From positions 3,680,001 through 3,744,000 of the forward strand of contig CBDFKD010000002.1 in NCBI GenBank assembly GCA_965248695.1: DNA of 64,000 nucleotides, in the 5' to 3' direction. Origin of the DNA: Acidobacteriota bacterium. Lineage in GTDB: Bacteria > Acidobacteriota > UBA890 > WLXD01. The notes under the pieces are model-generated. The model was not told where the DNA came from. It did no database searches and was given only the letters and a program-made list of their open reading frames with translations. Of this stretch, positions 1 through 64,000 are shown piece after piece. The stretch's first letter is position 1. Every line of letters begins with the position of its first letter. A program made the translations under genes and the position numbers.

Positions 1-103
1 GTTCGCCGACAACGGGGGAAGCCAGCGCAGCCAGCAGGCACCAGGCGGATACCCGGTAGCGGAGCAGATCGGTCGCTCGACGGTCTGCGTCTCCGCTGTC
101 CAT
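1..103 (-). CDS. 5' fragment of a probable secreted protein (runs off the window)
   Basis: ATG at 103 opens MDSGDADRRATDLLRYRVSAWCLLAALASPVVGE, which looks like a signal peptide; the rest lies outside the window. Confidence 0.35.
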   Translation of the reverse strand, partial: MDSGDADRRATDLLRYRVSAWCLLAALASPVVGE

Positions 104-292
104 TGCTTCGGCCTCCGCGGCGGTGACCACAGGGCAGGCTCTCGTTCGGCCCGTGCCCGATTGCAGTACCCGCGCACCACCCTGGGCGAATTCGCGGGCA
201 CCGTTACCGATTCGACGAAATCCGTCAACCGAGACTGTGGGGTTTTCGGCGTCAGGCAGGACAGCGAGCCAGGGCCTGCAAGGGCCCGGCCA

Positions 293-2506
293 TTACCCGC
301 TCTCCAGCACCCGCAGGGCCAACAGGCGCACTGCCTGTTGTTCCGCCGCCAGATCGACGATCTTCAGCTCGACCTCGTACTGACCCGGCTCGAGACTGGG
401 CAACGGGAGAACTCCCCCGTGGACACCCGGAGACACGGGCCGCAGCTCCGTTGGCGCGGCCACGATGATGGGCGCCTCGACGCCCTCGCGACGAACGGCG
501 AGCACGAGCTGCGGGCTGGCGGCGCCACCAACCTGTACGCTGGCTGCAAGTCGGAGGCCCGATCGAGCGTCCGAGCTCAGCAGCGGCCGGATGCCGCCCC
601 CTACCGGGTCGACGGCGACGAGCATCGGATCGGCCATGCGCCAGCCATCCTCGCTGGATGGCACCTCCACCGCCAACCTGGCGGTGCCGACACGATCCCC
701 CGGCACCTCGTTCACGAACATGCGCACGTCGTAGACGCCAGGGTCCACCTGAAATTCCCTGATGTAGGGAGAGAACCGTGCGGAGTTCGCCGCCGACTGC
801 CTCCCTGCCGCGGCCTCGGAAGCCACCCTCGCGTGGAACTCATGGCCCAGCCCACCGGCGCTACTCACGGCGACGGCGTGAACCTCGAAGAACGGGATGC
901 CGAGCTGCTGAATTGCCTGCTCGTCCACCCCGTCGCGGGTGTCGACGGTCCCGAAGGCGGGCGCCCAGCTACCGAGAACCGTCTCTTCCTGTCCGGGTAA
1001 CCCGATTGCCAGGTAGATGCTGGGAGAGCCGTCTGCGGCGAACCGGTGGAACCCCCGCGCCGGCACGGGTCGACCCACTACCGACCCCGGCAACGTCAGC
1101 GCAGCGGTGATCTCGCGCTTGCGCCGTTCCAGCGCAGGCAGCTCCCGGTATCCCGGACGCGCGCGCACTTCGGCGCCTGAAACGCCGACCTCGACCTCGA
1201 TCTCGTGGTATTCGCCGTCCTCGTGGGGCTCCGGCGGCTCGTAGAAGAGCATGTAGAAGCGCGTCGAGTCGACGTATTGCTCCCGGAACGCGCGGCCGAG
1301 ATCGGACCAGCCGATAAACGATCGGCCCCCAGTGCTGGCCGCTACTTCAGACAGCGGAGCCGTCAACTGCGCGTATGCCGGGCGGATGTTCCGCCGCAGC
1401 GCCCTCGCCACCTGGTTGTCTCCGACTGCTGCCCGAGTGCCCAGTGAGCCGAGCTCCGAGATCGGTCGGGGGTCGATGGCGTAGATGCTCACGTTGCCGG
1501 TGTTGGCGGCCTCCACCAGAGTGTCCATCGCATCGAGCACCCTCGGATCGGGCACGGACCAGGTGGTTTGGGCCGAGCTGCTCACTTCGGCAGCCACGAT
1601 CTCTTGCACGGTCGCGGCGAAGGCGCCGAAGGGCCCGCTGTTGGTAACAATGGCGCCCGACGAGATCCACACTAGGGCCGTCCGGCCCTCCATGACCGAA
1701 AGGGCATGGGTCAGCTCGGTGAGCCGGCGCAGGGTGTATCCGAAGCGCTGTCGCGCCTGCTCGCCATCCCTTGTGGCCGTTTGCTCCGCGGCGCGGACGA
1801 CATCGCGAATCTTGGCTGGCGAGCTGCCGGCGTTGTTCAGCACGTCGAGCGCATTCTTCATCATGTTGGGGTACTCGCGGCTCATTCGCTCGAAGATCGA
1901 CTCGCTCGCCGGCCCGGCCTCGATCGCCATCAGAGCCGCGTTCCGCAACACGTCTCGATCGGTCGTCAGCGGTGCCAGCTGGCGCAACGCGCCGCCCTCA
2001 CTGAGCATGAACATGGCGCGCGGGATGGCGAGATCCCCGTCTCCCTCGAACAGCCCTCCGAGCACCTCCGACAGCTGTGGATGGTCCGACTGATCGAGGC
2101 TCGGCTGGTCGACGAAGTACACAATCGCCCCGAGGGTGGCAGCGCTCTGTATCTCGGCAGCCGGTCCGCTCGAGCCGCGGGAGCCGAGGTTCGTGACCCG
2201 CCCACTCTCCGCGCTGACCAGTTGAACACCGGTGATCTCCTGCACGACCCCGTCTTCGAGCAGGCGAAAATCCTCGGCGGCCAGGTCGTCGACGAAGTTA
2301 CCGTCGCCGTCGGTTACCAGCGTATCGACGCGTACACGAGTGACGGCAGAGCGGAACGTCGGGGTTTGCGCGGTCTGCGCCGGCTCTTGCAGCAGCGGGT
2401 GCTCTGCCGCTGCATTTGAACCGGCGACGGCGACGCTCGATAGGCAAAGGAACGCCGCAGCAATCGCAAGCGTCTTGGAAGGCGTGAGATCGGGCTCTCG
2501 ATCCAT
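293..2506 (-). CDS. VWFA-related acidobacterial domain protein (secreted)
   Basis: Signal peptide, then FRSAVTRVRVDTLVTDGDGNFVDDLAAEDFRLLEDGVVQ, ANTGNVSIYAIDPR, ASTGG, YMLFYEP, EVRARPGY. Confidence 0.85.
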   Translation of the reverse strand: MDREPDLTPSKTLAIAAAFLCLSSVAVAGSNAAAEHPLLQEPAQTAQTPTFRSAVTRVRVDTLVTDGDGNFVDDLAAEDFRLLEDGVVQEITGVQLVSAESGRVTNLGSRGSSGPAAEIQSAATLGAIVYFVDQPSLDQSDHPQLSEVLGGLFEGDGDLAIPRAMFMLSEGGALRQLAPLTTDRDVLRNAALMAIEAGPASESIFERMSREYPNMMKNALDVLNNAGSSPAKIRDVVRAAEQTATRDGEQARQRFGYTLRRLTELTHALSVMEGRTALVWISSGAIVTNSGPFGAFAATVQEIVAAEVSSSAQTTWSVPDPRVLDAMDTLVEAANTGNVSIYAIDPRPISELGSLGTRAAVGDNQVARALRRNIRPAYAQLTAPLSEVAASTGGRSFIGWSDLGRAFREQYVDSTRFYMLFYEPPEPHEDGEYHEIEVEVGVSGAEVRARPGYRELPALERRKREITAALTLPGSVVGRPVPARGFHRFAADGSPSIYLAIGLPGQEETVLGSWAPAFGTVDTRDGVDEQAIQQLGIPFFEVHAVAVSSAGGLGHEFHARVASEAAAGRQSAANSARFSPYIREFQVDPGVYDVRMFVNEVPGDRVGTARLAVEVPSSEDGWRMADPMLVAVDPVGGGIRPLLSSDARSGLRLAASVQVGGAASPQLVLAVRREGVEAPIIVAAPTELRPVSPGVHGGVLPLPSLEPGQYEVELKIVDLAAEQQAVRLLALRVLESG

Positions 2507-2606
2507 GGCCGAAGAGTACCTGCGAACGCCTCACGGCGATAGCGTCCGGAGGTATCCCGAGGATCATGCGGCAAACGTCGCACGATCGAGGATTCTGACG
2601 ATCTGG

Positions 2607-2906
2607 CTAGCCGTTGCTCGCCAGTCTTCTGACCACCCAATCCGAAGTCCAGTAGACCACGAAGCACAGCACCAGCAGGATCATCGGGAAGCCGGGCGAG
2701 AGCACTTCCGTGTCCGCGCCTCCCGAGACGATGTTGCGGATGATCTCGTAAAGCCACAAGCCGATACCGGTGGCCAGGGTCAGCGTACCGGGGATCTTGT
2801 GTGCTCCCTCGTGATATAGCGCCGCCCACAGCACGATGAATGACGGAAGCGTAGCGGCGTAACTGCCCTGTATGAGCTCGAAGGCGCGCGTGCCCGACAG
2901 CGCCAT
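2607..2906 (-). CDS. Small membrane protein (about 3 TM), hypothetical
   Basis: 99-aa ORF with three hydrophobic segments. Confidence 0.5.
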   Translation of the reverse strand: MALSGTRAFELIQGSYAATLPSFIVLWAALYHEGAHKIPGTLTLATGIGLWLYEIIRNIVSGGADTEVLSPGFPMILLVLCFVVYWTSDWVVRRLASNG

Positions 2907-2935
2907 AGCTTCGAGGTATCGGCAATCGGGCGCGG

Positions 2936-2977
2936 CGGGCTTAAAGGCCGGTGCGCTGCCAACTGAGCTGCTGACAG
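2936..2977 (-). pseudogene. Degenerate tRNA 5' half (tRNA-Lys-like)
   Basis: Minus strand reads GTCAGCAGCTCAGTTGGCAGCGCACCGGCCTTTAAGCCCG: a D-arm consensus AGCTCAGTTGG-AG-GC and an anticodon-like arm CCGGC-CTTTAA-GCCCG; no T-arm or acceptor 3' strand. Confidence 0.45.
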
Positions 2978-3173
2978 CGCCCGACGAGTGCGGCAGGCTC
3001 GACAGGAGGCTTAGGGGCGCTCCTGTGGCTCAGGTAGCTTCGTCGTTGAGGGGGCTTGGGAGGCTTGGATCCCACCGGAACGTAGGCTGAAAGTAGGCTG
3101 AGCCGTCCTTCCCGTGGATAGAAATACGGGGCCTTCCTGAGGCGTAATTACCTTCCAGGAAAAGAGAATTCAG

Positions 3174-3217
3174 GAGTGGGCGCACCGGGATTCGAACCTG
3201 GGACTTCCACCGTGTGA
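3174..3217 (-). repeat. Copy of tRNA-Val 3' half (att core)
   Basis: 44-bp exact match to 6363-6406 (gagtgggcgcaccgggattcgaacctgggacttccaccgtgtga). Confidence 0.95.
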
Positions 3218-3421
3218 AACGGGGACATGATGACGAATAGTTGCGATCCCTTGCCGTTGTCTGAGTTTAGCGTCGCCGTTGCTTAGCGTTGCTTGCTGTT
3301 GCTCACGGTTGTCTGCGACGGAATTGTCAACGGATTTGTCAACGCACGCTTTGGGGCTCGCCGTGCTTCACGGGGCCGCGGGTAACGCGGGCACCAGAGA
3401 CTGGTCTATGGTGTGCGCCCA

Positions 3422-4918
3422 ATGAAAGACGCGACGGAGCAACCGAACATCATCCTGGTGTTTGTCGACAACCAGCCGGCCGACATGCTGGGGTGTGCGG
3501 GCAACGACGAGATCCAGACTCCGTATCTCGATCAGCTCGCCCAGCAAGGGGTGCGTTTCGATCAAGCTTTCTGTCCCAACACAATGTGTTCACCCTGCCG
3601 GGCTTCGGTACTGACGGGCCTGATGCCATCACAGCACGGAGTCCACACCTGGCTCGACGACACGCTGATCGATGAGTGGCCCGAGAACTGGAGTGCGATC
3701 GAGGAGTTCGAGGCACTTCCGACGCTCCTTTCCCGAGCGGGCTACGACAGTGCGTTGGTGGGCAAGTACCACCTCGGGCGCGTCGATAGGCCGCAGAATG
3801 GCTTTCGGGAATGGGTGACGATGGCCATCGGCCACGTCCAATCCTTCTACGACAATGCGATTGTCGAGAACGGCCAGGAGTACGCGGTGGCTGGCCACGC
3901 CGTCGAGTTCTTCACCGAGCAGGCCGTCGCCTACTTGCGACGACGCGCCGACGCCAGCAAGCCGTTCTTTTTGTTTCTCACGTATCCCGCGCCTTACGGA
4001 CATTGGCCGGCAATCAAGGGCGAGATTACGAACCAGTTCGCCGACATGTATCGAGCGCTGCCCATGAGCTCGGTCCCCCGGGAGGGCCTCAGTAGACAGC
4101 TCATCGATTGGATCATCCTTAGACACCAGATCGCGCCTGGCGAGTGGGAGGAGGATTACAAATCGATGGCGCAAATGCCGAACGATCTACCAACACTGCG
4201 CAACTACTACTCCCAAATGAGCATGGTAGATCTCGGTGTCGGGCGCGTGTTGGAAGGGATAGACGCGCTCGAAATGGCCCGCAACACGCTGATCGTCTAC
4301 ACGTCAGACCATGGCATGTCCCTCGGGCAACACGGCTTCTGGGGGCATGGCGAAGACACATGGCCCGCGAACAACCATCGCGAGGCGACCCATATTCCAC
4401 TGATCGTCCGTCCGCCCGATGGCCCAGCAGCCCCGGGCCAGGTCCTCTCCTCGTTGGTGGGGACTACAGATATCTTCGCCACGATCCTCGACTATGCGGG
4501 GGTCGACCTGCCCGACGCGAGCAAGTCCCAGTCCAAGAGCATCCGTCCGTTGCTACAGGGAGCGAACGTGGATTGGGATGACACGGTTTTCATGGAGCAG
4601 GAGGAAACCAGGTCCATACGGACCGCTAGATGGCTGTTCATGAAGCGATTCCGAGGATCGAGCTACGAGTTTATCGACGAGCTCTACGACCTCGAGGAGG
4701 ACCCGGGGGAGCGAAACAACCTATCTGGCCAGCCGAGTCACGCAGGTGTCCTCGCCGAGCTGAACGCACGGGTAGACTGCTTCTTCGCCGACATTGCCGA
4801 TCCCCAATGGGACTTGTGGAACGGCGGCACGGTGAAATCGAACTCCAGCCGCCCCTTCCTCTGGAAGGACGCATGGGGAGCGAGGTGGTCCCCGGCCTAC
4901 GGTCCAAGCGACCGGTGA
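3422..4918 (+). CDS. Sulfatase (Cys-type, formylglycine-dependent family)
   Basis: PNIILVFVDN, CSPCRASVLTG (CxPxR), GKYHLG, YTSDHG, ELYDLEEDPGERNNL; start 3413 (GTG) or 3422 (ATG). Confidence 0.92.
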   Translation: MKDATEQPNIILVFVDNQPADMLGCAGNDEIQTPYLDQLAQQGVRFDQAFCPNTMCSPCRASVLTGLMPSQHGVHTWLDDTLIDEWPENWSAIEEFEALPTLLSRAGYDSALVGKYHLGRVDRPQNGFREWVTMAIGHVQSFYDNAIVENGQEYAVAGHAVEFFTEQAVAYLRRRADASKPFFLFLTYPAPYGHWPAIKGEITNQFADMYRALPMSSVPREGLSRQLIDWIILRHQIAPGEWEEDYKSMAQMPNDLPTLRNYYSQMSMVDLGVGRVLEGIDALEMARNTLIVYTSDHGMSLGQHGFWGHGEDTWPANNHREATHIPLIVRPPDGPAAPGQVLSSLVGTTDIFATILDYAGVDLPDASKSQSKSIRPLLQGANVDWDDTVFMEQEETRSIRTARWLFMKRFRGSSYEFIDELYDLEEDPGERNNLSGQPSHAGVLAELNARVDCFFADIADPQWDLWNGGTVKSNSSRPFLWKDAWGARWSPAYGPSDR

Positions 4919-4928
4919 TCGGCGGCGG

Positions 4929-5353
4929 CTATGACCCACCCCGGAATCGGGGCTGACCGGCTAATAGTTCCCAGAACTCGCGTGCGCTCAGGACGCGAAT
5001 CCCTTCCACTTCGTCGAAAGCATCGAGCAACGCCCGATCGCCGGTCACGAATACGTCTGCCCGCGCGTTGACTGCGCTCGCGACGACCCAATCATCGTCT
5101 GCGCCTCCGATCTCTAGCGGGTATGGATGCTGTGGCATGGGCTCGACATGATGTCTGCGGATGAACTGAACTGCAGAGTCGACAACCGCACGCGCCGCGC
5201 CGAGCTTATCTTCAAGAACGGACCGGAACTCAGTTACCAAGACCTCGGAAGCGAGCAACTCGTGCTCCGCCCGCACAGCCCGTAGCACGTCGGCGCAGAG
5301 GCCCCGCGTAGCGAATGCGCTCACGAGAACGTTGGTGTCCAAGACACCCTCAA
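4929..5353 (-). pseudogene. PIN-domain toxin (VapC-like) with a 1-nt deletion in codon 4
   Basis: DTNVLVSAF, DDDWVVASA, FVTGDRALL; native TTG start at 5353 reads TTG AGG GTG TC TTG GAC ACC AAC, one base short of MRVFLDTN. Confidence 0.75.
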
Positions 5354-5424
5354 GAAACGTTCTCGAACACGTCCTCGTCGGTGAGATAGCCGCGAGCCTC
5401 AGCGAATGGCATCAGCTGTTCCCT
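5350..5424 (-). pseudogene. C-terminal remnant of the antitoxin of the PIN toxin
   Basis: REQLMPFAEARGYLTDEDVFENVS*; stop overlaps the toxin start (TTGA); N-terminal DNA-binding part is missing. Confidence 0.65.
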
Positions 5425-5473
5425 ATCAAGAGGAGCGCGGCCGAGTCCAGCCCGCTCGGCAGCGGGATTCAGC

Positions 5474-5510
5474 GTGGGCGCACCGGGATTCGAACCAAGG
5501 ACTTCCACCG
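5474..5510 (-). repeat. Second copy of tRNA-Val 3' half (att core)
   Basis: 37 bp with 2 mismatches to 6365-6401. Confidence 0.9.
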
Positions 5511-5552
5511 CCTTGCATCGTTGTGTAATAAGTGGCGCAGTAGACTGCGCGC

Positions 5553-5937
5553 ATGGAAATGGAACGTCCCGACGACATCATCGTCAGCGATCGACCCATC
5601 GATCCGGAGGTGTTGCACAAGCTGGTCGACCGCTTCTTCGGCGACATGGTGAAGCTGGTGGTCGACGTGCGCCGGCGGTTCGTCGCCGTCGGTGGCGAGC
5701 TTCACGCCGACGCCGAGGCGATTCCGCCGGGACGTGGAAGTAAGCAAGCCGACCTGTGGGGCGCGAACTACTACCCAGGTATGGGACCTGGGACCTGAAG
5801 ACTGCCTTCAGTTCACGGCGCTGATCAACATCCGGCCAGCGCAAGACAACCGTGCCATGGAGGTTCAGGATTCCGCGATCCGCGAGACCATGCGAGGGAT
5901 CGTGCACGAACTGGTGGGCCGAGGAGAGTCGCTGTGA
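5553..5937 (+). pseudogene. DUF5674-family gene broken by a 7-bp tandem duplication
   Basis: MVKLVVDV..GGELHADAE..LWGANYYP and FTALINIRPAQDNR lie in different frames; gggacct is duplicated at 5783-5796 and removing one copy restores the frame. Confidence 0.8.
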
Positions 5938-6317
5938 ACGCGCCGTCGCAGCATTCCCGTCTCTCTCGAGCCCGCTGGGCCGAGTTCTCTTGCGATCGCC
6001 AGATCCTGATGATTGCCAACGAGGTGCACCGAACCGCTCGCCTGATAGACCTCGGCGCATGGGACCGCGTGCACGCGGGGCTCGAACGTGTGTTGCGGTT
6101 GACGGATCTGACGATCTCCTGTGTCACATCACCCACGAGGCGCCGAGAACTGCTGCGATGGCGTGGCCTGGCCGCCGCCCTCTATCTGCAATCACGACCC
6201 GACGCCGACATGCACAAGCAGATGTTTCTCTGCCTGCTGCAGTTCACACCGACGGCGTTTCAACAGACCGCGGTGCTATTCGACGATCACCGCAAGAGTT
6301 CCGCGCTCCGATCGTGA
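5934..6317 (+). CDS. Hypothetical helical protein coupled to the DUF5674 gene
   Basis: GTGA overlap with the upstream stop; QILMIANEVHR..LERVLRLTDLTI..RELLRWR. Confidence 0.7.
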   Translation: MNAPSQHSRLSRARWAEFSCDRQILMIANEVHRTARLIDLGAWDRVHAGLERVLRLTDLTISCVTSPTRRRELLRWRGLAAALYLQSRPDADMHKQMFLCLLQFTPTAFQQTAVLFDDHRKSSALRS

Positions 6318-6365
6318 AAGGGTCCGGCGACCAAGGCCCCGTTGGATGAACGAATCAGAAAAGAG

Positions 6366-6438
6366 TGGGCGCACCGGGATTCGAACCTGGGACTTCCACC
6401 GTGTGAGGATGGCACTCTAACCGCTGAGTTATGCGCCC
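6366..6438 (-). tRNA. tRNA-Val(CAC)
   Basis: GGGCGCA/TGCGCCC acceptor stem, D-loop TAACTCAGCGGTTAGAGT, anticodon arm CCATC-CTCACAC-GGTGG, GGTTCGAATCC; CCA not encoded. Confidence 0.97.
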
Positions 6439-6641
6439 ACCTGGATGGTCTGGCTCGAGCGAGCCGGCCGAGGTGGAGTGCCCGATCACACGGACTCAGC
6501 AGGCGTCCATGATAGCGGTCGCGCTCGGGTGGGCCAAGCGGCGGCGGGCGCACTGGAAAGCTGGCGGCAAGGGGCTAATATGACCACTCCGCAGGCTGTC
6601 GTGTTTTCTCGCGATCTTGCTCCTTCAGATAGGCGAAACAT

Positions 6642-6968
6642 ATGGACAACCAGGAAGACATCGCTCCCACTTCCGATGGACACGTGCAGATATCCGCAAC
6701 CGACGATGACCTGAAGGGTCGGTACGCGAACCTGATGTCGGTGAGCCACACGGCGGAGGAGTTCGTGTGCGACTTCTTCTCGGTTACGCCAGCGGGGGAG
6801 GGGCCGCGCGGTCACTTGGTGTCGCGGGTGATCGTGTCGCCGTCGCACTACAAGCGCATCGTCAGCGCGCTGAGCGACAACCTGCGCAAGTACGAGGAGC
6901 AGTTCGGTGAGATCGAGGATCCGCAGGGCAACTTGCCGAGTCCGGACGACATCGGCTTCGTGCACTAG
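6642..6968 (+). CDS. DUF3467 family protein
   Basis: GRYANLMSVSHTAEEFVCDF..SRVIVSPSHYKR..YEEQFGEI. Confidence 0.85.
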   Translation: MDNQEDIAPTSDGHVQISATDDDLKGRYANLMSVSHTAEEFVCDFFSVTPAGEGPRGHLVSRVIVSPSHYKRIVSALSDNLRKYEEQFGEIEDPQGNLPSPDDIGFVH

Positions 6969-7007
6969 AGCGCTGTCCTGGCGGGGGAGCGTACGAGTGG
7001 GAGGAGG

Positions 7008-8315
7008 TTGGCTGTGAGGCGTCGCGACGTTCTTCGATCGGGGGTCGGCGCCCTCGGCGCTGGTCTGGTCAGTGGGTCTGCCGGGCTCGCCTCGGCGGCC
7101 ACGCCGACGCAGTTCTTCGGGCGTGGCGCCCCGGGGCGTCGGTTCGATGCCTGGGTCGGCATCCACGCGCCCAACCTGGCCGCCAACCTGGAGCTCGTAC
7201 GACAGCGGGCGGCCGGCCGGCCGGTGCTGGCGGTGGTCAAAGCGAACGCGTACGGACACGGCGTGGTGCAGGTGGCACAGGTGCTCGCCGAGGCCGGGGC
7301 CGACGGGTTCATGGTGGCCAATACGCAGGAGGCGGTGGCGCTACGCGACGCGGATATCGAGGCGCCGATCCTGCACTTCGGTCGCGTGTTCGGGCCCGGC
7401 GCAGAGCTGATCATCGAGTACGGGCTGGAGCAGATGGTCGACTCGATCGATGTGGTGTCCGCCCTGGTTGCCGGGGCGGCCATGCAGCGGAAGGAAGCCG
7501 TGGTGCACGTGCACGTCGATACCGGGATGGGTCGCGTCGGCGTGCCCTGGCGTGACGCGCCAGAGTTGTTGTCGTACATCGGCGGCAGATCGCGCATACG
7601 CATTGCCGGCGTGAGCACGACCCTCACCGAGGATGCGGACTTCGACAGCGTGCAGCTGAGACGCTTGGATGAGATCTGCCAGCGTGCCGTTGCTGAGGGC
7701 ATCGACATCGGTCGACGGCACGCCGCCAGCAGCGCGGCTGTGCTGGGCAATCCGGACGCCCACCTGGACATGGTGCGCCCGGGGATGCTGCTGTACGGGC
7801 ACTACCCGTCGCGGGCGGCGCGGGACCTCGAGCCTGATCTCGGGCTCAAGCCGGTGCTCGGGCTGCGGGCGCGGGTGGTGAGCGTCAAGACGCTACGTCA
7901 GGGCGAGTCGATCGGCTACCACCGGGTCTACATTGCCGAGTCATCGCAGAAGATCGCGGTGTTGCCGATCGGGCACTCCGACGGCTACCCGCCCGAGGCG
8001 GCGATCAACGGTCACGTGTGGATCCGTGGGCGCCGCTGTCCGTTCGTTGCCGAGATCAACGCCAACCACTCGATGGTGCGGCTACCGGAGGATCTCGACG
8101 TGCAACCGGGCGAGCTGGCGGTGATGATCGCCACCGGTGACGAGCGTGCGGCGTTCGGAGCCGAGCCGGGTCCCGAGGCCCGAGATCCGAGCATGGGGAT
8201 GCCAACCGCCGAGATGGTGGCTGACTGGGCCGGGGTGGGCGACTACCGGGTCATCACCCAGCTGAGCTCGGAGCTACCACGCAGCATCGAGGGAAGGCGT
8301 CGCCGCAGGTTCTAG
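7008..8315 (+). CDS. alr: Alanine racemase family protein with Tat signal peptide
   Basis: AVVKANAYGHG (PLP lysine), HVDTGMGRVG, DMVRPG, SIGYH, IGHSDGY; N-terminus RRRDVL, hydrophobic stretch, ASA. Confidence 0.88.
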   Translation: MAVRRRDVLRSGVGALGAGLVSGSAGLASAATPTQFFGRGAPGRRFDAWVGIHAPNLAANLELVRQRAAGRPVLAVVKANAYGHGVVQVAQVLAEAGADGFMVANTQEAVALRDADIEAPILHFGRVFGPGAELIIEYGLEQMVDSIDVVSALVAGAAMQRKEAVVHVHVDTGMGRVGVPWRDAPELLSYIGGRSRIRIAGVSTTLTEDADFDSVQLRRLDEICQRAVAEGIDIGRRHAASSAAVLGNPDAHLDMVRPGMLLYGHYPSRAARDLEPDLGLKPVLGLRARVVSVKTLRQGESIGYHRVYIAESSQKIAVLPIGHSDGYPPEAAINGHVWIRGRRCPFVAEINANHSMVRLPEDLDVQPGELAVMIATGDERAAFGAEPGPEARDPSMGMPTAEMVADWAGVGDYRVITQLSSELPRSIEGRRRRRF

Positions 8316-8377
8316 CGACAGGCCTCACGACTCGAAGCGGCCGGCTTTGATGCGGCGAGCCCGTTGGTTGCCGACGC

Positions 8378-8971
8378 CTACTGCTGCGTTCGCGGCACCG
8401 GGTTGGTGATGGTGCCACCGCCCGCCGGGCCCTGCAGGCTCGGCATCATCTGCAGCGCTTGCATCATCCGGTAGGTCACCGGGTTCATTCCCCACAGGCG
8501 CGTGCTTTGGTCCGGATCCTCGAACCACGACAGCGGCGCGAGCTCCTCGGCCGTGCGCGTGGGCTGCCCGGAGTCCGCTACGGCCGCGAGGAAGTTCTCT
8601 GCCGCGTTGACGCGGTCGCGCCAGTTCCGGGTCCAGCCGCGGTACGTGTCGCCACTACCGGCGACCATCGTGATGTCGCGCACCGACCAGCCACTGTCGG
8701 CGGCGGCCGCCAGGCGGACGTCGATGAGGGTTCCATCACCGAGCTGCAGCAGGGCGCTTCCGCCGACGGTGGTCGCCAGCGAGCTGCGCACCTGAACCGT
8801 GTCGAGTGCCAGGCTGACGTCCTGGAGGGCGTACAGCACCTCTTCCGTGGTCGGTGTGTCCTGCGCGTACACCGGAGCTGTCGCCAGAGTGATAGCAAGC
8901 AGCGCGAGGGCGCCAGAACGGATCACGATCTTGGTCCTCGGGGAGGTGCAGTACGCAGCAGCAGGGTTCAA
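8378..8971 (-). CDS. Hypothetical secreted protein
   Basis: Signal peptide ALALLAITLATAPVYAQ; true start may be the GTG near 8926. Confidence 0.65.
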   Translation of the reverse strand: MNPAAAYCTSPRTKIVIRSGALALLAITLATAPVYAQDTPTTEEVLYALQDVSLALDTVQVRSSLATTVGGSALLQLGDGTLIDVRLAAAADSGWSVRDITMVAGSGDTYRGWTRNWRDRVNAAENFLAAVADSGQPTRTAEELAPLSWFEDPDQSTRLWGMNPVTYRMMQALQMMPSLQGPAGGGTITNPVPRTQQ

Positions 8972-9050
8972 TCCAGGTTAGCACAGCGGGCCCATACGGG
9001 TCTTGGACCCGACTGCAACGGGGCGCTCGGGTTGCTGAGCGGACCGGTGG

Positions 9051-9368
9051 TCAGTCCCAGATGCCGAGCATCATCTTGACGTCGTCGGTCGCCATCACCC
9101 GCGGGTCCCACGGAGGCGTCCAGACCAGCTGGATATCGACGTCCTCGACCGCCTCCATCTGCAGGCATGTGGTGTGTACCGCCCCCATGATCTGCGGACC
9201 GACCGGGCACATCGGCGACGTCAGCGTCATCTTGACGCGCAGCCGGCTTTCCTCCTCTTCGGTTTCGACGTCGTAGATCAGCCCGAGGTCGACAATGGAG
9301 ACGTTCATCTCCGGATCGACGATCGGCTTGAGCGCCTCGAAGACCTCTTCCTTGTTCGGTAGCGACAT
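9051..9368 (-). CDS. sufT: Metal-sulfur cluster assembly factor (DUF59/SufT)
   Basis: VDPEMNVSIVDLGLIY, MTLTSPMCP, VWTPPW; last gene of the suf operon. Confidence 0.9.
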   Translation of the reverse strand: MSLPNKEEVFEALKPIVDPEMNVSIVDLGLIYDVETEEEESRLRVKMTLTSPMCPVGPQIMGAVHTTCLQMEAVEDVDIQLVWTPPWDPRVMATDDVKMMLGIWD

Positions 9369-9399
9369 GGTGCCGTGCTCCGTTGGTGTGGTTGCGGGC

Positions 9400-9882
9400 C
9401 TAGTGAGCCCGGACTTCGATGTCCTTGTCGGCTTCAACCTGTGAGGCGAGCTCCGGGTTGTGCTGTGCCAGCGCCTGTTCGAGCGTCATCCATGCTAGCA
9501 GGGCGCACTTGATACGCACCGGGAAGTTCTTCACCCCCTCCAGCGCTTCCAGGTCGCCGGGGTCCGTCCCCGACGGCCAGTCACCGCCGCGCATTACCGC
9601 CTTGAAGGTCTCCTTGAGCTCGATTGCCTCATCGACCGTTTTCCCCTCCAGCTGCTGCGCCAGCATCGAGGCCGAGGCCACCGAGATGGAGCAGCCTGAC
9701 GGCTTGATGTGCAGCCCGCGGATGCGCCCCTCTTCGATGTCGAGGCTCATCACCAGCTCGTCGCCGCACAACGGGTTGAAGCCCTCGACCTGCACCGACG
9801 GTGCGTCGATCTCGCCGGCCCCATGCGGCGTTCGATAGTGGTCGAGGATTACCTCACGGTACAGATCGTCGAGTCCTTGCAT
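9400..9882 (-). CDS. sufU: SUF system NifU/IscU-type scaffold
   Basis: LYREVILDHY, NPLCGDE, GCSISVASASM, FPVRIKCALL. Confidence 0.95.
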   Translation of the reverse strand: MQGLDDLYREVILDHYRTPHGAGEIDAPSVQVEGFNPLCGDELVMSLDIEEGRIRGLHIKPSGCSISVASASMLAQQLEGKTVDEAIELKETFKAVMRGGDWPSGTDPGDLEALEGVKNFPVRIKCALLAWMTLEQALAQHNPELASQVEADKDIEVRAH

Positions 9883-9946
9883 CGGCTTGGGCCGGTCGGG
9901 CGCTCCAGGTGGTATGGCTCGGTTGTCGGGAGGTGCAGACGGGGCG

Positions 9947-11215
9947 TTAGGTCGAGAGGCCGAAGACTTCTCGCGCCGCCAGCAGCGAGTCGATCAACAC
10001 GTCGACCTCGCTCCTGTCGTTGTAGACGTAGAAAGAGGCGCGCGCGCTGGCCATTACCCCCAGCCGCCGCATGAGCGGCTTGGCGCAGTGATGTCCGGCG
10101 CGAATCGCAACGCCGTGCTGATCGAGGATGGTGCCGAGGTCGTGCGGGTGGATCTGGCTGTCGTTGAATGTCACCAGGCCGCAGCGGTCGCTGGGGTTCT
10201 TTGGCCCGAAGATCGTCAGCCACGGTAGCTCCTGTAGCCGCTCGAGCAGGTACTCGTTGATGTGAACCTCGTGGTGACGGACGTTCTCCATGCCGAGCGA
10301 CTCGAGGTAGTCGATGCTGGCTCCCAGCCCCACCGCGTCGGCCACCGAGGGCGAGCCGGCCTCGAACTTGTGAGGCGCCGCCGCCCAGGTGCTGCGCTCG
10401 AGGGTCACGTCGCGGATCATCTCGCCGCCGCCGAGGAACGGGTCCATCTCCTCCATCAGATCGCGATCGACCCATAGGACGCCGATGCCGAGAGGGCCGA
10501 GCGCCTTGTGCGGTGAGTAGGCGTAGAAGTCGCAATCGAGCGCGCTGACGTCGACGGGCCCGTGTGGTACCCCCTGAGCACCGTCGACCAGTACCTTGGC
10601 GCCGACGGTGCGGGCCGCGCAGGCGATCGTCGGGATCGGGTTGATCGTTCCGAGGACGTTTGAAACGTGGCTGATGGCCACCAGCCGGGTGTGCTCGTTG
10701 AGCACCTCATCGAGCTGATCGATGCGCAGATGGCCTTCGTCGTCGATGTCCAGGAAGCGCAGGTTGCAGTCGATCTGTTGGGCGAGGATCTGCCAGGGAA
10801 CGAGGTTGCTGTGGTGCTCGGTGACGCTGAGCATGATCTCGTCGCCGGCGCGCAGGTGGCGCCGCGCCCAGGCGTGCGCCACGAGGTTGATGGATTCGGT
10901 GGTGTTGCGGGTGAAGACGATGCTCTCCGGCGTGGCGGAGTTGAGAAAGCCCGCGACCTTGAGACGAGCTCCCTCGTAGGCATCGGTGGCTTCTTCCGAC
11001 AGTGCGTGGACGCCGCGATGCACATTGGCGTTGGCGGTGCGGTAGAAGTTTGCGATCGCCTCGATCACCGGCTCCGGGCGCTGCGTGGTTGCCGAGTTGT
11101 CGAGATAGACGAGCGGCTTGCCGTGCACTTCCCGACTCAGGATCGGAAAATCCGCCCGGATCTGCGCTACGTCCAGCGCTTGGGGCTCGGTTGCGGGTGC
11201 TGCCGATGTCGACAC
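9947..11215 (-). CDS. sufS: Cysteine desulfurase
   Basis: LVYLDNSATTQ, EHHSNLVPW, SPHK, RAGHHCA. Confidence 0.96.
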   Translation of the reverse strand: MSTSAAPATEPQALDVAQIRADFPILSREVHGKPLVYLDNSATTQRPEPVIEAIANFYRTANANVHRGVHALSEEATDAYEGARLKVAGFLNSATPESIVFTRNTTESINLVAHAWARRHLRAGDEIMLSVTEHHSNLVPWQILAQQIDCNLRFLDIDDEGHLRIDQLDEVLNEHTRLVAISHVSNVLGTINPIPTIACAARTVGAKVLVDGAQGVPHGPVDVSALDCDFYAYSPHKALGPLGIGVLWVDRDLMEEMDPFLGGGEMIRDVTLERSTWAAAPHKFEAGSPSVADAVGLGASIDYLESLGMENVRHHEVHINEYLLERLQELPWLTIFGPKNPSDRCGLVTFNDSQIHPHDLGTILDQHGVAIRAGHHCAKPLMRRLGVMASARASFYVYNDRSEVDVLIDSLLAAREVFGLST

Positions 11216-11227
11216 GTTTGGCCTCGT

Positions 11228-11590
11228 CTACCAGTCGTCGCCGGCGGCCGTCGGATCGTCCGCCGATTCGGGCACCGCCACCTGTACCTGGCCATCCTGC
11301 TCGCGCACCGGGAAGGTGCCGATGGGCACGATCGCCGGCATCGACAGAACCTCGCCGGTACGGATATCGAATTGCGCTCCGTGGCGCGGGCACTGAATGG
11401 CGTGCCCCTGGAGTCGTCCCTCGCCCAGCGGCCCGTCGTCGTGACTGCAGACGTCCTGAACGGCGAACAGCTTGCCTTCGGCGCGCGCCACGGCGATCCG
11501 AGTGCCGTCCACCGTGAACGTTCGGGCCTCGCCGTCCGGAATCGTCTCCGAGGTGCCGACCTCTACCCACTTCTGTGTGGTTGTGCTCAT
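11228..11590 (-). CDS. Rieske-type ferredoxin
   Basis: CSHD...CPRHGAQFD. Confidence 0.92.
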   Translation of the reverse strand: MSTTTQKWVEVGTSETIPDGEARTFTVDGTRIAVARAEGKLFAVQDVCSHDDGPLGEGRLQGHAIQCPRHGAQFDIRTGEVLSMPAIVPIGTFPVREQDGQVQVAVPESADDPTAAGDDW

Positions 11591-11592
11591 GG

Positions 11593-12900
11593 TCAGTTCC
11601 TGCCCGCGAGCTTGGCGTCGATGTAACCCCAGAGGCGATCGCGCAGCTCGTCGTCCTCGATACGATCCATCGCGGGTCCGAAGAAGCCCTCGACGATCAA
11701 CCGCTCGGCCTCCGACTCCGTCAGGCCGCGGGTGCGCAGGTAGTAGACCTGCTCCTCGTCGATCGGCCCGACGGTAGCGCCGTGGGTGCAGCGCACCTCC
11801 TCGTTGAGGATCTCGAGCTCGGGGATCGACTCGGCGCGACAGGTCGGGTCGAGCATCAGGTTGCGATTCTCCTGATAGGCCTCGCTGTTGGGCGCGTCCA
11901 GATCGATGCGAATCAGCCCGGTGTAAACCGAGCGCGCTTGATCCTCTAGCACCACCTTGAAATCCATGTCCGAGAAGCTGTTGCCGACCTCGTGAATATG
12001 CTCGGTGTGGTTGTCGAAGTGCTGGCGATTGCTGCCGAAGATCACGCCGATCATCTCCGCCTGGGCATTGCCGCCCTGCTGCACGTTGCCGAGGTTGGCC
12101 TTGCTGTACTGGCCACCGAGGCCGATGTTGACGGTGGTCACGGACGCGTCACGCCGCAACAGGAATCGCTGGCGGGCGTGGCTTCGCGTCTTCGCTCCCC
12201 AGCGCTGGACGTTGAAGTAGGAGAGTCGGGAGTTGGGCAACAGCGTGCCCTCGACGACCGAGTTCGCCAGCACGCGGGGATGCTCGCCGCCGTTGCTGTA
12301 CTCGTCGAAAAGGGTCGCCTCGGCACCTTCGTCGATTACCACCAGTAGCCGCGTGAACAGGCCGGCCAGATCGGCCGTAGCGTGTTGGAAGAGGTGAATC
12401 GGCTTGTCGACCTTGACGTTGCGGGGCACGTAGAGAAATAGCCCGCCGGCGAACAGGGCGGCGTTGAGTGCCTCGAACTTGCCCGAGTCGGCGCCGGCAG
12501 CTGTGCCGAGGTGGGCTCGGACGAGGTCTTCGTGCTCGCGGGCCGCGGTTCCGAGGTCGGTGAGCACGACGCCAGCGTCGCGCCATTGCGGGTCGATCCA
12601 GCACGACTTCAGCACCGCGTTCTCGACCATCACCACGGCCGCCGGGTCGCCCGAGAGGCCTTCCGGCACGGTGTCGGTAGCGGCCGCGCCGTTGGTGATC
12701 AGCGGCGTGATGCGGTCGGGAAGGAACTTCTCGGGTTCCGAGTAGCGCCACAAATGTGCGACGCGATCAGGCAGCGGCGCGGCCGAGTAGGTGTCCCAGG
12801 CGTCATGGCGCCACTGCGCCAGCCACTCGGGCTCGTCGGCCCCCTGCGCAATCGCGCGTACATCGTCAGAGGTCACAGAGGGTTGAACGGTCGCTTCCAT
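11593..12900 (-). CDS. sufD: Fe-S assembly protein SufD
   Basis: PELEILNEEVRCTHGATVG, YYLRTRGL; position in operon. Confidence 0.93.
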   Translation of the reverse strand: MEATVQPSVTSDDVRAIAQGADEPEWLAQWRHDAWDTYSAAPLPDRVAHLWRYSEPEKFLPDRITPLITNGAAATDTVPEGLSGDPAAVVMVENAVLKSCWIDPQWRDAGVVLTDLGTAAREHEDLVRAHLGTAAGADSGKFEALNAALFAGGLFLYVPRNVKVDKPIHLFQHATADLAGLFTRLLVVIDEGAEATLFDEYSNGGEHPRVLANSVVEGTLLPNSRLSYFNVQRWGAKTRSHARQRFLLRRDASVTTVNIGLGGQYSKANLGNVQQGGNAQAEMIGVIFGSNRQHFDNHTEHIHEVGNSFSDMDFKVVLEDQARSVYTGLIRIDLDAPNSEAYQENRNLMLDPTCRAESIPELEILNEEVRCTHGATVGPIDEEQVYYLRTRGLTESEAERLIVEGFFGPAMDRIEDDELRDRLWGYIDAKLAGRN

Positions 12901-12997
12901 CGATGTCTTCTCTAGATGTCGTCCGGGCAGGAGTCGTTGGACAGGTGTCGCGCCTCGCGGCGCCTCGATGCGGCGGAAAACGTCGTGTGTCGGCCTG

Positions 12998-14410
12998 CTA
13001 GCCGACCGAGCCTTCCATCTCGAGCTGGATGAGCCGGTTGAGCTCGACGGCGTACTCCATCGGCAGCTCCTTCACGAACGGCTCGATGAATCCGTTGACC
13101 ACCATCACCAGCGCTTCCTCCTCCGTGAGCCCGCGGCTCATGAGGTAGAACAGCTGCTCGTCGCCGACCTTGGAGACCCGCGCCTCGTGCTCCACCTGCA
13201 CCTGTTCCTCGGCGATCTCCATCGTCGGGTAGGTGTCGGAGCGCGACTCGGTATCCATCAGCAGCGCGTCGCACTCGACGTGCACCTTCGAGCCGATGGC
13301 GCCCGGATAGACCTTCACCATGCCGCGATACGACGACCGTCCGCCGCCTTTGGAGATCGACTTCGAGGTGATGCGCGAGGTCGTGCGCGGTGCCACGTGG
13401 TAGATCTTGGCGCCGGCGTCCTGATGCTGGCCCTCGTTGGAAAAAGCCACCGAGAGAATCTCACCATGGGCGCCTTCGCCCACGAGGTAGACGCACGGGA
13501 ACTTCATCGTCAGCTTGGAGCCGAGGTTGCCATCGACCCATTCTACGGTGGCGTTCTCATGCGCGATGGCGCGCTTGGTCACCAGGTTGTAGACGTTCTT
13601 GGACCAGTTCTGGATGGTCGTGTAGCGCAGGTGCGAGCCCGGGAGAGCCACCAGCTCGACCACTGCCGAGTGCAGCGAGTCCTTCGCGTAGGTCGGCGCT
13701 GTGCACCCCTCTATGTAGTGCACCCGCGAGCCCTCGTCGGCGATGATCAGCGTGCGCTCGAACTGACCCATGTTCTCCGAGTTGATGCGGAAATAGGCCT
13801 GCAACGGGATCGCCACCTCGACTCCCGGAGGCACGTAGACGAACGAGCCGCCCGACCATACCGACGAGTTGAGGGCCGCGAACTTGTTGTCCTCCGGCGG
13901 GATCATGGTGGCGAAGTACTTCCTCACTAGCTCCTCATGCTCGCGCAGACCAGTGTCCATGTCGGTGAAGATGACGCCCTGTGCTTCGATCTCCTCCTGC
14001 AACGAGTGGTACACGACCTCGGACTCGTACTGTGCCGAGACGCCGGCGAGGAACTTGCGCTCGGCCTCTGGAATGCCGAGCTTCTCGAACGTGTTCTTGA
14101 TGTACTCGGGCACGTCGTCCCAGTTGTCGCTCTGCTCCTCGGTCGGCTTCAGGTAGTAGTAGATCTCGTCGAAATCGATCGAGTTGAGCAGCTCCTCGTT
14201 GCCCCATCCCGGCATCGGCTTGGACTCGAAGATCTCGAGCGAGCGCAGGCGGAACTCGGTCATCCATTCGGGCTCTTTCTTCATCGCCGAGATCGAGCGC
14301 ACTACATCGGCGCTGATGCCACGCTCGGCCTTGAAGACCGAGATCTCGGGATCGTGGAAGCCGTACTTGTACTCGTCGTTGATGTTCAGATCTTCGGAGC
14401 GTGTCGACAT
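12998..14410 (-). CDS. sufB: Fe-S assembly protein SufB
   Basis: [33 protein letters not shown]. Confidence 0.97.
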
Positions 14411-14421
14411 GGTTGATTCCT

Positions 14422-15189
14422 CTAGGCTTCGACCGGCTCGAGTAGCTCGTCCTCGAGCCACTCGTAGCCCTTCTCTTCGAGAGCGTGCGCCAACTCGGGG
14501 CCGCCCGTGCGAACGATTTTGCCGTCCATCATCACGTGCACCACATCCGGAGAGATGTAGTTGAGCACCCGCTGGTAGTGGGTGATGACCAGGTGCGAGC
14601 GCTCCGGTGAGCGCGTTGCGTTGACGCCCTCGGCGACCGTTTTGAGGGCGTCGATGTCGAGGCCGGAGTCGGTCTCGTCGAGGATACAGAAATCTGGTTC
14701 CAGCATGAACATCTGTAGAATTTCCAGGCGCTTCTTCTCACCGCCGGAGAATCCCTCATTGACGTAGCGGCCAGTGAACGACTTGTCGACGCCGAGCAGC
14801 TCCATGGCAGCGTTGAGCTTGTCGCGAAAGTCACGGACTGCCAGGTTCTCGTCGCGGGCCTTCAGCGCCGAGTGCATGAACTTCGCCACCGTCACGCCTG
14901 AAATCGCCATCGGGTACTGGAACGCCAGGAACATGCCGAGGCGGGCGCGCTTGTCGGTGTCGAGCTCGCTCACATCTTGGCCGTTGTAGAGGATCTGGCC
15001 GTCGAGCACCTCGTAGTGCGGATGCCCGAGGGTCACGTAAGCGAGGGTGCTCTTGCCGGAGCCGTTGCGGCCCATCAACGCGTGGACCTCGCCGCGGTCG
15101 ATCTTCAGATCAAGACCGCGCAGGATCTCCTTGCCTTCGATCGCTACCCGCAGGCCTTTGACCTCGAATAGCGGCGTCTGCTCGCTCAT
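14422..15189 (-). CDS. sufC: Fe-S assembly ATPase SufC
   Basis: [34 protein letters not shown]. Confidence 0.97.
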
Positions 15190-15207
15190 CAACTGGTGCT
15201 CCTGGTT

Positions 15208-15756
15208 TCAGTTCTCGTCCTGTAGACGGCCGGAATCGGAAAGCTGCACCTTGTGGAGGGTCGGTGCGGCTGGAATCGTGGTTGCGTTCAAGAGGTCTGC
15301 AGCGGGCTCGGCCCCGGGCCGCAGCTCGCGGCACATGTCGCGCTCGGAGCGCAGCAGGTCGGCCAGCGTGATGCTTTCGAGCAACTGGCTTACGCGCTCG
15401 GAAAGCGTCGACCATACAGGGCGCAGGGCGCAGGCGGTCTCGTGCACGCAGACCTCGCCGGCACCAGCGTGGCGCTCGCAGTATTCCGCATCGAAGAGCT
15501 GATTAGAAAGCGCCAGAACGATCTCGGCCAGATTGATGTCGTCGGCCGTGCGTGCCAGCACGAATCCGCCGTTGCGGCCGCGAATGCTATCCACCAGACC
15601 TTGCTGGCGCAGCGTGTTCAGGAGCTTGCCGGCATACTCGGGTGTCAAGCCTTCGTTCGCCGCCACCTGATTCATCGTCATCGGCTGCCCGGCATCGTGA
15701 AGCGCGAGCTGCAGCATACAGCGCATGCCGTATTCCTCGAGCGCAGTGATTTTCAC
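15208..15756 (-). CDS. Rrf2 family (IscR/SufR-like) transcriptional regulator
   Basis: KITALEEYG, SIRGRNGGFVL, three Cys (C..C..C); heads the suf operon; GTG start at 15756. Confidence 0.92.
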   Translation of the reverse strand: MKITALEEYGMRCMLQLALHDAGQPMTMNQVAANEGLTPEYAGKLLNTLRQQGLVDSIRGRNGGFVLARTADDINLAEIVLALSNQLFDAEYCERHAGAGEVCVHETACALRPVWSTLSERVSQLLESITLADLLRSERDMCRELRPGAEPAADLLNATTIPAAPTLHKVQLSDSGRLQDEN

Positions 15757-15861
15757 GGGAGGCTCCGAAGAGGGAAGCCGAGCACGAGAGCGGCGCAGCT
15801 TCAATAAAGGCGCGCGCTCGCGTCAGTCGAGCATTCGCGCATCCAGCCTTGAGGATACACC

Positions 15862-15887
15862 AAAACCAGACTTTTCTTTCTACTTTT
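15862..15887. promoter_or_regulatory. Candidate Rrf2/IscR-type operator
   Basis: AT-rich imperfect palindrome AAAACCAGACTTTTCTTTCTACTTTT about 105 bp upstream of the Rrf2 start. Confidence 0.5.
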
Positions 15888-15967
15888 GTACTGGCTACCG
15901 CCGGCGATGCGGACGGCCACCGGAGCGCGCTCGCGATAAAGGAGTTGCGGCACAGCCTGGACTGGAG

Positions 15968-16570
15968 TCAGTACTTCTTCGACCAGGGGAACTTGGCGTG
16001 CTCGCGCGACTCCGGGACATAGTGCTGCAGCGACTTCACGTAGCCGAACTCCTTGGGGAACGAGAGCTCGTAGTCATCGGGGTTGACGCCGTCGTCGAAG
16101 AAGACCTTCTTGGCGTCGCGCGCTGCCTTTGTCATGAGGATCCCGCCACGAATGGTCTCGGCCGGGTAGGCGCGCGTGCAGACGAGGTTGGCGTTGAGCA
16201 CGCCGGCCGGTTCCAAGTAGAACAGAAAATCCGAGTCGTCGAACTCGCCGGCCAGCACGGACGTTTCGAACGCCAACTGTCCAATGACGATGCCCTGACA
16301 GGTTGCCGGGTCTGGAGGAGGCGGCGGAGGAGGTTCCGCGTCGGCATCCTTGGCGGCCGCCTCTGTCGGCGGCGCCGCAGCGGAGTCGCTTGCTTCTGCG
16401 GTCTCGGCTGGGGCGATCGGCGTAGGCTCGGCCGCCGCAGCCTCGGCGTTGGCCTGCGGCTCAGGCGCGGCTGGTGCAGCCTCGGCGTTGGCGGTTGGCT
16501 CAGGCGCGCCTGTCGCAGCCGCGGGAACCCCGTCCTCAGGCGGGGTTGCCGCGTCATCAGCGGCTGTCAT
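15968..16570 (-). CDS. Hypothetical protein: Ala/Pro/Glu-rich N-terminus plus globular C-terminal domain
   Basis: GGAGG SD; about 88 low-complexity residues followed by about 110 globular residues. Confidence 0.75.
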   Translation of the reverse strand: MTAADDAATPPEDGVPAAATGAPEPTANAEAAPAAPEPQANAEAAAAEPTPIAPAETAEASDSAAAPPTEAAAKDADAEPPPPPPPDPATCQGIVIGQLAFETSVLAGEFDDSDFLFYLEPAGVLNANLVCTRAYPAETIRGGILMTKAARDAKKVFFDDGVNPDDYELSFPKEFGYVKSLQHYVPESREHAKFPWSKKY

Positions 16571-16663
16571 CTTGACCTCCTGTCAGTCCGGCTTCGTAGA
16601 GCGCGGGCTAGGATATCAGGTAGGGCGCTCACCGGTCGAAACGGTTGAGACACAGGTTAACCC

Positions 16664-16696
16664 CCGTACCGTCCGGTCATTGACAGGTCGGTACGG
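16664..16696. promoter_or_regulatory. 33-bp palindrome overlapping TTGACA
   Basis: ccgtaccgtccggtca-t-tgacaggtcggtacgg between divergent genes. Confidence 0.55.
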
Positions 16697-16782
16697 TCGA
16701 AAGAAGATTCCCTCGCTAGTGCACTTCGTCCCGAACGGCCCGGAATCACGGGAGAGAGCTGCTGAAGATCGACGCGGGAGCC

Positions 16783-17493
16783 ATGTCGCTGGTGGGCACT
16801 GTGCGGCGCCACAATGAAGATGCCTGCCGGGCTGAAAAGGACCTCGGTCTGTTCGTCGTCGCAGATGGTCTCGGCGGCCACCGCGCCGGCGAACACGCCA
16901 GCAACATGGCGGTCGAGGTCCTGGCACACACGCTGCAGACATCGCGTGACAATGACGACGGACTGAATCTCGACCTCGTGCTCGACGGCTTTGATCGGGC
17001 CAACCACGGCATTCTGAACGACGCTCGCAACTCGCCCGAGCGCGAGGGGATGGGGACCACCCTGACGGCGATCGTGGTTGACGGCGACCGCTTGTTGCTG
17101 GGGCATGTCGGCGACAGTCGCGCCTGGCGTATTCGTGATGGCGTGATCGAACAGCTCACGCAGGACCACACCGTCGTTGCGCAGCAGGTGCGCGACGGCG
17201 TGCTCACCGAGGCCGATGCCGAGAAACACCCGATGCGCCACGTTCTCAGCCGTTGTTTGGGAGTTCGTGAAGAGATCGAAGTGGACCTCGTAGAAGGCGC
17301 CGTCACCCCGGGTGACGTCTACGTGCTGGCCTCAGACGGTCTGATTCCCTCGTCGCCCCCCGACGAGATCGCCCGGATGGTGCGCGAGAACAGCGACGCC
17401 CAGATCGCTGCAGAAGTCCTGGCGAACCGGGCGTGTGAGCAAGACGGTCGAGACAACATCACCGTGGTAGTGGTGGTATGCGCCGAGGACTGA
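16783..17493 (+). CDS. PP2C-family Ser/Thr phosphatase
   Basis: RRHNED, VADGLGGH, MGTTLT, HVGDSR, SDGL, DGRDNIT; may start at CTG 16762. Confidence 0.93.
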   Translation: MSLVGTVRRHNEDACRAEKDLGLFVVADGLGGHRAGEHASNMAVEVLAHTLQTSRDNDDGLNLDLVLDGFDRANHGILNDARNSPEREGMGTTLTAIVVDGDRLLLGHVGDSRAWRIRDGVIEQLTQDHTVVAQQVRDGVLTEADAEKHPMRHVLSRCLGVREEIEVDLVEGAVTPGDVYVLASDGLIPSSPPDEIARMVRENSDAQIAAEVLANRACEQDGRDNITVVVVVCAED

Positions 17494-18779
17494 TTCGCAG
17501 CGCCGTGTTGGCGATGACCCTGTGGAGCGTCAGCGGGCAGCTGTCGCAGGTTGCCGCCCAGCAGACGAGTGCCGCTGCCGCCGCCGAGGCCCTTTTCGCG
17601 GAGGCTGAAGGATTCCTTCGCATGGGGCGTCTGCAGGAAGCACGTATGGGCTACGAGCGCGTCGTCGCCGAGTTCGACGCGGCGACGGCCGTATCGTGGC
17701 GTGCGGCGGCACGCGTGCGTCTCGGCGATCTGCGCTGGCGCGCCGGCGCGTATGCCCTCGCGGGCGGTGAGTATGTTCGGGTGCTCGAGCAGGAGCCACC
17801 AACGGCATGGACGTCGCGCGCCCGTCTGGGCCTCGCTGGGATCGCCCTGGTCGACGGCGATTGGGTGGGAGCGGCGGATCTGTTGCAGCGGGTGATCAAT
17901 GCCACCGAGGCGGGCCGCCCCGACGGGGATCGGGCCGCCGCGGCCGATGCACGTCAGCGTCTCGCGTTGATCCAGCGGTTTCGGCTACGGCCACGAAGCG
18001 GAACGCCGTATTGGACCTCGGCCGTCGTACTGCCGTCGCCGGGACACGAGCTGCGCCGCCCCGTTGCGTTGGCGGCCAGCAACGACGGTCAGCTCCTGGT
18101 TGTCGATGAGGGAATCGCAGCCGTGCTGTTGGTCTCCGCCGATGGGTCGCGGGTGAACCGACTCACGTTCGACGATCATCGGCGCCCATGGTGGGGCTTC
18201 GACGGCTTGCCGTATCTGCCAACGCGCAAGGCCGGAGTCATCGCGCTCGGTGGATCCAAGCTCAACTTCGTGGCCAACGAGGCCGCCCGCCGAGTGCCGC
18301 TAGAGGATTTGCAGAGCGGCGCGCGGACTCCCGCCGGCCACTGGTACCTGCTCGACTCCGACCCGCGCCGGGTGCTGCGATTCGCTCCCGAGGGAGGGTT
18401 CGATCGGCAGATCACCGGCAGCGGTGTCGAGCCGGTGGATCTGGTCGTCGACGGGCGCGGTCGGCTGCTGGTACTCGAGCGTCGGTTTGGCCGGGTCATA
18501 CGGTTCGATATCGAGGGCCGCGAGGACGTCGTGGTCGTGACGGGCAACTGGCGGCGGCCCGAGGCGATCGAGGTCGACGGCCTGGACAATATCTACGTGC
18601 TGGATCGAGACGCGAAGGTGATCGATGTGTTCGATGCCGACGGCAACCCGCTGGATCGACTGGGGCCCGACTTCCCCAGCGGCGTGGAGTTGCGAAGCCC
18701 ACGAGACCTCGCCGTCGATGGCACCGGGCGTGTCTACGTCGCCGATCGTGGCGCCGCAACCGTTTACATGATCCGATGA
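17478..18779 (+). CDS. Secreted TPR plus NHL/beta-propeller protein
   Basis: Signal peptide, TPR-like helices, repeats such as PVDLVVDGRGRLLV and PRDLAVDGTGRVYVADRG. Confidence 0.85.
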   Translation: MRRGLIRSAVLAMTLWSVSGQLSQVAAQQTSAAAAAEALFAEAEGFLRMGRLQEARMGYERVVAEFDAATAVSWRAAARVRLGDLRWRAGAYALAGGEYVRVLEQEPPTAWTSRARLGLAGIALVDGDWVGAADLLQRVINATEAGRPDGDRAAAADARQRLALIQRFRLRPRSGTPYWTSAVVLPSPGHELRRPVALAASNDGQLLVVDEGIAAVLLVSADGSRVNRLTFDDHRRPWWGFDGLPYLPTRKAGVIALGGSKLNFVANEAARRVPLEDLQSGARTPAGHWYLLDSDPRRVLRFAPEGGFDRQITGSGVEPVDLVVDGRGRLLVLERRFGRVIRFDIEGREDVVVVTGNWRRPEAIEVDGLDNIYVLDRDAKVIDVFDADGNPLDRLGPDFPSGVELRSPRDLAVDGTGRVYVADRGAATVYMIR

Positions 18780-20899
18780 GCCGGGCCTCGACCCTGGCGT
18801 GGTTCGCCCGGCAGTGTTGGCGTGGCGGCGTGGCGTTGACCCTGGTACTGGCGACCACCCCCGCGCCACAGGCAGCGGCGCAGGGCGGGCTCGAGCAGCT
18901 CGGCATTCTCTACTCGCGCGCCGAGACCATGATCCGCGCCGGCGACCACGAGGGCGCGATCGGCTTCCTCGATCGAATGATCGGGCAGTTCGATGAGGGT
19001 GCGCCACGGTCGGAGGCGTACCAGCTGCTCCTGAGGCGCGGCTTGATGTCGAGAGCGGAGGCTTTCTGGGAGGTCGGCCGGCGCGGCGAAGTCGACGAAG
19101 ATCTCGACCGGGTCATCGAGCTGGCGCCCGCGTTCGAGGTGGATCCCGAGTCGGTCTCTGACGACCTCGCGTCGCGCTTCCGTCGGCGCCGCGAGCGCAA
19201 GGTCGGATTCCTCCGCGTCGGACGCTTCCCTGCCCATCTGCGCGTCTCGGTTGACGGTCGCGAGCTCGAGGATCTCCCGGACATCCTGCCGGTGCTCGCT
19301 GGCGATCACGTTGTCGTGGGCCGGCTCCCCGGCTACGCGAGCCAGCGTGAGGAAGTGAGCGTACGCAACAACAGAACCGAGGGAGTCGGGCTGTCGCTGG
19401 AAAGGTCGAGTGCCACGCTGCGCCTGGCCACCGACCCACCGGGTGCGGTCATTGCGCTGAATGGAGACGTCATCGGCGCGACCCAGCAGTCGATGGTCAA
19501 CTCGGCAACGACCGTGTCGTTGCCGCTCATGGTCGATGGCCTGCTGCCCGGCTGGTACGACATCGAGGTGACCCTTGCCGAGCACCGAACGTTCCGACAG
19601 CGGTTGGAGGTCCCGGATCTGAGCGACTATGACCTCGGGGTCCTGCGCCTCGATGCGGCGCTGGGAATGCTGGTGCTGCGCGGTGTGTCGCCGGCCGCCA
19701 ACGTGTTCATCGACGGCGAGCTCGCCGAGCTGATGCGCCAGGACGGCGCCACCGATCAGGCTCGCGTGGAGCTCCCCGTCGGTGACCATCGCGTCATGGT
19801 CTCGATGCCGGGCACCGGCGTGTTCGAGATGCCGTTCCGTCTCGAGGACGGCACCACGCGAAGCTTGGAGGTGCGCCTGTTGCCGGGGATCGCCGTTCTC
19901 GGCGCCCGGGGTGGCGACGCGTTGGACCGCGACGAGGTGCTCGGTGATCTCATCAGCGAGCTCGGGAGCGCCAGCGGCTGGTACCGCATGGATCGCCGCG
20001 ACCGTTTGGCGGATCTGCAGTTGCAGGACGACGGCACGGTAAGCGCTGACGTGCAGCGGCGGCTGGAGCAGGAGATACCCGCCAGCGTGTTCGTAACCGT
20101 CGAGCTGGAATCGTCGTTCGCTGCCGAGGTCGTGCTGCGATTGTGGGCCGCCGGCTCGGGCCTGTCGCACGGCGAGGTACGGCTGCCACGCGGCGATCGA
20201 GTGGCGCTCGCGGCCTGGGTCGACGAGCTCGCCGCGCCGTTGCCCGCGGAGCGCTCCTGGATCGGCGCATTGATCGTCGATGGCGGGCTGGAGGGCGATG
20301 GGATCGTTGCCGAGCTGACGCCCAATGGCCCCGCGGCCGGTGCTGGACTGAACGTCGGTGATCGCGTTCTCACGATCGACGGGGCGCCGGTGGCCGGTGC
20401 TGCTGGGGTGGAAACAGCCTTAGGCTCCGCGGCACCGTTCGGCCGGCGAGCCATCGGCTATGAGCGCGGTGACTCGCAGGGGATCGCGAGCCTGACGCTG
20501 GGCTCCAGCCCGTCGTTGCGGACGGGTCTGGATCCAGCGCAGGCGGTAGTGCTGTGGGCGGCGGCGACGGCTGCGATGGGCGCCACCGACACCGCAGTGC
20601 CTCGCTGGGTGCTACAGATGCAGATGGCCCACCTGCTGCTGGAGCAGAACGAGCTCGAAGGGGCGATCGACATACTGCGGCAGGTGCGTGCCCCCGCCGA
20701 TGCACCCTTCGGCGTCGGGGCGGTGGACTACTGGCTTGGAGTTGCCCTGGCCGCGCGTACGGGCGACGACGTGCAGACGGCTCGCCAGGCGCTGACCCGG
20801 GCGGTAGCCGCCGCCGATGCGCGCCTCTTCCACAACGACGGGCCGCGCCTCGCGACGCGCGCGCGGGTGCGATTGGCAGAGCTCGAGACACAGAACTGA
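18776..20899 (+). CDS. Secreted TPR-PEGA-PDZ protein
   Basis: ATGA overlap with the upstream gene; signal peptide; PEGA-like TDPPGAVIALNG; PDZ PNGPAAGAGLNVGDRVLTIDG. Confidence 0.8.
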   Translation: MSRASTLAWFARQCWRGGVALTLVLATTPAPQAAAQGGLEQLGILYSRAETMIRAGDHEGAIGFLDRMIGQFDEGAPRSEAYQLLLRRGLMSRAEAFWEVGRRGEVDEDLDRVIELAPAFEVDPESVSDDLASRFRRRRERKVGFLRVGRFPAHLRVSVDGRELEDLPDILPVLAGDHVVVGRLPGYASQREEVSVRNNRTEGVGLSLERSSATLRLATDPPGAVIALNGDVIGATQQSMVNSATTVSLPLMVDGLLPGWYDIEVTLAEHRTFRQRLEVPDLSDYDLGVLRLDAALGMLVLRGVSPAANVFIDGELAELMRQDGATDQARVELPVGDHRVMVSMPGTGVFEMPFRLEDGTTRSLEVRLLPGIAVLGARGGDALDRDEVLGDLISELGSASGWYRMDRRDRLADLQLQDDGTVSADVQRRLEQEIPASVFVTVELESSFAAEVVLRLWAAGSGLSHGEVRLPRGDRVALAAWVDELAAPLPAERSWIGALIVDGGLEGDGIVAELTPNGPAAGAGLNVGDRVLTIDGAPVAGAAGVETALGSAAPFGRRAIGYERGDSQGIASLTLGSSPSLRTGLDPAQAVVLWAAATAAMGATDTAVPRWVLQMQMAHLLLEQNELEGAIDILRQVRAPADAPFGVGAVDYWLGVALAARTGDDVQTARQALTRAVAAADARLFHNDGPRLATRARVRLAELETQN

Positions 20900-20935
20900 A
20901 GGTGCCGACGCAGGGGCTCGAGGGGCTTTTCACGC

Positions 20936-21910
20936 ATGCGCTATCTGTCAGCCGCCGATCTTGACCGCGCGCTCCCCATGGACGCAGCCATCGACGCGAT
21001 GGAGGCCGTCTTCGCTGCCTCGGCTGGCGGACAGACCGAGGTTCCCGACCGCACCGTGATTCGTGGCGTGCGCAACGACGGCACGGACTCGCTGCTGCTC
21101 ACCATGCCTGCCGGCTGGCGGGGCCGCGGCGCCGGCGCCAAGGTCTCGAGCTTCATCGCCGACAACCCGGCGCGCGGGCTGGCCGCGGTACAGGGAATCG
21201 CGGTGCTCTTCGATACCGATAGCGGAAGCCCTGTGATGCTCACCAACGCGGCGGCGCTCACCGTGCGGCGAACCGCGGCAATGGTCGGTTTGGCGACGCG
21301 CGCCCTGGCCCGCGCCGACTCCAAGCGCCTGGCGATCATTGGTACGGGGGCCCTGGCTGCCGACATGATCGCCGCAGTACGCTGCGTGCGGCCGATCGAT
21401 AGCGTCGTCGCATTCAACCGGACCGCTGACAAGGCGCGCGCGCTGATGGATAGCCTGACGATCCCGGGTGCGGTTGCCGCTACGCCGGAGGATGCCGCAC
21501 GTGAGGCCGATATTCTCGTGCTGGCGACGTCCTCGACGACGCCAGTGGTGGCCGACGCCTCGATCTTGGCGGGCACGCACATCAACGCCGTCGGCAACTT
21601 CTCGCCGCAGGGAACCGAGCTCCCGTTGGAAACCGTGACGCGTTGCACGATCTTTGTGGATAGCTATGAGAGCGCGCTCTCGGAGGCCGGTGACCTGATC
21701 CTGGCGGCGGAGCGTGGCCTGATCGCTGCGGGCGCGGCCGGTGTTCAGGGAGATCTGGCGGAGATGTCGGCCGGTGCCGTGGCGTTGCGCTCGAGTGCCG
21801 AGGAGATCACCTTGTTCAAGAGCGTCGGGACGGCTCTGGCCGATCTCGGGGCGCTCTGGGCTGCCAATCACATGGCGGCGGAGTCGGATATCGGCATCCA
21901 ACTCGATTGA
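20936..21910 (+). CDS. Ornithine cyclodeaminase/mu-crystallin family protein
   Basis: LTVRRTAA, IIGTGALA, HINAVG, ITLFKSVG. Confidence 0.92.
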   Translation: MRYLSAADLDRALPMDAAIDAMEAVFAASAGGQTEVPDRTVIRGVRNDGTDSLLLTMPAGWRGRGAGAKVSSFIADNPARGLAAVQGIAVLFDTDSGSPVMLTNAAALTVRRTAAMVGLATRALARADSKRLAIIGTGALAADMIAAVRCVRPIDSVVAFNRTADKARALMDSLTIPGAVAATPEDAAREADILVLATSSTTPVVADASILAGTHINAVGNFSPQGTELPLETVTRCTIFVDSYESALSEAGDLILAAERGLIAAGAAGVQGDLAEMSAGAVALRSSAEEITLFKSVGTALADLGALWAANHMAAESDIGIQLD

Positions 21911-22004
21911 GCCTCGCGGTTCGTCTTGTGAGCGACCTACCACGCGTCTATCCTCACTAGTGAAGATCACGCACCATCGTACCGACCCGCTCCGGAGCGT
22001 TTCC

Positions 22005-22388
22005 ATGGAACCCACAGCCAGCGAGCAACCCACAGGCGCGGCCCCGCTGCCGAGTTCGACGGGACCGCTTGTATTCACCGACGCGGCAATCGCCAAGGTT
22101 CGCGAGTTCCTGCAGACGAAGCCCGAGGCGCAAGACAAGATGCTGCGGATCTTCGTTCAGGGCGGCGGTTGTTCGGGGTTCGAGTACGGGTTCACCTTCG
22201 ACGAGCACAAGGAAGGCGACCTGGTGATCCCCCAGGGTGACATCGAGGTGCTGCTCGACTCCTTCAGCCTCCCGTACCTTGAGGGCTGCCACGTCGACTA
22301 TACGGACACCCTCATGGGTAGCGGCTTCTCGGTGAAGAACCCGAACGCCACCGGAACCTGTGGCTGCGGGCACTCGTTCTCGGCCTGA
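22005..22388 (+). CDS. erpA: A-type Fe-S carrier (HesB/IscA/ErpA family)
   Basis: LRIFVQGGGCSGFEYGFTFD, NPNATGTCGCGHSF. Confidence 0.9.
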   Translation: MEPTASEQPTGAAPLPSSTGPLVFTDAAIAKVREFLQTKPEAQDKMLRIFVQGGGCSGFEYGFTFDEHKEGDLVIPQGDIEVLLDSFSLPYLEGCHVDYTDTLMGSGFSVKNPNATGTCGCGHSFSA

Positions 22389-22460
22389 GGAAGTCGGCGC
22401 CGGCGCGGCAACCGGGACCTGTCGCATCGCCACTCCTGTTCGTGCGTGCCGACGCCCGGG

Positions 22461-23216
22461 TTAGCTTCTCGGCTTGGTGCCCCAGTGGAGGGCGACAGTG
22501 CCCAGGGTCAGGAGGCGGTATTCGACATCGGTGAAGCTGGCCTGGGCGAGGATGGCGGCGAAGGAGTCAGGATTCTCCCAGGCATCGATGCTGCGGTTCA
22601 GATAGTCGAAGGGGACCGCGCTGCCGGTCAGCCAGCGGCCAACCCTGGGGACGATGGCTCGGGTGTAAAGACGATGACCCCAGCGCACCGGTGCTAGTGG
22701 CGGGTCGCAGAATTCGAGGATCACGAGCCGACCGCCGGGCTTGAGCACCCGGTAAGCCTCGTCCAGCACGGGACGCAGGATGGGGCGCACGTTGCGCATG
22801 GCGAAGGCCGAAAGAGCGCCGTCGAACCTGGCCTCACGGTAGGGGAGGGCGTCGGCGCTGGCGACATGGAAGGGCACCCGGAGGTGGGTTGCCGAACGCT
22901 TCTCGACGGCGGCGCGGATCATGGCCCCGGCGAAGTCGACGCCCACGGCTCGATGGCCGGACGCAGCTGAGGCCAGTGCCAGGTCGCCGGTTCCAGTGGC
23001 GATATCGAGCACGGCGCTGCCAGCGGGGACTGCTAGCTGCTGGATCGCGGCGCGCCGCCAGCCAGCGTCCATGCCGAGGCTGGCCCAGCGGTTGAACGCG
23101 TCATACCGCGGGGCGATGCCATCGAACATCTGCCGGACGGCGCCGGTGAACGATCCGCCGGCCGCCTCGACGCGGTCGGGTGCAATGCCGCTGTCATGAT
23201 CGAGTTCTTTGCCCAC
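22461..23216 (-). CDS. menG: Demethylmenaquinone methyltransferase
   Basis: MFDGIAPRYD, LDIATGTGD, RVLKPGGRLVILEF. Confidence 0.9.
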   Translation of the reverse strand: MGKELDHDSGIAPDRVEAAGGSFTGAVRQMFDGIAPRYDAFNRWASLGMDAGWRRAAIQQLAVPAGSAVLDIATGTGDLALASAASGHRAVGVDFAGAMIRAAVEKRSATHLRVPFHVASADALPYREARFDGALSAFAMRNVRPILRPVLDEAYRVLKPGGRLVILEFCDPPLAPVRWGHRLYTRAIVPRVGRWLTGSAVPFDYLNRSIDAWENPDSFAAILAQASFTDVEYRLLTLGTVALHWGTKPRS

Positions 23217-23323
23217 GATCAGAGAGCGTGCCAGAATACGCTTTCTTCTGCCGCACGCGGGCCCGGCCGGCCCGTGCGCGCCGGTGTCGGCTCTCCCGAC
23301 CGGGCGCCCTCGGAGGTCCAGAG

Positions 23324-23629
23324 TTGACTGATTTTCTGACCGTGGCGACGGTTGCCGACCTGGCGGAAGGTAGCGGCAAGACGATCGAGATCGGGCAGCG
23401 TCAGATCGCGCTGTTCAACGTTGGCGGCACGTTCTACGCCGTCGAGAATACCTGCTGTCACCGCGGCGGCCCGGTAGGCGACGGCGATGTCGTCGGCACG
23501 GTGGTCAGCTGCCCGTGGCACGGATGGTGCTTCGATCTGGATAGCGGTGCGTGCCTCAATTCTCCAGGAGATCGGCTGCGGACCTATGATGTCGTGGTCG
23601 AGGGCAGCGAAGTGCGCGTCAGGCTATGA
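23324..23629 (+). CDS. Rieske-type ferredoxin
   Basis: CCHRGGP...CPWHGWCFD; TTG start with GGAGG SD. Confidence 0.9.
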   Translation: MTDFLTVATVADLAEGSGKTIEIGQRQIALFNVGGTFYAVENTCCHRGGPVGDGDVVGTVVSCPWHGWCFDLDSGACLNSPGDRLRTYDVVVEGSEVRVRL

Positions 23630-23665
23630 GGATCTGTTCGCTCCGTCGCGGACGTTCTAAACTGG

Positions 23666-24361
23666 GTGATCGATACCGGCGGCACGCCGATGCAACCTGA
23701 TGGAGCAATAGCGGTGGTGAAGAAAGCCAGGGTCACGCGGGAGCGCGAGGTCAGGCTGTACCAGAACGACTTCCTCGAGTCGCTGACCCGCGTTCATCCA
23801 GTCGTACCGATCTCCATATGGGGGCCGGTGGCGCTAGGGCTCATCTATCTCGGGTACGCGCGCGGCTTGTCGGCCGAGACAGTGGTGGCGCTGTCGGTGT
23901 TCGGCGCGTTCTCGTGGACGTTCGCCGAGTACTGCCTGCACCGGTGGATATTCCACTGGGAGCCGCGGCACCCGAAGCTCAAGGAGTTTTTCTACCCGCT
24001 GCACCAACTGCATCACGATGTGCAGGAGTGGGACCGGCTGCTCGCCCCGCCGATGATGGCGGTGCCGCTGTACTTGATTCTGATGTCCCTGGGCTACTGG
24101 ATCCTCGGTACGCCGACGTTGTTTCCCTTCTGGGGTGGCTTCACGATCGGCTATCTGTGCTACGACTACATTCACTTCTACACGCACTTCGTGAAGCCGA
24201 AGAATCGCATCGGAATGGGGTTGCGCAAACGCCACCTGCAGCACCATTTTTCCGCTGAAGAGCGTTGGTATGGCGTCAGCTCGCCGCTCTGGGACTACGT
24301 GTTCCGCACGCACGTGCCGCGTGACCAGCGACCGTTCGAGGCCGGACCCCGGCGCGACTAG
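23666..24361 (+). CDS. Fatty acid hydroxylase (FA2H/sterol desaturase superfamily)
   Basis: His boxes HRWIFH, HQLHH, HFYTH, HLQHH; YGVSSPLWDYVF. Confidence 0.9.
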   Translation: MIDTGGTPMQPDGAIAVVKKARVTREREVRLYQNDFLESLTRVHPVVPISIWGPVALGLIYLGYARGLSAETVVALSVFGAFSWTFAEYCLHRWIFHWEPRHPKLKEFFYPLHQLHHDVQEWDRLLAPPMMAVPLYLILMSLGYWILGTPTLFPFWGGFTIGYLCYDYIHFYTHFVKPKNRIGMGLRKRHLQHHFSAEERWYGVSSPLWDYVFRTHVPRDQRPFEAGPRRD

Positions 24362-24396
24362 TGGCCTGGAAACAGATGATCGCTACAGGCCACTAG
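24358..24396. mobile_element. Collapsed MITE (both ends, interior deleted)
   Basis: ctagtggcctg-gaaacagatgatcgcta-caggccactag; overlaps the TAG of the hydroxylase. Confidence 0.85.
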
Positions 24397-24399
24397 TCC

Positions 24400-25002
24400 C
24401 TACTGCTGCTGCTTGAAGGGAGCGCGGCTCAACAGCGGCGATGTCAGTGAGCGCGTCGCGGTGCCTGTTTCGACGACCTCGACGGGTACCGTCGTCGTGG
24501 TCTCCGCCGGCGCAAAGCAGGCCTCGTCGTTGCAGGCCTGGTACAGGACAGTGAATTCCAGGTTGCGGTAGCCGAGCGCGGCCGTTTCCGTCACCTCGAG
24601 CTCAACGCCGGCAACCACGGACCCCTCCCACACGCGCAGTGGCCCATCCCAGAAGCCGAATGTGAGCTCGTGGGCGGGTGGGTAGAAGACCTCGCCGATA
24701 TCGAAGCCGGCGGCCGACTCCGCCAGGCTTATGTCGGTGGCGATGAGGAAGTCCTCGGATGCCGGATTGGCGTTGACGTGGAACCCCTCGGCGACCCGGA
24801 TCTCGACCGCGGCCCGCAGCGTGGAACCGCGTGCCACCGGGCTCGTGGCGACAACGGCGGTCGCATCGGCCCTATCGCCCACCAGTTGCATGGCGGCGAC
24901 GTAGGCTGGCAACAGCAGAAAGATGGCGGCGGCCGTGGCGGCGCAGCCTCGAACCGTTTGCGCCCGCGGGCGGCGCTCGGACAGCCGCCTAGTCCGTCGC
25001 AT
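24400..25002 (-). CDS. Stand-alone DsbD N-terminal-domain protein
   Basis: Signal peptide, GFHVNANP, YQACNDEACFAP. Confidence 0.8.
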   Translation of the reverse strand: MRRTRRLSERRPRAQTVRGCAATAAAIFLLLPAYVAAMQLVGDRADATAVVATSPVARGSTLRAAVEIRVAEGFHVNANPASEDFLIATDISLAESAAGFDIGEVFYPPAHELTFGFWDGPLRVWEGSVVAGVELEVTETAALGYRNLEFTVLYQACNDEACFAPAETTTTVPVEVVETGTATRSLTSPLLSRAPFKQQQ

Positions 25003-27073
25003 CCTCGGCTCGCTTGCTGGCCTCGATGACCTTCTGGGCGACGTTCGGTGGCACGTCGTCGTAGCGCGAGAACTCCATCGTGTACGTGCCGCGGCCGCCG
25101 GTGAGCGAGTTGAGCTCGACGGCGTAGCTGAGCAGCTCGGCGAGCGGCGCCTCGGCGTGGATGATCTGACGGTTCTTGCGTGGATCCATGCCCTGCACGC
25201 GCCCACGCCGGGAGTTGAGGTCGCCCATCACGTCGCCCATGGAGTCGTCCGGCACGTTGATCTCGAGCTTCATGATCGGTTCCAGCAGCACTGGCCGGGC
25301 TCGCGGCAGGGCCTCCTTGAACGCTATGGAACCGGCGATCTTGAAGGCCATCTCCGACGAGTCGACGTTGTGCTCCTTGCCGTCGATCAGCTGCACCTTG
25401 AAGTCGACCATCGGGTAGCCGGCGAGCACGCCGCGCGCCGACGCCTCGGCGATACCCTTCTCGACCGCCGGACGATAGGACTGCGAGATCGACCCGCCGA
25501 AGATCTTGTCCTCGAACTGGAAGCCGCTGCCCGCCGGCAGCGGACCAATGGTGATCTTGGCGACGCCGAACTGCCCACGGCCGCCGGATTGCTTCTTGTG
25601 GCGCCCCTCCGCCTCGGCGGTGCCGCGGATGGTCTCGCGGTAGGGAACCTTGGGCGGATGCAGCTTGGCATTCACGCCGTAGCGCCGCTTCATCTTCGCC
25701 AGCGTCACCTCGACGTGCAGCTGTCCGATTCCCGACAGCAGCAGCTCGTGGGTCTGTGGGTCGCGCTCCACGGCGAGTGTCGGATCCTCGTCCTTGAGGC
25801 GCGCGATGGCGTTGCTGATCTTCTCCTCGTCGCCCTTGCTCTCGGGCTCGAGGGCGAACGAGATCGCCGCCTTGGGGAACGCGACGTGCTCGACCATGGC
25901 CTTGCTTCCCTTGTCGCGCAACGTGTCGGAGGTGCCGGTGTCCTTGAGCTTGGTGACCGCGAAGATCTGTCCCGCCACCGCCTCGTCGAGCGGTTCGAGT
26001 TGTTTGCCCTGTACCGAGGACATGTTGGAGAGCCGCTCGTTGGATCCCGTGCGCGCGTTGACGACGGTGCCGTCGGCCTTGGCGCTGCCGGAGAACGCCT
26101 TGACGTAGTTGATACGACCGGCGAAGGCGTCGGAGACGGTCTTGAACACCAGACCGGCGAAGGGAGCGCTGCTATCGGCGTCGATCCACACGTCCTCGCC
26201 ATCCTCGCGGGCCAGCAGCTGCTGGCGATCGGTCGGAGCCGGGAGCAAGTTGACACATGCGTCCAGGACGCGATCCGTACCGATGTTGCGTGCCCCGGAG
26301 ATGCAGAGCACCGGGAAGAGACGCATTTGGATCACTGCCTGGCGGACACCCTCGATAAGCTGATCGCCCGTGAGGTCGCCCTCCTCGAAATAGATCTCCA
26401 TGAGTGCTTCGTTGCTCTCGGCGACCATCTCGACGAGCGCCTCACGCGCCGCCGTTGCCGCCTCCTGCATGTCATCGGGCACATCGCCCGGGGCGCCCTT
26501 GCCGTTGCCGTCGGCAGTGTAGGTGTAGGCCTTCATATCGAGCAGGTCCACGACGCCGGTGAAGTCGTGCGCCTCGCCGATCGGCAGCTGCAGGGCCACT
26601 ACCTCGCGGCCGAACGAATCTACGCAGGACTCGAGGGCGCGCTCGAACGAGCTGTTCTCGCGATCCAAACGGTTGATGACCACGACCCCCGGTATCTTGA
26701 GGTCGCGCCTATATTCCCAGACCTTCTCGGTCATCACCTCGGCGCCCGAAACAGCGTCGACGGTGAGCAGCGTACCGTCGACCACTCGTACGGCGCCCTT
26801 GGTCTCTGCGCGGAAAACCGCGTACCCAGGAGTGTCGACGAACGTAATGTTCGACTCACCCCATTGCGCGTGGGCGAGACCGACCTGGATCGAGATCTGA
26901 CGATCGATCTCCTCATCATCGAAGTCGGTGGTCGAGTGGCCTTCCTCGACCCGGCCGAGCCGGCTTACGGCGCCACTGGTGTACAGGCACGCTGACACCA
27001 GCGTCGTCTTGCCGGTATCGCCGTGCCCGATAACACCTACGTTACGAAGATCCTCGCTCGCGAACTTAGCCAT
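24989..27073 (-). CDS. fusA: Elongation factor G-like protein (EF-G2 type)
   Basis: GHGDTGKTT, DTPG, KKQSGGRGQFG, VDSSEMAFKIA, DLNSRRG; divergent G1 motif suggests the EF-G2 paralogue. Confidence 0.92.
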   Translation of the reverse strand: MAKFASEDLRNVGVIGHGDTGKTTLVSACLYTSGAVSRLGRVEEGHSTTDFDDEEIDRQISIQVGLAHAQWGESNITFVDTPGYAVFRAETKGAVRVVDGTLLTVDAVSGAEVMTEKVWEYRRDLKIPGVVVINRLDRENSSFERALESCVDSFGREVVALQLPIGEAHDFTGVVDLLDMKAYTYTADGNGKGAPGDVPDDMQEAATAAREALVEMVAESNEALMEIYFEEGDLTGDQLIEGVRQAVIQMRLFPVLCISGARNIGTDRVLDACVNLLPAPTDRQQLLAREDGEDVWIDADSSAPFAGLVFKTVSDAFAGRINYVKAFSGSAKADGTVVNARTGSNERLSNMSSVQGKQLEPLDEAVAGQIFAVTKLKDTGTSDTLRDKGSKAMVEHVAFPKAAISFALEPESKGDEEKISNAIARLKDEDPTLAVERDPQTHELLLSGIGQLHVEVTLAKMKRRYGVNAKLHPPKVPYRETIRGTAEAEGRHKKQSGGRGQFGVAKITIGPLPAGSGFQFEDKIFGGSISQSYRPAVEKGIAEASARGVLAGYPMVDFKVQLIDGKEHNVDSSEMAFKIAGSIAFKEALPRARPVLLEPIMKLEINVPDDSMGDVMGDLNSRRGRVQGMDPRKNRQIIHAEAPLAELLSYAVELNSLTGGRGTYTMEFSRYDDVPPNVAQKVIEASKRAEDATD

Positions 27074-27259
27074 GCCTACCCTTGCTCCATAGTTTCAGGG
27101 TAGCGCCGCCAACGGGCACGCAGCGGGGCTAGGGGCGGGCCGTGCGAGCTGACGTAGTCGGTCGGCGCGAAGACTGCGCGAAAGGGCGGGATGGTACCAC
27201 GGCCGCGGCGAACTTCGTCCAGTTGGCTGTACCGTACTGTCCGTGACTGCCAGCGCGGC

Positions 27260-28222
27260 TCAGCGACCGCGGGCCTGGCGCAGATCGTCGAGCAGCGTGG
27301 TCATATCGTCTGGCGGGGCCGTTTCCATTTGCATCCGCCGGCCGTCGTCCGGGTGCGCGAAGGCAAGCCGGTGAGCATGCAGCGCCGGGCGCCCGAAGCT
27401 CGCGAGCGATCGTCGCAGAGCGTCGTCCTGGATGCCCTTCCATTGCTTGCCTGTGTACAGCTTGTCACCGACGATCGGATGATGGATGTGGGACAAGTGC
27501 GCCCGCACCTGATGCGTCCGTCCGGTCTTCGGAAAGGCGCGCATCAGCGTTAGCCCGGGTCCCGGGAAGTCTTCCTCTACACTCCAGCGCGTGCGCGCGT
27601 CGCGCGGCTGGTTGGTGTTGGCGGAGATCTTCTTGCGGTCGGATCGGTCCCGTCCGATCGCGACTTCAATCACGCCGCTCGGCAGCTTTGGTCGCCCATA
27701 CGTGAGCGCCAAGTATTGCTTATCGACTGTTCGGTCGGCGAACTGATCAGCGAGCCGTTGATGGGCCACATCGGTAAGTGCCACGACGATCACGCCGCTC
27801 GTGCCGCGATCCAGACGGTGCACGATCCCCGGCCTGGCCGTGTCGGTCAGCGCCGAGAGTCGGCGCTCGTAGCGATGCAACAGCGCGTTGACCAGCGTAC
27901 CGGAGGGATGCCCGGGAGCCGGGTGTACCACCATCCCCGCCGGCTTGTTGATGATTGCCAGGGCGGCATCTTCGTACAGCACGTCGAGCGGTATGTCCTC
28001 GCCGGTGACGTCCCAGTTGGGCGATCGCGCCGCCATGGCGACCTGGATGATCTGTCCGGCGCCCACGGGTCGAGAGGCCTTGCGTGCGAGCTCGTCGTCG
28101 ATTCGCACCGAGCCCGCTTCGATCAGCCCCTGCGCGCGGGAGCGCGACAGCTCGGTGAGCCGGCGGGCGAGCAGGCGATCGAGCCGCTCTCCGGTGTCCT
28201 CGGCGCCGACCTCGAGCCGCAC
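27260..28222 (-). CDS. rluD: RluA-family pseudouridine synthase (RluD-like)
   Basis: S4 domain, NKPAGMVVHP, VHRLDRGTSG, GRTHQVRAH. Confidence 0.92.
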   Translation of the reverse strand: MRLEVGAEDTGERLDRLLARRLTELSRSRAQGLIEAGSVRIDDELARKASRPVGAGQIIQVAMAARSPNWDVTGEDIPLDVLYEDAALAIINKPAGMVVHPAPGHPSGTLVNALLHRYERRLSALTDTARPGIVHRLDRGTSGVIVVALTDVAHQRLADQFADRTVDKQYLALTYGRPKLPSGVIEVAIGRDRSDRKKISANTNQPRDARTRWSVEEDFPGPGLTLMRAFPKTGRTHQVRAHLSHIHHPIVGDKLYTGKQWKGIQDDALRRSLASFGRPALHAHRLAFAHPDDGRRMQMETAPPDDMTTLLDDLRQARGR

Positions 28223-28254
28223 GATCGTCGGCTCGGAGGATAGGTCGGGTGGGC

Positions 28255-29154
28255 TCAGGTGGTGCTCTCCGCCGTCTTTCGCAGGCCTGTTCGCAGGCGC
28301 GCCAACATGCCCAGGGCCAGCGTCACCATGATGATGGAAACGAACTGGGACGTAGAGAGCATGCCGCCGAAGACCGCTCCGCGGGGATCACCACGCCAGA
28401 ACTCGAGCACGAAGCGAAATACGCCGTACCCCAGCACGTACACCCAGAAAACCTGACCGTCGAACTTCTTGCGCTGGTAGAACAGGAGCAACAGCCCGAA
28501 GATCGCCAGGTTGCCGAGCGCCGAGTACAGCTGTGTGGGATGTAACGGGATGTTCAACGGGACACCGACCAGCGTGCCGCTGTAGCTGTTGTCGAAGGCC
28601 ACACCCCAGGGCGCATCGGTCGGGATGCCGTAGCAGCACCCTGCCGCGAAGCAACCGACGCGGCCGAAGGCATGCGCGATCGCGATCGCCGGCGCCGCGA
28701 CGTCCATCGCCTTCCACATTGGGACTGCGTAGCGGCGCATGTACCAGACCCCGACGATCAGACCGGCGATCATGCCGCCGTAGAAGACGCCGCCTGCCTG
28801 TAGCAGGCTGAGTCCCATCCGCGCCAGTGTTCCGATGAACGCCCCGACGCCGCCGATGTAGGGCGACAGCGCTTGGCCGACGCTACCACCGCCGTTTTCG
28901 AGGATGCTGCTGAACTGACGCCCGTAGAATTCGTGGTCGACGATCAGCAGGAGCAGCTTCGCTCCTACGAGGCCGCCCAGGATGACGTAGACGCCGAGGT
29001 CAACCATCTGATCCGGGTCGATTCCCTCGCGACGTGCCAGGCGCCGCGCGACGATTACTGCGACCAGGAACGCAACGACCAGCAGCACGCCATAGGTGTG
29101 GATCGTGATAGGGCCGATGCCGGGGATCGGCAACCGAAACAGAATCGGAAACAT
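28255..29154 (-). CDS. lgt: Prolipoprotein diacylglyceryl transferase
   Basis: GGVFYGG, GRVGCFAAGCCYG, HPTQLY, RFVLEFWRGD. Confidence 0.95.
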   Translation of the reverse strand: MFPILFRLPIPGIGPITIHTYGVLLVVAFLVAVIVARRLARREGIDPDQMVDLGVYVILGGLVGAKLLLLIVDHEFYGRQFSSILENGGGSVGQALSPYIGGVGAFIGTLARMGLSLLQAGGVFYGGMIAGLIVGVWYMRRYAVPMWKAMDVAAPAIAIAHAFGRVGCFAAGCCYGIPTDAPWGVAFDNSYSGTLVGVPLNIPLHPTQLYSALGNLAIFGLLLLFYQRKKFDGQVFWVYVLGYGVFRFVLEFWRGDPRGAVFGGMLSTSQFVSIIMVTLALGMLARLRTGLRKTAESTT

Positions 29155-29169
29155 CGAGACCTCGTGAAC

Positions 29170-29742
29170 TCAGGCGTCGTCAGCTGTCGGCGATTCGGCC
29201 GGCTCGCTGTCGTCGCCCGGTAGGTGCTGGGGTGCTGTCGGTGCCTCGGTATCCCTGGCGAGCGCCAGGAACAGAGCGATACCACCCATGGTAATGGCTG
29301 AGTCGGCGACGTTGAAAGCGGGGAACTCGTGGCGGTTCCAGTGCAGCAGCACGAAATCGATCACGTAGCCGTGTATCAGGCGGTCGAGCAAGTTGCCCAT
29401 GGCGCCGCCGAGAATTGCTCCAAAGGCGATGGCCACGGGCCGCTGCGCGCTCTCGTGGCGGGCGTATGACCAGATGATGAGGACTGCCGCTATCGCCACC
29501 GCGACCAGGGCCCATCGAACCCATCCTGCCTGCCCGGTATTGAAGAAGCCGAAGGCCATGCCGCGATTGTGTACGTGCGTCAGCGACACGACGTTGGCGA
29601 ACACCGGCACGCGTGCGTGGAGTGGGATGTTCATCTGACACAGTGCCTTGGTAATCTGATCGATGATCAGAATACCGACGCTGGTGATGAAGATGGCACG
29701 CCGAGGCTGGGGCACCTCGAGTGCTGCGGCGGTCGGTTCCAT
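29170..29742 (-). CDS. lspA: Signal peptidase II
   Basis: DQITK, NRGMAFG, GAMGNLLDR, VIDF, FNVADSAI. Confidence 0.95.
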   Translation of the reverse strand: MEPTAAALEVPQPRRAIFITSVGILIIDQITKALCQMNIPLHARVPVFANVVSLTHVHNRGMAFGFFNTGQAGWVRWALVAVAIAAVLIIWSYARHESAQRPVAIAFGAILGGAMGNLLDRLIHGYVIDFVLLHWNRHEFPAFNVADSAITMGGIALFLALARDTEAPTAPQHLPGDDSEPAESPTADDA

Positions 29743-29770
29743 GGTCCTCTGGCGCTCGCGGGCTTGCTGC

Positions 29771-31822
29771 TCAGGCGTCGGGTTGTTCGTTGTTACCGGC
29801 GGCCCGCACGGCGAGCGGGTCAAGGTCAATCACCCGCAGGCCGTGACCGCGGGTGGCGACAAGAGCATACCCCGGCGCTTGCGCGCTGAGGCGCAGTGCC
29901 CATGCTCGCTCCAGACCCGGGTCCTCGTCGAGCACCAGCCAGTGCTGTCCCTCCCCATGGCCGCGGTACAGGGCCCCGCTGTAGTCCAGCGCCAGAACCT
30001 GATCCGGATTGGCCGGGTCGACCTCAACCGCCCGCAGTCCTGCTGCCGGCCACGGGATAGGCAGCTCGGTCCAGGCGGCACCGCCATCCTCGGTGCGAAA
30101 AACTGCACTGGTGGTGATGGCGTAGGCCACGTTGCGATCGTCGGGATGGAGTGCGAGGTCTATGATTCCTGCCGGCAGTCCGGTCAGCTTCGCGGTCTGC
30201 GGCCGCTGTCCGGCGACCAGCTCCCTCAGGTCCCCGCGCACCGCCCACCCGTCGCCGACCGCGAGCGCGAAGGTGTCGCCGATGGTCAACGCCTCGACGG
30301 CGGCGCCGCTCCAGAGCGCTCGCCACACGGGTCCAGAGTCGCGATCGAAGGGCTGTGCGGCGCCCTCGTTGTCGTCCAGCGAAGCTGCGGTCGCGACATA
30401 TAGCCCGCGACTCGTGGCGGCGATCACGTGTCCATCGACGGCGTGGGCGATCTCGACCGCCGTGAGCTCCCCGGGGGGCGCTGGAACGGGCACCCATCGT
30501 CCTCTGGGGAATGCGCTCCACCATCCGGTCTCTCCGACGACCAGCGCCCGGTTCACCGGTTCGATCTGCGCCCGCAGGAAGCGGATCGAGCCGATCGATG
30601 GCGTCACGCCGAGCGGACGCCAGGTCTGGCCGACGTCGGTCGAGATGTGCACGGACTCGCGCAGAGGTCCGTCGCTTCGTGCTGCGAACAGGACGCGAGG
30701 CGCTCCGGGCAACGCGTCGAACGCCACCACGCGAGCGCTGTGAAGGCCGCGGTTGCGCTCGTGAAACCTGCCACCGGGGGTGCCCGCCAGGACGCCGCGC
30801 TCTTCGGTTGCCACGAAGACTCGATCGCCCTGCGGTGCGATCGCCAAGGCGCTGACCGACACGGCCCCCAGAATGATCGACCAGTTGACCCCGTGGTCGG
30901 TGGATTGGTACAGCGCTCCGCGCGTACCGGCGTAGATCACCGCCGGATTGCGAGGGTCGTGGACGATCGTGTGGACACGATTGTGCTCGGTCGACACGCC
31001 GGTGCGGCGCTCGTCCCAGTTGCCGCCCGCGTCGTTGGAGCAGTACAGGAAGTTGCACGTGCCCGCAAATACCGTGTCGGGATCGTTGGGATCGATGGCG
31101 AGCGAGAAGATGTCGCGGTCGACCGCCATGCCCTCATACACGCGTTGCCAGGTGCTGCCGCCATCGCGGCTCCGATACACCTGGCGCCAGGTACCCGCAT
31201 ACACATGTTCGGGATCGCGCGGGTCGACAGCGAGAGACTCGACGAACTCCGCTACCAGGCCCTCGCCATTGACGTTACGCCACGAGTCGCCGAGGTCGTC
31301 GCTGCGCCAGACGCCGCCAATGCCGCCGACGTACATCGTCCGTACGCGCGACGGGGCGACGGCGATGGATCGAAGCGACGGATCCCCAGCCAGCGCCAGA
31401 TTCTCCCAGGTGGCGCCGCCGTCGCGTGTGCGGCTGAGCCCACCGCTGCCCTGCGGCGTCCAGTAGGCGGCGAACACCACGTCGGCGTCGCCCGGGTGAA
31501 CCAGCAGGTTGTCGACCACGGCGTCGTGCCCCATGGCCACGGGCAGCTCGTTCCAGCTCTCGGCCGCGTCGCGCGAGGCGTACACGTGCCCGGTCGCCGT
31601 TCCCAGGTACAGGCGCGACGGGTCGCTGGGGGACAACACCAGCGATCGGACCTCACCTCCCGGGGGACCCAGGCTCTGGCCGACTCGCGAGCCGAGGTGG
31701 GCGACGATGCGCTCGCGGGCGCTTTCCTGGGTGTCCTGCGCCGGTGACGAACGCACGGCCGGGGCGATGACCAGCATCGCCCCGGCCGCGAGAGTCAGCG
31801 CCCGGAGTTTCCGAGCTGCCAT
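29771..31822 (-). CDS. Secreted BNR/Asp-box (VPS10/YCF48-like) beta-propeller protein
   Basis: Repeated SxDGGxTW Asp boxes and AVDPxDP motifs; signal peptide. Confidence 0.85.
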   Translation of the reverse strand: MAARKLRALTLAAGAMLVIAPAVRSSPAQDTQESARERIVAHLGSRVGQSLGPPGGEVRSLVLSPSDPSRLYLGTATGHVYASRDAAESWNELPVAMGHDAVVDNLLVHPGDADVVFAAYWTPQGSGGLSRTRDGGATWENLALAGDPSLRSIAVAPSRVRTMYVGGIGGVWRSDDLGDSWRNVNGEGLVAEFVESLAVDPRDPEHVYAGTWRQVYRSRDGGSTWQRVYEGMAVDRDIFSLAIDPNDPDTVFAGTCNFLYCSNDAGGNWDERRTGVSTEHNRVHTIVHDPRNPAVIYAGTRGALYQSTDHGVNWSIILGAVSVSALAIAPQGDRVFVATEERGVLAGTPGGRFHERNRGLHSARVVAFDALPGAPRVLFAARSDGPLRESVHISTDVGQTWRPLGVTPSIGSIRFLRAQIEPVNRALVVGETGWWSAFPRGRWVPVPAPPGELTAVEIAHAVDGHVIAATSRGLYVATAASLDDNEGAAQPFDRDSGPVWRALWSGAAVEALTIGDTFALAVGDGWAVRGDLRELVAGQRPQTAKLTGLPAGIIDLALHPDDRNVAYAITTSAVFRTEDGGAAWTELPIPWPAAGLRAVEVDPANPDQVLALDYSGALYRGHGEGQHWLVLDEDPGLERAWALRLSAQAPGYALVATRGHGLRVIDLDPLAVRAAGNNEQPDA

Positions 31823-31836
31823 GGCCCTGGCAGGCC

Positions 31837-33603
31837 CTAGCGCGGCGGGATCGTAACGACGATATGGATGCGACGGTTGCGCGCCCGGCCGGCGGCAGTG
31901 CTGTTGTCGGCGATCTGGTCACTGCTGCCGCGCGAGCTCGTGTGGATCCGCGACGCGCTGATGCTGTGGCGGTCGACGAGGTCTGTGCGCGCGTTGTCGG
32001 CACGCTGTTGCGCGAGCTCGTCGTTGGCCGCCGCGGCTCCCGCCGCGTCGCTGTAGCCGGTTACCGCCACAGTGGCGCTCGGGTTCTGCCGCAGTAGCAG
32101 CGCCACGTCGTCAAGGATGGCCTTGCAGCGATTGTCTATGCGAGTGCTTCCCGAGGTGAAGTCGTAGCAATCGAACGGCCGTTCGTCGGGCGTCAGGTCC
32201 GGTACCACCGGAATCTCGACATTGACGCGCACCGAGCAATCGTCGGTAGCGCCACGACCGTCGCTGGCTCTGGCGGTGATGTTCCCCGATCCTGCCGGCA
32301 CGCCACTGCTGTTCCACGTAACGACGTCGCCGGTGGTTGCGCTGAGCGAGCCTGCGGAGGCATTCCAGGTGACGGTTACCGCGTCGCCGTCGGGATCGTT
32401 GGTCACGGCGCGCAGGCGGACGCTCTCACCCTGGCGCAGCGTCGACTGCTCGATCTCGCAGGTCAACGTCGGCGGGCGGTTCATCGGTTCGGGCTCCGGC
32501 TCCGGCTCGGGCTCCGGCAACGGTGCTGCCTTGCGCTCGCTATTGGTGTACGCGAGCCCGAATAGCAGTCCCCAGCGTCGCAGCGCGCCATCAATAGCGC
32601 CGGCGTCGATCTGCCAGGCGATGTCGCGCACGTTGATCTGGCTCTGATAGTTGGCCGCAGCGCTGAGCGACAAGCCGCTATCGAGCGCGGCGCGCAGGCC
32701 GAATCTGTAGATCGACTGATCGGCGTAGCCGATGAAGTCGCTCTCGGTAGCGTCCCGGGTTGCAGCTATCCCAGTCCACTCGGCGATTGCCTGCAATTGA
32801 CCGTCGGTCGGAAACTGCAAGCCCACGCCGTATAGGACCTCGGGGCTGACGTTGAAGTTGAACGAGGTCGGGAAGACGATCTCCGGGGCCACCAGCGAGG
32901 CTCCGGTGACGTTGCGGCCGACTACGTTGGTGATCTTGACGGCGGGATCCGGCGTGTCGTGCCAGACGTATCCACCGTATGCGTTGAGGCCGAGTCGGCC
33001 GAGCGCGGTGCTGCCGATGAGCTTGCCGCCGACGCTGAACGCACCGGTGCCGATACCGTTGTTGGCGGCGGAGGTCGGTAGCTTGACCATTCCCTGCAGG
33101 GCCACGCCACCGTACTCGCGGGAGCCTCCTGCGACCTTCACCTTGATCCCCATCCAGACGTCGCCGAATCCGTTCTGGTCGCGCTGTGCCGCGAACGGGT
33201 GGTTGTTGAGGCCCGTGCAGCAAAGTGGCGGCAGGAAGTAGAGGCCGCCGCCTGCGGGGATCAGATGCATGTCCAAGAGCGTGGCCTCGGATGTGAAGCG
33301 GCGGTCGATCTCGGTGCGTGGGGTTGCGCCGAAGAAGACCTCGACGCGCTCCGCGATGCCATAGGCGCCCGAGATTCCGAATGAGGAGGTGACGGAGTCA
33401 CCTGCCTCCTGGACGGTTCGATCGTAGAAAGCGCCGAGCGACCACTTGCCAGGCTGCAGAACGCTGGCGCGCGCCACGGTAAACAGGCCGGTCGTGCCGT
33501 CCTGGGTCGGGTCGTCCTTCGTTTGCGCGAAGGCTGCAGTACTTGTCAGGGCCACGAGCGCCACGAGCGCCACGATCGCTACCCGAACCAGTGTGCGACG
33601 CAT
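31837..33603 (-). CDS. OmpA family protein (beta-barrel, PE linker, Ig-like, OmpA C-terminal domain)
   Basis: Signal peptide; DPDGDAVTVTW Ig/PKD-like domain; GYSD..NDELAQQRA..GRARNRRI. Confidence 0.88.
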   Translation of the reverse strand: MRRTLVRVAIVALVALVALTSTAAFAQTKDDPTQDGTTGLFTVARASVLQPGKWSLGAFYDRTVQEAGDSVTSSFGISGAYGIAERVEVFFGATPRTEIDRRFTSEATLLDMHLIPAGGGLYFLPPLCCTGLNNHPFAAQRDQNGFGDVWMGIKVKVAGGSREYGGVALQGMVKLPTSAANNGIGTGAFSVGGKLIGSTALGRLGLNAYGGYVWHDTPDPAVKITNVVGRNVTGASLVAPEIVFPTSFNFNVSPEVLYGVGLQFPTDGQLQAIAEWTGIAATRDATESDFIGYADQSIYRFGLRAALDSGLSLSAAANYQSQINVRDIAWQIDAGAIDGALRRWGLLFGLAYTNSERKAAPLPEPEPEPEPEPMNRPPTLTCEIEQSTLRQGESVRLRAVTNDPDGDAVTVTWNASAGSLSATTGDVVTWNSSGVPAGSGNITARASDGRGATDDCSVRVNVEIPVVPDLTPDERPFDCYDFTSGSTRIDNRCKAILDDVALLLRQNPSATVAVTGYSDAAGAAAANDELAQQRADNARTDLVDRHSISASRIHTSSRGSSDQIADNSTAAGRARNRRIHIVVTIPPR

Positions 33604-34075
33604 CTGAGCTACTCCTCCGGGGTGGGCACCACGGAATGGTCTCGTTCAGTCGAATGTGCGGTCGCGTTGAGCGGTCGCCAGCATCCGTTCTTTTCGGGGG
33701 ACTTCGAGCCCTATTGTACACGCCGAAGTACGTTCGTCATGCGTCCGGGAGGTACTCAGAACGCAGAGTTTCACAGTCCACGGCAACTGCGGACGTGGGT
33801 GGACAGGGCCGGACAGGAGGGGCGCGCCTGATGCATGCGAACCGCAGCCGGAAGAGCCATTCCCGATTAGACAGGCGCGCCCACGACAGCGTCCGCGGTG
33901 CCACGGCGTGTCCCATGCTCCGCTCACCAGCGGGAGCGTCCCGCCTGCCGATTGGCGCGTCGGCTGACCTACCGTGATCGGCAGGAACGGTTAACCTTCG
34001 GTACAACGCGCTAGTTACCCTGCGCTTCTCTGTCGGCGGAGCGAGCATCGCGGGAAATCCGGAGGACCCCATCTA

Positions 34076-35710
34076 ATGTTCGACTCATCGGTTCTCTGCA
34101 GGTCGGCCATCTTCTCGATCGTTGCTGTCTCGGTCGCATCTGCCGTCGCCGCTGCCGCTCCTCAGCAAGAGGCCGAGCTCGAGCTCAGCCTTCCGGACGC
34201 GGTGCGGCTGGCGTTCGAGCACAACCTCGACATTCGCGTCGTCGGCTACGACCGGTCGCTCGACGAAGAACGCGTCACCGCCGCCAAGGGGCAGTTCGAG
34301 CCGTCGCTGTTCTTCGGTATTCCGGGGGCGATAGGAGTCACGCCCTATCCTACCGGCGGCGCCTTTGGCGGCGGTTCGGGATTCGGTGGTTTGGGATACA
34401 CCGACCAGCGGTTTCCGGCATCGACGGCCTTGGCCGGCGCAGATGTCACCACGCAGAAGTCGTTCGCCTCGTTGCTCGACTTCCAACAACAGCTCGGTTT
34501 CGGATTGCGCTACGACATCAGCTACGTCGCCTCGAGAACCGATTCCAACAGCTTCTTCAACAGCCTGAACCCGTCGTGGAACAACACCCTGGCGGTTAGC
34601 GTCGTGCAGCCGTTGTTGAATGGCCGCGGCCGCGCCGCCACGCAGGCGCCGTTGCTGTTGGCGCAGGCCAACATCGCTGTGAGCCGGGCTGCTTTCGTGG
34701 CGCAGGTCGAGCAGGTGTTGCTGCAGGTCGAGCGGGCGTACTGGGAGTTGGTGTTCGCCGAGCGCGATCTCGAGGTCAAGGAGTCGTCGAGACAGCTGGC
34801 GATCGAGCAGCTCGGGCGCACGCAGGCGCAAGTGGAGGTGGGATTGATCGCGCCGGTCGAGGCCACGCAGGCCGAGGTACAGGTCGCCGGCCGCGAGACC
34901 GATCTGATCGTGGCGCGCAACACACTCGACAACAACCGCGACGCGTTGCGAGCGCTATTGCGTGCCGATCGCTTACCGGCCGGTTGGGACACGCCCCTCT
35001 CGGCGAGCGAGGAACCAGCAGTGGTTGCCGCTGATATCGATGTCGAGAGTGCGATCCAGGAGGCGTTAGAGAACCGCGCCGAGCTGGCCATGGCGCAGGC
35101 CACCATCAGGGCGCGCCAGGTGGCCGTGAAGGCGACCCGCAATGCGCTCTTGCCGCGGATCGATCTCATCGGCCAGGTTTCGGCGAACGGCATCGGCGGC
35201 GACCTCATCGTTCGTGACGGGTTCTTCGGCGGCGAGGTGATCGACGTAGTTCCCGGCGGGTACAGCGATGCAGTGAAGCAGCTGGTCGGGCTCGACTTCA
35301 CCAGCTGGAGCGCCGGATTCAACGTCACGGTTCCGCTCGGCAATAGTGCTGCCGAAGGGACCTATGCCCAGGCCACGCTGAACGCCGACCGCGCCCGTAC
35401 AGAGCGTCTACGAACCGAGCAGCAGATTGTCCTCGAGGTTCGACGGGCTGCGCGCGGTGTGCACGCCGCGTTCGACGCGGTGGGGTCTACAGGCAAGACG
35501 CGTGAGCTGGCCGAAGAGCAGCTTCGCATCGAGACCGACCGCTTTGGCGTCGGCATGTCGACCAACTTCGAGGTGCTGCAATTCCAGGATCAGCTCGCAG
35601 TGTCGCGGTCGCAAGAGCTGCGGGCACGCATCGAATACCGGCTGTCGACTGCGGAGCTGGCGCGGGCCACGGGTACGCTGCCCGACAAGTACGGCATCCG
35701 CGTGCAATAG
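34076..35710 (+). CDS. TolC family outer membrane protein
   Basis: LSLPDAVRLAFEHNLDI, VERAYWEL, ALENRAEL, GMSTNFEVL. Confidence 0.9.
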   Translation: MFDSSVLCRSAIFSIVAVSVASAVAAAAPQQEAELELSLPDAVRLAFEHNLDIRVVGYDRSLDEERVTAAKGQFEPSLFFGIPGAIGVTPYPTGGAFGGGSGFGGLGYTDQRFPASTALAGADVTTQKSFASLLDFQQQLGFGLRYDISYVASRTDSNSFFNSLNPSWNNTLAVSVVQPLLNGRGRAATQAPLLLAQANIAVSRAAFVAQVEQVLLQVERAYWELVFAERDLEVKESSRQLAIEQLGRTQAQVEVGLIAPVEATQAEVQVAGRETDLIVARNTLDNNRDALRALLRADRLPAGWDTPLSASEEPAVVAADIDVESAIQEALENRAELAMAQATIRARQVAVKATRNALLPRIDLIGQVSANGIGGDLIVRDGFFGGEVIDVVPGGYSDAVKQLVGLDFTSWSAGFNVTVPLGNSAAEGTYAQATLNADRARTERLRTEQQIVLEVRRAARGVHAAFDAVGSTGKTRELAEEQLRIETDRFGVGMSTNFEVLQFQDQLAVSRSQELRARIEYRLSTAELARATGTLPDKYGIRVQ

Positions 35711-35730
35711 CCTCGCTGGAGCCGCAGGCG

Positions 35731-36774
35731 ATGACTGGGGTGATCCGAGGGGCGCGTATTCATCGTCATGGCGATCTCGAGGAGCTCGTCGTCGACGAGC
35801 TACCAGCGCCAGATCCCGGACCCGGTGAGGTCCGTGTTCGCTTGCGGGCGGCGGCGCTCAATCACCTCGACCTGTGGGTGATCGGCGGGCTGCCTGGCAT
35901 CGACATCCCGCTCCCTCACGTAATCGGTGCCGACGGGGCCGGCGTTATCGATGCGCTCGGGACGGGGGTGGAAGGATGGTCGGTGGACGACGAAGTGGTG
36001 CTCAATCCGGGACTGTGGTGCGGCAGGTGCGCCAGCTGCATGGCCGGGGAGCAGCATCTGTGCCGCGGCTACCGGATTCTTGGCGAACATCTCGACGGGA
36101 CCGCCGCCGAAGCGGTGATCGTCCCGGCGATGAGCTGTCATCCGAGGCCACCGGGTCTGTCGTGGCACCAGTGCGCTGCGTTCCCGCTCGTTTCCTTGAC
36201 GGCATGGCGGATGCTGGTAAGCAACGCAGGTCTCAAGCCAGGCCACACCGTGCTTGTGCACGGCATCGGCGGCGGCGTCAGTCTGATTTCAATGCAGATC
36301 GCGCTCGCTGCCGGAGCAACGGTGTTCGTAACCAGCCACAGCGCCGAGAAACGCGCTCGCGCGTTGGAGCTCGGCGCTGCCGAAGCCTGGGACTACGGTG
36401 AGGTCGACATTGCGCGCCAAGCCTGGCACGCCACCGACAAGCGCGGAGTCGACATCGTGGTCGACAACGTCGGCGCGGCGACCTTCGTGAGCAGCATCGA
36501 ATCGGTGCGTCGCGGTGGCACTATAGTGACTTGTGGGACCACCAGCGGACCGCACCTGGAGATCGACGGCCGGCGTATCTTCTGGAAGCAGATCCGCATC
36601 ATCGGCTCGACAATGGGGAACGCCGACGAGTTTCGTGCCGTGCTCGGAGTCGTAGCCTCCGGCAAGGTGGCACCGGTTGTCGACAGCGTGTACCCCCTAG
36701 AAGACACGATGGACGCGTTACGCCGTCTGCAAAGTGCCCAGCAGTTTGGCAAGGTCGTCATCGATATCAGCTAG
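35731..36774 (+). CDS. Zinc-binding MDR dehydrogenase
   Basis: ALNHLD, CGRCASC..C structural Zn site, GIGGGV, FGKVVI. Confidence 0.9.
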   Translation: MTGVIRGARIHRHGDLEELVVDELPAPDPGPGEVRVRLRAAALNHLDLWVIGGLPGIDIPLPHVIGADGAGVIDALGTGVEGWSVDDEVVLNPGLWCGRCASCMAGEQHLCRGYRILGEHLDGTAAEAVIVPAMSCHPRPPGLSWHQCAAFPLVSLTAWRMLVSNAGLKPGHTVLVHGIGGGVSLISMQIALAAGATVFVTSHSAEKRARALELGAAEAWDYGEVDIARQAWHATDKRGVDIVVDNVGAATFVSSIESVRRGGTIVTCGTTSGPHLEIDGRRIFWKQIRIIGSTMGNADEFRAVLGVVASGKVAPVVDSVYPLEDTMDALRRLQSAQQFGKVVIDIS

Positions 36775-36814
36775 TGGCTGCGATATGCAACGAGCATCTG
36801 TTACAGGCCACTAA
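36771..36814. mobile_element. Collapsed MITE (stub of one end plus one full TIR)
   Basis: ctagtggc followed by tgcgatatgcaacgagcatctgttacaggccactaa; overlaps the TAG of the dehydrogenase. Confidence 0.85.
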
Positions 36815-36882
36815 CTCCAGACTCATCCTCCACCGGCCAGCTTGGCCCTCGGCAGCCGCTAATCGGCGGGATCACGGCCCTC

Positions 36883-37731
36883 ATGCCACCTTCTCGTGCC
36901 CGCGTTTGGACCGCGTTCATCAAGGTCGAGCACACACTGTTCTCGCTTCCGATGCTCGTTGCCGGGGCGCTGTTGGCAAGCGGCGGGCAGCCGCCGTGGC
37001 GCCCGCTGGGATGGGCCGTCGTTGCGGGCATCGGCGCTCGCACGCTGGCGATGGCGCTCAACCGGCTGATCGACCGTCGCCTGGACGCGGCCAATCCGCG
37101 CACTCAGGACCGCGAGCTGCCGAGCGGCCAGCTGAGTGTCGGGGAGGGGTGGGCGATTGCGTCTGCTGGCCTGTTGATCTATCTCATCGGCTGCGCTCAG
37201 CTGCCCCCGCTCTGCTGGTGGCTGTCGCCAGTTCCGCTGGCGGTGTTCGTGGCTTACCCGTACTTGAAGCGAGTGACACCGATGGCGCACTTCGGCGTCG
37301 GCCTGGCGCTTGCGCTTGCGCCGCTGGGGGCCCATGTTGCGGTGACGGGTACGTTGGAGGCTTCCGCGCCCGCCCTGCTGCTGGCGTTGTTCACCCTGCT
37401 CTGGGTAGCTGGATTCGACATCATTTACTCGACGCTCGACGAGCAGTTCGATCGCCAAGCCGGACTCCATAGCCTTCCGTGCTGGCTCGGCAGCGCGGCG
37501 GCGTTGCGCGTCTCGGCGGCGGCTCACCTGGTTGCGGTCGGAGCGTTGTTGGTGCTGTACTTCGGCTACCTCGGCGGCGTTGTGTCAGCGGTGCTGCTTG
37601 TCGGGGTGGCGATCTTGTTGGCGGCAGAGCAACGGTTGGCTGAGCGGGTCAACCTGGCGTTCTTTCAGATCAACATCGTTGTCGGGTTTGCCGTGCTGGC
37701 GTTCGTCGTCGCCGGGCGTGCAGGGATCTAG
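36883..37731 (+). CDS. mqnP: UbiA-family prenyltransferase (futalosine pathway)
   Basis: KVEHTLFSLP, NRLIDRRLDAANPRT, GFDIIY; mqn cluster context. Confidence 0.88.
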   Translation: MPPSRARVWTAFIKVEHTLFSLPMLVAGALLASGGQPPWRPLGWAVVAGIGARTLAMALNRLIDRRLDAANPRTQDRELPSGQLSVGEGWAIASAGLLIYLIGCAQLPPLCWWLSPVPLAVFVAYPYLKRVTPMAHFGVGLALALAPLGAHVAVTGTLEASAPALLLALFTLLWVAGFDIIYSTLDEQFDRQAGLHSLPCWLGSAAALRVSAAAHLVAVGALLVLYFGYLGGVVSAVLLVGVAILLAAEQRLAERVNLAFFQINIVVGFAVLAFVVAGRAGI

Positions 37732-37752
37732 TGGCATGGAGGTGACCACTAG
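37728..37752. repeat. Minimal MITE scar
   Basis: ctagtgg-catggaggtga-ccactag overlapping the TAG of the prenyltransferase. Confidence 0.6.
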
Positions 37753-37856
37753 TGTCCGGGCTGAGGGCGCCGGTGTTGCCAGACGCAATGGGCCTTGATG
37801 ATCAGGAGCGTTAGACGCTTGACTACGTACGACACCGGTGCTCATGAGGCGGGATC

Positions 37857-38438
37857 GTGAGCGACCGGCCGACACGAATCCTCGTCGGCGTGACCGGCGC
37901 GTCGGGGGCGCCGTATGCGGTCTCGCTGCTGCGTCGAGATCTCGGCGAGACGTACCTCGTGCTGAGCAACTGGGGCCGCATGGTGCTGAAGGAGGAGACC
38001 GGTCTCAGCGAGGATGACCTGCGCCCCCTCGTACGCCGCGTCTTTTCTGACAAGGATCTGGCCAATGCGTTCGCCTCAGGCTCCAACGCGTTCGACGCCA
38101 TGATCGTTATCCCGTGCTCGTTGAGCACGATGGCTAAGATCGCCACCGGCCTCGCCGACTCGCTGATTACCCGCGCGGCGATGGTGGCGTTGAAGGAACG
38201 CCGACGCCTGGTGCTGGTGGTGCGGGAGGCTCCGTGGCCGACGAACGCGTTGGAGAACGCGGCGCGCCTGTCGCGCGACGGCGTGATCATCGTGCCGGCG
38301 TCGCCGCCCTTCTATCATCAACCCGCCGATCTGGAGCAGCTCATCGAGCATTTTGTGGACAAGGTCGCGGCGACTCTGGGAGCTGAAACGGGCCGGGCGT
38401 GGCGGCCGGAGCAGCTCGACCCGGAGCCGAGCGAGTGA
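37857..38438 (+). CDS. ubiX: Flavin prenyltransferase
   Basis: GVTGASGA, PCSLST, LKERRRLVL, PPFYHQP. Confidence 0.95.
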   Translation: MSDRPTRILVGVTGASGAPYAVSLLRRDLGETYLVLSNWGRMVLKEETGLSEDDLRPLVRRVFSDKDLANAFASGSNAFDAMIVIPCSLSTMAKIATGLADSLITRAAMVALKERRRLVLVVREAPWPTNALENAARLSRDGVIIVPASPPFYHQPADLEQLIEHFVDKVAATLGAETGRAWRPEQLDPEPSE

Positions 38439-40318
38439 GCTTCAACGATCTGCGCGGCTTCGTTGCTGCGCTCGAACAAGCCGGCGAGCTGCGACGCATC
38501 AAAGCGAGCGTCGACCCTCGTCTCGAAATCACCGCGATCGCCGATCGTGTCGTCAAGGCCGGCGGTCCGGCGTTGCTGTTCGAAAACGTTGAGGGGGCCG
38601 CCCACCCGTTGCTGATCAACGCGCTCGGTACGGAGCGGCGCGTCGAGATGGCCCTCGGGCGGCCGGCCGACGAGATCGGCGCGATGTTGCTGGCGACCGC
38701 CGAGGGTCTCAATCCGCCATCGCCGCGGGCTGTCTGGGATCTGCGTTCCAACCTGATGCAGTTGTTGCCGATGCGGACGCGCCGCGTGCGGCGGGCGCCC
38801 TGCCAAGAGGTGGTGGAGGAGCCCGATCTGGGCCAGTTCCCGGTGCAGACCTGCTGGCCGGAGGACGGCGGTCCGTTCATCACCTTCGGCCTGGTGATCA
38901 CGCGCGACCCGCTTACGGGCGAGCGCAATGTCGGCGTGTATCGCGTACAGGTGTTCGACTCGGACCTCACCGGGATGCACTGGCAGATCAACAAGGGCGG
39001 CGGATTCCACTACGCCCGCGCCGAGGCGATGGGCCAGCCGCTGCCGGTGGCGGTGGTAATCGGTGCCGACCCGGCATTGCTGCTCTCAGCCGTCGCCGCC
39101 CTGCCGGAAGGCATGGACGAGATCGCCTTCTCGGGCATCCTGCGGGGGGCACCCTGCCCCATGATGCGCTGCTCGAGTGTGGATCTGGAGGTGCCCGCCA
39201 ACGCCGAGATCATTCTGGAAGGCGAGGTGCCGCCGTTCGAGCGCCGACTGGAGGGCCCGTTCGGCGATCACTTCGGGCACTACTCTCACGCCGCGCCCTT
39301 CCCGGTGTTCAGGGTCCGGCGCATCACGCGCCGGCGCCGGCCGATCTACCTGTCGGCAGTCGTGGGCCTGCCGCCGCAAGAGGACAAGTTCATCGGCAAC
39401 GCGACACAGGACATCCTCGGGCCGCTGATCAAGCTGATCCACCACGAGATCGTCGACCTGTGGGCTTATTTCGAAGCCGGCTTCCACAACCTGCTGGTGG
39501 TGGCGGTGCGTCAACGCTTCTACAAGGAGGCCGTCAAGACCGCTCTTGCGTTGATGGGCACCGGGCAGCTGGCACTGACCAAGTGTCTGGTGCTGGTGGA
39601 CGAGACGGTTCCGGTACGCGATTTCGCCGCCGTCATGCGCGCCGTGCGGTCCAACTTCGAGCCCGAGCGAGACTTCCTGCTGCTGCCCGGCGTGCCGCTC
39701 GACACGCTCGACTTCACCAGCTATCGAATGAACCTCGGGAGCAAGATGATCCTCGACGCCACCAGCGGCCCGACGGAGGCGTTGCATGGTGCTCCCGGCG
39801 CCGATCACGACGCCGTGCGGGAGGCACTCGGTGGCGCCGTCGACGCGCCTGAGATGAGCGCCGCATTGCGCGACCCGACGCGCTACTCCGCCGGCCCGAT
39901 GGATACAGCGCCGCGCCGCAGCGATCGTGTTCCGGACCCGCGCGGCATCGATGGTCGGGTATCGGCGTACCGGGTGCTCGAGGACGCGCTCATGCTGGTG
40001 CAGGTGAGGACCGACGGTCGGGCCGTGGTCGAGCGGCTCGTCGACGTCGACCTCGGCCCCGTACGCATAGTGGCGGCCCTGAGCGATGACGTCGACCTGG
40101 ACGATCCCGACCAGAGACTCTGGGGTCTGTTTACACGCTTCGACTGCGCTCGCGACGTTGTCTTCGAGCGAACTGAGTGCCGCGGGCCGTGGACCACGTG
40201 TTACGGCACGATGGGCATCGACGCGACCTTCAAGCCGGGGTATCCAGACCGCCTCGTGATGCCGGACGAGTTGCTCGATACGGTGAGCCGCAGGTGGTCA
40301 GAATACGGGCTAGACTAA
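38435..40318 (+). CDS. UbiD-family (menaquinone biosynthesis) decarboxylase
   Basis: GPALLFEN, RNVGVYR, MHWQINKGG, EGPFGDHFGHY, GIDATFK. Confidence 0.93.
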   Translation: MSFNDLRGFVAALEQAGELRRIKASVDPRLEITAIADRVVKAGGPALLFENVEGAAHPLLINALGTERRVEMALGRPADEIGAMLLATAEGLNPPSPRAVWDLRSNLMQLLPMRTRRVRRAPCQEVVEEPDLGQFPVQTCWPEDGGPFITFGLVITRDPLTGERNVGVYRVQVFDSDLTGMHWQINKGGGFHYARAEAMGQPLPVAVVIGADPALLLSAVAALPEGMDEIAFSGILRGAPCPMMRCSSVDLEVPANAEIILEGEVPPFERRLEGPFGDHFGHYSHAAPFPVFRVRRITRRRRPIYLSAVVGLPPQEDKFIGNATQDILGPLIKLIHHEIVDLWAYFEAGFHNLLVVAVRQRFYKEAVKTALALMGTGQLALTKCLVLVDETVPVRDFAAVMRAVRSNFEPERDFLLLPGVPLDTLDFTSYRMNLGSKMILDATSGPTEALHGAPGADHDAVREALGGAVDAPEMSAALRDPTRYSAGPMDTAPRRSDRVPDPRGIDGRVSAYRVLEDALMLVQVRTDGRAVVERLVDVDLGPVRIVAALSDDVDLDDPDQRLWGLFTRFDCARDVVFERTECRGPWTTCYGTMGIDATFKPGYPDRLVMPDELLDTVSRRWSEYGLD

Positions 40319-40353
40319 CCACCTCTGGGTATCCTCAGGAGCCGACCGGAACG

Positions 40354-41691
40354 ATGAAGCGATCCAGCGACGCGCGTCTGCAAGATGTTGTCGACAAGGT
40401 GGCGGCAGGCGAGCGTCTCGACTTCGACGACGGAATGGCCATGCTGGGCACCGATGACGTCGTCGGTCTCGGACGTATCGCCAACGCCGAGAAGGAGCGC
40501 CGCACCGGTCCGTTCGTGGGCTTCGTGCTCAATCGCCAGATCAACCCCACGAACGTCTGCGTGCTGAGCTGCAAGTTCTGCGACTTCGCCGCCAAGAAGA
40601 GCGATGACCACGCGTACGAGATGACGTTGGAACAGATCCGCCAGCGCGTGCGGGAGCCGATCCGTGAGGTCCATATCGTCGGCGGCCTGCACCCGGACTG
40701 GCCGTTCGAGCGCTACATCGAGGTGCTCGAGACCATCCGCGATGCCAACCCCGGGGCGCAGATCAAGGCCTATACCGCCGTCGAGATCGATTTCTTTGCC
40801 CGCCGCGAGAAGATCTCGGTGGAGGAGGTCTTCGATCGTCTGCAAGCGGCCGGCCTGGTGGCCATGCCGGGTGGCGGCGCCGAGGTGTTCTCGGAGCGCG
40901 TTCGACGCCAGATGTACCGCGGCAAGATCGGTCACGAACGCTGGCTGGAGATCCACGAGATCGCCCACGGCAGAGGGATCCGCACCAACGCTACCCTCTT
41001 GTACGGACATATCGAGACCCACGAGGAACGCGTCAACCACATGTTGTTGCTGCGCCAGTTGCAGGATCGCACCGGAGGGTTCTTCAGCTTCATTCCGCTG
41101 GCGTTCCAGCTCGGCTACTCCAACATCGTCGAGCGCCCGGCTTCTGCCGTCGAAGACCTCCGGACGATCGCCACGGCGCGCCTGTTACTCGACAATTTCC
41201 CGCACATCAAGGCCTACTGGGTCATGCTCGGAGAGGAGACCGCGTCGATGGCGTTGCAGTGGGGAGCCGACGACCTCGACGGCACCATCGGCGAGGAGCT
41301 CATTGCGCACGCGGCGCTGGCAAGCAGCCCGGCCGGGATGACCACTCAGCGGTTGACCAAGATGATTCGCGAGGCCGGCCGCGTTCCGGTGCAACGCGAC
41401 GCGACGTACCGGATCATCGCGGTGTACCCACCGCCGGACCCCACGGCCCACTGGTCGCAGCGGATGGAGATCGCCAGCGGCGATCCCATCGCGCTCCGTG
41501 GACAGGTGGCGGAGCCACAGGCGGTCGACGTCGAAGATCACGGGTTGTATAGCTGGGACCTGCTGGGAGATCGCGCCAGCGAGGTGCGGCGCTTGGCGCA
41601 CACCCCGCTGGGGTCGGTTGCCGACCCACACGTGCTGCCGGCACTGCCGGCGGTAGGCGAGTCTGAGGCGTACGACGCTTCCCTGACATGA
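40354..41691 (+). CDS. mqnE: Aminofutalosine synthase (radical SAM)
   Basis: NPTNVCVLSCKFCDF, EVHIVGGLHP, PGGGAE, HIKAYW; carries a C-terminal extension. Confidence 0.92.
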   Translation: MKRSSDARLQDVVDKVAAGERLDFDDGMAMLGTDDVVGLGRIANAEKERRTGPFVGFVLNRQINPTNVCVLSCKFCDFAAKKSDDHAYEMTLEQIRQRVREPIREVHIVGGLHPDWPFERYIEVLETIRDANPGAQIKAYTAVEIDFFARREKISVEEVFDRLQAAGLVAMPGGGAEVFSERVRRQMYRGKIGHERWLEIHEIAHGRGIRTNATLLYGHIETHEERVNHMLLLRQLQDRTGGFFSFIPLAFQLGYSNIVERPASAVEDLRTIATARLLLDNFPHIKAYWVMLGEETASMALQWGADDLDGTIGEELIAHAALASSPAGMTTQRLTKMIREAGRVPVQRDATYRIIAVYPPPDPTAHWSQRMEIASGDPIALRGQVAEPQAVDVEDHGLYSWDLLGDRASEVRRLAHTPLGSVADPHVLPALPAVGESEAYDASLT

Positions 41692-42545
41692 GCTCGCTGC
41701 GAGTCGCGCGGATTCCCTATCTGAACTCGGTTCCGTTCTATCAGCACCTTGATGACGGAACCTTCGATCTGATCGATCTGCCGCCGCGCCAACTCGGCCA
41801 GCTGGCGCAGGAAGGTCGGGTCGATGCCGGAATCATGTCGTTGTGCGACGCGTTCAGGAATCCCGAGTTCGTAACGCTCGGTAGCCTCGGCGTGGCGTGC
41901 GATGGGCCGGCGCACTCGGTGTTGCTATTCTCCCGCGTCTCACCCGATCAGCTCGACGGAGCGAGCATCGCGATCACCCGTCAGACCAGCACGTCCTACC
42001 CACTGTTGCGACTGCTGCTGGAGCAGCGGTACGGCGCCCACGTAGCGCGCTACGTACGTCGTGACCGGGCCAGCGACGAGGATGATGCAGTCCTGCTGAT
42101 CGGTGATAGCGCCCTCGTGGAGGCGGCCTCGTTCGGGCTGGTGCCCGGGGGCCAGGACTACAGCGATGCCCTGATCCCGCTGGCCGGGGACCGTTGGACT
42201 CAGGTGCTCGATCTCGGCGCCGCGTGGAAGCAGTGGCAGGGGCACCCGTTCGTCTTTGCTCGCTGGGTTGTGCGTCGCGAGGCGACCTCTGCCGCGACCA
42301 CGGAGCTGCTCGAGCGGCTGGGGTCGTCGCTCGACCAGAGTTTGCGCGATCTACGTCCGCTGGCCGCGACCTGCGGTCACCAGGCGGGTCTCGACGCGGA
42401 GGCGGCCTTCGCTTACTTGATGGGTTTCACGTATCGGCTCGGCGCACAGGAAACAGCTGCCGTCGAGCGATTCGGCACGCTGCTGTCCCAATCCGCCTGG
42501 CGGGAGGAGCGTCAGCCTCCGCAGAGCGCGGAGACGACGGCTTGA
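41688..42545 (+). CDS. mqnA: Chorismate dehydratase
   Basis: IPYLNSVP, STS, LLIGDSAL, DLGAAW..PFVFARW. Confidence 0.92.
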   Translation: MSSLRVARIPYLNSVPFYQHLDDGTFDLIDLPPRQLGQLAQEGRVDAGIMSLCDAFRNPEFVTLGSLGVACDGPAHSVLLFSRVSPDQLDGASIAITRQTSTSYPLLRLLLEQRYGAHVARYVRRDRASDEDDAVLLIGDSALVEAASFGLVPGGQDYSDALIPLAGDRWTQVLDLGAAWKQWQGHPFVFARWVVRREATSAATTELLERLGSSLDQSLRDLRPLAATCGHQAGLDAEAAFAYLMGFTYRLGAQETAAVERFGTLLSQSAWREERQPPQSAETTA

Positions 42546-42679
42546 CGACTCCTGGGCTGGTCACCAAGGCGAACGAGGTGATGCGCGCGGCCCGTCACGA
42601 ACTGGCCACAGAAAGCGCCGGCATCGGGGCGGCCCCCGGCTGCGTCCTCGGCGATCTCCTCGCCGGAGGAGTGGGCTCT

Positions 42680-43768
42680 GTGAGCATCGAGCAGATCCGC
42701 GAGAAGGTCGACCACGGTGCCCGCATAACGCCGCAGGAGGGCCTCTGGTTGCTGACCCAGGGGCCGCTGGCGGAGCTCGGCGAGCTCGCCAACATCTGGC
42801 GTTTCCGGTACAACCCGGAGCGCCGCGTGACGTTCGTTATCGACAGCAACCCGAACTACACGAACTTCTGCGATGCCGACTGCCTGTTCTGCGCCTTCTA
42901 CCGGCGGCCGGGCGACGCGAAGGAAGGGTACGCACAGACGATCGACGAGCTCATGGAGACGATCGGTCGGTCAGTCGATCTCGGGGCCACCACCGTTCTG
43001 CTTCAGGGTGGGCTGTACGACGATCTACCGTTCTCGTACTACATCGACGTGGTGACGGCCTTCCGCGAGCGCTTCCCTGACGTTCACCCGCACCTGTTCT
43101 CGGCCCCCGAGATCGGCAAGATGCGCGAGGTCTCCGGGCTGAGTTACGACGAGATATTTCGTGCCCTGGCCGATGCCGGCCTGACGACCATGCCTGGTGG
43201 TGGCGCAGAGCTCCTCTCGGATCGGGTGCGGGCCCGTATCTCGCCGAAGAAACAAAGTAGCCTCGAGTGGATCGACATCCATCGGGCTGCGCACCGACAA
43301 GGGCTGCGTACCACGGCCACCTTGATGTACGGCCATGCCGAGCAGCCCGAAGACGTAATCGAGCATCTGGAGTGTCTTCGCCGGCTACAGGATGAAGCGG
43401 AAGGTGAGGGGTTCACGGCGTTCATTCCGTGGTCGTACAAGGCCATCAACACGCCGATGCAGCGGCAGTTCCCGGACAGTGTCGGTCCGGCCGTCTACCT
43501 CCGCATTCTGGCGTTGGCCCGCATCTACCTCGATAACATCCGCCACATCCAGGCATCGTGGTTCTCGGAGGGCAAGAAGGCGGGACAGGTGGCGCTGCAG
43601 TTTGGCACCGACGACTTCGGGGGCACGCTGATCGAGGAGAACGTGCTGCATGAGGCAGCGCACGACGTGAGAACCACCACGGAAGAGACGATCGAGCTCA
43701 TCCGTGAGGCGGGATTCACGCCAGCGCGCCGGGAAACCCCGCTCTACGATGTGGTCGAGACTTACTGA
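42680..43768 (+). CDS. mqnC: Cyclic dehypoxanthinyl futalosine synthase (radical SAM)
   Basis: NYTNFCDADCLFCAFYR, LLQGG, PGGGAE, HIQASW, GGTLIEENV; start at GTG 42680 or TTG 42542. Confidence 0.92.
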   Translation: MSIEQIREKVDHGARITPQEGLWLLTQGPLAELGELANIWRFRYNPERRVTFVIDSNPNYTNFCDADCLFCAFYRRPGDAKEGYAQTIDELMETIGRSVDLGATTVLLQGGLYDDLPFSYYIDVVTAFRERFPDVHPHLFSAPEIGKMREVSGLSYDEIFRALADAGLTTMPGGGAELLSDRVRARISPKKQSSLEWIDIHRAAHRQGLRTTATLMYGHAEQPEDVIEHLECLRRLQDEAEGEGFTAFIPWSYKAINTPMQRQFPDSVGPAVYLRILALARIYLDNIRHIQASWFSEGKKAGQVALQFGTDDFGGTLIEENVLHEAAHDVRTTTEETIELIREAGFTPARRETPLYDVVETY

Positions 43769-43772
43769 CCGG

Positions 43773-44453
43773 ATGCGGTCCAGTCAGATTGCGGCGACGC
43801 CCTGGGCTCGGGGGGCGCGGTGTGCCGGTGTTGTACTGCTCGTTGTCCTGCCCACTTCGTGCGGTGGCCGGGACGCATGGCTCGACGACCCACTGCCCGT
43901 CCGGCATCCGGTTGCCGTGCCGTCACCGCTGCCCCTCGATGCGCCCCGTGTCCGCCTCGCGACCTCGGTTGGTGACATCGTGGTTGCTCTGTATGACGAT
44001 CGAGCGCCGATCAGCGTGGCGAACTTCCTGCGCTATGTCGACGAGGGCTTCTACGAAGGCACGATCTTTCATCGCGTCGAGCCGCCGACTGCGCTTCCGG
44101 TTGTCCAGGCAGGCGGCTACGACCAGGATCTCGATCCTCGGTCGACGCACGAGCCGGTCGCCAGTGAGTCGGACAACGGTCTTTCGAACCTGCGCGGAAC
44201 GATGGCGCTCGCCCGGCGGGGGAGCGACTTGAACAGCGCCACGTCACAGTTCTTCTTCAACTATCTCGACAACCCGAGCCTCGATCACGCCGGCCCGGAC
44301 CGTCCGGGCTATGCGGTGTTCGGCGTCGTCGTCGAGGGGATCGATGTGGTCGATCGGATCACGATGGTGCCGACAGCTGCCGAGCCAGGCACGACCCTGG
44401 GCTACGTGCCGATGGTGCCGGTTGTGATCGAGCGAGCCTGGCGCGAGCCCTGA
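43773..44453 (+). CDS. Cyclophilin-type PPIase, probable lipoprotein
   Basis: APISVANF, FHRV, RGTMALAR, SATSQFF, GYAVFG; lipobox-like PTSC. Confidence 0.9.
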   Translation: MRSSQIAATPWARGARCAGVVLLVVLPTSCGGRDAWLDDPLPVRHPVAVPSPLPLDAPRVRLATSVGDIVVALYDDRAPISVANFLRYVDEGFYEGTIFHRVEPPTALPVVQAGGYDQDLDPRSTHEPVASESDNGLSNLRGTMALARRGSDLNSATSQFFFNYLDNPSLDHAGPDRPGYAVFGVVVEGIDVVDRITMVPTAAEPGTTLGYVPMVPVVIERAWREP

Positions 44454-44490
44454 CCGGCCGCGCCGCCACACTGACTGGCGCTGCAGTGCG

Positions 44491-46506
44491 CTATTGACCG
44501 CGGCGGGGCCCTTCGACCGCGAGTCGCGCGCGCAGCCAGGCGTAGGTCTGTCCGGTTCGCAAGCGCAAGGCGGCCTCCTCGCTTGCGGCTGCCATCGGCG
44601 CGCCTGCGCGTAGAGAAGCCTCGGCCGCGCGCATGTAGGCGCGCCGTCGATCGGAGTCCTCGGTGAGCAGCGCCCCATAGGCAAATCCGTCCGCCATCAG
44701 GGAGGCGGTCGGGCAGGCGAGCGCTTGGTCGAGGAGCTGATGCAGTGCTTGCTCCGCCTGTCGATCGGGTCGCTGCGCCAGGCGTCTGGCCCAGGTGTAG
44801 CGGCCGAGGCCCTCGAGCACCAACCCGGCAGTCATGGGATCAGAGGCGCATGCGGTCGTATGGAGTGCGACAGCGGCGGCACGCAGCCCGATCTGTGCCG
44901 CTTGCAGGTGGGCAGTCGAGCCGCTGACTTCCCAGGTGTCGATCTGTGCAAGCGCCAGCCACGGGCTTGCAACGCGTCCGGTACTGCCCCGGATGAGAGT
45001 GGTGCCGGCGGCCGCAAGTGCCTCCTCGATGCGCGGATCTCCGGTCAGCCAGAAATACAGCAACGCGCCGCGGGTCCGCTCGCCGAACCCCGTGTCGCTG
45101 GCTACTCCGACGCGCCTGGCGGCGGCGCGTAGCCAGGCGGCTTCAGCGCCCTGGTCACCTAGCCAGCTGGCCAGCAATCCGAAGGCTGGATCCCAGTCGT
45201 CGCTGGCGTCCATCGCGGTGCCCGCTGCGTCTGTGTCGGTGACGCCGATCCCAATCGGTCCCAGCGCTAGCGAGTCCCGAAGCCAGGACGCTTCGGCGGC
45301 CGCCACAAGTGGGCTCTGGAAGTCGAGGAACTCCCGCGTCTCGCCGGCAACGCCGGCGCGAAACTGCAGGAAGAGCTCGGCCGTGGTGCAGCGGCCACCT
45401 GTCGGTGCAACGTCGACTTCAATGGCGCCGGAGCCCGCGAGGCTGATCGAACGGACCGGCCCATCGGAGGTCGGCGACGCAGCGGCCGCTACGCTCCAGC
45501 CCAGAGAGCCGAACTCGGCCCAGGCGACGCTCTCATCGGTCCAGAATGTTTGCCCGTCGAGCTGGGCGCTCCAGCTCATTTCGTCGCCCTGCCGAACGAT
45601 GCGCGCGGTGCTGCGCGCGTCGAGGGGAAACGACTCTGCCGGAAGCCACGCGTTCTCGGCGTTCCCGGGCGCCATTCCCACCGTCGCGCGTAGCGGATCA
45701 CCTAGTGTTTCTATCGGGACGTGGATCCGAGCGATGTCCGTTGCCGCACCGCCGCAGGTGCGGATCACCACCCGTATCCACGGCTGATCTCGGTAGGCGT
45801 GCAACCAAACAACGGCGCTTGCCGACGAGCTTTGAGCCGGCGCGGCCTCGATGCGGACAACTGCCGCAGCCGGTCCGGAGGACACCAGGCGCGCCTGCAA
45901 CGGTGCGGCGGCCATGCCCTCGGCGCCAGGCCATCGGATCTCCGCGCCGCGATCGCCAACCAATCGTATGTCGACCCGCCGGTCGCCGTTCATGTCGATG
46001 TGCAGGTTCTCGAGCAAGTTGCTGCCTTCGGTGGCGACGTGGAATCCGATCGCCCCGGTATCGACCTGGATGCCGCCCGGCTCTGCCCAGGCGATGTCCG
46101 CCGAGGCGCTTGCGACGGTGCCGGGGACGAGCTCGAATGCCGCCGTGCCGCCGGGCTGAAGATCGGCCGAGAACCCGAGCGCTAGCCACTTGATGGGCGC
46201 TGTGAGGTCGTGCGCGGGACGGTTCCAGCGCGCCAGCACACGAGCGTTGAACGGAACCGACCTGCCGTTCGAATCGCGAAGCTCGAACGCCTCCACGTCG
46301 ATGACCCCGGCATTGGGCGGCAGCGGAACGCCGGCCAGCACCGGCGCCCGGATTCGCTGCACGCCAGCAGACTCTGTCACCAGCAGGCGAATGCCAGGCG
46401 GTTGCGCATCGGCCGGCGTCTGAGCGCCAGCGCCTCCGGCGCATGCCACAGCCAGCAGTGCCGTAAGCAGAGCAGACCGTCTATTTCGTAGGACTGTAGA
46501 CGTCAT
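44491..46506 (-). CDS. Secreted protein with RIFT-barrel/PcRGLX-YetA-like N-terminus
   Basis: Signal peptide; PVLAGVPLP, VLARW..IKW, IQVDTGAI; helical C-terminus. Confidence 0.6.
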   Translation of the reverse strand: MTSTVLRNRRSALLTALLAVACAGGAGAQTPADAQPPGIRLLVTESAGVQRIRAPVLAGVPLPPNAGVIDVEAFELRDSNGRSVPFNARVLARWNRPAHDLTAPIKWLALGFSADLQPGGTAAFELVPGTVASASADIAWAEPGGIQVDTGAIGFHVATEGSNLLENLHIDMNGDRRVDIRLVGDRGAEIRWPGAEGMAAAPLQARLVSSGPAAAVVRIEAAPAQSSSASAVVWLHAYRDQPWIRVVIRTCGGAATDIARIHVPIETLGDPLRATVGMAPGNAENAWLPAESFPLDARSTARIVRQGDEMSWSAQLDGQTFWTDESVAWAEFGSLGWSVAAAASPTSDGPVRSISLAGSGAIEVDVAPTGGRCTTAELFLQFRAGVAGETREFLDFQSPLVAAAEASWLRDSLALGPIGIGVTDTDAAGTAMDASDDWDPAFGLLASWLGDQGAEAAWLRAAARRVGVASDTGFGERTRGALLYFWLTGDPRIEEALAAAGTTLIRGSTGRVASPWLALAQIDTWEVSGSTAHLQAAQIGLRAAAVALHTTACASDPMTAGLVLEGLGRYTWARRLAQRPDRQAEQALHQLLDQALACPTASLMADGFAYGALLTEDSDRRRAYMRAAEASLRAGAPMAAASEEAALRLRTGQTYAWLRARLAVEGPRRGQ

Positions 46507-46525
46507 AGTGATTGTTTCGCATGGA

Positions 46526-46587
46526 ATACTGTTCACAAGTGACTCATGAATAGTATCAATAGTCACACAGCTGCGTGAAGACTATTG
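46526..46587. promoter_or_regulatory. Two adjacent 31-bp inverted repeats
   Basis: atactgttcacaagt-g-actcatgaatagtat and caatagtc..gactattg, AT-rich, upstream of 46506. Confidence 0.5.
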
Positions 46588-46632
46588 TTCCCTACCGCGG
46601 ACCTGCAGGCCTAAGCACCTGCGCACAGGCCA

Positions 46633-47472
46633 TTAGTAGAGGTCGACGGTCGGCGCCGCTGCCAGCAGGTTCGCCGCGCAGGCGTGAGCGAACAGACGTT
46701 TGATGGCGCGGTGTCCGGCCTCACCCATGTCGAGAGTGGCCGCGTTCACGTAGCGGTGGACGTATTCCTCCAGGTCGTCGCGAGCCAGCCCGCGGGCGTA
46801 GCCGGCGGCGAAATCGAGCGCCTCGTCCGGATTCTGGAAGGCGGCGTGGACGCTATGGGCGAAGCCGTCCGCGACTGCCGCCTGAACGTCCGGGGCCAGA
46901 TCGCGGCGGATGGCAACCACGCCCAGCGGCAGCGGCAGCTGCTCGCGCTCGGCCCATTCGAGCGCCGGTTCGAAGAGCGCGTGCAATCCCAGACGCTCGT
47001 AAATGAGCTGTCCTTCGTGAATGATCAGCCCACCGTCCACTTCGCCACCGACGACGGCGTCGAGAATGGTGTCGAATGGCATCTCGAGTTCCTCGTAGGT
47101 AGTGCCGGCGTATATCCGCAGGAGCATTCGGGCCGTCGTCAGAGCTCCTGGGATTCCGATCTTGAGTCCGGCGAGGGGTCCGTCCGTCGACTCCACCGGA
47201 GGCCGCGTCCCGACCACGAGCGGCCCGTAGGCATCGCCGAAGCTGGCTCCGCATCGCAGGATCCGGTACCGGTCGGCGACCGTGGGATACGCGCCGACCG
47301 AGATCGCGCTTAGATCGAGGCGGCCCTCGGCCGTATGCTGATTCAGCGACTCGATATCGGCGAACTCGATCTCCGATTCCAAGCCGCGCCGTTGCAACTC
47401 TTTGCTTAGGCCCCACGCCATGAAGGCGTCGTCAGGGTCGGCGCTCTGACCGATTCGGAGAATCTGTGACAT
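46633..47472 (-). CDS. mqnD: 1,4-dihydroxy-6-naphthoate synthase
   Basis: SADPDDAFM, ASFGDAYGP, IPGALTTA, IIHEGQL, PLPLG, YVN. Confidence 0.92.
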   Translation of the reverse strand: MSQILRIGQSADPDDAFMAWGLSKELQRRGLESEIEFADIESLNQHTAEGRLDLSAISVGAYPTVADRYRILRCGASFGDAYGPLVVGTRPPVESTDGPLAGLKIGIPGALTTARMLLRIYAGTTYEELEMPFDTILDAVVGGEVDGGLIIHEGQLIYERLGLHALFEPALEWAEREQLPLPLGVVAIRRDLAPDVQAAVADGFAHSVHAAFQNPDEALDFAAGYARGLARDDLEEYVHRYVNAATLDMGEAGHRAIKRLFAHACAANLLAAAPTVDLY

Positions 47473-47713
47473 CGTGTCCGGGTTCCTGTATCCGAGCGCG
47501 CCGTCCGGTCCAGAAAGCTGGCTACCTTGTGGCCGGCACTCTGGTGCACAAAGCTGGCGACCCCGTGGCGGGCACTGTAGTTTAGCTGCTCTCGCGCACC
47601 ACACATGAACCGCCCCAGCGCCTCTTGCCTTCCGACCACCGCACCTCGAACCTCTCGCCAGCCACCCCTGAGCGTCGATGAGCTCGATAAAAGCGCCCCA
47701 GCCGACACCACCC

Positions 47714-48874
47714 ATGATCGACGACACCTAGCTGCTCGCCTGGCGCGAGGAGTTCCCGATCCTGGACACGTCGACCTATCTGATATCGAATTCGCTTGGC
47801 GCCATGCCGCGCGGGGTACACGCGGCTCTGGCCGGGTACGCAGATACGTGGGAAACGCGAGGTGTCGGCGCCTGGGAAGAGGAGTGGTGGTTGCTGCCGG
47901 AGAAGGTCGGCGACGCCATCGGCGGGGTCATCGGGGCTGCGCCCGGCACGGTATCGACGCATCAAAACGTGACGCTGGCGTCGGCGGTGCTGGCGTCGTC
48001 CTTCGACTTCACCGCCGAGCGCAACTGCATCGTTTGCTCGGAGCTCAACTTCCCGTCGATCGTTCACCTGTACCGCGGCTACGAGCGTTACGGCGCCCAG
48101 CTGCATCTCGTCGGCTCGCCAGATGGCTTCGAAGTCCCAACCGAGGCGATGATCGCAGCGATCGACGAGCGCACCGCGCTGGTGCCGATCTCGCATGTGA
48201 TCTTCCGTGGCAGCTACATGCAGGACGTCGAGGCGATCGTTGCACGGGCTCGCGAGGTTGGCGCAAGCGTCGCCCTCGATGTCTACCAGTCAGCCGGTGC
48301 GATGCCGATCGATGTGGTTGGCTTCGATGTCGACTTCGCCGTCGGCGGGGTGTTGAAATGGTTCTGCGGAGGTCCGGGGGTTGCCTATCTGTACTGCCGC
48401 CCGGACCGCATCGCGGAGCTCGAGCCCGCGCTTACCGGATGGTTCGCGCGCCGTGAGCCGTTCGCTTTCGACCCCCTCGACACGACGTACCGAGACGATG
48501 CCTGGCGGTTCCTGAATGGAACGACACATATCCCATCGCTGTCGGCCGCGGTGCCCGGACTCGAGATTCTCGGCCGCCTCGATCTGGATGACGTCCGACG
48601 CAAGTCGCTCCGGCAGACACAGGCGATCATCGACACGGCGAGTGAGCGCGGCTGGCGGGTGAATTCACCGTCATCGCCCGAGCGCCGCGGTGGGCACGTC
48701 ACCGTCGACGTGCCGGGAGCCGATCGAGTGGCGCAACAGATGATGCAACGGCGCATCATGGTCGACTATCGACCGGCGGCAGGGATTCGCCTGGCGCCGC
48801 ACTTCTACACTACGGACGACGAGATCCAGCTGGCGCTCGCTACCATCGACGAGCTAGTGGCCTGTAACAGATGA
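47714..48874 (+). CDS. Kynureninase-like class V aminotransferase; in-frame TAG at codon 6
   Basis: MIDDT*LLAWREEFPILDTSTYLISNSLGAMP, DVYQSAG, GGVLKWFCGGPG, GWF, IRLAPHFY; C-terminal LVACNR* is encoded by the MITE end. Confidence 0.85.
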
Positions 48875-49143
48875 ACGTTGCATATCGTGGTGACGAAATT
48901 GGCCTGGATGCCAGGCGCACCGACGAGACGATGTTTGCCCATCTTGGAGGAGGGGCAACGGGGCAGACGGGCCGATTGCGCCACTGTTCTCTTGATGGGC
49001 CTGCGGACAGATGGGCGGTTGCGGGCGATATCGGCGTTGCGCCTCGTCGACGATGCCCATTGCATCGCCTTCCTCACCGCGCCTTGATCTCACCCGCAAA
49101 TCCCATCTGCGATAGGCAACGTTCATCTGTTACAGGCCACTAG
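48854..49143. mobile_element. Full-length 290-bp MITE (IS630-like ends)
   Basis: 34-bp TIR ctagtggcctgtaacagatgaacgttgc(a/c)tatcg with 1 mismatch; CTAG at both ends; homologous to 63553-63843. Confidence 0.9.
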
Positions 49144-49147
49144 TGGC

Positions 49148-50128
49148 TCAGTAGCCGCGCTGACGATCGACCAGGTTGCCCAGCCGCCCGCCGTCCACGA
49201 AGCAGCGATAGTTCTCGGCGAACTCATCGGCGATGGAACCGATCTCACTCGGACCCGCGATGTGCGGAGTCACCCAAGCCCGCGGCTCGGTCCATAACGG
49301 GCTCTCGGCAGGCAAGGGCTCCTGCTCGAAAACGTCCAGGACGGCAGCCGAAATGACGCCGTCTCGCAGGGCGTTCAGCAGGGCTTCTTCGTCGATGAGC
49401 GCGCCACGTGCAACGTTGATCACCACCGCGTCAGGTGGCATCTGCGCCAGCGCGCCGGCGTCGATCATGCCCCGCGTCTCGGCCGTCAACGGCAGCGTCA
49501 ACACGAGGGCGTCGCACGTGGGCAGCATTTGTCGCCAGTTTCTCGCGTCGTACACGTGAGTTACGTGTGGCACCGGTCGCGCCTTGCGACACAGACCGGA
49601 GATCTCCGCGCCGAACGCCGCCAGACGCTCGGCGACGACCTGTCCGATCGAACCGAGCCCGAGGACGCCGACGTGAGCGTCCTGAAGCAGCGGTCGCGGT
49701 TGTTCCCCCCAGACGCCGCGATCCTGATCGCGGCGGTAGTCCTCGATGGAAATGAGCTGATGCAACAGGTAGCCGATTACGTACTCGGCCATTTGTGCCC
49801 CGAAGCGGCAGAGCGAACGCGTTATCTGTACCGTCGGCAACAGGTCCTCGCGCTCGACTATGTGATCGACGCCCGCGCCCATGACCTGGATCCACTCCAG
49901 CGCCGGAAGCTGAGCGAGGGCTCCTGGCGGCAGGTTCCAGCTCAGGAGCGCTCGCGCGTCCGACGACTTGCCGCGCGCCGAGCCGGAGCGAGCCTCTACG
50001 GGCACACCCGGCAGTCGACGCATGAGCGCTTTGCGATACTCGTCGGCCTTCGAATGCCACACCATGATCGGGACGATCTGCTCGCTGTCTGGCTGCAGTC
50101 TGGCGACATTTTCTTCGGCTGGCGTCAA
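49148..50128 (-). CDS. D-2-hydroxyacid dehydrogenase (GhrA-like)
   Basis: GAGVD, GLGSIG, INVARG, LDVFEQEPLP, TPHIAG. Confidence 0.93.
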   Translation of the reverse strand: MTPAEENVARLQPDSEQIVPIMVWHSKADEYRKALMRRLPGVPVEARSGSARGKSSDARALLSWNLPPGALAQLPALEWIQVMGAGVDHIVEREDLLPTVQITRSLCRFGAQMAEYVIGYLLHQLISIEDYRRDQDRGVWGEQPRPLLQDAHVGVLGLGSIGQVVAERLAAFGAEISGLCRKARPVPHVTHVYDARNWRQMLPTCDALVLTLPLTAETRGMIDAGALAQMPPDAVVINVARGALIDEEALLNALRDGVISAAVLDVFEQEPLPAESPLWTEPRAWVTPHIAGPSEIGSIADEFAENYRCFVDGGRLGNLVDRQRGY

Positions 50129-50221
50129 ATGTTTGCTCCTTGATCGGGCCGATGATAGCTTAGCTATCCTTGCCGCCAGAGTCTTCTCGATTCATACCCA
50201 CCCGCGTCGGAGGATCTACGT

Positions 50222-50560
50222 ATGAAGTTCAATGAGCGTCGCGTCGACGAGGTGGTCATCATCGACCTGAGCGGCAAGCTCACCCTCGGCTCAGGCGATG
50301 TACAGCTGCGCCAGATCATCCGTGATCTTCTGGAGCGTGGCGAGAAGAGGATCGTGCTCAACCTCGACAAGGTCGGGTACATGGACAGCGCGGGCGTCGG
50401 TGAGCTGGTGGCGAGCTTCACGACCGCTCAGAGCCAGGATGCCGGGTTGAAGCTGCTCAACCTCACTGCGAAGATCCGCGATTTGTTGCAGTTCACGCAG
50501 CTGATATCGGTATTCGAAAGCCATACCGACGAGGCAGAGGCGGTAGCGAGCTTCGAATAG
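50222..50560 (+). CDS. STAS anti-sigma factor antagonist
   Basis: YMDSAGVGELV. Confidence 0.93.
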   Translation: MKFNERRVDEVVIIDLSGKLTLGSGDVQLRQIIRDLLERGEKRIVLNLDKVGYMDSAGVGELVASFTTAQSQDAGLKLLNLTAKIRDLLQFTQLISVFESHTDEAEAVASFE

Positions 50561-50665
50561 GCGGAGACGCCGATCCGCGTGGCCCGGCCTGCGTTTTGGC
50601 TCCCTCGCCGTCTCGGGGGCGCGGGTTCGATTGTCAGGCGGCGGCGCATCTAACGGGGGCAGGCG

Positions 50666-51568
50666 ATGCACGAGTTCCGGCTGACGCCGCCGGCACCGTT
50701 CGGATTCGAGACCACCGCTGCGTTCATGTCGCCCGGCGCGGACGAGCTCGTCGACGTCTTCGACGGTAAGCGTTTCACCCGGCTGGTCGACGTCAGCGGC
50801 CGGATGCGTCTCGTGCTGGTCAGCAGTCTGGGTACCGAGCAGCGTCCGGAGCTCATCGTTACGCTGATGAACGGTACCGAGCGCGACGAGCCCGGGGTGG
50901 TATCGCTGCTGTCGCGGATGATGGGGATGGGTTTCGATCTGGGTCCGTTCTACGCTCGCTGCCGCCAGGACCAGGGCCTGTACGGGTTGTCATCCGACTT
51001 CTATGGGCTGCGCCCGACCCAGAGGATGCACCCGTTTGAGTCCATCACGCTGGCCGTTGCCAGTCGGCCCGGGATGCACTTCTTCCGCGCCAGTGTGTCG
51101 ACGGTGGCCGAGGCGGTGAGCTACCGGGTGGCGTATGCCGGCGACACCTTCTACGCGTTTCCGACGCCTCGTGTGGTTGCCAAGGCCGTACCCGAGGCCA
51201 TGGTGCAGCAGAACTTCAGTATCCAGCAGGCCCGCCAGCTCCACTCCATCGCGCAGGCGGCGATGAGCGGACAGCTGGACATCATCGGCTTGGCGCGCGC
51301 CCCCTTGGAGACACTCGTCGACCGTCTCTCGATGCACGACGGCGTCGGCCTGCTGGGGGCGCAACTCACTGCCATCATCGGCTACGGGCGACTCGATTGC
51401 TTTCCCTCTGCCGACCCGTTGCTGCTCGAATGGCTGGGGCGCAACTACGGATCCGGCACTCCGTTCGAGTCGTTCGAAGCCGATCAATGGGCCGAGCCTT
51501 GGGGCAATTACCGCGGCCTCGTAGCCTTCCATATCTACGCGGAGTTGATGGCGAAGGAGCGTCTTTAG
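50666..51568 (+). CDS. alkA: AlkA-family DNA-3-methyladenine glycosylase
   Basis: PFESI, YAFPTP, HhH-like GVG, FPSAD, WGNYRG. Confidence 0.8.
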   Translation: MHEFRLTPPAPFGFETTAAFMSPGADELVDVFDGKRFTRLVDVSGRMRLVLVSSLGTEQRPELIVTLMNGTERDEPGVVSLLSRMMGMGFDLGPFYARCRQDQGLYGLSSDFYGLRPTQRMHPFESITLAVASRPGMHFFRASVSTVAEAVSYRVAYAGDTFYAFPTPRVVAKAVPEAMVQQNFSIQQARQLHSIAQAAMSGQLDIIGLARAPLETLVDRLSMHDGVGLLGAQLTAIIGYGRLDCFPSADPLLLEWLGRNYGSGTPFESFEADQWAEPWGNYRGLVAFHIYAELMAKERL

Positions 51569-51588
51569 GCGCCCTGTGGCGTGAGCAG

Positions 51589-51645
51589 TTGTCGCCCGTC
51601 TGGCATCCGGCTACACTGCCATCAACTTGAGACTGCGTCTCAATT
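51589..51645 (+). promoter_or_regulatory. Sigma70-type promoter with a Fur-like operator
   Basis: TTGTCG-17-TACACT followed by TTGAGAC-TGC-GTCTCAA (51627-51643), upstream of fur. Confidence 0.65.
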
Positions 51646-51690
51646 CGGAGGCACGTCTGTCGCCGGCGAAAGGGGCCGAGGCTTCTCGCA

Positions 51691-52167
51691 ATGAGTGCAA
51701 CCAGCGTGCAATCAGGCCGGGGTCGGGCTGAGCTCTCGAGCGCCGCGCTCGATACGTTCCGCGACTATCTCGGCGCCCAAGGGCTGCGGTTCACGCAAGA
51801 GCGCGAAGAGGTCATCGGCGAGTTTCTGCGACTCGACACACACGTCGAGGCCGAGGAGCTGCTCCTACGGCTGCGAGCCGCCGGGTCGGCCGTATCGCGG
51901 GCGACCATCTACCGCACGCTCGAATTGCTGGTGCAGGCTGGGTTGGCTCGCAAGGTGCGCCTCGGCACGGACCACTACTACTACGAGCACATCCTCGGAA
52001 CCCGACAGCACGAACACATGATCTGCGTCGACTGCGGCAGGATCATCGAGTGGTTCGACCGGCAGCTGGACGAGCTGCTGGAAAAGAACCTCCAGCGGCA
52101 GCACTTCGTGGCCACGCGCTACACGGTACAGGTCTTTGGCTACTGCAAGGATTGCGCACCACGATAG
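51691..52167 (+). CDS. fur: Fur family transcriptional regulator
   Basis: LRFTQER, SRATIYRTL, HEHMICVDCG, GYCKDC. Confidence 0.93.
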   Translation: MSATSVQSGRGRAELSSAALDTFRDYLGAQGLRFTQEREEVIGEFLRLDTHVEAEELLLRLRAAGSAVSRATIYRTLELLVQAGLARKVRLGTDHYYYEHILGTRQHEHMICVDCGRIIEWFDRQLDELLEKNLQRQHFVATRYTVQVFGYCKDCAPR

Positions 52168-52195
52168 GCAACGTTCATCTGTTACAGGCCACTAG
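52157..52195. mobile_element. Solo MITE end
   Basis: caccacgataggcaacgttcatctgttacaggccactag: 39 bp with 1 mismatch to the reverse complement of 48854-48892; contains the stops of both convergent genes. Confidence 0.9.
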
Positions 52196-52773
52196 CCACC
52201 CCTGAGGTCGGCGCGTCCCTGAGTCGATCGTCCGGCCACGGAGCCGTCCCGTCGGGAGGTGCGGGCCGCCGGGCACTTTGCCAGCGCATCGAGCTCAGAC
52301 CGTAGCCACCGAATGTAGGTCCGATGACGCGGTCGCCTTTCGATAGCGCGGGCGCACAGTCCGGCTACGTCGCGACAGGCGTGACTCCAGTCTTGCCGCA
52401 GGCTCGGGGGCAGCGGGAGATAGCAAGGCTCCTCATCGAGGAACAGCGGGTCACGCGCCAGCGTCCAGATGTCGCACTGTATTTCCCCATGCGGCACCAA
52501 TCCGATCCCCTGTAGCAAGTGCGTGAGCTCGTGCGCCACGGTGTAGTGCGACGGCAGACGGCGGCGCAGGTCGAAGCGAACGATCATGTCCTCGAGCACG
52601 GCGATGCCGTCTGCGGAACGCGTGATGCCCACCGTAACGGCGTGTTCGTCAAGCTCTGGAAACAGCAATAGACAATGCTCGATGCGTCTCATGAGCGCGT
52701 CGGCTCGACGATGCCGCAGCAGTGGGCGCGTCGGTCGCGCCCGGGCGCCGAAGAGCGATAGTTGCGATCTCAC
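52192..52773 (-). CDS. Hypothetical protein with HExxH motif
   Basis: VAHELTHLLQ..GEIQCD, zincin-like. Confidence 0.65.
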   Translation of the reverse strand: MRSQLSLFGARARPTRPLLRHRRADALMRRIEHCLLLFPELDEHAVTVGITRSADGIAVLEDMIVRFDLRRRLPSHYTVAHELTHLLQGIGLVPHGEIQCDIWTLARDPLFLDEEPCYLPLPPSLRQDWSHACRDVAGLCARAIERRPRHRTYIRWLRSELDALAKCPAARTSRRDGSVAGRSTQGRADLRGG

Positions 52774-52901
52774 GCTGGAGCCGCCATCCGTTACGGGCCA
52801 CCCGGGTTGGACGTGCGCCGCATTGCATCCTGGGCGGCGACACGACAGGATCGTCCCATACCAAGCCTGTGTTCCGCAGGGGACGGTAACGCACCGGAGA
52901 G

Positions 52902-53906
52902 ATGCCAGTGCATCGTTTGGTTCCCTTGGCTCTTGCGGCGTTCATGGTCTCTGCTTGTCAGAACTGGGACCTGATGCGACCGGAGGAGACCGTCGGAGAG
53001 GCTGACCGCGCCTTCACTCGACTGGGTCCGGAGAACCGGTCGCCGCTGACGAACGCCCTAGCCCTGCGGCGGGTCGAGCGCATCACCGCGGCGCACGGAG
53101 CCGAGCGACTGCAGCTCGCAGAGCGCTTCTTTGAAGAATTTCCGGAAGCCAGGATGTTCGGCCTGGTGCACGAGCTGATAGGTGAGGCGCATCTCGCCGC
53201 ATTGGCGCATGAGGAGGCCGCAATCGCTTTCGAACGCGCCCTCACGCTCACTCGCACCGATCTTCTCGGCATACCGATCGAGAGCGCTCTGCCGTTGCAA
53301 CTCGGACTGGCGAAGGCGAGCGCCGGAGACCTGATCGGTGGCTCTACGATGCTGCTGCGGGCGAGCGTGGCGGACCGAGGCGAACGTCTGCAACAGGCCC
53401 TGCGGTGGGTATACTCGACCGAGGACTCGGCCGGGGGGAGCTTCGACGATTGGCTGCAGCGCGGCCGCGATAGCGTAGCGGTGATCGCGCCCGAGTTCTC
53501 GCTTCCCGGTCTCCAGCAGCCGCAGGTGGACCTGGCGTCCATGCGAGGCAGCGCCACGTTGCTGAACTTCTGGTCGCCGACCTGACTGGCGTGTCGTGAG
53601 GAGTTTCCTCACCTCGATGCGATCTACCGGGAGCTAGCCCCCGAGGGGCTGGCAGTGATCGCCGTCGACGTTTCCGACGATCTGGAGCGTGCGAGCCAGT
53701 TCTACGACGAGAACGATTTCTCCATACCGGCGGCGTTCGATCCCGGCCAGGAGATTTCGGCGCGCGCCTACGGTGTCATCGCCACGCCGACGAACTATCT
53801 GCTCGACGGGCGCGGCCGCATCGTCTGGCGGCATTACGGGTACAAGCGTGGCGACGAGGACGATGTGCGTCGTGAGATTGGCGAGGTCCTCGCCAAGGCC
53901 GAGTGA
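52902..53906 (+). CDS. TlpA-like redoxin lipoprotein, probable selenoprotein (Sec228, UxxC)
   Basis: Lipobox VSAC; TPR-like region; APEFSL..LLNFWSPT-TGA-LACREEFPHL..YGVIATPTNYLLDGRGRI in one frame; hairpin just downstream. Confidence 0.85.
53591..53620 (+). promoter_or_regulatory. Candidate bacterial SECIS hairpin
   Basis: gtgtc-GTGAGGA-gtt-TCCTCAC-ctc-gatgc; apical-loop G lies 18 nt after the UGA. Confidence 0.65.
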
Positions 53907-53921
53907 GTCGCGTCGCCGGCC

Positions 53922-56126
53922 TCAGGCGCTGCGTCGACGTCGTTGCCGGCGGGCGCGCATCTCTTCTTCTTTCATCTCGTCGATGACCTGGAAGAAGGCG
54001 TCCACCAGGTCGCCAGGCCATTCGGAGTCGCGTCCGTCGGTGATGATGCCACGTGCCACTTCGTCGGTGAACGCCGGGCGGTAGCTGCGGTCGGAAGTCA
54101 GCGCATGCCACACATCGCACAGCGAGATGATCTGCGATCCGGTCGGGATATCTTCGCCCGTCAGCCCGTGCGGATAGCCGGTGCCGTCCCAGCGCTCGTG
54201 GTGATGTAGCACCAGCGGCACGACTTCCTTGAGTGCCGGAAGGGGCTTGAGGATCTGCGCGCCGATCTCCGGATGCTGCTCGATCTGCATGCGTTCGCGG
54301 GTAGTCAGCGCGCCGGGCTTCTGCAGGATCTCATCGGGGATTCCGACCTTGCCGATGTCGTGCACGAGTGCCCCAAGCTCGACCGCGAGCGTCTCACGCT
54401 CGTTCAGGCCGACGGTACTGCAGAGCCTCCGGGTGAGGTCGGACACCTCGAGGGAGTGCTCACGCGTGTAGCTATCCTTGGACTCAACCGCCTCCATCAG
54501 CGCACGCAGAGACTGCTGCACCGCGGCGCTGTCGAGTTCCTGTTCCTCGTCGCGCAACATGCTGTCGAGCACCTGACGCGGGGCGTTGCCCTCTCCCGGC
54601 ATCAGCCGACGCGCGTTCACCGAGATCATCGCCTGGTAGACGCGGCCACTACCGCTCTCGTCGACGCCGGCGGCGTGGATTTGACTACCGCCCTCACCCT
54701 TGGCGACGTACATGGCGCGATCGGCCGCGTCCATGAAGCTGTCGGCGACCTCGCCGTCATCGGGGAAGGTCGCCACACCGATCGACACACGTACGGTGCA
54801 TGGAAGCTCGTCGGGTAGGTCCTCGAGCAGGATCAGCACCCGCTCTGCGCGCTCTACTGCCGTCTTCTTCTCCAGCGGCACGAGCGCAAAGAACTCGTCG
54901 CCGTCGTAGCGGCAGATCGCGTTGGCCATCGGGAGTGCGCGCGCCAGGCGCTGGCCGACCTCTCGGATGACGTCGTTGCCGACGACGTGGCCATGGTGAT
55001 CATTGATGGTCTTGAGGTTGTCGATGTCCACCATCACGAGCGACAGCGGTTTCGGCCGCTCGAGCTCGGCCTGTTCGGATAAAGCCTCGTCGAGCTCCTG
55101 GCGGAAGGTGTTGAAGTTCAGCAGGCCAGTGAGACCATCCAGACGGCTCCGCCGCCGCATTTCTTCGACCAGGTCGCAGCCCTGCAGATAGCCGGCCACC
55201 ATCAATGCGGCGGCCTTGCAGAAGGTTCGTTCTTCCTCCTGGAGGCTGAAGTCCTCACGCGCGTCGCGCAGGAAGAAAGCACCTACCACCACCTCGTTGT
55301 GCATGACCGGAACGACGAACCAGCTACGGAAGCGATGTGGCATCGGAAGGTGGCGGCGCACCTTTTCCCACAGCTTCGAAGGATCGTTGGGATGCAGCTC
55401 GGTGATCTCTCCAGAGGAGAGCGTCTCCTCGAGCTCCGGATAGTGCTTCAGCGCCAGTAGGAGCTGAACGCTCTGCTCGCCGTCGTCGGAGCAGGCGGCA
55501 AGATAAGCGTGCCGGTCTCCTTCGTTGAAGATCAGCGTCGAGCAACGCTCAGCGCGCAGCGTCTCGCGCAGCTTCCTGTTCACCGAGTTCAAGACACTAT
55601 GCGCGTTACCCGACGACAGAGCCAGCTGACCGATTTCGAGCAGCGCTTTTGTCCGGTCCCTTTCCGAGGCCACCTGATGAAAACGATGCGCCATCTTCCT
55701 GGTGACGTCGGTCATCCGATGGAACTGGTGCTGCTCGCGGCGGGCCTCGTCGGAGATCGTGCCGAAGAACAGACCCACTCCGAACAGGAATGGCAATCGG
55801 ATGAGCAGATCGGTTTGCCGCCACATCATGCCGCCGTGTTCGACTTGCAGCATGATCAAGTAGACGACGCAAACCCCCAGCGTGGCGATCACCGTATGGC
55901 CGAACTGGCTACTGATGCCGGCGATGATCAGTACGAGGAAGAAGAACAGGAAGAAATCGTTGGTCGTCTCTCCCGTAAACGCCACAGCTACGGTGACGAG
56001 GGCGAGGTCGGCCAGCGTGATGGGCCACCGCAGGCGCTCCCACTGGCCCGAGCGGACGGCCAGGCCGTAGCAAGCGAGGCTTAGCATCAGCACCACGACC
56101 ATCGAAATCTGCTGCCACGGTGCCAT
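53922..56126 (-). CDS. Membrane GAF-GGDEF-HD-GYP c-di-GMP protein (possible 5' frameshift; upstream start 56277)
   Basis: TM N-terminus; DGLTGL, DIDNLKTIND, RYDGDEF; HDIGK, HHERWDGTGYP. Confidence 0.9.
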   Translation of the reverse strand: MAPWQQISMVVVLMLSLACYGLAVRSGQWERLRWPITLADLALVTVAVAFTGETTNDFFLFFFLVLIIAGISSQFGHTVIATLGVCVVYLIMLQVEHGGMMWRQTDLLIRLPFLFGVGLFFGTISDEARREQHQFHRMTDVTRKMAHRFHQVASERDRTKALLEIGQLALSSGNAHSVLNSVNRKLRETLRAERCSTLIFNEGDRHAYLAACSDDGEQSVQLLLALKHYPELEETLSSGEITELHPNDPSKLWEKVRRHLPMPHRFRSWFVVPVMHNEVVVGAFFLRDAREDFSLQEEERTFCKAAALMVAGYLQGCDLVEEMRRRSRLDGLTGLLNFNTFRQELDEALSEQAELERPKPLSLVMVDIDNLKTINDHHGHVVGNDVIREVGQRLARALPMANAICRYDGDEFFALVPLEKKTAVERAERVLILLEDLPDELPCTVRVSIGVATFPDDGEVADSFMDAADRAMYVAKGEGGSQIHAAGVDESGSGRVYQAMISVNARRLMPGEGNAPRQVLDSMLRDEEQELDSAAVQQSLRALMEAVESKDSYTREHSLEVSDLTRRLCSTVGLNERETLAVELGALVHDIGKVGIPDEILQKPGALTTRERMQIEQHPEIGAQILKPLPALKEVVPLVLHHHERWDGTGYPHGLTGEDIPTGSQIISLCDVWHALTSDRSYRPAFTDEVARGIITDGRDSEWPGDLVDAFFQVIDEMKEEEMRARRQRRRRSA

Positions 56127-56287
56127 GGGGCTGCCGTTGCCGTAGAGGACGAGGTAGGCGGAACCGATCAGGACAGGTGCAGCGGGTCATGACGACGCCG
56201 GCGTGCTGGCGATCGTCCGGCTTTGAACGAGACGACGCATTCACGGTACGGTCCTCGCTGGCGACGCTATGGCTCACTGATGCCCTC

Positions 56288-56400
56288 TAAAAGTTATTAT
56301 AAAGTACTTAAACTTGTTAATAATCGTAATAATGAATGATTTAAATATGTGAAGTCAATGATCTTCTTTAAAGAATTTAGAAAGATACTTAAGCCTATCA
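56288..56400. promoter_or_regulatory. AT-rich tract in a divergent intergenic region
   Basis: About 21% GC over about 113 bp by hand count; includes the palindrome ttctttaaagaa. Confidence 0.55.
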
Positions 56401-56588
56401 ATGGCCTCCCTGGCCTCTCCTGGCCGGCGCCGTAAGTGGGCCGTGATCGGACGCCCGGCCTGTATGGGATAATCCGCTCCAGGAGCCTGCCCATACCACC
56501 CGCGCCAGCGACGTGTCGCCCCGATCAAGTGTCTTGATTCAGTTCGCCGCGGCGACCTACCCGCCAGGCTGTACGGAGCGACGAACCC

Positions 56589-57920
56589 ATGGTTCCTGAC
56601 AGCAAGAAGCGAGCCTCGGATGGCGCGGAGGAGCGAGAGACGTTCTCGTCCGGCTGGGGGATGATCTTCGCGCTGCTAGGGGTCTCTATAGGGCTGGGCA
56701 ATTTCTGGCGCTTCCCCTACATGATGGGGATCTTCGGCGGCGGCGCATTCTTGGCGATCTACTTGCTGGTCGTGGTTACCGTCGGCGTGCCGGCGCTGCT
56801 CGCCGAGCTCACGCTCGGCCGAGCGACAGGCCGCGGCCCGGTGGAGGCGTTCGTGCGTGCCGGCATGCCCGCGGGACGCCAGATCGGGCAGCTGCTTTAC
56901 ATCGGCGTTGCAATGGCGATGACCTACTACCTTGTCGTGCTGGGATGGCTGCTCGCCTACTTCGCCATGTCGCTCGGCTGGGCGCTCGGTCTCAACGAGC
57001 TTTCCAGCGACACATTCGCTGCGCTACACGCGCGCTGGCCAGCGCAGATGCTGTGCTCGGCGATTGTCGGCGCGGCTGCTGCTGCGGTCGTTTCCAGGGG
57101 CGTTCGGCAGGGAATCGAACGTGTCAGCCGCTTCTCGCTCCCGGTGTTCGGCGTGCTCACGTTCGGGCTGGTGGCGTGGTCTGTGTCGCTCCCCGGTGCG
57201 GGGGAGGGCCTGCGCTACCTGTTTACGTTCGATTGGCGGGCGTTGACGCCGTTGGCGGTTATGGCAGCAGTGGGTCAGGCGTACTTCTCTCTCGGCCTCG
57301 GTGGCACCTTCTTGGTGATCTATGGGTCGTACCTACCGGCCGATGCTCCATTGCACAGGCGCGCCGTATCCACGGCGTTCGGCGACGTCCTGGCGAGCGT
57401 TATGGCGGCGCTGGTGGTGATTCCCGTCGCCTTTGCCTACGGGCTCTCGCCGGCGAGCGGTCCACCGTTGCTGTTCGAGGTGATGCCTGCCGCGTTCGTG
57501 GCCATGCCGGCCGGCCCCGTGTTCGGTGTTCTTTTTTTTCTGGGCCTCCTCTGCATCGCGTTTCTCTCGGGCGTTGCTGCTGTCGAGGTACTCGTCGGGT
57601 CACTCGCCGACTCTCTCGGCTGGAGCCGCAGTCGCTCAGCGTGGGCGGTATCGGCGGCGCTCGTGGTGGCCGGCCTGCCGGCGATGCTGTCGCTCGACTA
57701 CATCGTCTGGAGCGACCTCGTCTGGGGATCCACGATGCAGCCGGTAGGCAGCGTCGCGGCGGTGCTGGCGCTGGCCTGGGGATTGGGACTACCGGCGGTG
57801 CGCCGCCAACTGGTGGGGTCGGAGCCGGCACCCAGGTGGGTGAATGCCTGGTTCTTCTGGGTGCGCTACGTGGTCCCGGCAGCGGTTCTCGTAGCGCTGT
57901 TTTCCGGCTGGCTTGGCTAG
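56589..57920 (+). CDS. Sodium-dependent transporter (NSS/SNF family)
   Basis: IGLGNFWRFPY, GGGAFL, QAYFSLGLG, YGSY, GPPLLF. Confidence 0.93.
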   Translation: MVPDSKKRASDGAEERETFSSGWGMIFALLGVSIGLGNFWRFPYMMGIFGGGAFLAIYLLVVVTVGVPALLAELTLGRATGRGPVEAFVRAGMPAGRQIGQLLYIGVAMAMTYYLVVLGWLLAYFAMSLGWALGLNELSSDTFAALHARWPAQMLCSAIVGAAAAAVVSRGVRQGIERVSRFSLPVFGVLTFGLVAWSVSLPGAGEGLRYLFTFDWRALTPLAVMAAVGQAYFSLGLGGTFLVIYGSYLPADAPLHRRAVSTAFGDVLASVMAALVVIPVAFAYGLSPASGPPLLFEVMPAAFVAMPAGPVFGVLFFLGLLCIAFLSGVAAVEVLVGSLADSLGWSRSRSAWAVSAALVVAGLPAMLSLDYIVWSDLVWGSTMQPVGSVAAVLALAWGLGLPAVRRQLVGSEPAPRWVNAWFFWVRYVVPAAVLVALFSGWLG

Positions 57921-57926
57921 CAGGCC

Positions 57927-58511
57927 GTGCGGGTGCTGGTTCTCGACAACTACGATTCCTTTACTTGGAACCTGGTACAGATGATGGCTGCCCAGGGTGC
58001 CGAGTGCACCGTTCGCCGGTCCGACGCCGTGACCATCGACCAGGTAGCCGCCATGCGGCCGGAACGCATCGTGCTGTCGCCAGGTCCGTTCGGGCCGGAG
58101 CGGGCAGGCATCTGTCGCGCGGTGGTCGATCAGCTGTCCGTGCGCATACCGACTCTTGGTGTGTGCCTTGGAATGCAGGTGATCGCCGTGGCCGCGGGCG
58201 CCCGCGTGAGGAGTTCCGGCGCGCCGGTACACGGCAAGCTACGGTCGGTGCACCATTGCGGGACGGGAGTGCTACGCGGGCTCTCCAGCCCCCTGCAAGT
58301 GGGGCTCTATCACTCGCTGATCGTCGATCCGGTGAGCGTTGGGGATGACCTCGAGATCACCGCGACCGGTGATGATGGGGACGTCATCATGGGATGCCGC
58401 ATGGTCGATCGGCGAGCCGAAGGGGTGCTCTTCCACCCCGAGTCGTTCCTGACCGAGTGCGGCGGCCGGGTCCTGGCGAATTTCCTCGACGGATCGGATG
58501 TGGTCGGATAG
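57927..58511 (+). CDS. pabA: Aminodeoxychorismate/anthranilate synthase component II
   Basis: LDNYDSFTWNL, LSPGP, GVCLG, YHSL, FHPES. Confidence 0.9.
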   Translation: MRVLVLDNYDSFTWNLVQMMAAQGAECTVRRSDAVTIDQVAAMRPERIVLSPGPFGPERAGICRAVVDQLSVRIPTLGVCLGMQVIAVAAGARVRSSGAPVHGKLRSVHHCGTGVLRGLSSPLQVGLYHSLIVDPVSVGDDLEITATGDDGDVIMGCRMVDRRAEGVLFHPESFLTECGGRVLANFLDGSDVVG

Positions 58512-59919
58512 GCCGAGCGCCGCGGCGCGTGCGGCCACACGTTCACTCTTGTCCGACTGGATACCGGATCCGGGCGACGGCCAACCGTTGGGGCGCATCC
58601 CGCTCGGCATGCCCTGCGCTGCGACGGAGCTCGCCGAGGCCTTGCACAACGAGACCGGCTTCGTGTGGCTCGACGGTGCCGACCAAGGGCGCACTCTCTT
58701 CGCCCTCGATCCAGTCGCGGTTCTCGCAGCCCACGGATCGTCGACGACGCTGTGCCACGCGAGCGAGGAGACGCGTCTGCCGATCGATGCCTTCGGCGCC
58801 CTCGAGGTGCTCTTCGATCTGCTGCCGACGGGGACGCGGCTGTTCGGCTACCTGGGATACGAGCTTGCAGCACTCCTGGAGGAGCTTCCCGAGTTCCCGG
58901 CGGCCGATGCCCGGGTACCCGACCTGCACATGGGCGTCTATGACGCCTGGCTCGAAGGCGGCGACGGGCAGTGGGTTCTCACCGGGTCAGCCGTCGAGGA
59001 CCGCATGGTGGCCATGCGCGGGCGCATCGAGGCGCTGCTGAGGCAATCGCGCCGGAGCGCCGGCCGAGGTCGCCGCCATGCGCCGACCCTCTTCATGGAC
59101 GATGTCTCGAGCGTTCCCGACGGCCCTGGCTTCGAGGCCGCGGTGCGACGAACCCTGGAGCGCATAGGCGCCGGTGAGATCTTCGAGACGAATCTGTGCC
59201 GTCGCTTCTCCGCCCCATGGTCGTTGACCGATGCCTGGGAGCTCTACCGGCGGCTACGCGCTGCCAGCCCGGCGGAGTATGGCGCCTACCTGCGACTTCC
59301 GGATGCGGCGGTGTTGTCGATTAGCCCTGAGTGCTTTCTCAGGCTTCGTGGCCGGGCGGTCGAGAGCCGCCCGATCAAGGGCACGAGGGGGCGTTCCGAT
59401 CCACAGCAAGACGCCGCCGTTGTCGCCGAGTTGCGCGGTAGCGAAAAGGACACGGCTGAGCTCGCGATGATCGTCGATCTGGTGCGCAACGATCTGGGTC
59501 GGGTCAGCGTTCCCGGGAGCGTTGTCGTGAGCCAGTTCGCCGCCCCGATGATTCTCCCGACGGTGATCCACACGGTGGCTCAGGTGACTGCTCGGCTGAG
59601 GCCGGAGGTGGGGCCGGCGGACCTGCTGCGTGCGACGTTCCCCCCAGGCTCGATCACCGGCGCCCCCAAGATCCAAGCGATGAAGGTATCCGCCGCCGAG
59701 GAGCCGCTCCGGCGCGGGCCGGCGATGGGAGCGATCGGTTGGATCGACGCTGCTGGCGACCTGGAGATGTCGGTTGCGATACGCACCGCGGTCGTGACCA
59801 CCGACCGCGTCGACTACCATGCTGGCGGCGGCATCGTGGCGGATTCAGATCCGCTGGCCGAGCGCGAGGAGACGATGGCGAAGGCGCGCGCGTTCTTGCA
59901 GGCATTGGGAGTTGGTTGA
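58498..59919 (+). CDS. pabB: Aminodeoxychorismate synthase component I
   Basis: SPECFL, RPIKGT, MIVDLVRNDLG, FPPGSITGAPK, GGGIVADS. Confidence 0.9.
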   Translation: MWSDRPSAAARAATRSLLSDWIPDPGDGQPLGRIPLGMPCAATELAEALHNETGFVWLDGADQGRTLFALDPVAVLAAHGSSTTLCHASEETRLPIDAFGALEVLFDLLPTGTRLFGYLGYELAALLEELPEFPAADARVPDLHMGVYDAWLEGGDGQWVLTGSAVEDRMVAMRGRIEALLRQSRRSAGRGRRHAPTLFMDDVSSVPDGPGFEAAVRRTLERIGAGEIFETNLCRRFSAPWSLTDAWELYRRLRAASPAEYGAYLRLPDAAVLSISPECFLRLRGRAVESRPIKGTRGRSDPQQDAAVVAELRGSEKDTAELAMIVDLVRNDLGRVSVPGSVVVSQFAAPMILPTVIHTVAQVTARLRPEVGPADLLRATFPPGSITGAPKIQAMKVSAAEEPLRRGPAMGAIGWIDAAGDLEMSVAIRTAVVTTDRVDYHAGGGIVADSDPLAEREETMAKARAFLQALGVG

Positions 59920-60733
59920 GCGCCGCGCGTTCCTCAACGGCGAGCTGCGGGCCACTGACGAGGCTCGAATCGCCTGCGACGATGCCGGTTTCCTCGTCGG
60001 CGACGGGCTGTTCGAAACGCTACGAGTCAACGGTCGTCGGCCGCTGGACACGGAAGCCCATCTGGATCGTATGTTCGAGGGCCTGGCGCGGATCCGACTG
60101 GCGATTCCGGAGAACCGCGTGGCGCTGCGCTCCGCCATCGAGGCGGTGGCACGGACAGCGCCCGAGCCGGCTGCGCGTCTGCGAGTCACGGTGACGCGCG
60201 GCGGTCCGGACAGCGGCCCGACTCGGCTTGTCGTTGCGGTTCCGTATGATCCGCCGACTCCCGATGCCTACGACAACGGTGTCGAAGTGGCCGTGATCCG
60301 AGAGCTTCCCGTCGATCACCGCGATCCTCTGAGGCAACTAAAGTCGATCTCGTGGCAACGCCAATCGCTGGCGCTGGCGATGGCGAACGAGCTCGGCGCT
60401 TTCGAGGGGATCCTGCTCAACCATCGGGGCAGAGTGGCGGAGGGAGCGCGTAGCAACGTCATCGCTCGACTCGGTGATCGGGTCGTGACACCACCGCTCG
60501 ACGACGGCTGCCTTGCCGGCACCGTCCGGCGCCGCCTGCTCGAGAGTGGCCTCGTCGTGGAGGCTCGACTACGGGAGAAGGACCTGATGGACGCCGACGA
60601 GCTGGGGCTGGTCAACAGCCTGATTGGGGCCTTGCCCGTCGGCGCTGTCGGGTCACGGCAGCGAGCCGTCGGAGGGTTCACAGCGCCACTTCGTGCCGCG
60701 CTGTCAGCGTTCGGGTGGGCGGAGGTCGCTTGA
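59912..60733 (+). CDS. pabC: Class IV aminotransferase/aminodeoxychorismate lyase
   Basis: GDGLFETL, HLDR, LKS, AEGARSN, CLAGTVR; follows pabAB. Confidence 0.8.
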   Translation: MVERRAFLNGELRATDEARIACDDAGFLVGDGLFETLRVNGRRPLDTEAHLDRMFEGLARIRLAIPENRVALRSAIEAVARTAPEPAARLRVTVTRGGPDSGPTRLVVAVPYDPPTPDAYDNGVEVAVIRELPVDHRDPLRQLKSISWQRQSLALAMANELGAFEGILLNHRGRVAEGARSNVIARLGDRVVTPPLDDGCLAGTVRRRLLESGLVVEARLREKDLMDADELGLVNSLIGALPVGAVGSRQRAVGGFTAPLRAALSAFGWAEVA

Positions 60734-62898
60734 TGCGTATTGTCGGAATCTTGTTGCTGCTGGCGGTGTCCGCCGGTCCAGGGTCCGGAGGACTCGCGCA
60801 GGAGCGCGGGGACTCGACGCCGGCCGATGGGTCGATCGTCTGGCCGCCCGTGCTGCCGGCGATGGCAGAAGTGGCGGCGCTGATTCTGGAGTCCGAAGAT
60901 CGGCGCTTCGTGGCCGACGGACTTATCGAGTTGACGTCCTCGAATGATGCCGGCGTGCGGTCGCGCGCTGCCATCGCTCTCGGCCGCGTCGGGTCGCCAC
61001 GCTCGCTGTCGCGCCTCATCGAGCTCACGCGAGACTCCGAACCTGCAGTTCGTGCGGCCGCAGCCTTCGCGCTCGGACGCCTGGAGTACGACCTGGCGGT
61101 GGTTACCGAGGACGCCGAGCGTACCCGCGCTCGCGACGCGCTCTTGGCGCTGCTCGATGCACCAAACAGCCTCGCGGCGGAGCAAGCTGCGTGGGCGCTC
61201 GGCATCGTCGACGGTGGCGCCGCGACCGCGGTTGCTGACTGGTTGCAGCGTGCCGCGGGCAGCACTCCGGACACACGTCCGGACCCGGCCGTGCTGGCCG
61301 CGTTGCTCAACAGCTGGTGGCGGCTGAGCGGTGCCGATGCGACGGCCCTGCGGCCCTTCACCGGGTGGCCGGTCGTCGTCGTCCGGCTGGCTGCCGCGCA
61401 CGCGTTGAGGCGACTCAGCGATCCCAACTCACTGCCGCAGCTGCTGCCCATGCTGGATGATCCTGACGCCGAGGTGCGCCTGATGGCACTCCGTGGGCTA
61501 CGGGGCTCGCCACCACGGGTGGCGGAGCCCAATGCGATCCGCCTGTTGAGCTCGCGAGATCGACGTCTGCAGTGCGAAGCGCTGGGCTGGCTGCAGACAA
61601 CCTGGGAAGCCCAGGACGGCATCGCCGGTGACGACGCTTTCGTCGCCGTTCTGCGTCGATCGCTCGATCGGGATCTTCACGTTCGCAGTTGCGCCCTGCG
61701 CGCTCTGGGCGTGACGGTTTCGCGTCGCGGCGTCGCTTCCGATCGTCTGCTCGAGGCTTTGGATGAGGAAGAAGAGGGCGTTCGAATCGCGGCGATCCAG
61801 GGCCTAGTGGGGGCGGACAGCAAGTTGCTCCATGAGGCCGTCGCGCGCGAACGTCGGCGTGCCGGAATAGGGGACGCCGTCGATGTGGGAGCGACGCTGC
61901 TGGAGTACTTGGACGAGGCGCGGCTCGAGGCTGTCTGGTTCGCGCGTGCCCTGTCGCGCTCCGGGAAACCGGAGGATCAATCGCTTGCGGCCGCCCTGTT
62001 GCGCGCCGGCCCCCGCCCGGTGCGGGTCGCGCTGCTCGCCGAGCTCGAGCAGCGGGCGCCGGAGGACGCCTATCAACTGGCGTTCAACCTGGTTGACGGC
62101 GACCTCGAGGCGGAAGCCCTCGACGTGATCGCTCGCCACTATGACCCGTCATGGTTCGACGACGATCCGGAGCTGCAGACCGGACTAGCGGATCGACTCT
62201 GGCGACGCTACTTCGACCCGCGCGGCTCGGAGAGTCGGGGGCTACGGCTTGCTGCCCTACGCGCGCTTGCCGCGGTCAGTCGCGAGATCGTCGTACGACG
62301 CTTGTCGGTCATTCGTGATGAGCCAGATCGCTTCGTTCGATTCGCGGCGTTCGACGATCTGGGCAGTCTGCCGCAGGTGGAACGGGTGCTCTGCGACCTC
62401 GAGGCGTTGCTGGCACCGCACGCCGCGGGTCGCGATCGCGGTGGCTACGTCGAGCTCGCGAAACGCGTGTTCGACCTCCAGTCGCAGACGCCACGGCTGC
62501 ACCTTCAGACCGATCGCGGAGATGTAGTGATCGAGTTGCACGCCGATTGGGCGCCGCTCAGCGTCGTGCAACTCATCGACCTGGTGGCGTCGGGGTTCTT
62601 CGACGAAAGTAGATTCCACCGGGTCATCGCCGGGTTTGTCACCCAGGGTGGCGCCGCGGCCGACGGATCGTTGGCCCCGGCGTTGCGCAACGAGGACAGC
62701 CCCGTCGGCTATGTGCGCGGCAGTGTCGGGTTGGCACACCGCGGTCGCGATAGCGGACGATCACAGTTCTTCATTACGCACGCCGCCCAGCCTCACTTGA
62801 CCGGGGAATACTCGATGATCGGTCAGGTAGTCGATGGTCAGCGCGACGTCGAGCTCATCCAGCCAGGCGATCGCATGCGGGCGCGGATCGAACCATGA
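60733..62898 (+). CDS. Secreted HEAT-repeat plus cyclophilin PPIase
   Basis: VRAAAAFALG HEAT repeats; FHRVIAGFVTQGG, DSGRSQFFITHAAQPHL. Confidence 0.88.
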   Translation: MRIVGILLLLAVSAGPGSGGLAQERGDSTPADGSIVWPPVLPAMAEVAALILESEDRRFVADGLIELTSSNDAGVRSRAAIALGRVGSPRSLSRLIELTRDSEPAVRAAAAFALGRLEYDLAVVTEDAERTRARDALLALLDAPNSLAAEQAAWALGIVDGGAATAVADWLQRAAGSTPDTRPDPAVLAALLNSWWRLSGADATALRPFTGWPVVVVRLAAAHALRRLSDPNSLPQLLPMLDDPDAEVRLMALRGLRGSPPRVAEPNAIRLLSSRDRRLQCEALGWLQTTWEAQDGIAGDDAFVAVLRRSLDRDLHVRSCALRALGVTVSRRGVASDRLLEALDEEEEGVRIAAIQGLVGADSKLLHEAVARERRRAGIGDAVDVGATLLEYLDEARLEAVWFARALSRSGKPEDQSLAAALLRAGPRPVRVALLAELEQRAPEDAYQLAFNLVDGDLEAEALDVIARHYDPSWFDDDPELQTGLADRLWRRYFDPRGSESRGLRLAALRALAAVSREIVVRRLSVIRDEPDRFVRFAAFDDLGSLPQVERVLCDLEALLAPHAAGRDRGGYVELAKRVFDLQSQTPRLHLQTDRGDVVIELHADWAPLSVVQLIDLVASGFFDESRFHRVIAGFVTQGGAAADGSLAPALRNEDSPVGYVRGSVGLAHRGRDSGRSQFFITHAAQPHLTGEYSMIGQVVDGQRDVELIQPGDRMRARIEP

Positions 62899-62911
62899 TG
62901 GTGACCCGCGC

Positions 62912-63556
62912 ATGATCGCCGAGCCCATGACGACGCTCACCGACTACCTGCTGGCGTTGCTGGCGGCGTGGTTGGGCGTACGGTTGCTGCGTCCGTGGGC
63001 GGCCGCTCGACCGCGAGCACGCACGTTGCTCGCAGCGAGTTTCGCGACGATAGCGCTTGCAGCGGTGGTGGGTGGCACCTCGCACGGTTTCCGGCCGTTC
63101 CTCGGGGATGGAGCCAACGCAGCACTTTGGAAGGTGACCGTCCTGTCGGTGGGTGCCACCGCCTGCCTGTTCGTCGCCGCCAGCGCCTACGCTTCCCTGA
63201 GTACCCGCCCGCGCCGGATCCTGCTCGGCATCGTGATCGCACAGCTGATCGTCTACACGACCTGGATGATGCGCCACGATGAGTTCTTCTGGGTCATCGT
63301 CAACTACGTACCCCAGATGGTTGTCGTGCTCGTCTTGCAATGCGTGCAGATACGTCGAGGCGCGCCGGGCGCCGGCTGGCTCGTAGCAGGCCTGCTGGTG
63401 ACGCTCGGAAGCGCTGCGATCCAGGCCAGCGGCTTCACGCTCCACCGGCATTTCAATCACAACGACCTGTACCATGTGGTTCAAATGGCGGGCATGATGC
63501 TGCTGTTTCGCGGCGGCCGCTCGATTCGCGATCACCCGGTCGCCGATACTTCCTAG
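62912..63556 (+). CDS. Membrane protein (DUF6962-like)
   Basis: EPMTTLTDY, GGTSHG, FNHNDLYHVVQ; multi-TM. Confidence 0.75.
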   Translation: MIAEPMTTLTDYLLALLAAWLGVRLLRPWAAARPRARTLLAASFATIALAAVVGGTSHGFRPFLGDGANAALWKVTVLSVGATACLFVAASAYASLSTRPRRILLGIVIAQLIVYTTWMMRHDEFFWVIVNYVPQMVVVLVLQCVQIRRGAPGAGWLVAGLLVTLGSAAIQASGFTLHRHFNHNDLYHVVQMAGMMLLFRGGRSIRDHPVADTS

Positions 63557-63843
63557 TGGCCTGTAACAGATGAGTCGATAGTGCCGTGGTGGCGAAATGG
63601 GGTTGGATGCAAGTCGCTCCGACGAGTCGATGTTGGTGCATCTTGGAGGAGGAGCAACAGAGCAGGCGGCCCGATTTCGCCACTGTTGCTCTGGTTGGCC
63701 TGCGGACAGATAGGCAGTTGCGGGCGAACTCGGCGTTGCGACTCGTCGACGATGCACCGCGGCAACGCCATCCTCGCCGCGCCTTGATCTCGCCCGCAAA
63801 TCCCATCTGCGGCGCTATCGATTCATCTGTTACAGACCACTAG
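63553..63843. mobile_element. Full-length 291-bp MITE, second variant
   Basis: TIR ctagtggcctgtaacagatgagtcgatagtgccg (34 bp, 3 mismatches between arms); colinear with 48854-49143. Confidence 0.9.
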
Positions 63844-63851
63844 GGTGGACG

Positions 63852-64000
63852 ATGCAGATCCTCGCCGGAACAAGCGGGTTCTCCTACAAGGCATGGAAGG
63901 GGAACTTCTACCCGGAGGATCTTCCGGACACGCGGATGCTGGAGTACTACTCCAGCCGATTGCCAAGCGTGGAGATCAACAACACCTTCTATCGCATGCC
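63852..64000 (+). CDS. DUF72 family protein (5' part)
   Basis: MQILAGTSGFSYKAWKGNFYP..VEINNTFYRMP. Confidence 0.9.
   Translation, partial: MQILAGTSGFSYKAWKGNFYPEDLPDTRMLEYYSSRLPSVEINNTFYRM

Follow-up and report, generated by a model that had tools for sequence, protein, structure and literature searches.

The window, a stretch of 64,000 nucleotides, contains on its forward strand a reading frame at 52902-53906 whose lone internal stop is a TGA at 53583-53585 (codon 228), with no further stops or frameshifts along its length. In the translated frame the TGA falls within NFWSPT-U-LAC-REEFP; by alignment this is the position of the first Cys of a TlpA motif. A single frame is broken here and nowhere else, as the initial annotation had proposed. 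The features discussed below are:

52902..53906 (+), whole predicted selenoprotein gene, one frame of 334 codons plus a TGA stop
52902..52958 (+), predicted signal peptide of a lipoprotein (residues 1-19), its last four residues, 16-19, being the lipobox V-S-A-C (52947-52958)
52959..53036 (+), tether, about residues 20-45, poorly conserved and probably disordered
53049..53477 (+), all-helical domain of TPR-like fold, with nine helices in the predicted model (about residues 50-192)
53487..53903 (+), thioredoxin-fold domain of TlpA/ResA/DsbE type, residues 196-334, from Pfam and structure comparison
53583..53585 (+), predicted selenocysteine codon U228, an in-frame TGA at the first (nucleophilic) Cys of CxxC
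53584..53624 (+), possible extended SECIS with a weak lower stem, MFE -15.5 kcal/mol for 43 nt
53592..53594 (+), Cys231 (TGT), predicted resolving Cys of U-x-x-C, an invariant column
53596..53612 (+), predicted upper hairpin of the SECIS, with 7 bp of stem and the apical loop G-U-U, beginning 10 nt after the UGA
53601..53603 (+), Glu234 (GAG), an invariant column three residues past the resolving Cys, doubling as the top of the SECIS stem
53787..53789 (+), Pro296 (CCG) of the T-P loop; P296 is invariant and T297 nearly so
53904..53906 (+), terminal stop, TGA, an ordinary terminator with no hairpin behind it

Standard ORF lists divide the region into 52902-53585 and 53655-53906, and the public gene calls end at the TGA, keeping an unnamed N-terminal fragment of 225 residues; the expectation that standard callers would cut this gene has thus been borne out. 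The same truncation recurs in databases, where 14 among the best 150 representatives of an exhaustive search end exactly at the Sec column. A conserved core gene of a whole order of uncultured bacteria is thus stored as a fragment. Among the curated NCBIfam models, none reaches its cut-off for the window protein, so that an HMM for the family would mend many database records. Because a GGAGAG run directly abuts the ATG at 52902, and the public N-terminal call has 225 rather than 227 residues, the GTG at 52908 is a possible alternative start. A convergent GGDEF/HD-GYP gene ends 15 nt beyond the terminal TGA, and a scan of 52600-54100 returned no promoter-like sites and, within the first codons, a single terminator-like site, not above shuffled expectation. 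Contigs that contain the stretch occur in four sequencing runs of one study, with no RNA run listed among its sources.

Could the internal TGA simply be a lesion? The same alignment column holds TGA in 30/30 related loci, at identities down to 28% and across 12 genera and beyond. An orthologue is present in 25 of the 26 genomes of the order, all 26 orthologous places have exactly one in-frame TGA, and 17 more TGA places occur elsewhere in the phylum. Such conservation is, by sequence comparison, far beyond chance, and it disposes of the worry that homologues might never carry TGA at this codon. The frame 3' of the TGA is evidently under purifying selection: compared with the two nearest relatives, its substitutions concentrate at the third position of codons (first/second/third position, 11/5/37 and 12/5/38), as they do upstream of the TGA, and the domain that it encodes is better conserved than the N-terminal half of the protein. 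A pseudogene, a nonsense mutation or sequencing error, or two unrelated ORFs would agree with the separate listing of the two frames, but we give this reading next to no credence: besides the shared TGA, the intact frame and the third-position bias, the second ORF taken by itself would miss the entire active site, and neither relatives with an intact Cys codon nor decay past the TGA are seen in the order, so that the idea is already contradicted.

The hairpin that follows the TGA was also part of the initial annotation, and it is present as described: GTGAGGA (53596-53602) and TCCTCAC (53606-53612) enclose GTT (53603-53605), with the loop G as the 18th base after the UGA, and hence a UGA-to-loop spacing of 17 bases. 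The whole element is made of the codons for R-E-E-F-P-H. The bacterial SECIS model of Zhang and Gladyshev (2005), as presented in the text of PMC13188914, asks for a loop of 3-9 nt that has a G in its first two positions, followed by G or U, an upper stem of 4-16 bp, a spacing of 16-37 nt and an MFE of at most -7.5 kcal/mol. With a 3-nt loop, a 7-bp stem, a G-U loop start, a spacing of 17 nt and an MFE of -15.5 kcal/mol, the window hairpin lies within all four constraints of this published model, its loop being at the minimum size; in the sister clade, where the closing A-U pair is open, the loop has 5 nt (A-G-U-U-G). An Rfam search of 53400-53800 returned no family at E <= 1, which suggests that a general model of the bacterial SECIS is missing from Rfam.

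Folding energy alone is unremarkable (z -1.90; 9/200 shuffles fold equally well). Across the orthologue alignment, 96.6% of the cells of the upper helix are paired, G21, U22 and U23 are invariant, three of the seven pairs show double-sided (compensatory) changes, and RNAalifold recovers the same helix. Covariation scores 0.192, compared with 0.075 for shuffled alignments (0/500) and no more than 0.122 for slid partners, figures to be read with the provisos that the compensatory changes sit in few clades and so represent few independent events, that they accompany amino-acid changes, and that the shuffle control is inflated by relatedness. G228 carries yet another version of the stem, the third, with two further compensatory pairs. 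The lower helix is 64.5% paired, and the lower stem is therefore uncertain.

What happens to the hairpin when the codon is Cys? Sec/Cys pairs were found at the codon-228 column, with none of the Cys relatives a close orthologue. Cys occupies the column in all 17 proteins fetched from a profile search (more distant two-domain relatives), in G069 (L060), in L074, and in DsbE and ResA; inside the order, no Cys form was found among the 26 genomes. A scan of the genome collection for the Cys-coded motif, with a pattern blind to TGA forms, returned three weak loci of 26-33% identity, in the Trx domain only. In metagenomes, all 11 distinct Sec forms retain 6-7 of the seven pairs (mean -9.6 kcal/mol), whereas the 62 distinct Cys forms, from a scan that used four Cys-form queries, keep 1-5 (mean -3.4 kcal/mol), the hairpin being lost in 62/62. 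L074, a Cys form with an identical CRVELPRL peptide, has 4/7 pairs and -3.7 kcal/mol. Three covarying stem versions, together with stem-less Cys forms encoding the same peptide, make a clean natural example of an RNA signal laid over active-site codons.

A sister group of roughly 430-470-residue TPR-TlpA proteins, with the motif F-W-F-P-T-[U/C]-G-G-C-R-V-E-L-P, adjoins the window clade on a quick tree. The two share the two-domain plan, the Sec column, the position of the hairpin and its covarying stem; the sister proteins differ in a longer N-terminal helical domain, in identities of 26-37% and, in some of them, in a signal of the signal peptidase I type. Both Sec and Cys forms occur intermingled in this group, with at least two and most parsimoniously seven state changes on the quick tree, whereas the window clade is Sec only.

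Decoding the TGA as selenocysteine would require dedicated machinery, and all four genes that the initial annotation had named are in the genome above their profile cut-offs: selA (521.8 bits), selB (330.4 bits, or 354.3 with a C-terminal piece), a fused selD (319.1 bits) and selC, whose tRNA-Sec scores 70.2 bits with the anticodon TCA by ARAGORN, i.e. tRNA-Sec(UCA). A genome devoid of Sec machinery, the other circumstance that might have spoken against a selenoprotein, is not what we see. Among the 25 genomes of the order that carry the gene, selA is over cut-off in 22, partial in G024, and not found in G017 (72% complete) and G023 (69% complete). A second ARAGORN 'tRNA-SeC' call was considered as an alternative decoder and rejected, as it consists of only the 3' 76 nt of selC and cannot form an acceptor stem; this fragment adjoins an rve-type integrase gene.

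That second call, and the N-terminal fragment which is all that public gene callers yield, are the points in favour of a reading without selenium, in which the UGA is read as Cys, Trp or Gly, or in which the 227-residue TPR lipoprotein is the real product and the downstream part is made only occasionally. We consider this very improbable. The better conserved downstream half under purifying selection, a hairpin retained only where the codon is TGA, and a complete set of Sec genes all argue against it, as does the use of TGA at the ends of these same genes: the terminators of the 30 orthologues are TGA in 20, TAA in 5 and TAG in 5, and because TGA terminates 20/30, it is a normal stop and the code has not been reassigned.

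The domain interrupted by the TGA is a thioredoxin fold. It matches PF00578 (AhpC-TSA) with 68.5 bits against a cut-off of 26 and PF08534 (Redoxin) with 57.7 against 26.6, the AhpC-TSA/Redoxin match extends to 27/27 orthologues, and we take the family to correspond also to cd02966. A structure search places it with DsbE 3gl3 (E 1.4e-11, TM 0.91 on target), and structure comparison gives Z 22.0 for the same entry (rmsd 1.7 over 141 aligned residues) and 20.7 for ResA 2f9s. In alignment, U228 falls on the first Cys of both DsbE (3gl3) and ResA (4nmu), and Glu234 on a Glu of B. anthracis ResA 4nmu; helix 1 of the fold is predicted to start at residue 229, with the redox pair at its N-terminus. 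Pro296 is presumably a cis-proline facing the thioredoxin-fold active site. The named equivalogs score far below their cut-offs (ResA 77.5/170, DsbE 56.3/123, TlpA 39.7/230, StoA 45.6/210) and, by these profile scores, the window protein is a superfamily member outside every named orthologous group (ResA, DsbE/CcmG, TlpA, StoA).

Compared with ResA, CcmG/DsbE and TlpA (PDB 3gl3, 2f9s/1st9, 1kng and 1jfu; Z 22.0, 20.7, 17.8 and 15.9), the protein shares the fold, the position of the redox pair, the conserved Glu after CxxC, the T-P loop and a predicted extracytoplasmic, membrane-tethered location, alongside a CcdA/DsbD-type donor in the genome, where a single DsbD_TM gene is present. It differs in having Sec for Cys, a predicted lipid anchor for the transmembrane helix and an extra TPR-like domain, and its gene is not part of a cluster for cytochrome c maturation or copper chaperones. 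No linked redox partner gene was found at the locus. The conserved neighbours are a Fur-family regulator, a protein of 193 residues with an HExxH motif and without Pfam or NCBIfam matches, and the GGDEF/HD-GYP protein, and the functional hint from them is not clear.

Might the same selenoprotein perform another chemistry? Rather than reducing disulfides in a maturation pathway, it could act as a periplasmic peroxidase or repair sulfenates or methionine sulfoxides, with a selenenic acid intermediate. The best Pfam family is AhpC-TSA, GSHPx matches 9/27 orthologues (best E 1.3e-6), the Fur-family gene just upstream is syntenic within the family and has weak PerR-like scores, and a Sec-only clade fits a reaction in which Sec outperforms Cys. 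On the other hand, the nearest structures and sequences are DsbE/ResA/TlpA reductases and not peroxiredoxins, all NCBIfam subfamily scores of the Fur-family neighbour (Fur, Zur, PerR) are far below cut-off, and the T-x-x-U motif given for Sec-peroxiredoxins in the text of PMC13188914 is absent, the motif here being U-x-x-C. We regard such a peroxidase or repair function as unlikely, and favour a thiol-disulfide selenoenzyme of the reductase kind.

At the other end of the protein, residues 1-19 start with a positive n-region, followed by a hydrophobic core, and end in V-S-A-C. The lipobox follows the pattern [LVI][ASTVI][GAS]C. The lipobox that the initial annotation had noted is indeed at residues 16-19, its Cys is kept in 21/21 of the orthologue rows that cover the column, always preceded by A or G, and Pfam LPAM_1 matches 3/27 orthologues; the mature protein would begin at Cys19, which would carry the lipid. 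Behind it, the tether columns are gappy and variable, with pLDDT below 50 at residues 1-37 and 41-43. The whole-protein model is otherwise confident (pLDDT 87.5, pTM 0.83) and, as structure searches with it were filled by the Trx domain, we folded the N-domain alone (pLDDT 90.9). Almost all of its best 50 chains are TPR domains at Z 11.9-14.7, although such values are common for helical repeats and may reflect a shared arrangement only; the best Foldseek matches are idealised TPR proteins (E 3.6e-3, TM 0.74-0.81 on target). Pfam TPR_2 is found in 17/27 orthologues at E <= 0.05 (best 3.9e-5), and precomputed TPR matches in 2/16 database fragments. The TPR-like domain of the initial annotation thus holds by fold and by these orthologues, whereas the window's own protein has no Pfam TPR match at E <= 0.05. 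Likewise, of the 334-residue exported, membrane-anchored selenoprotein reductase that had been proposed, the Sec frame, the lipobox and the domain order stand, while 'reductase', and 'substrate domain' for the TPR-like part, are labels that we infer.

The frame, the TGA conservation, the covarying hairpin, the fold, the domain order and the presence of the Sec genes are all directly established. On them we build an explanation that we hold with considerable confidence: a single gene encodes an exported lipoprotein of about 334 residues, with UGA codon 228 probably translated as Sec. As the ribosome nears the UGA, SelB with Sec-tRNA(Sec) would bind the 7-bp G-U-U hairpin, and Sec would be delivered in place of termination by release factor 2; selenium shortage would leave a truncated TPR lipoprotein of 227 residues. 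The product would leave the cytoplasm through the Sec translocon, receive a lipid at Cys19 and remain attached to a membrane by a flexible tether of ~25 residues. There, the TPR-like domain, packed on the TlpA/ResA-type thioredoxin fold, may recruit a protein partner, whose disulfides or sulfenates would be reduced in the periplasm as U228-x-x-C231 cycles between selenol/thiol and selenenylsulfide, with re-reduction perhaps coming from the genome's single CcdA/DsbD-type membrane electron carrier.

We could speculate further, and only tentatively, that an order-wide, Sec-only core gene denotes a periplasmic, lipid-anchored selenoenzyme whose TPR-like domain delivers one specific client for a reaction beyond the reach of Cys (e.g. 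reduction of a sulfenate, peroxide or persulfide at the membrane surface). The same doubtful extrapolation holds that a SECIS carved from the codons of the active-site motif (C-R-x-E-[FL]-P) lets TlpA-type genes change from Cys to Sec or back with unusual ease, a tendency hinted at by the mixed Sec and Cys forms of the sister group.

How does this gene compare with known selenoproteins? Sec-containing TlpA-like and Prx-like proteins with UxxC have been catalogued since 2005, as the texts of PMC13188914, PMC1088965 and PMC2398784 report, the earliest listings being those in PMC1088965 and PMC2398784. With these oxidoreductases the window gene shares the AhpC-TSA/Redoxin/TlpA thioredoxin fold, Sec for the first Cys of CxxC, a SECIS directly downstream inside the coding sequence, abundant Cys homologues, and the usual mis-annotation as a truncated gene. 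The window clade adds a lipobox and a TPR-like N-domain (~145 residues), which set it apart from them as far as the descriptions in those texts go; full-text literature searches, and the descriptions drawn from these three papers and from PMC5029168 and PMC12013277, yielded no mention of a TlpA selenoprotein of TPR or lipoprotein type. The gene is a real and fairly ordinary member of a bacterial selenoprotein class known for about twenty years, and no new kind of system; what it adds to the thioredoxin-fold selenoproteins is a form predicted to be exported, lipid-anchored and TPR-coupled. A single genome encodes two or more predicted selenoproteins of TlpA-like type, and this lineage appears to spend selenium on the redox chemistry of its envelope.

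The curated family NF041054, a ResA-like WAxxUGC selenoprotein, is likewise TlpA/ResA-like. The window protein scores 53.7 bits against its cut-off of 300, has W-S-P-T-U-L-A-C (P-T-U-x-A-C) rather than W-A-x-x-U-G-C, and differs in its flanking domains. A selenoprotein of the NF041054 type lies elsewhere in the same genome, at G000:C2, about 3012085-3012435 (-), with the motif W-A-S-W-U-G-C and a hairpin of its own.

The 334-codon frame at 52902-53906 very probably represents a genuine, unannotated selenoprotein gene, encoding a lipid-anchored periplasmic TPR-TlpA oxidoreductase. The initial annotation had described one frame with a single TGA at the first Cys of the TlpA motif, followed by a hairpin and preceded by a VSAC lipobox, and all three elements are borne out: pairwise HMMER alignments match the TGA codon to the leading Cys of CxxC in Chlorobium DsbE (3gl3) and B. 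anthracis ResA (4nmu), the hairpin is present at 53596-53612, and residues 16-19 read V-S-A-C and follow an N-terminus that is hydrophobic and positively charged. The lipobox Cys is retained in 21 of the 21 rows covering this column. The true start may alternatively be the GTG at 52908, given its better spacing to GGAGAG and a public fragment call of 225 residues.

Features of the window around the putative selenoprotein gene
50666-51568, +, conserved frame of 300 residues; weak DNA-3-methyladenine glycosylase 2 match (36 bits, cut-off 229)
51691-52167, +, Fur-family regulator (Pfam FUR, 88 bits)
52192-52773, -, HExxH gene: 193-residue frame with H-E-L-T-H motif, divergent, 128 nt from the selenoprotein gene
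52902-53906, +, putative selenoprotein gene: 334 codons, one frame, single internal TGA
53583-53585, +, in-frame TGA, context N-F-W-S-P-T-U-L-A-C-R-E-E-F-P
53596-53612, +, hairpin GTGAGGA/GTT/TCCTCAC
53904-53906, +, terminal stop TGA, same frame
53922-56126, -, GGDEF gene: 734-residue membrane protein (DUF4118-like, GAF, GGDEF, HD-GYP (HD_5))

The internal TGA is conserved well beyond this genome. A six-frame search of 60 relatives returned 26 full-length places in 25 genomes, at 39-83% identity and each with exactly one in-frame TGA, together with eight more distant places with one TGA each; in the loci that were cut out and translated, the TGA column is identical in 30 of 30, within F-W-x-P-T-U-x-x-C. 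Of the 26 genomes searched from the order to which the window belongs, which span two families and twelve genera, 25 carry the gene, with TGA in every case, and the sole genome without a match is 83% complete. Amongst 401 genomes drawn evenly from the phylum, 48 gave matches at E <= 1e-20; among places beyond the order, 17 have one TGA and nine have none, eight of the latter spanning the thioredoxin domain only and the remaining one, in genome G069, being a two-domain form with a Cys codon at the active-site column (the Cys form, as opposed to the Sec form with TGA). The tallies for relatives, order, phylum and selA include one unpublished genome (G047) as a single count, and none of the conclusions depends on it. 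The family has also multiplied in places: genome G037 holds five Sec-form paralogues (contigs C49, C145 and C162), including a tandem pair on C49; G011:C1 carries two copies (2335147 and 2466005).

Selection on the protein continues past the TGA: over the 106 codons that follow it, differences from the two closest relatives fall at codon positions 1/2/3 in the proportions 11/5/37 and 12/5/38; synonymous codon differences number 27 and 30, non-synonymous ones 17 in both comparisons. The third-position bias is likewise seen in the part upstream, and most invariant columns fall in the C-terminal domain. The genes themselves end in TGA in 20 of 30 loci (TAA in five, TAG in five). TGA thus serves these genomes as an ordinary stop, with no reassignment of the code.

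Public records carry the mark of the mis-splitting by gene callers that the initial annotation had foreseen. A word-indexed protein search found 16 proteins, all unnamed and most of 224-250 residues, covering only 51-67% of the query, and in an exhaustive profile search 14 of the best 150 representatives end at profile position 218, the column preceding Sec. The profile search also gave two-domain proteins matched across the Sec site; Cys occupies the Sec column in 17 of the 17 that were fetched, several with a near-identical F-W-x-P-T-C-x-x-C-R-V-E-L-P. Homologues with TGA (30 of 30 loci) and with Cys (these 17 and G069) at this codon, as the initial annotation had suggested comparing, are thus both at hand. 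In a quick IQ-TREE tree of 61 rows (44 Sec, 17 Cys; loci L040, L073 and L075 omitted as too short, L057 not included), 25 order-level rows form one all-Sec group (SH-aLRT 99), adjoining one that mixes 18 Sec with 14 Cys rows. A minimum of seven Sec/Cys changes is needed, of which the starred branches force at least two; as this was a quick search with several long branches, the tree does not fix the number or direction of the switches.

The hairpin fits the bacterial SECIS model as set out in a 2026 review (PMC13188914), namely an apical loop of 3-9 nt with G in one of its first two positions and then mostly G or U, an upper stem of 4-16 bp, a UGA-to-loop spacing of 16-37 nt and an MFE <= -7.5 kcal/mol: in the window a 7-bp stem carries a G-U-U loop, the loop is spaced 17 nt from the UGA, and folding 43 nt gives an MFE of -15.5 kcal/mol. 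The energy alone is unremarkable (z -1.90; 9 of 200 shuffles fold equally well), and it is the comparative evidence, drawn from aligned sequences, that is the stronger. When the 30 loci are aligned over 48 nt, 96.6% of cells in the upper helix are paired and G21, U22 and U23 are invariant; three of seven stem pairs show double-sided changes (in five sequences C-G replaces U-A and U-A replaces A-U, and in one U-A replaces G-C), and the covariation score of 0.192 compares with 0.075 for shuffled alignments (0 of 500 reach 0.192) and at most 0.122 for slid partners. RNAalifold predicts the same upper helix, and genome G228 has a third version of the stem with two further compensatory pairs. The stem changes are confined to a few clades and paired with amino-acid changes, and hence reflect few independent events; a proposed lower helix is weak (64.5% paired).

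The Cys forms provide a control. Four Cys-form relatives, used as queries against metagenomes, yielded 80 loci, from which one out-of-frame chance match and duplicate rows were removed. The 11 distinct Sec forms keep six of seven stem pairs (nine forms) or all seven (two), with a mean hairpin energy of -9.6 kcal/mol, whereas the 62 distinct Cys forms keep one to five (11, 18, 20, 12 and 1 forms, respectively) and average -3.4 kcal/mol. Even the Cys form L074, whose peptide C-R-V-E-L-P-R-L is as in Sec forms but written in synonymous codons, retains only 4/7 pairs at -3.7 kcal/mol. Retention of the hairpin therefore coincides exactly with TGA at the codon.

The machinery to decode it is in place, with all four genes named in the initial annotation found in the genome: selA (521.8 bits, cut-off 267.9), selB (330.4 bits; 354.3 with a C-terminal piece), selD (319.1 bits) and tRNA-Sec, or selC (70.2 bits, anticodon TCA). 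Here a 792-residue frame (locus L011, 1390-3768, -) ends in selD, after a Pyr_redox_2 (NADH-dehydrogenase-like, pyridine-nucleotide-disulfide oxidoreductase) domain, and a fusion of pyridine-nucleotide-disulfide oxidoreductase type is mentioned in PMC2398784. Of the 25 order genomes that carry the selenoprotein gene, 22 have selA above its cut-off; one (G024) has a partial selA, and in two, G017 (72% complete) and G023 (69% complete), it was not found. ARAGORN made a second tRNA-SeC call at G000:C2:4678310-4678399 (+; L017 1498-1595), ~881 kb from the intact selC, with an rve-type integrase gene (L017 336-1364) lying just upstream of it. We reject it as a second decoder, since its identity to selC is limited to the last 76 nt, its 5' end is unrelated and no acceptor stem can form. 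It is probably what an integration event in selC left behind as a scar, or else a fragment that travelled with a mobile element.

As for the protein, Pfam matches AhpC-TSA (68.5 bits) and Redoxin (57.7 bits) at residues 195-322, and no NCBIfam model reaches its cut-off (ResA 77.5 of 170; WAxxUGC selenoprotein family 53.7 of 300). AlphaFold2 with 27 orthologues (pLDDT 87.5, pTM 0.83) predicts disorder at residues 1-43, helices at 51-192 and a thioredoxin fold at 196-333, the last resembling DsbE 3gl3 (Foldseek E 1.4e-11; Z 22.0, rmsd 1.7, 141 aligned), ResA 2f9s (Z 20.7), CcmG 1kng (Z 17.8) and TlpA 1jfu (Z 15.9). The TPR-like N-terminal domain claimed earlier holds as a fold: modelled separately (pLDDT 90.9), it finds TPR domains in nearly all of its top 50 chains and idealised TPR proteins as best Foldseek matches (E 3.6e-3), and TPR_2 is matched in 17 of 27 orthologues, the window's own protein giving no TPR_2 match at E <= 0.05. 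Helical repeats often reach Z scores of the size seen here (11.9-14.7), which is why "TPR-like" is the apt term.

What might such a protein do? The most likely function, to which we would give about an even chance, is that the U-x-x-C oxidoreductase would reduce a protein client with electrons from CcdA; the genome has one CcdA/DsbD-type gene, at another location. The chief competing function is a peroxidase-like role. A "Prx-like thiol:disulfide oxidoreductase" (PF00578, UxxC) is listed amongst known or high-confidence predicted selenoprotein families in Table 1 of PMC13188914, such families having first been described in 2004-2008 (PMC1088965, PMC2398784). Compared by description only, our gene works alike and belongs to the same superfamily, and no TPR or lipoprotein form is mentioned in the passages found by the literature searches.

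The gene is solitary, and none of its neighbours indicates a substrate. On one side lies the divergent HExxH gene, whose 193-residue frame has no match in Pfam or NCBIfam and is syntenic in 10 loci spread over the order's two families, counting that of the window; its relatives can be aligned only from about residue 28 onwards, which probably puts the true start further downstream. On the other, the GAF-GGDEF-HD-GYP gene converges with 15 nt between the stops, its synteny limited to the closer family. The Fur-family gene lies further upstream in the window and directly upstream in some relatives (L027, L029-L031); assignment to Fur, Zur or PerR was attempted and none was reached. The 300-residue frame beyond it, without a Pfam match, shares synteny with the Fur gene among relatives.

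Lastly, the same genome encodes a second TlpA-like selenoprotein (G000:C2 ~3012085-3012435, -; L057) in a frame of ~400 codons, with a W-A-S-W-U-G-C motif of the NCBIfam NF041054 "WAxxUGC" type and a CTGCC/AGGTT/GGCAG hairpin beginning 21 nt after the TGA.
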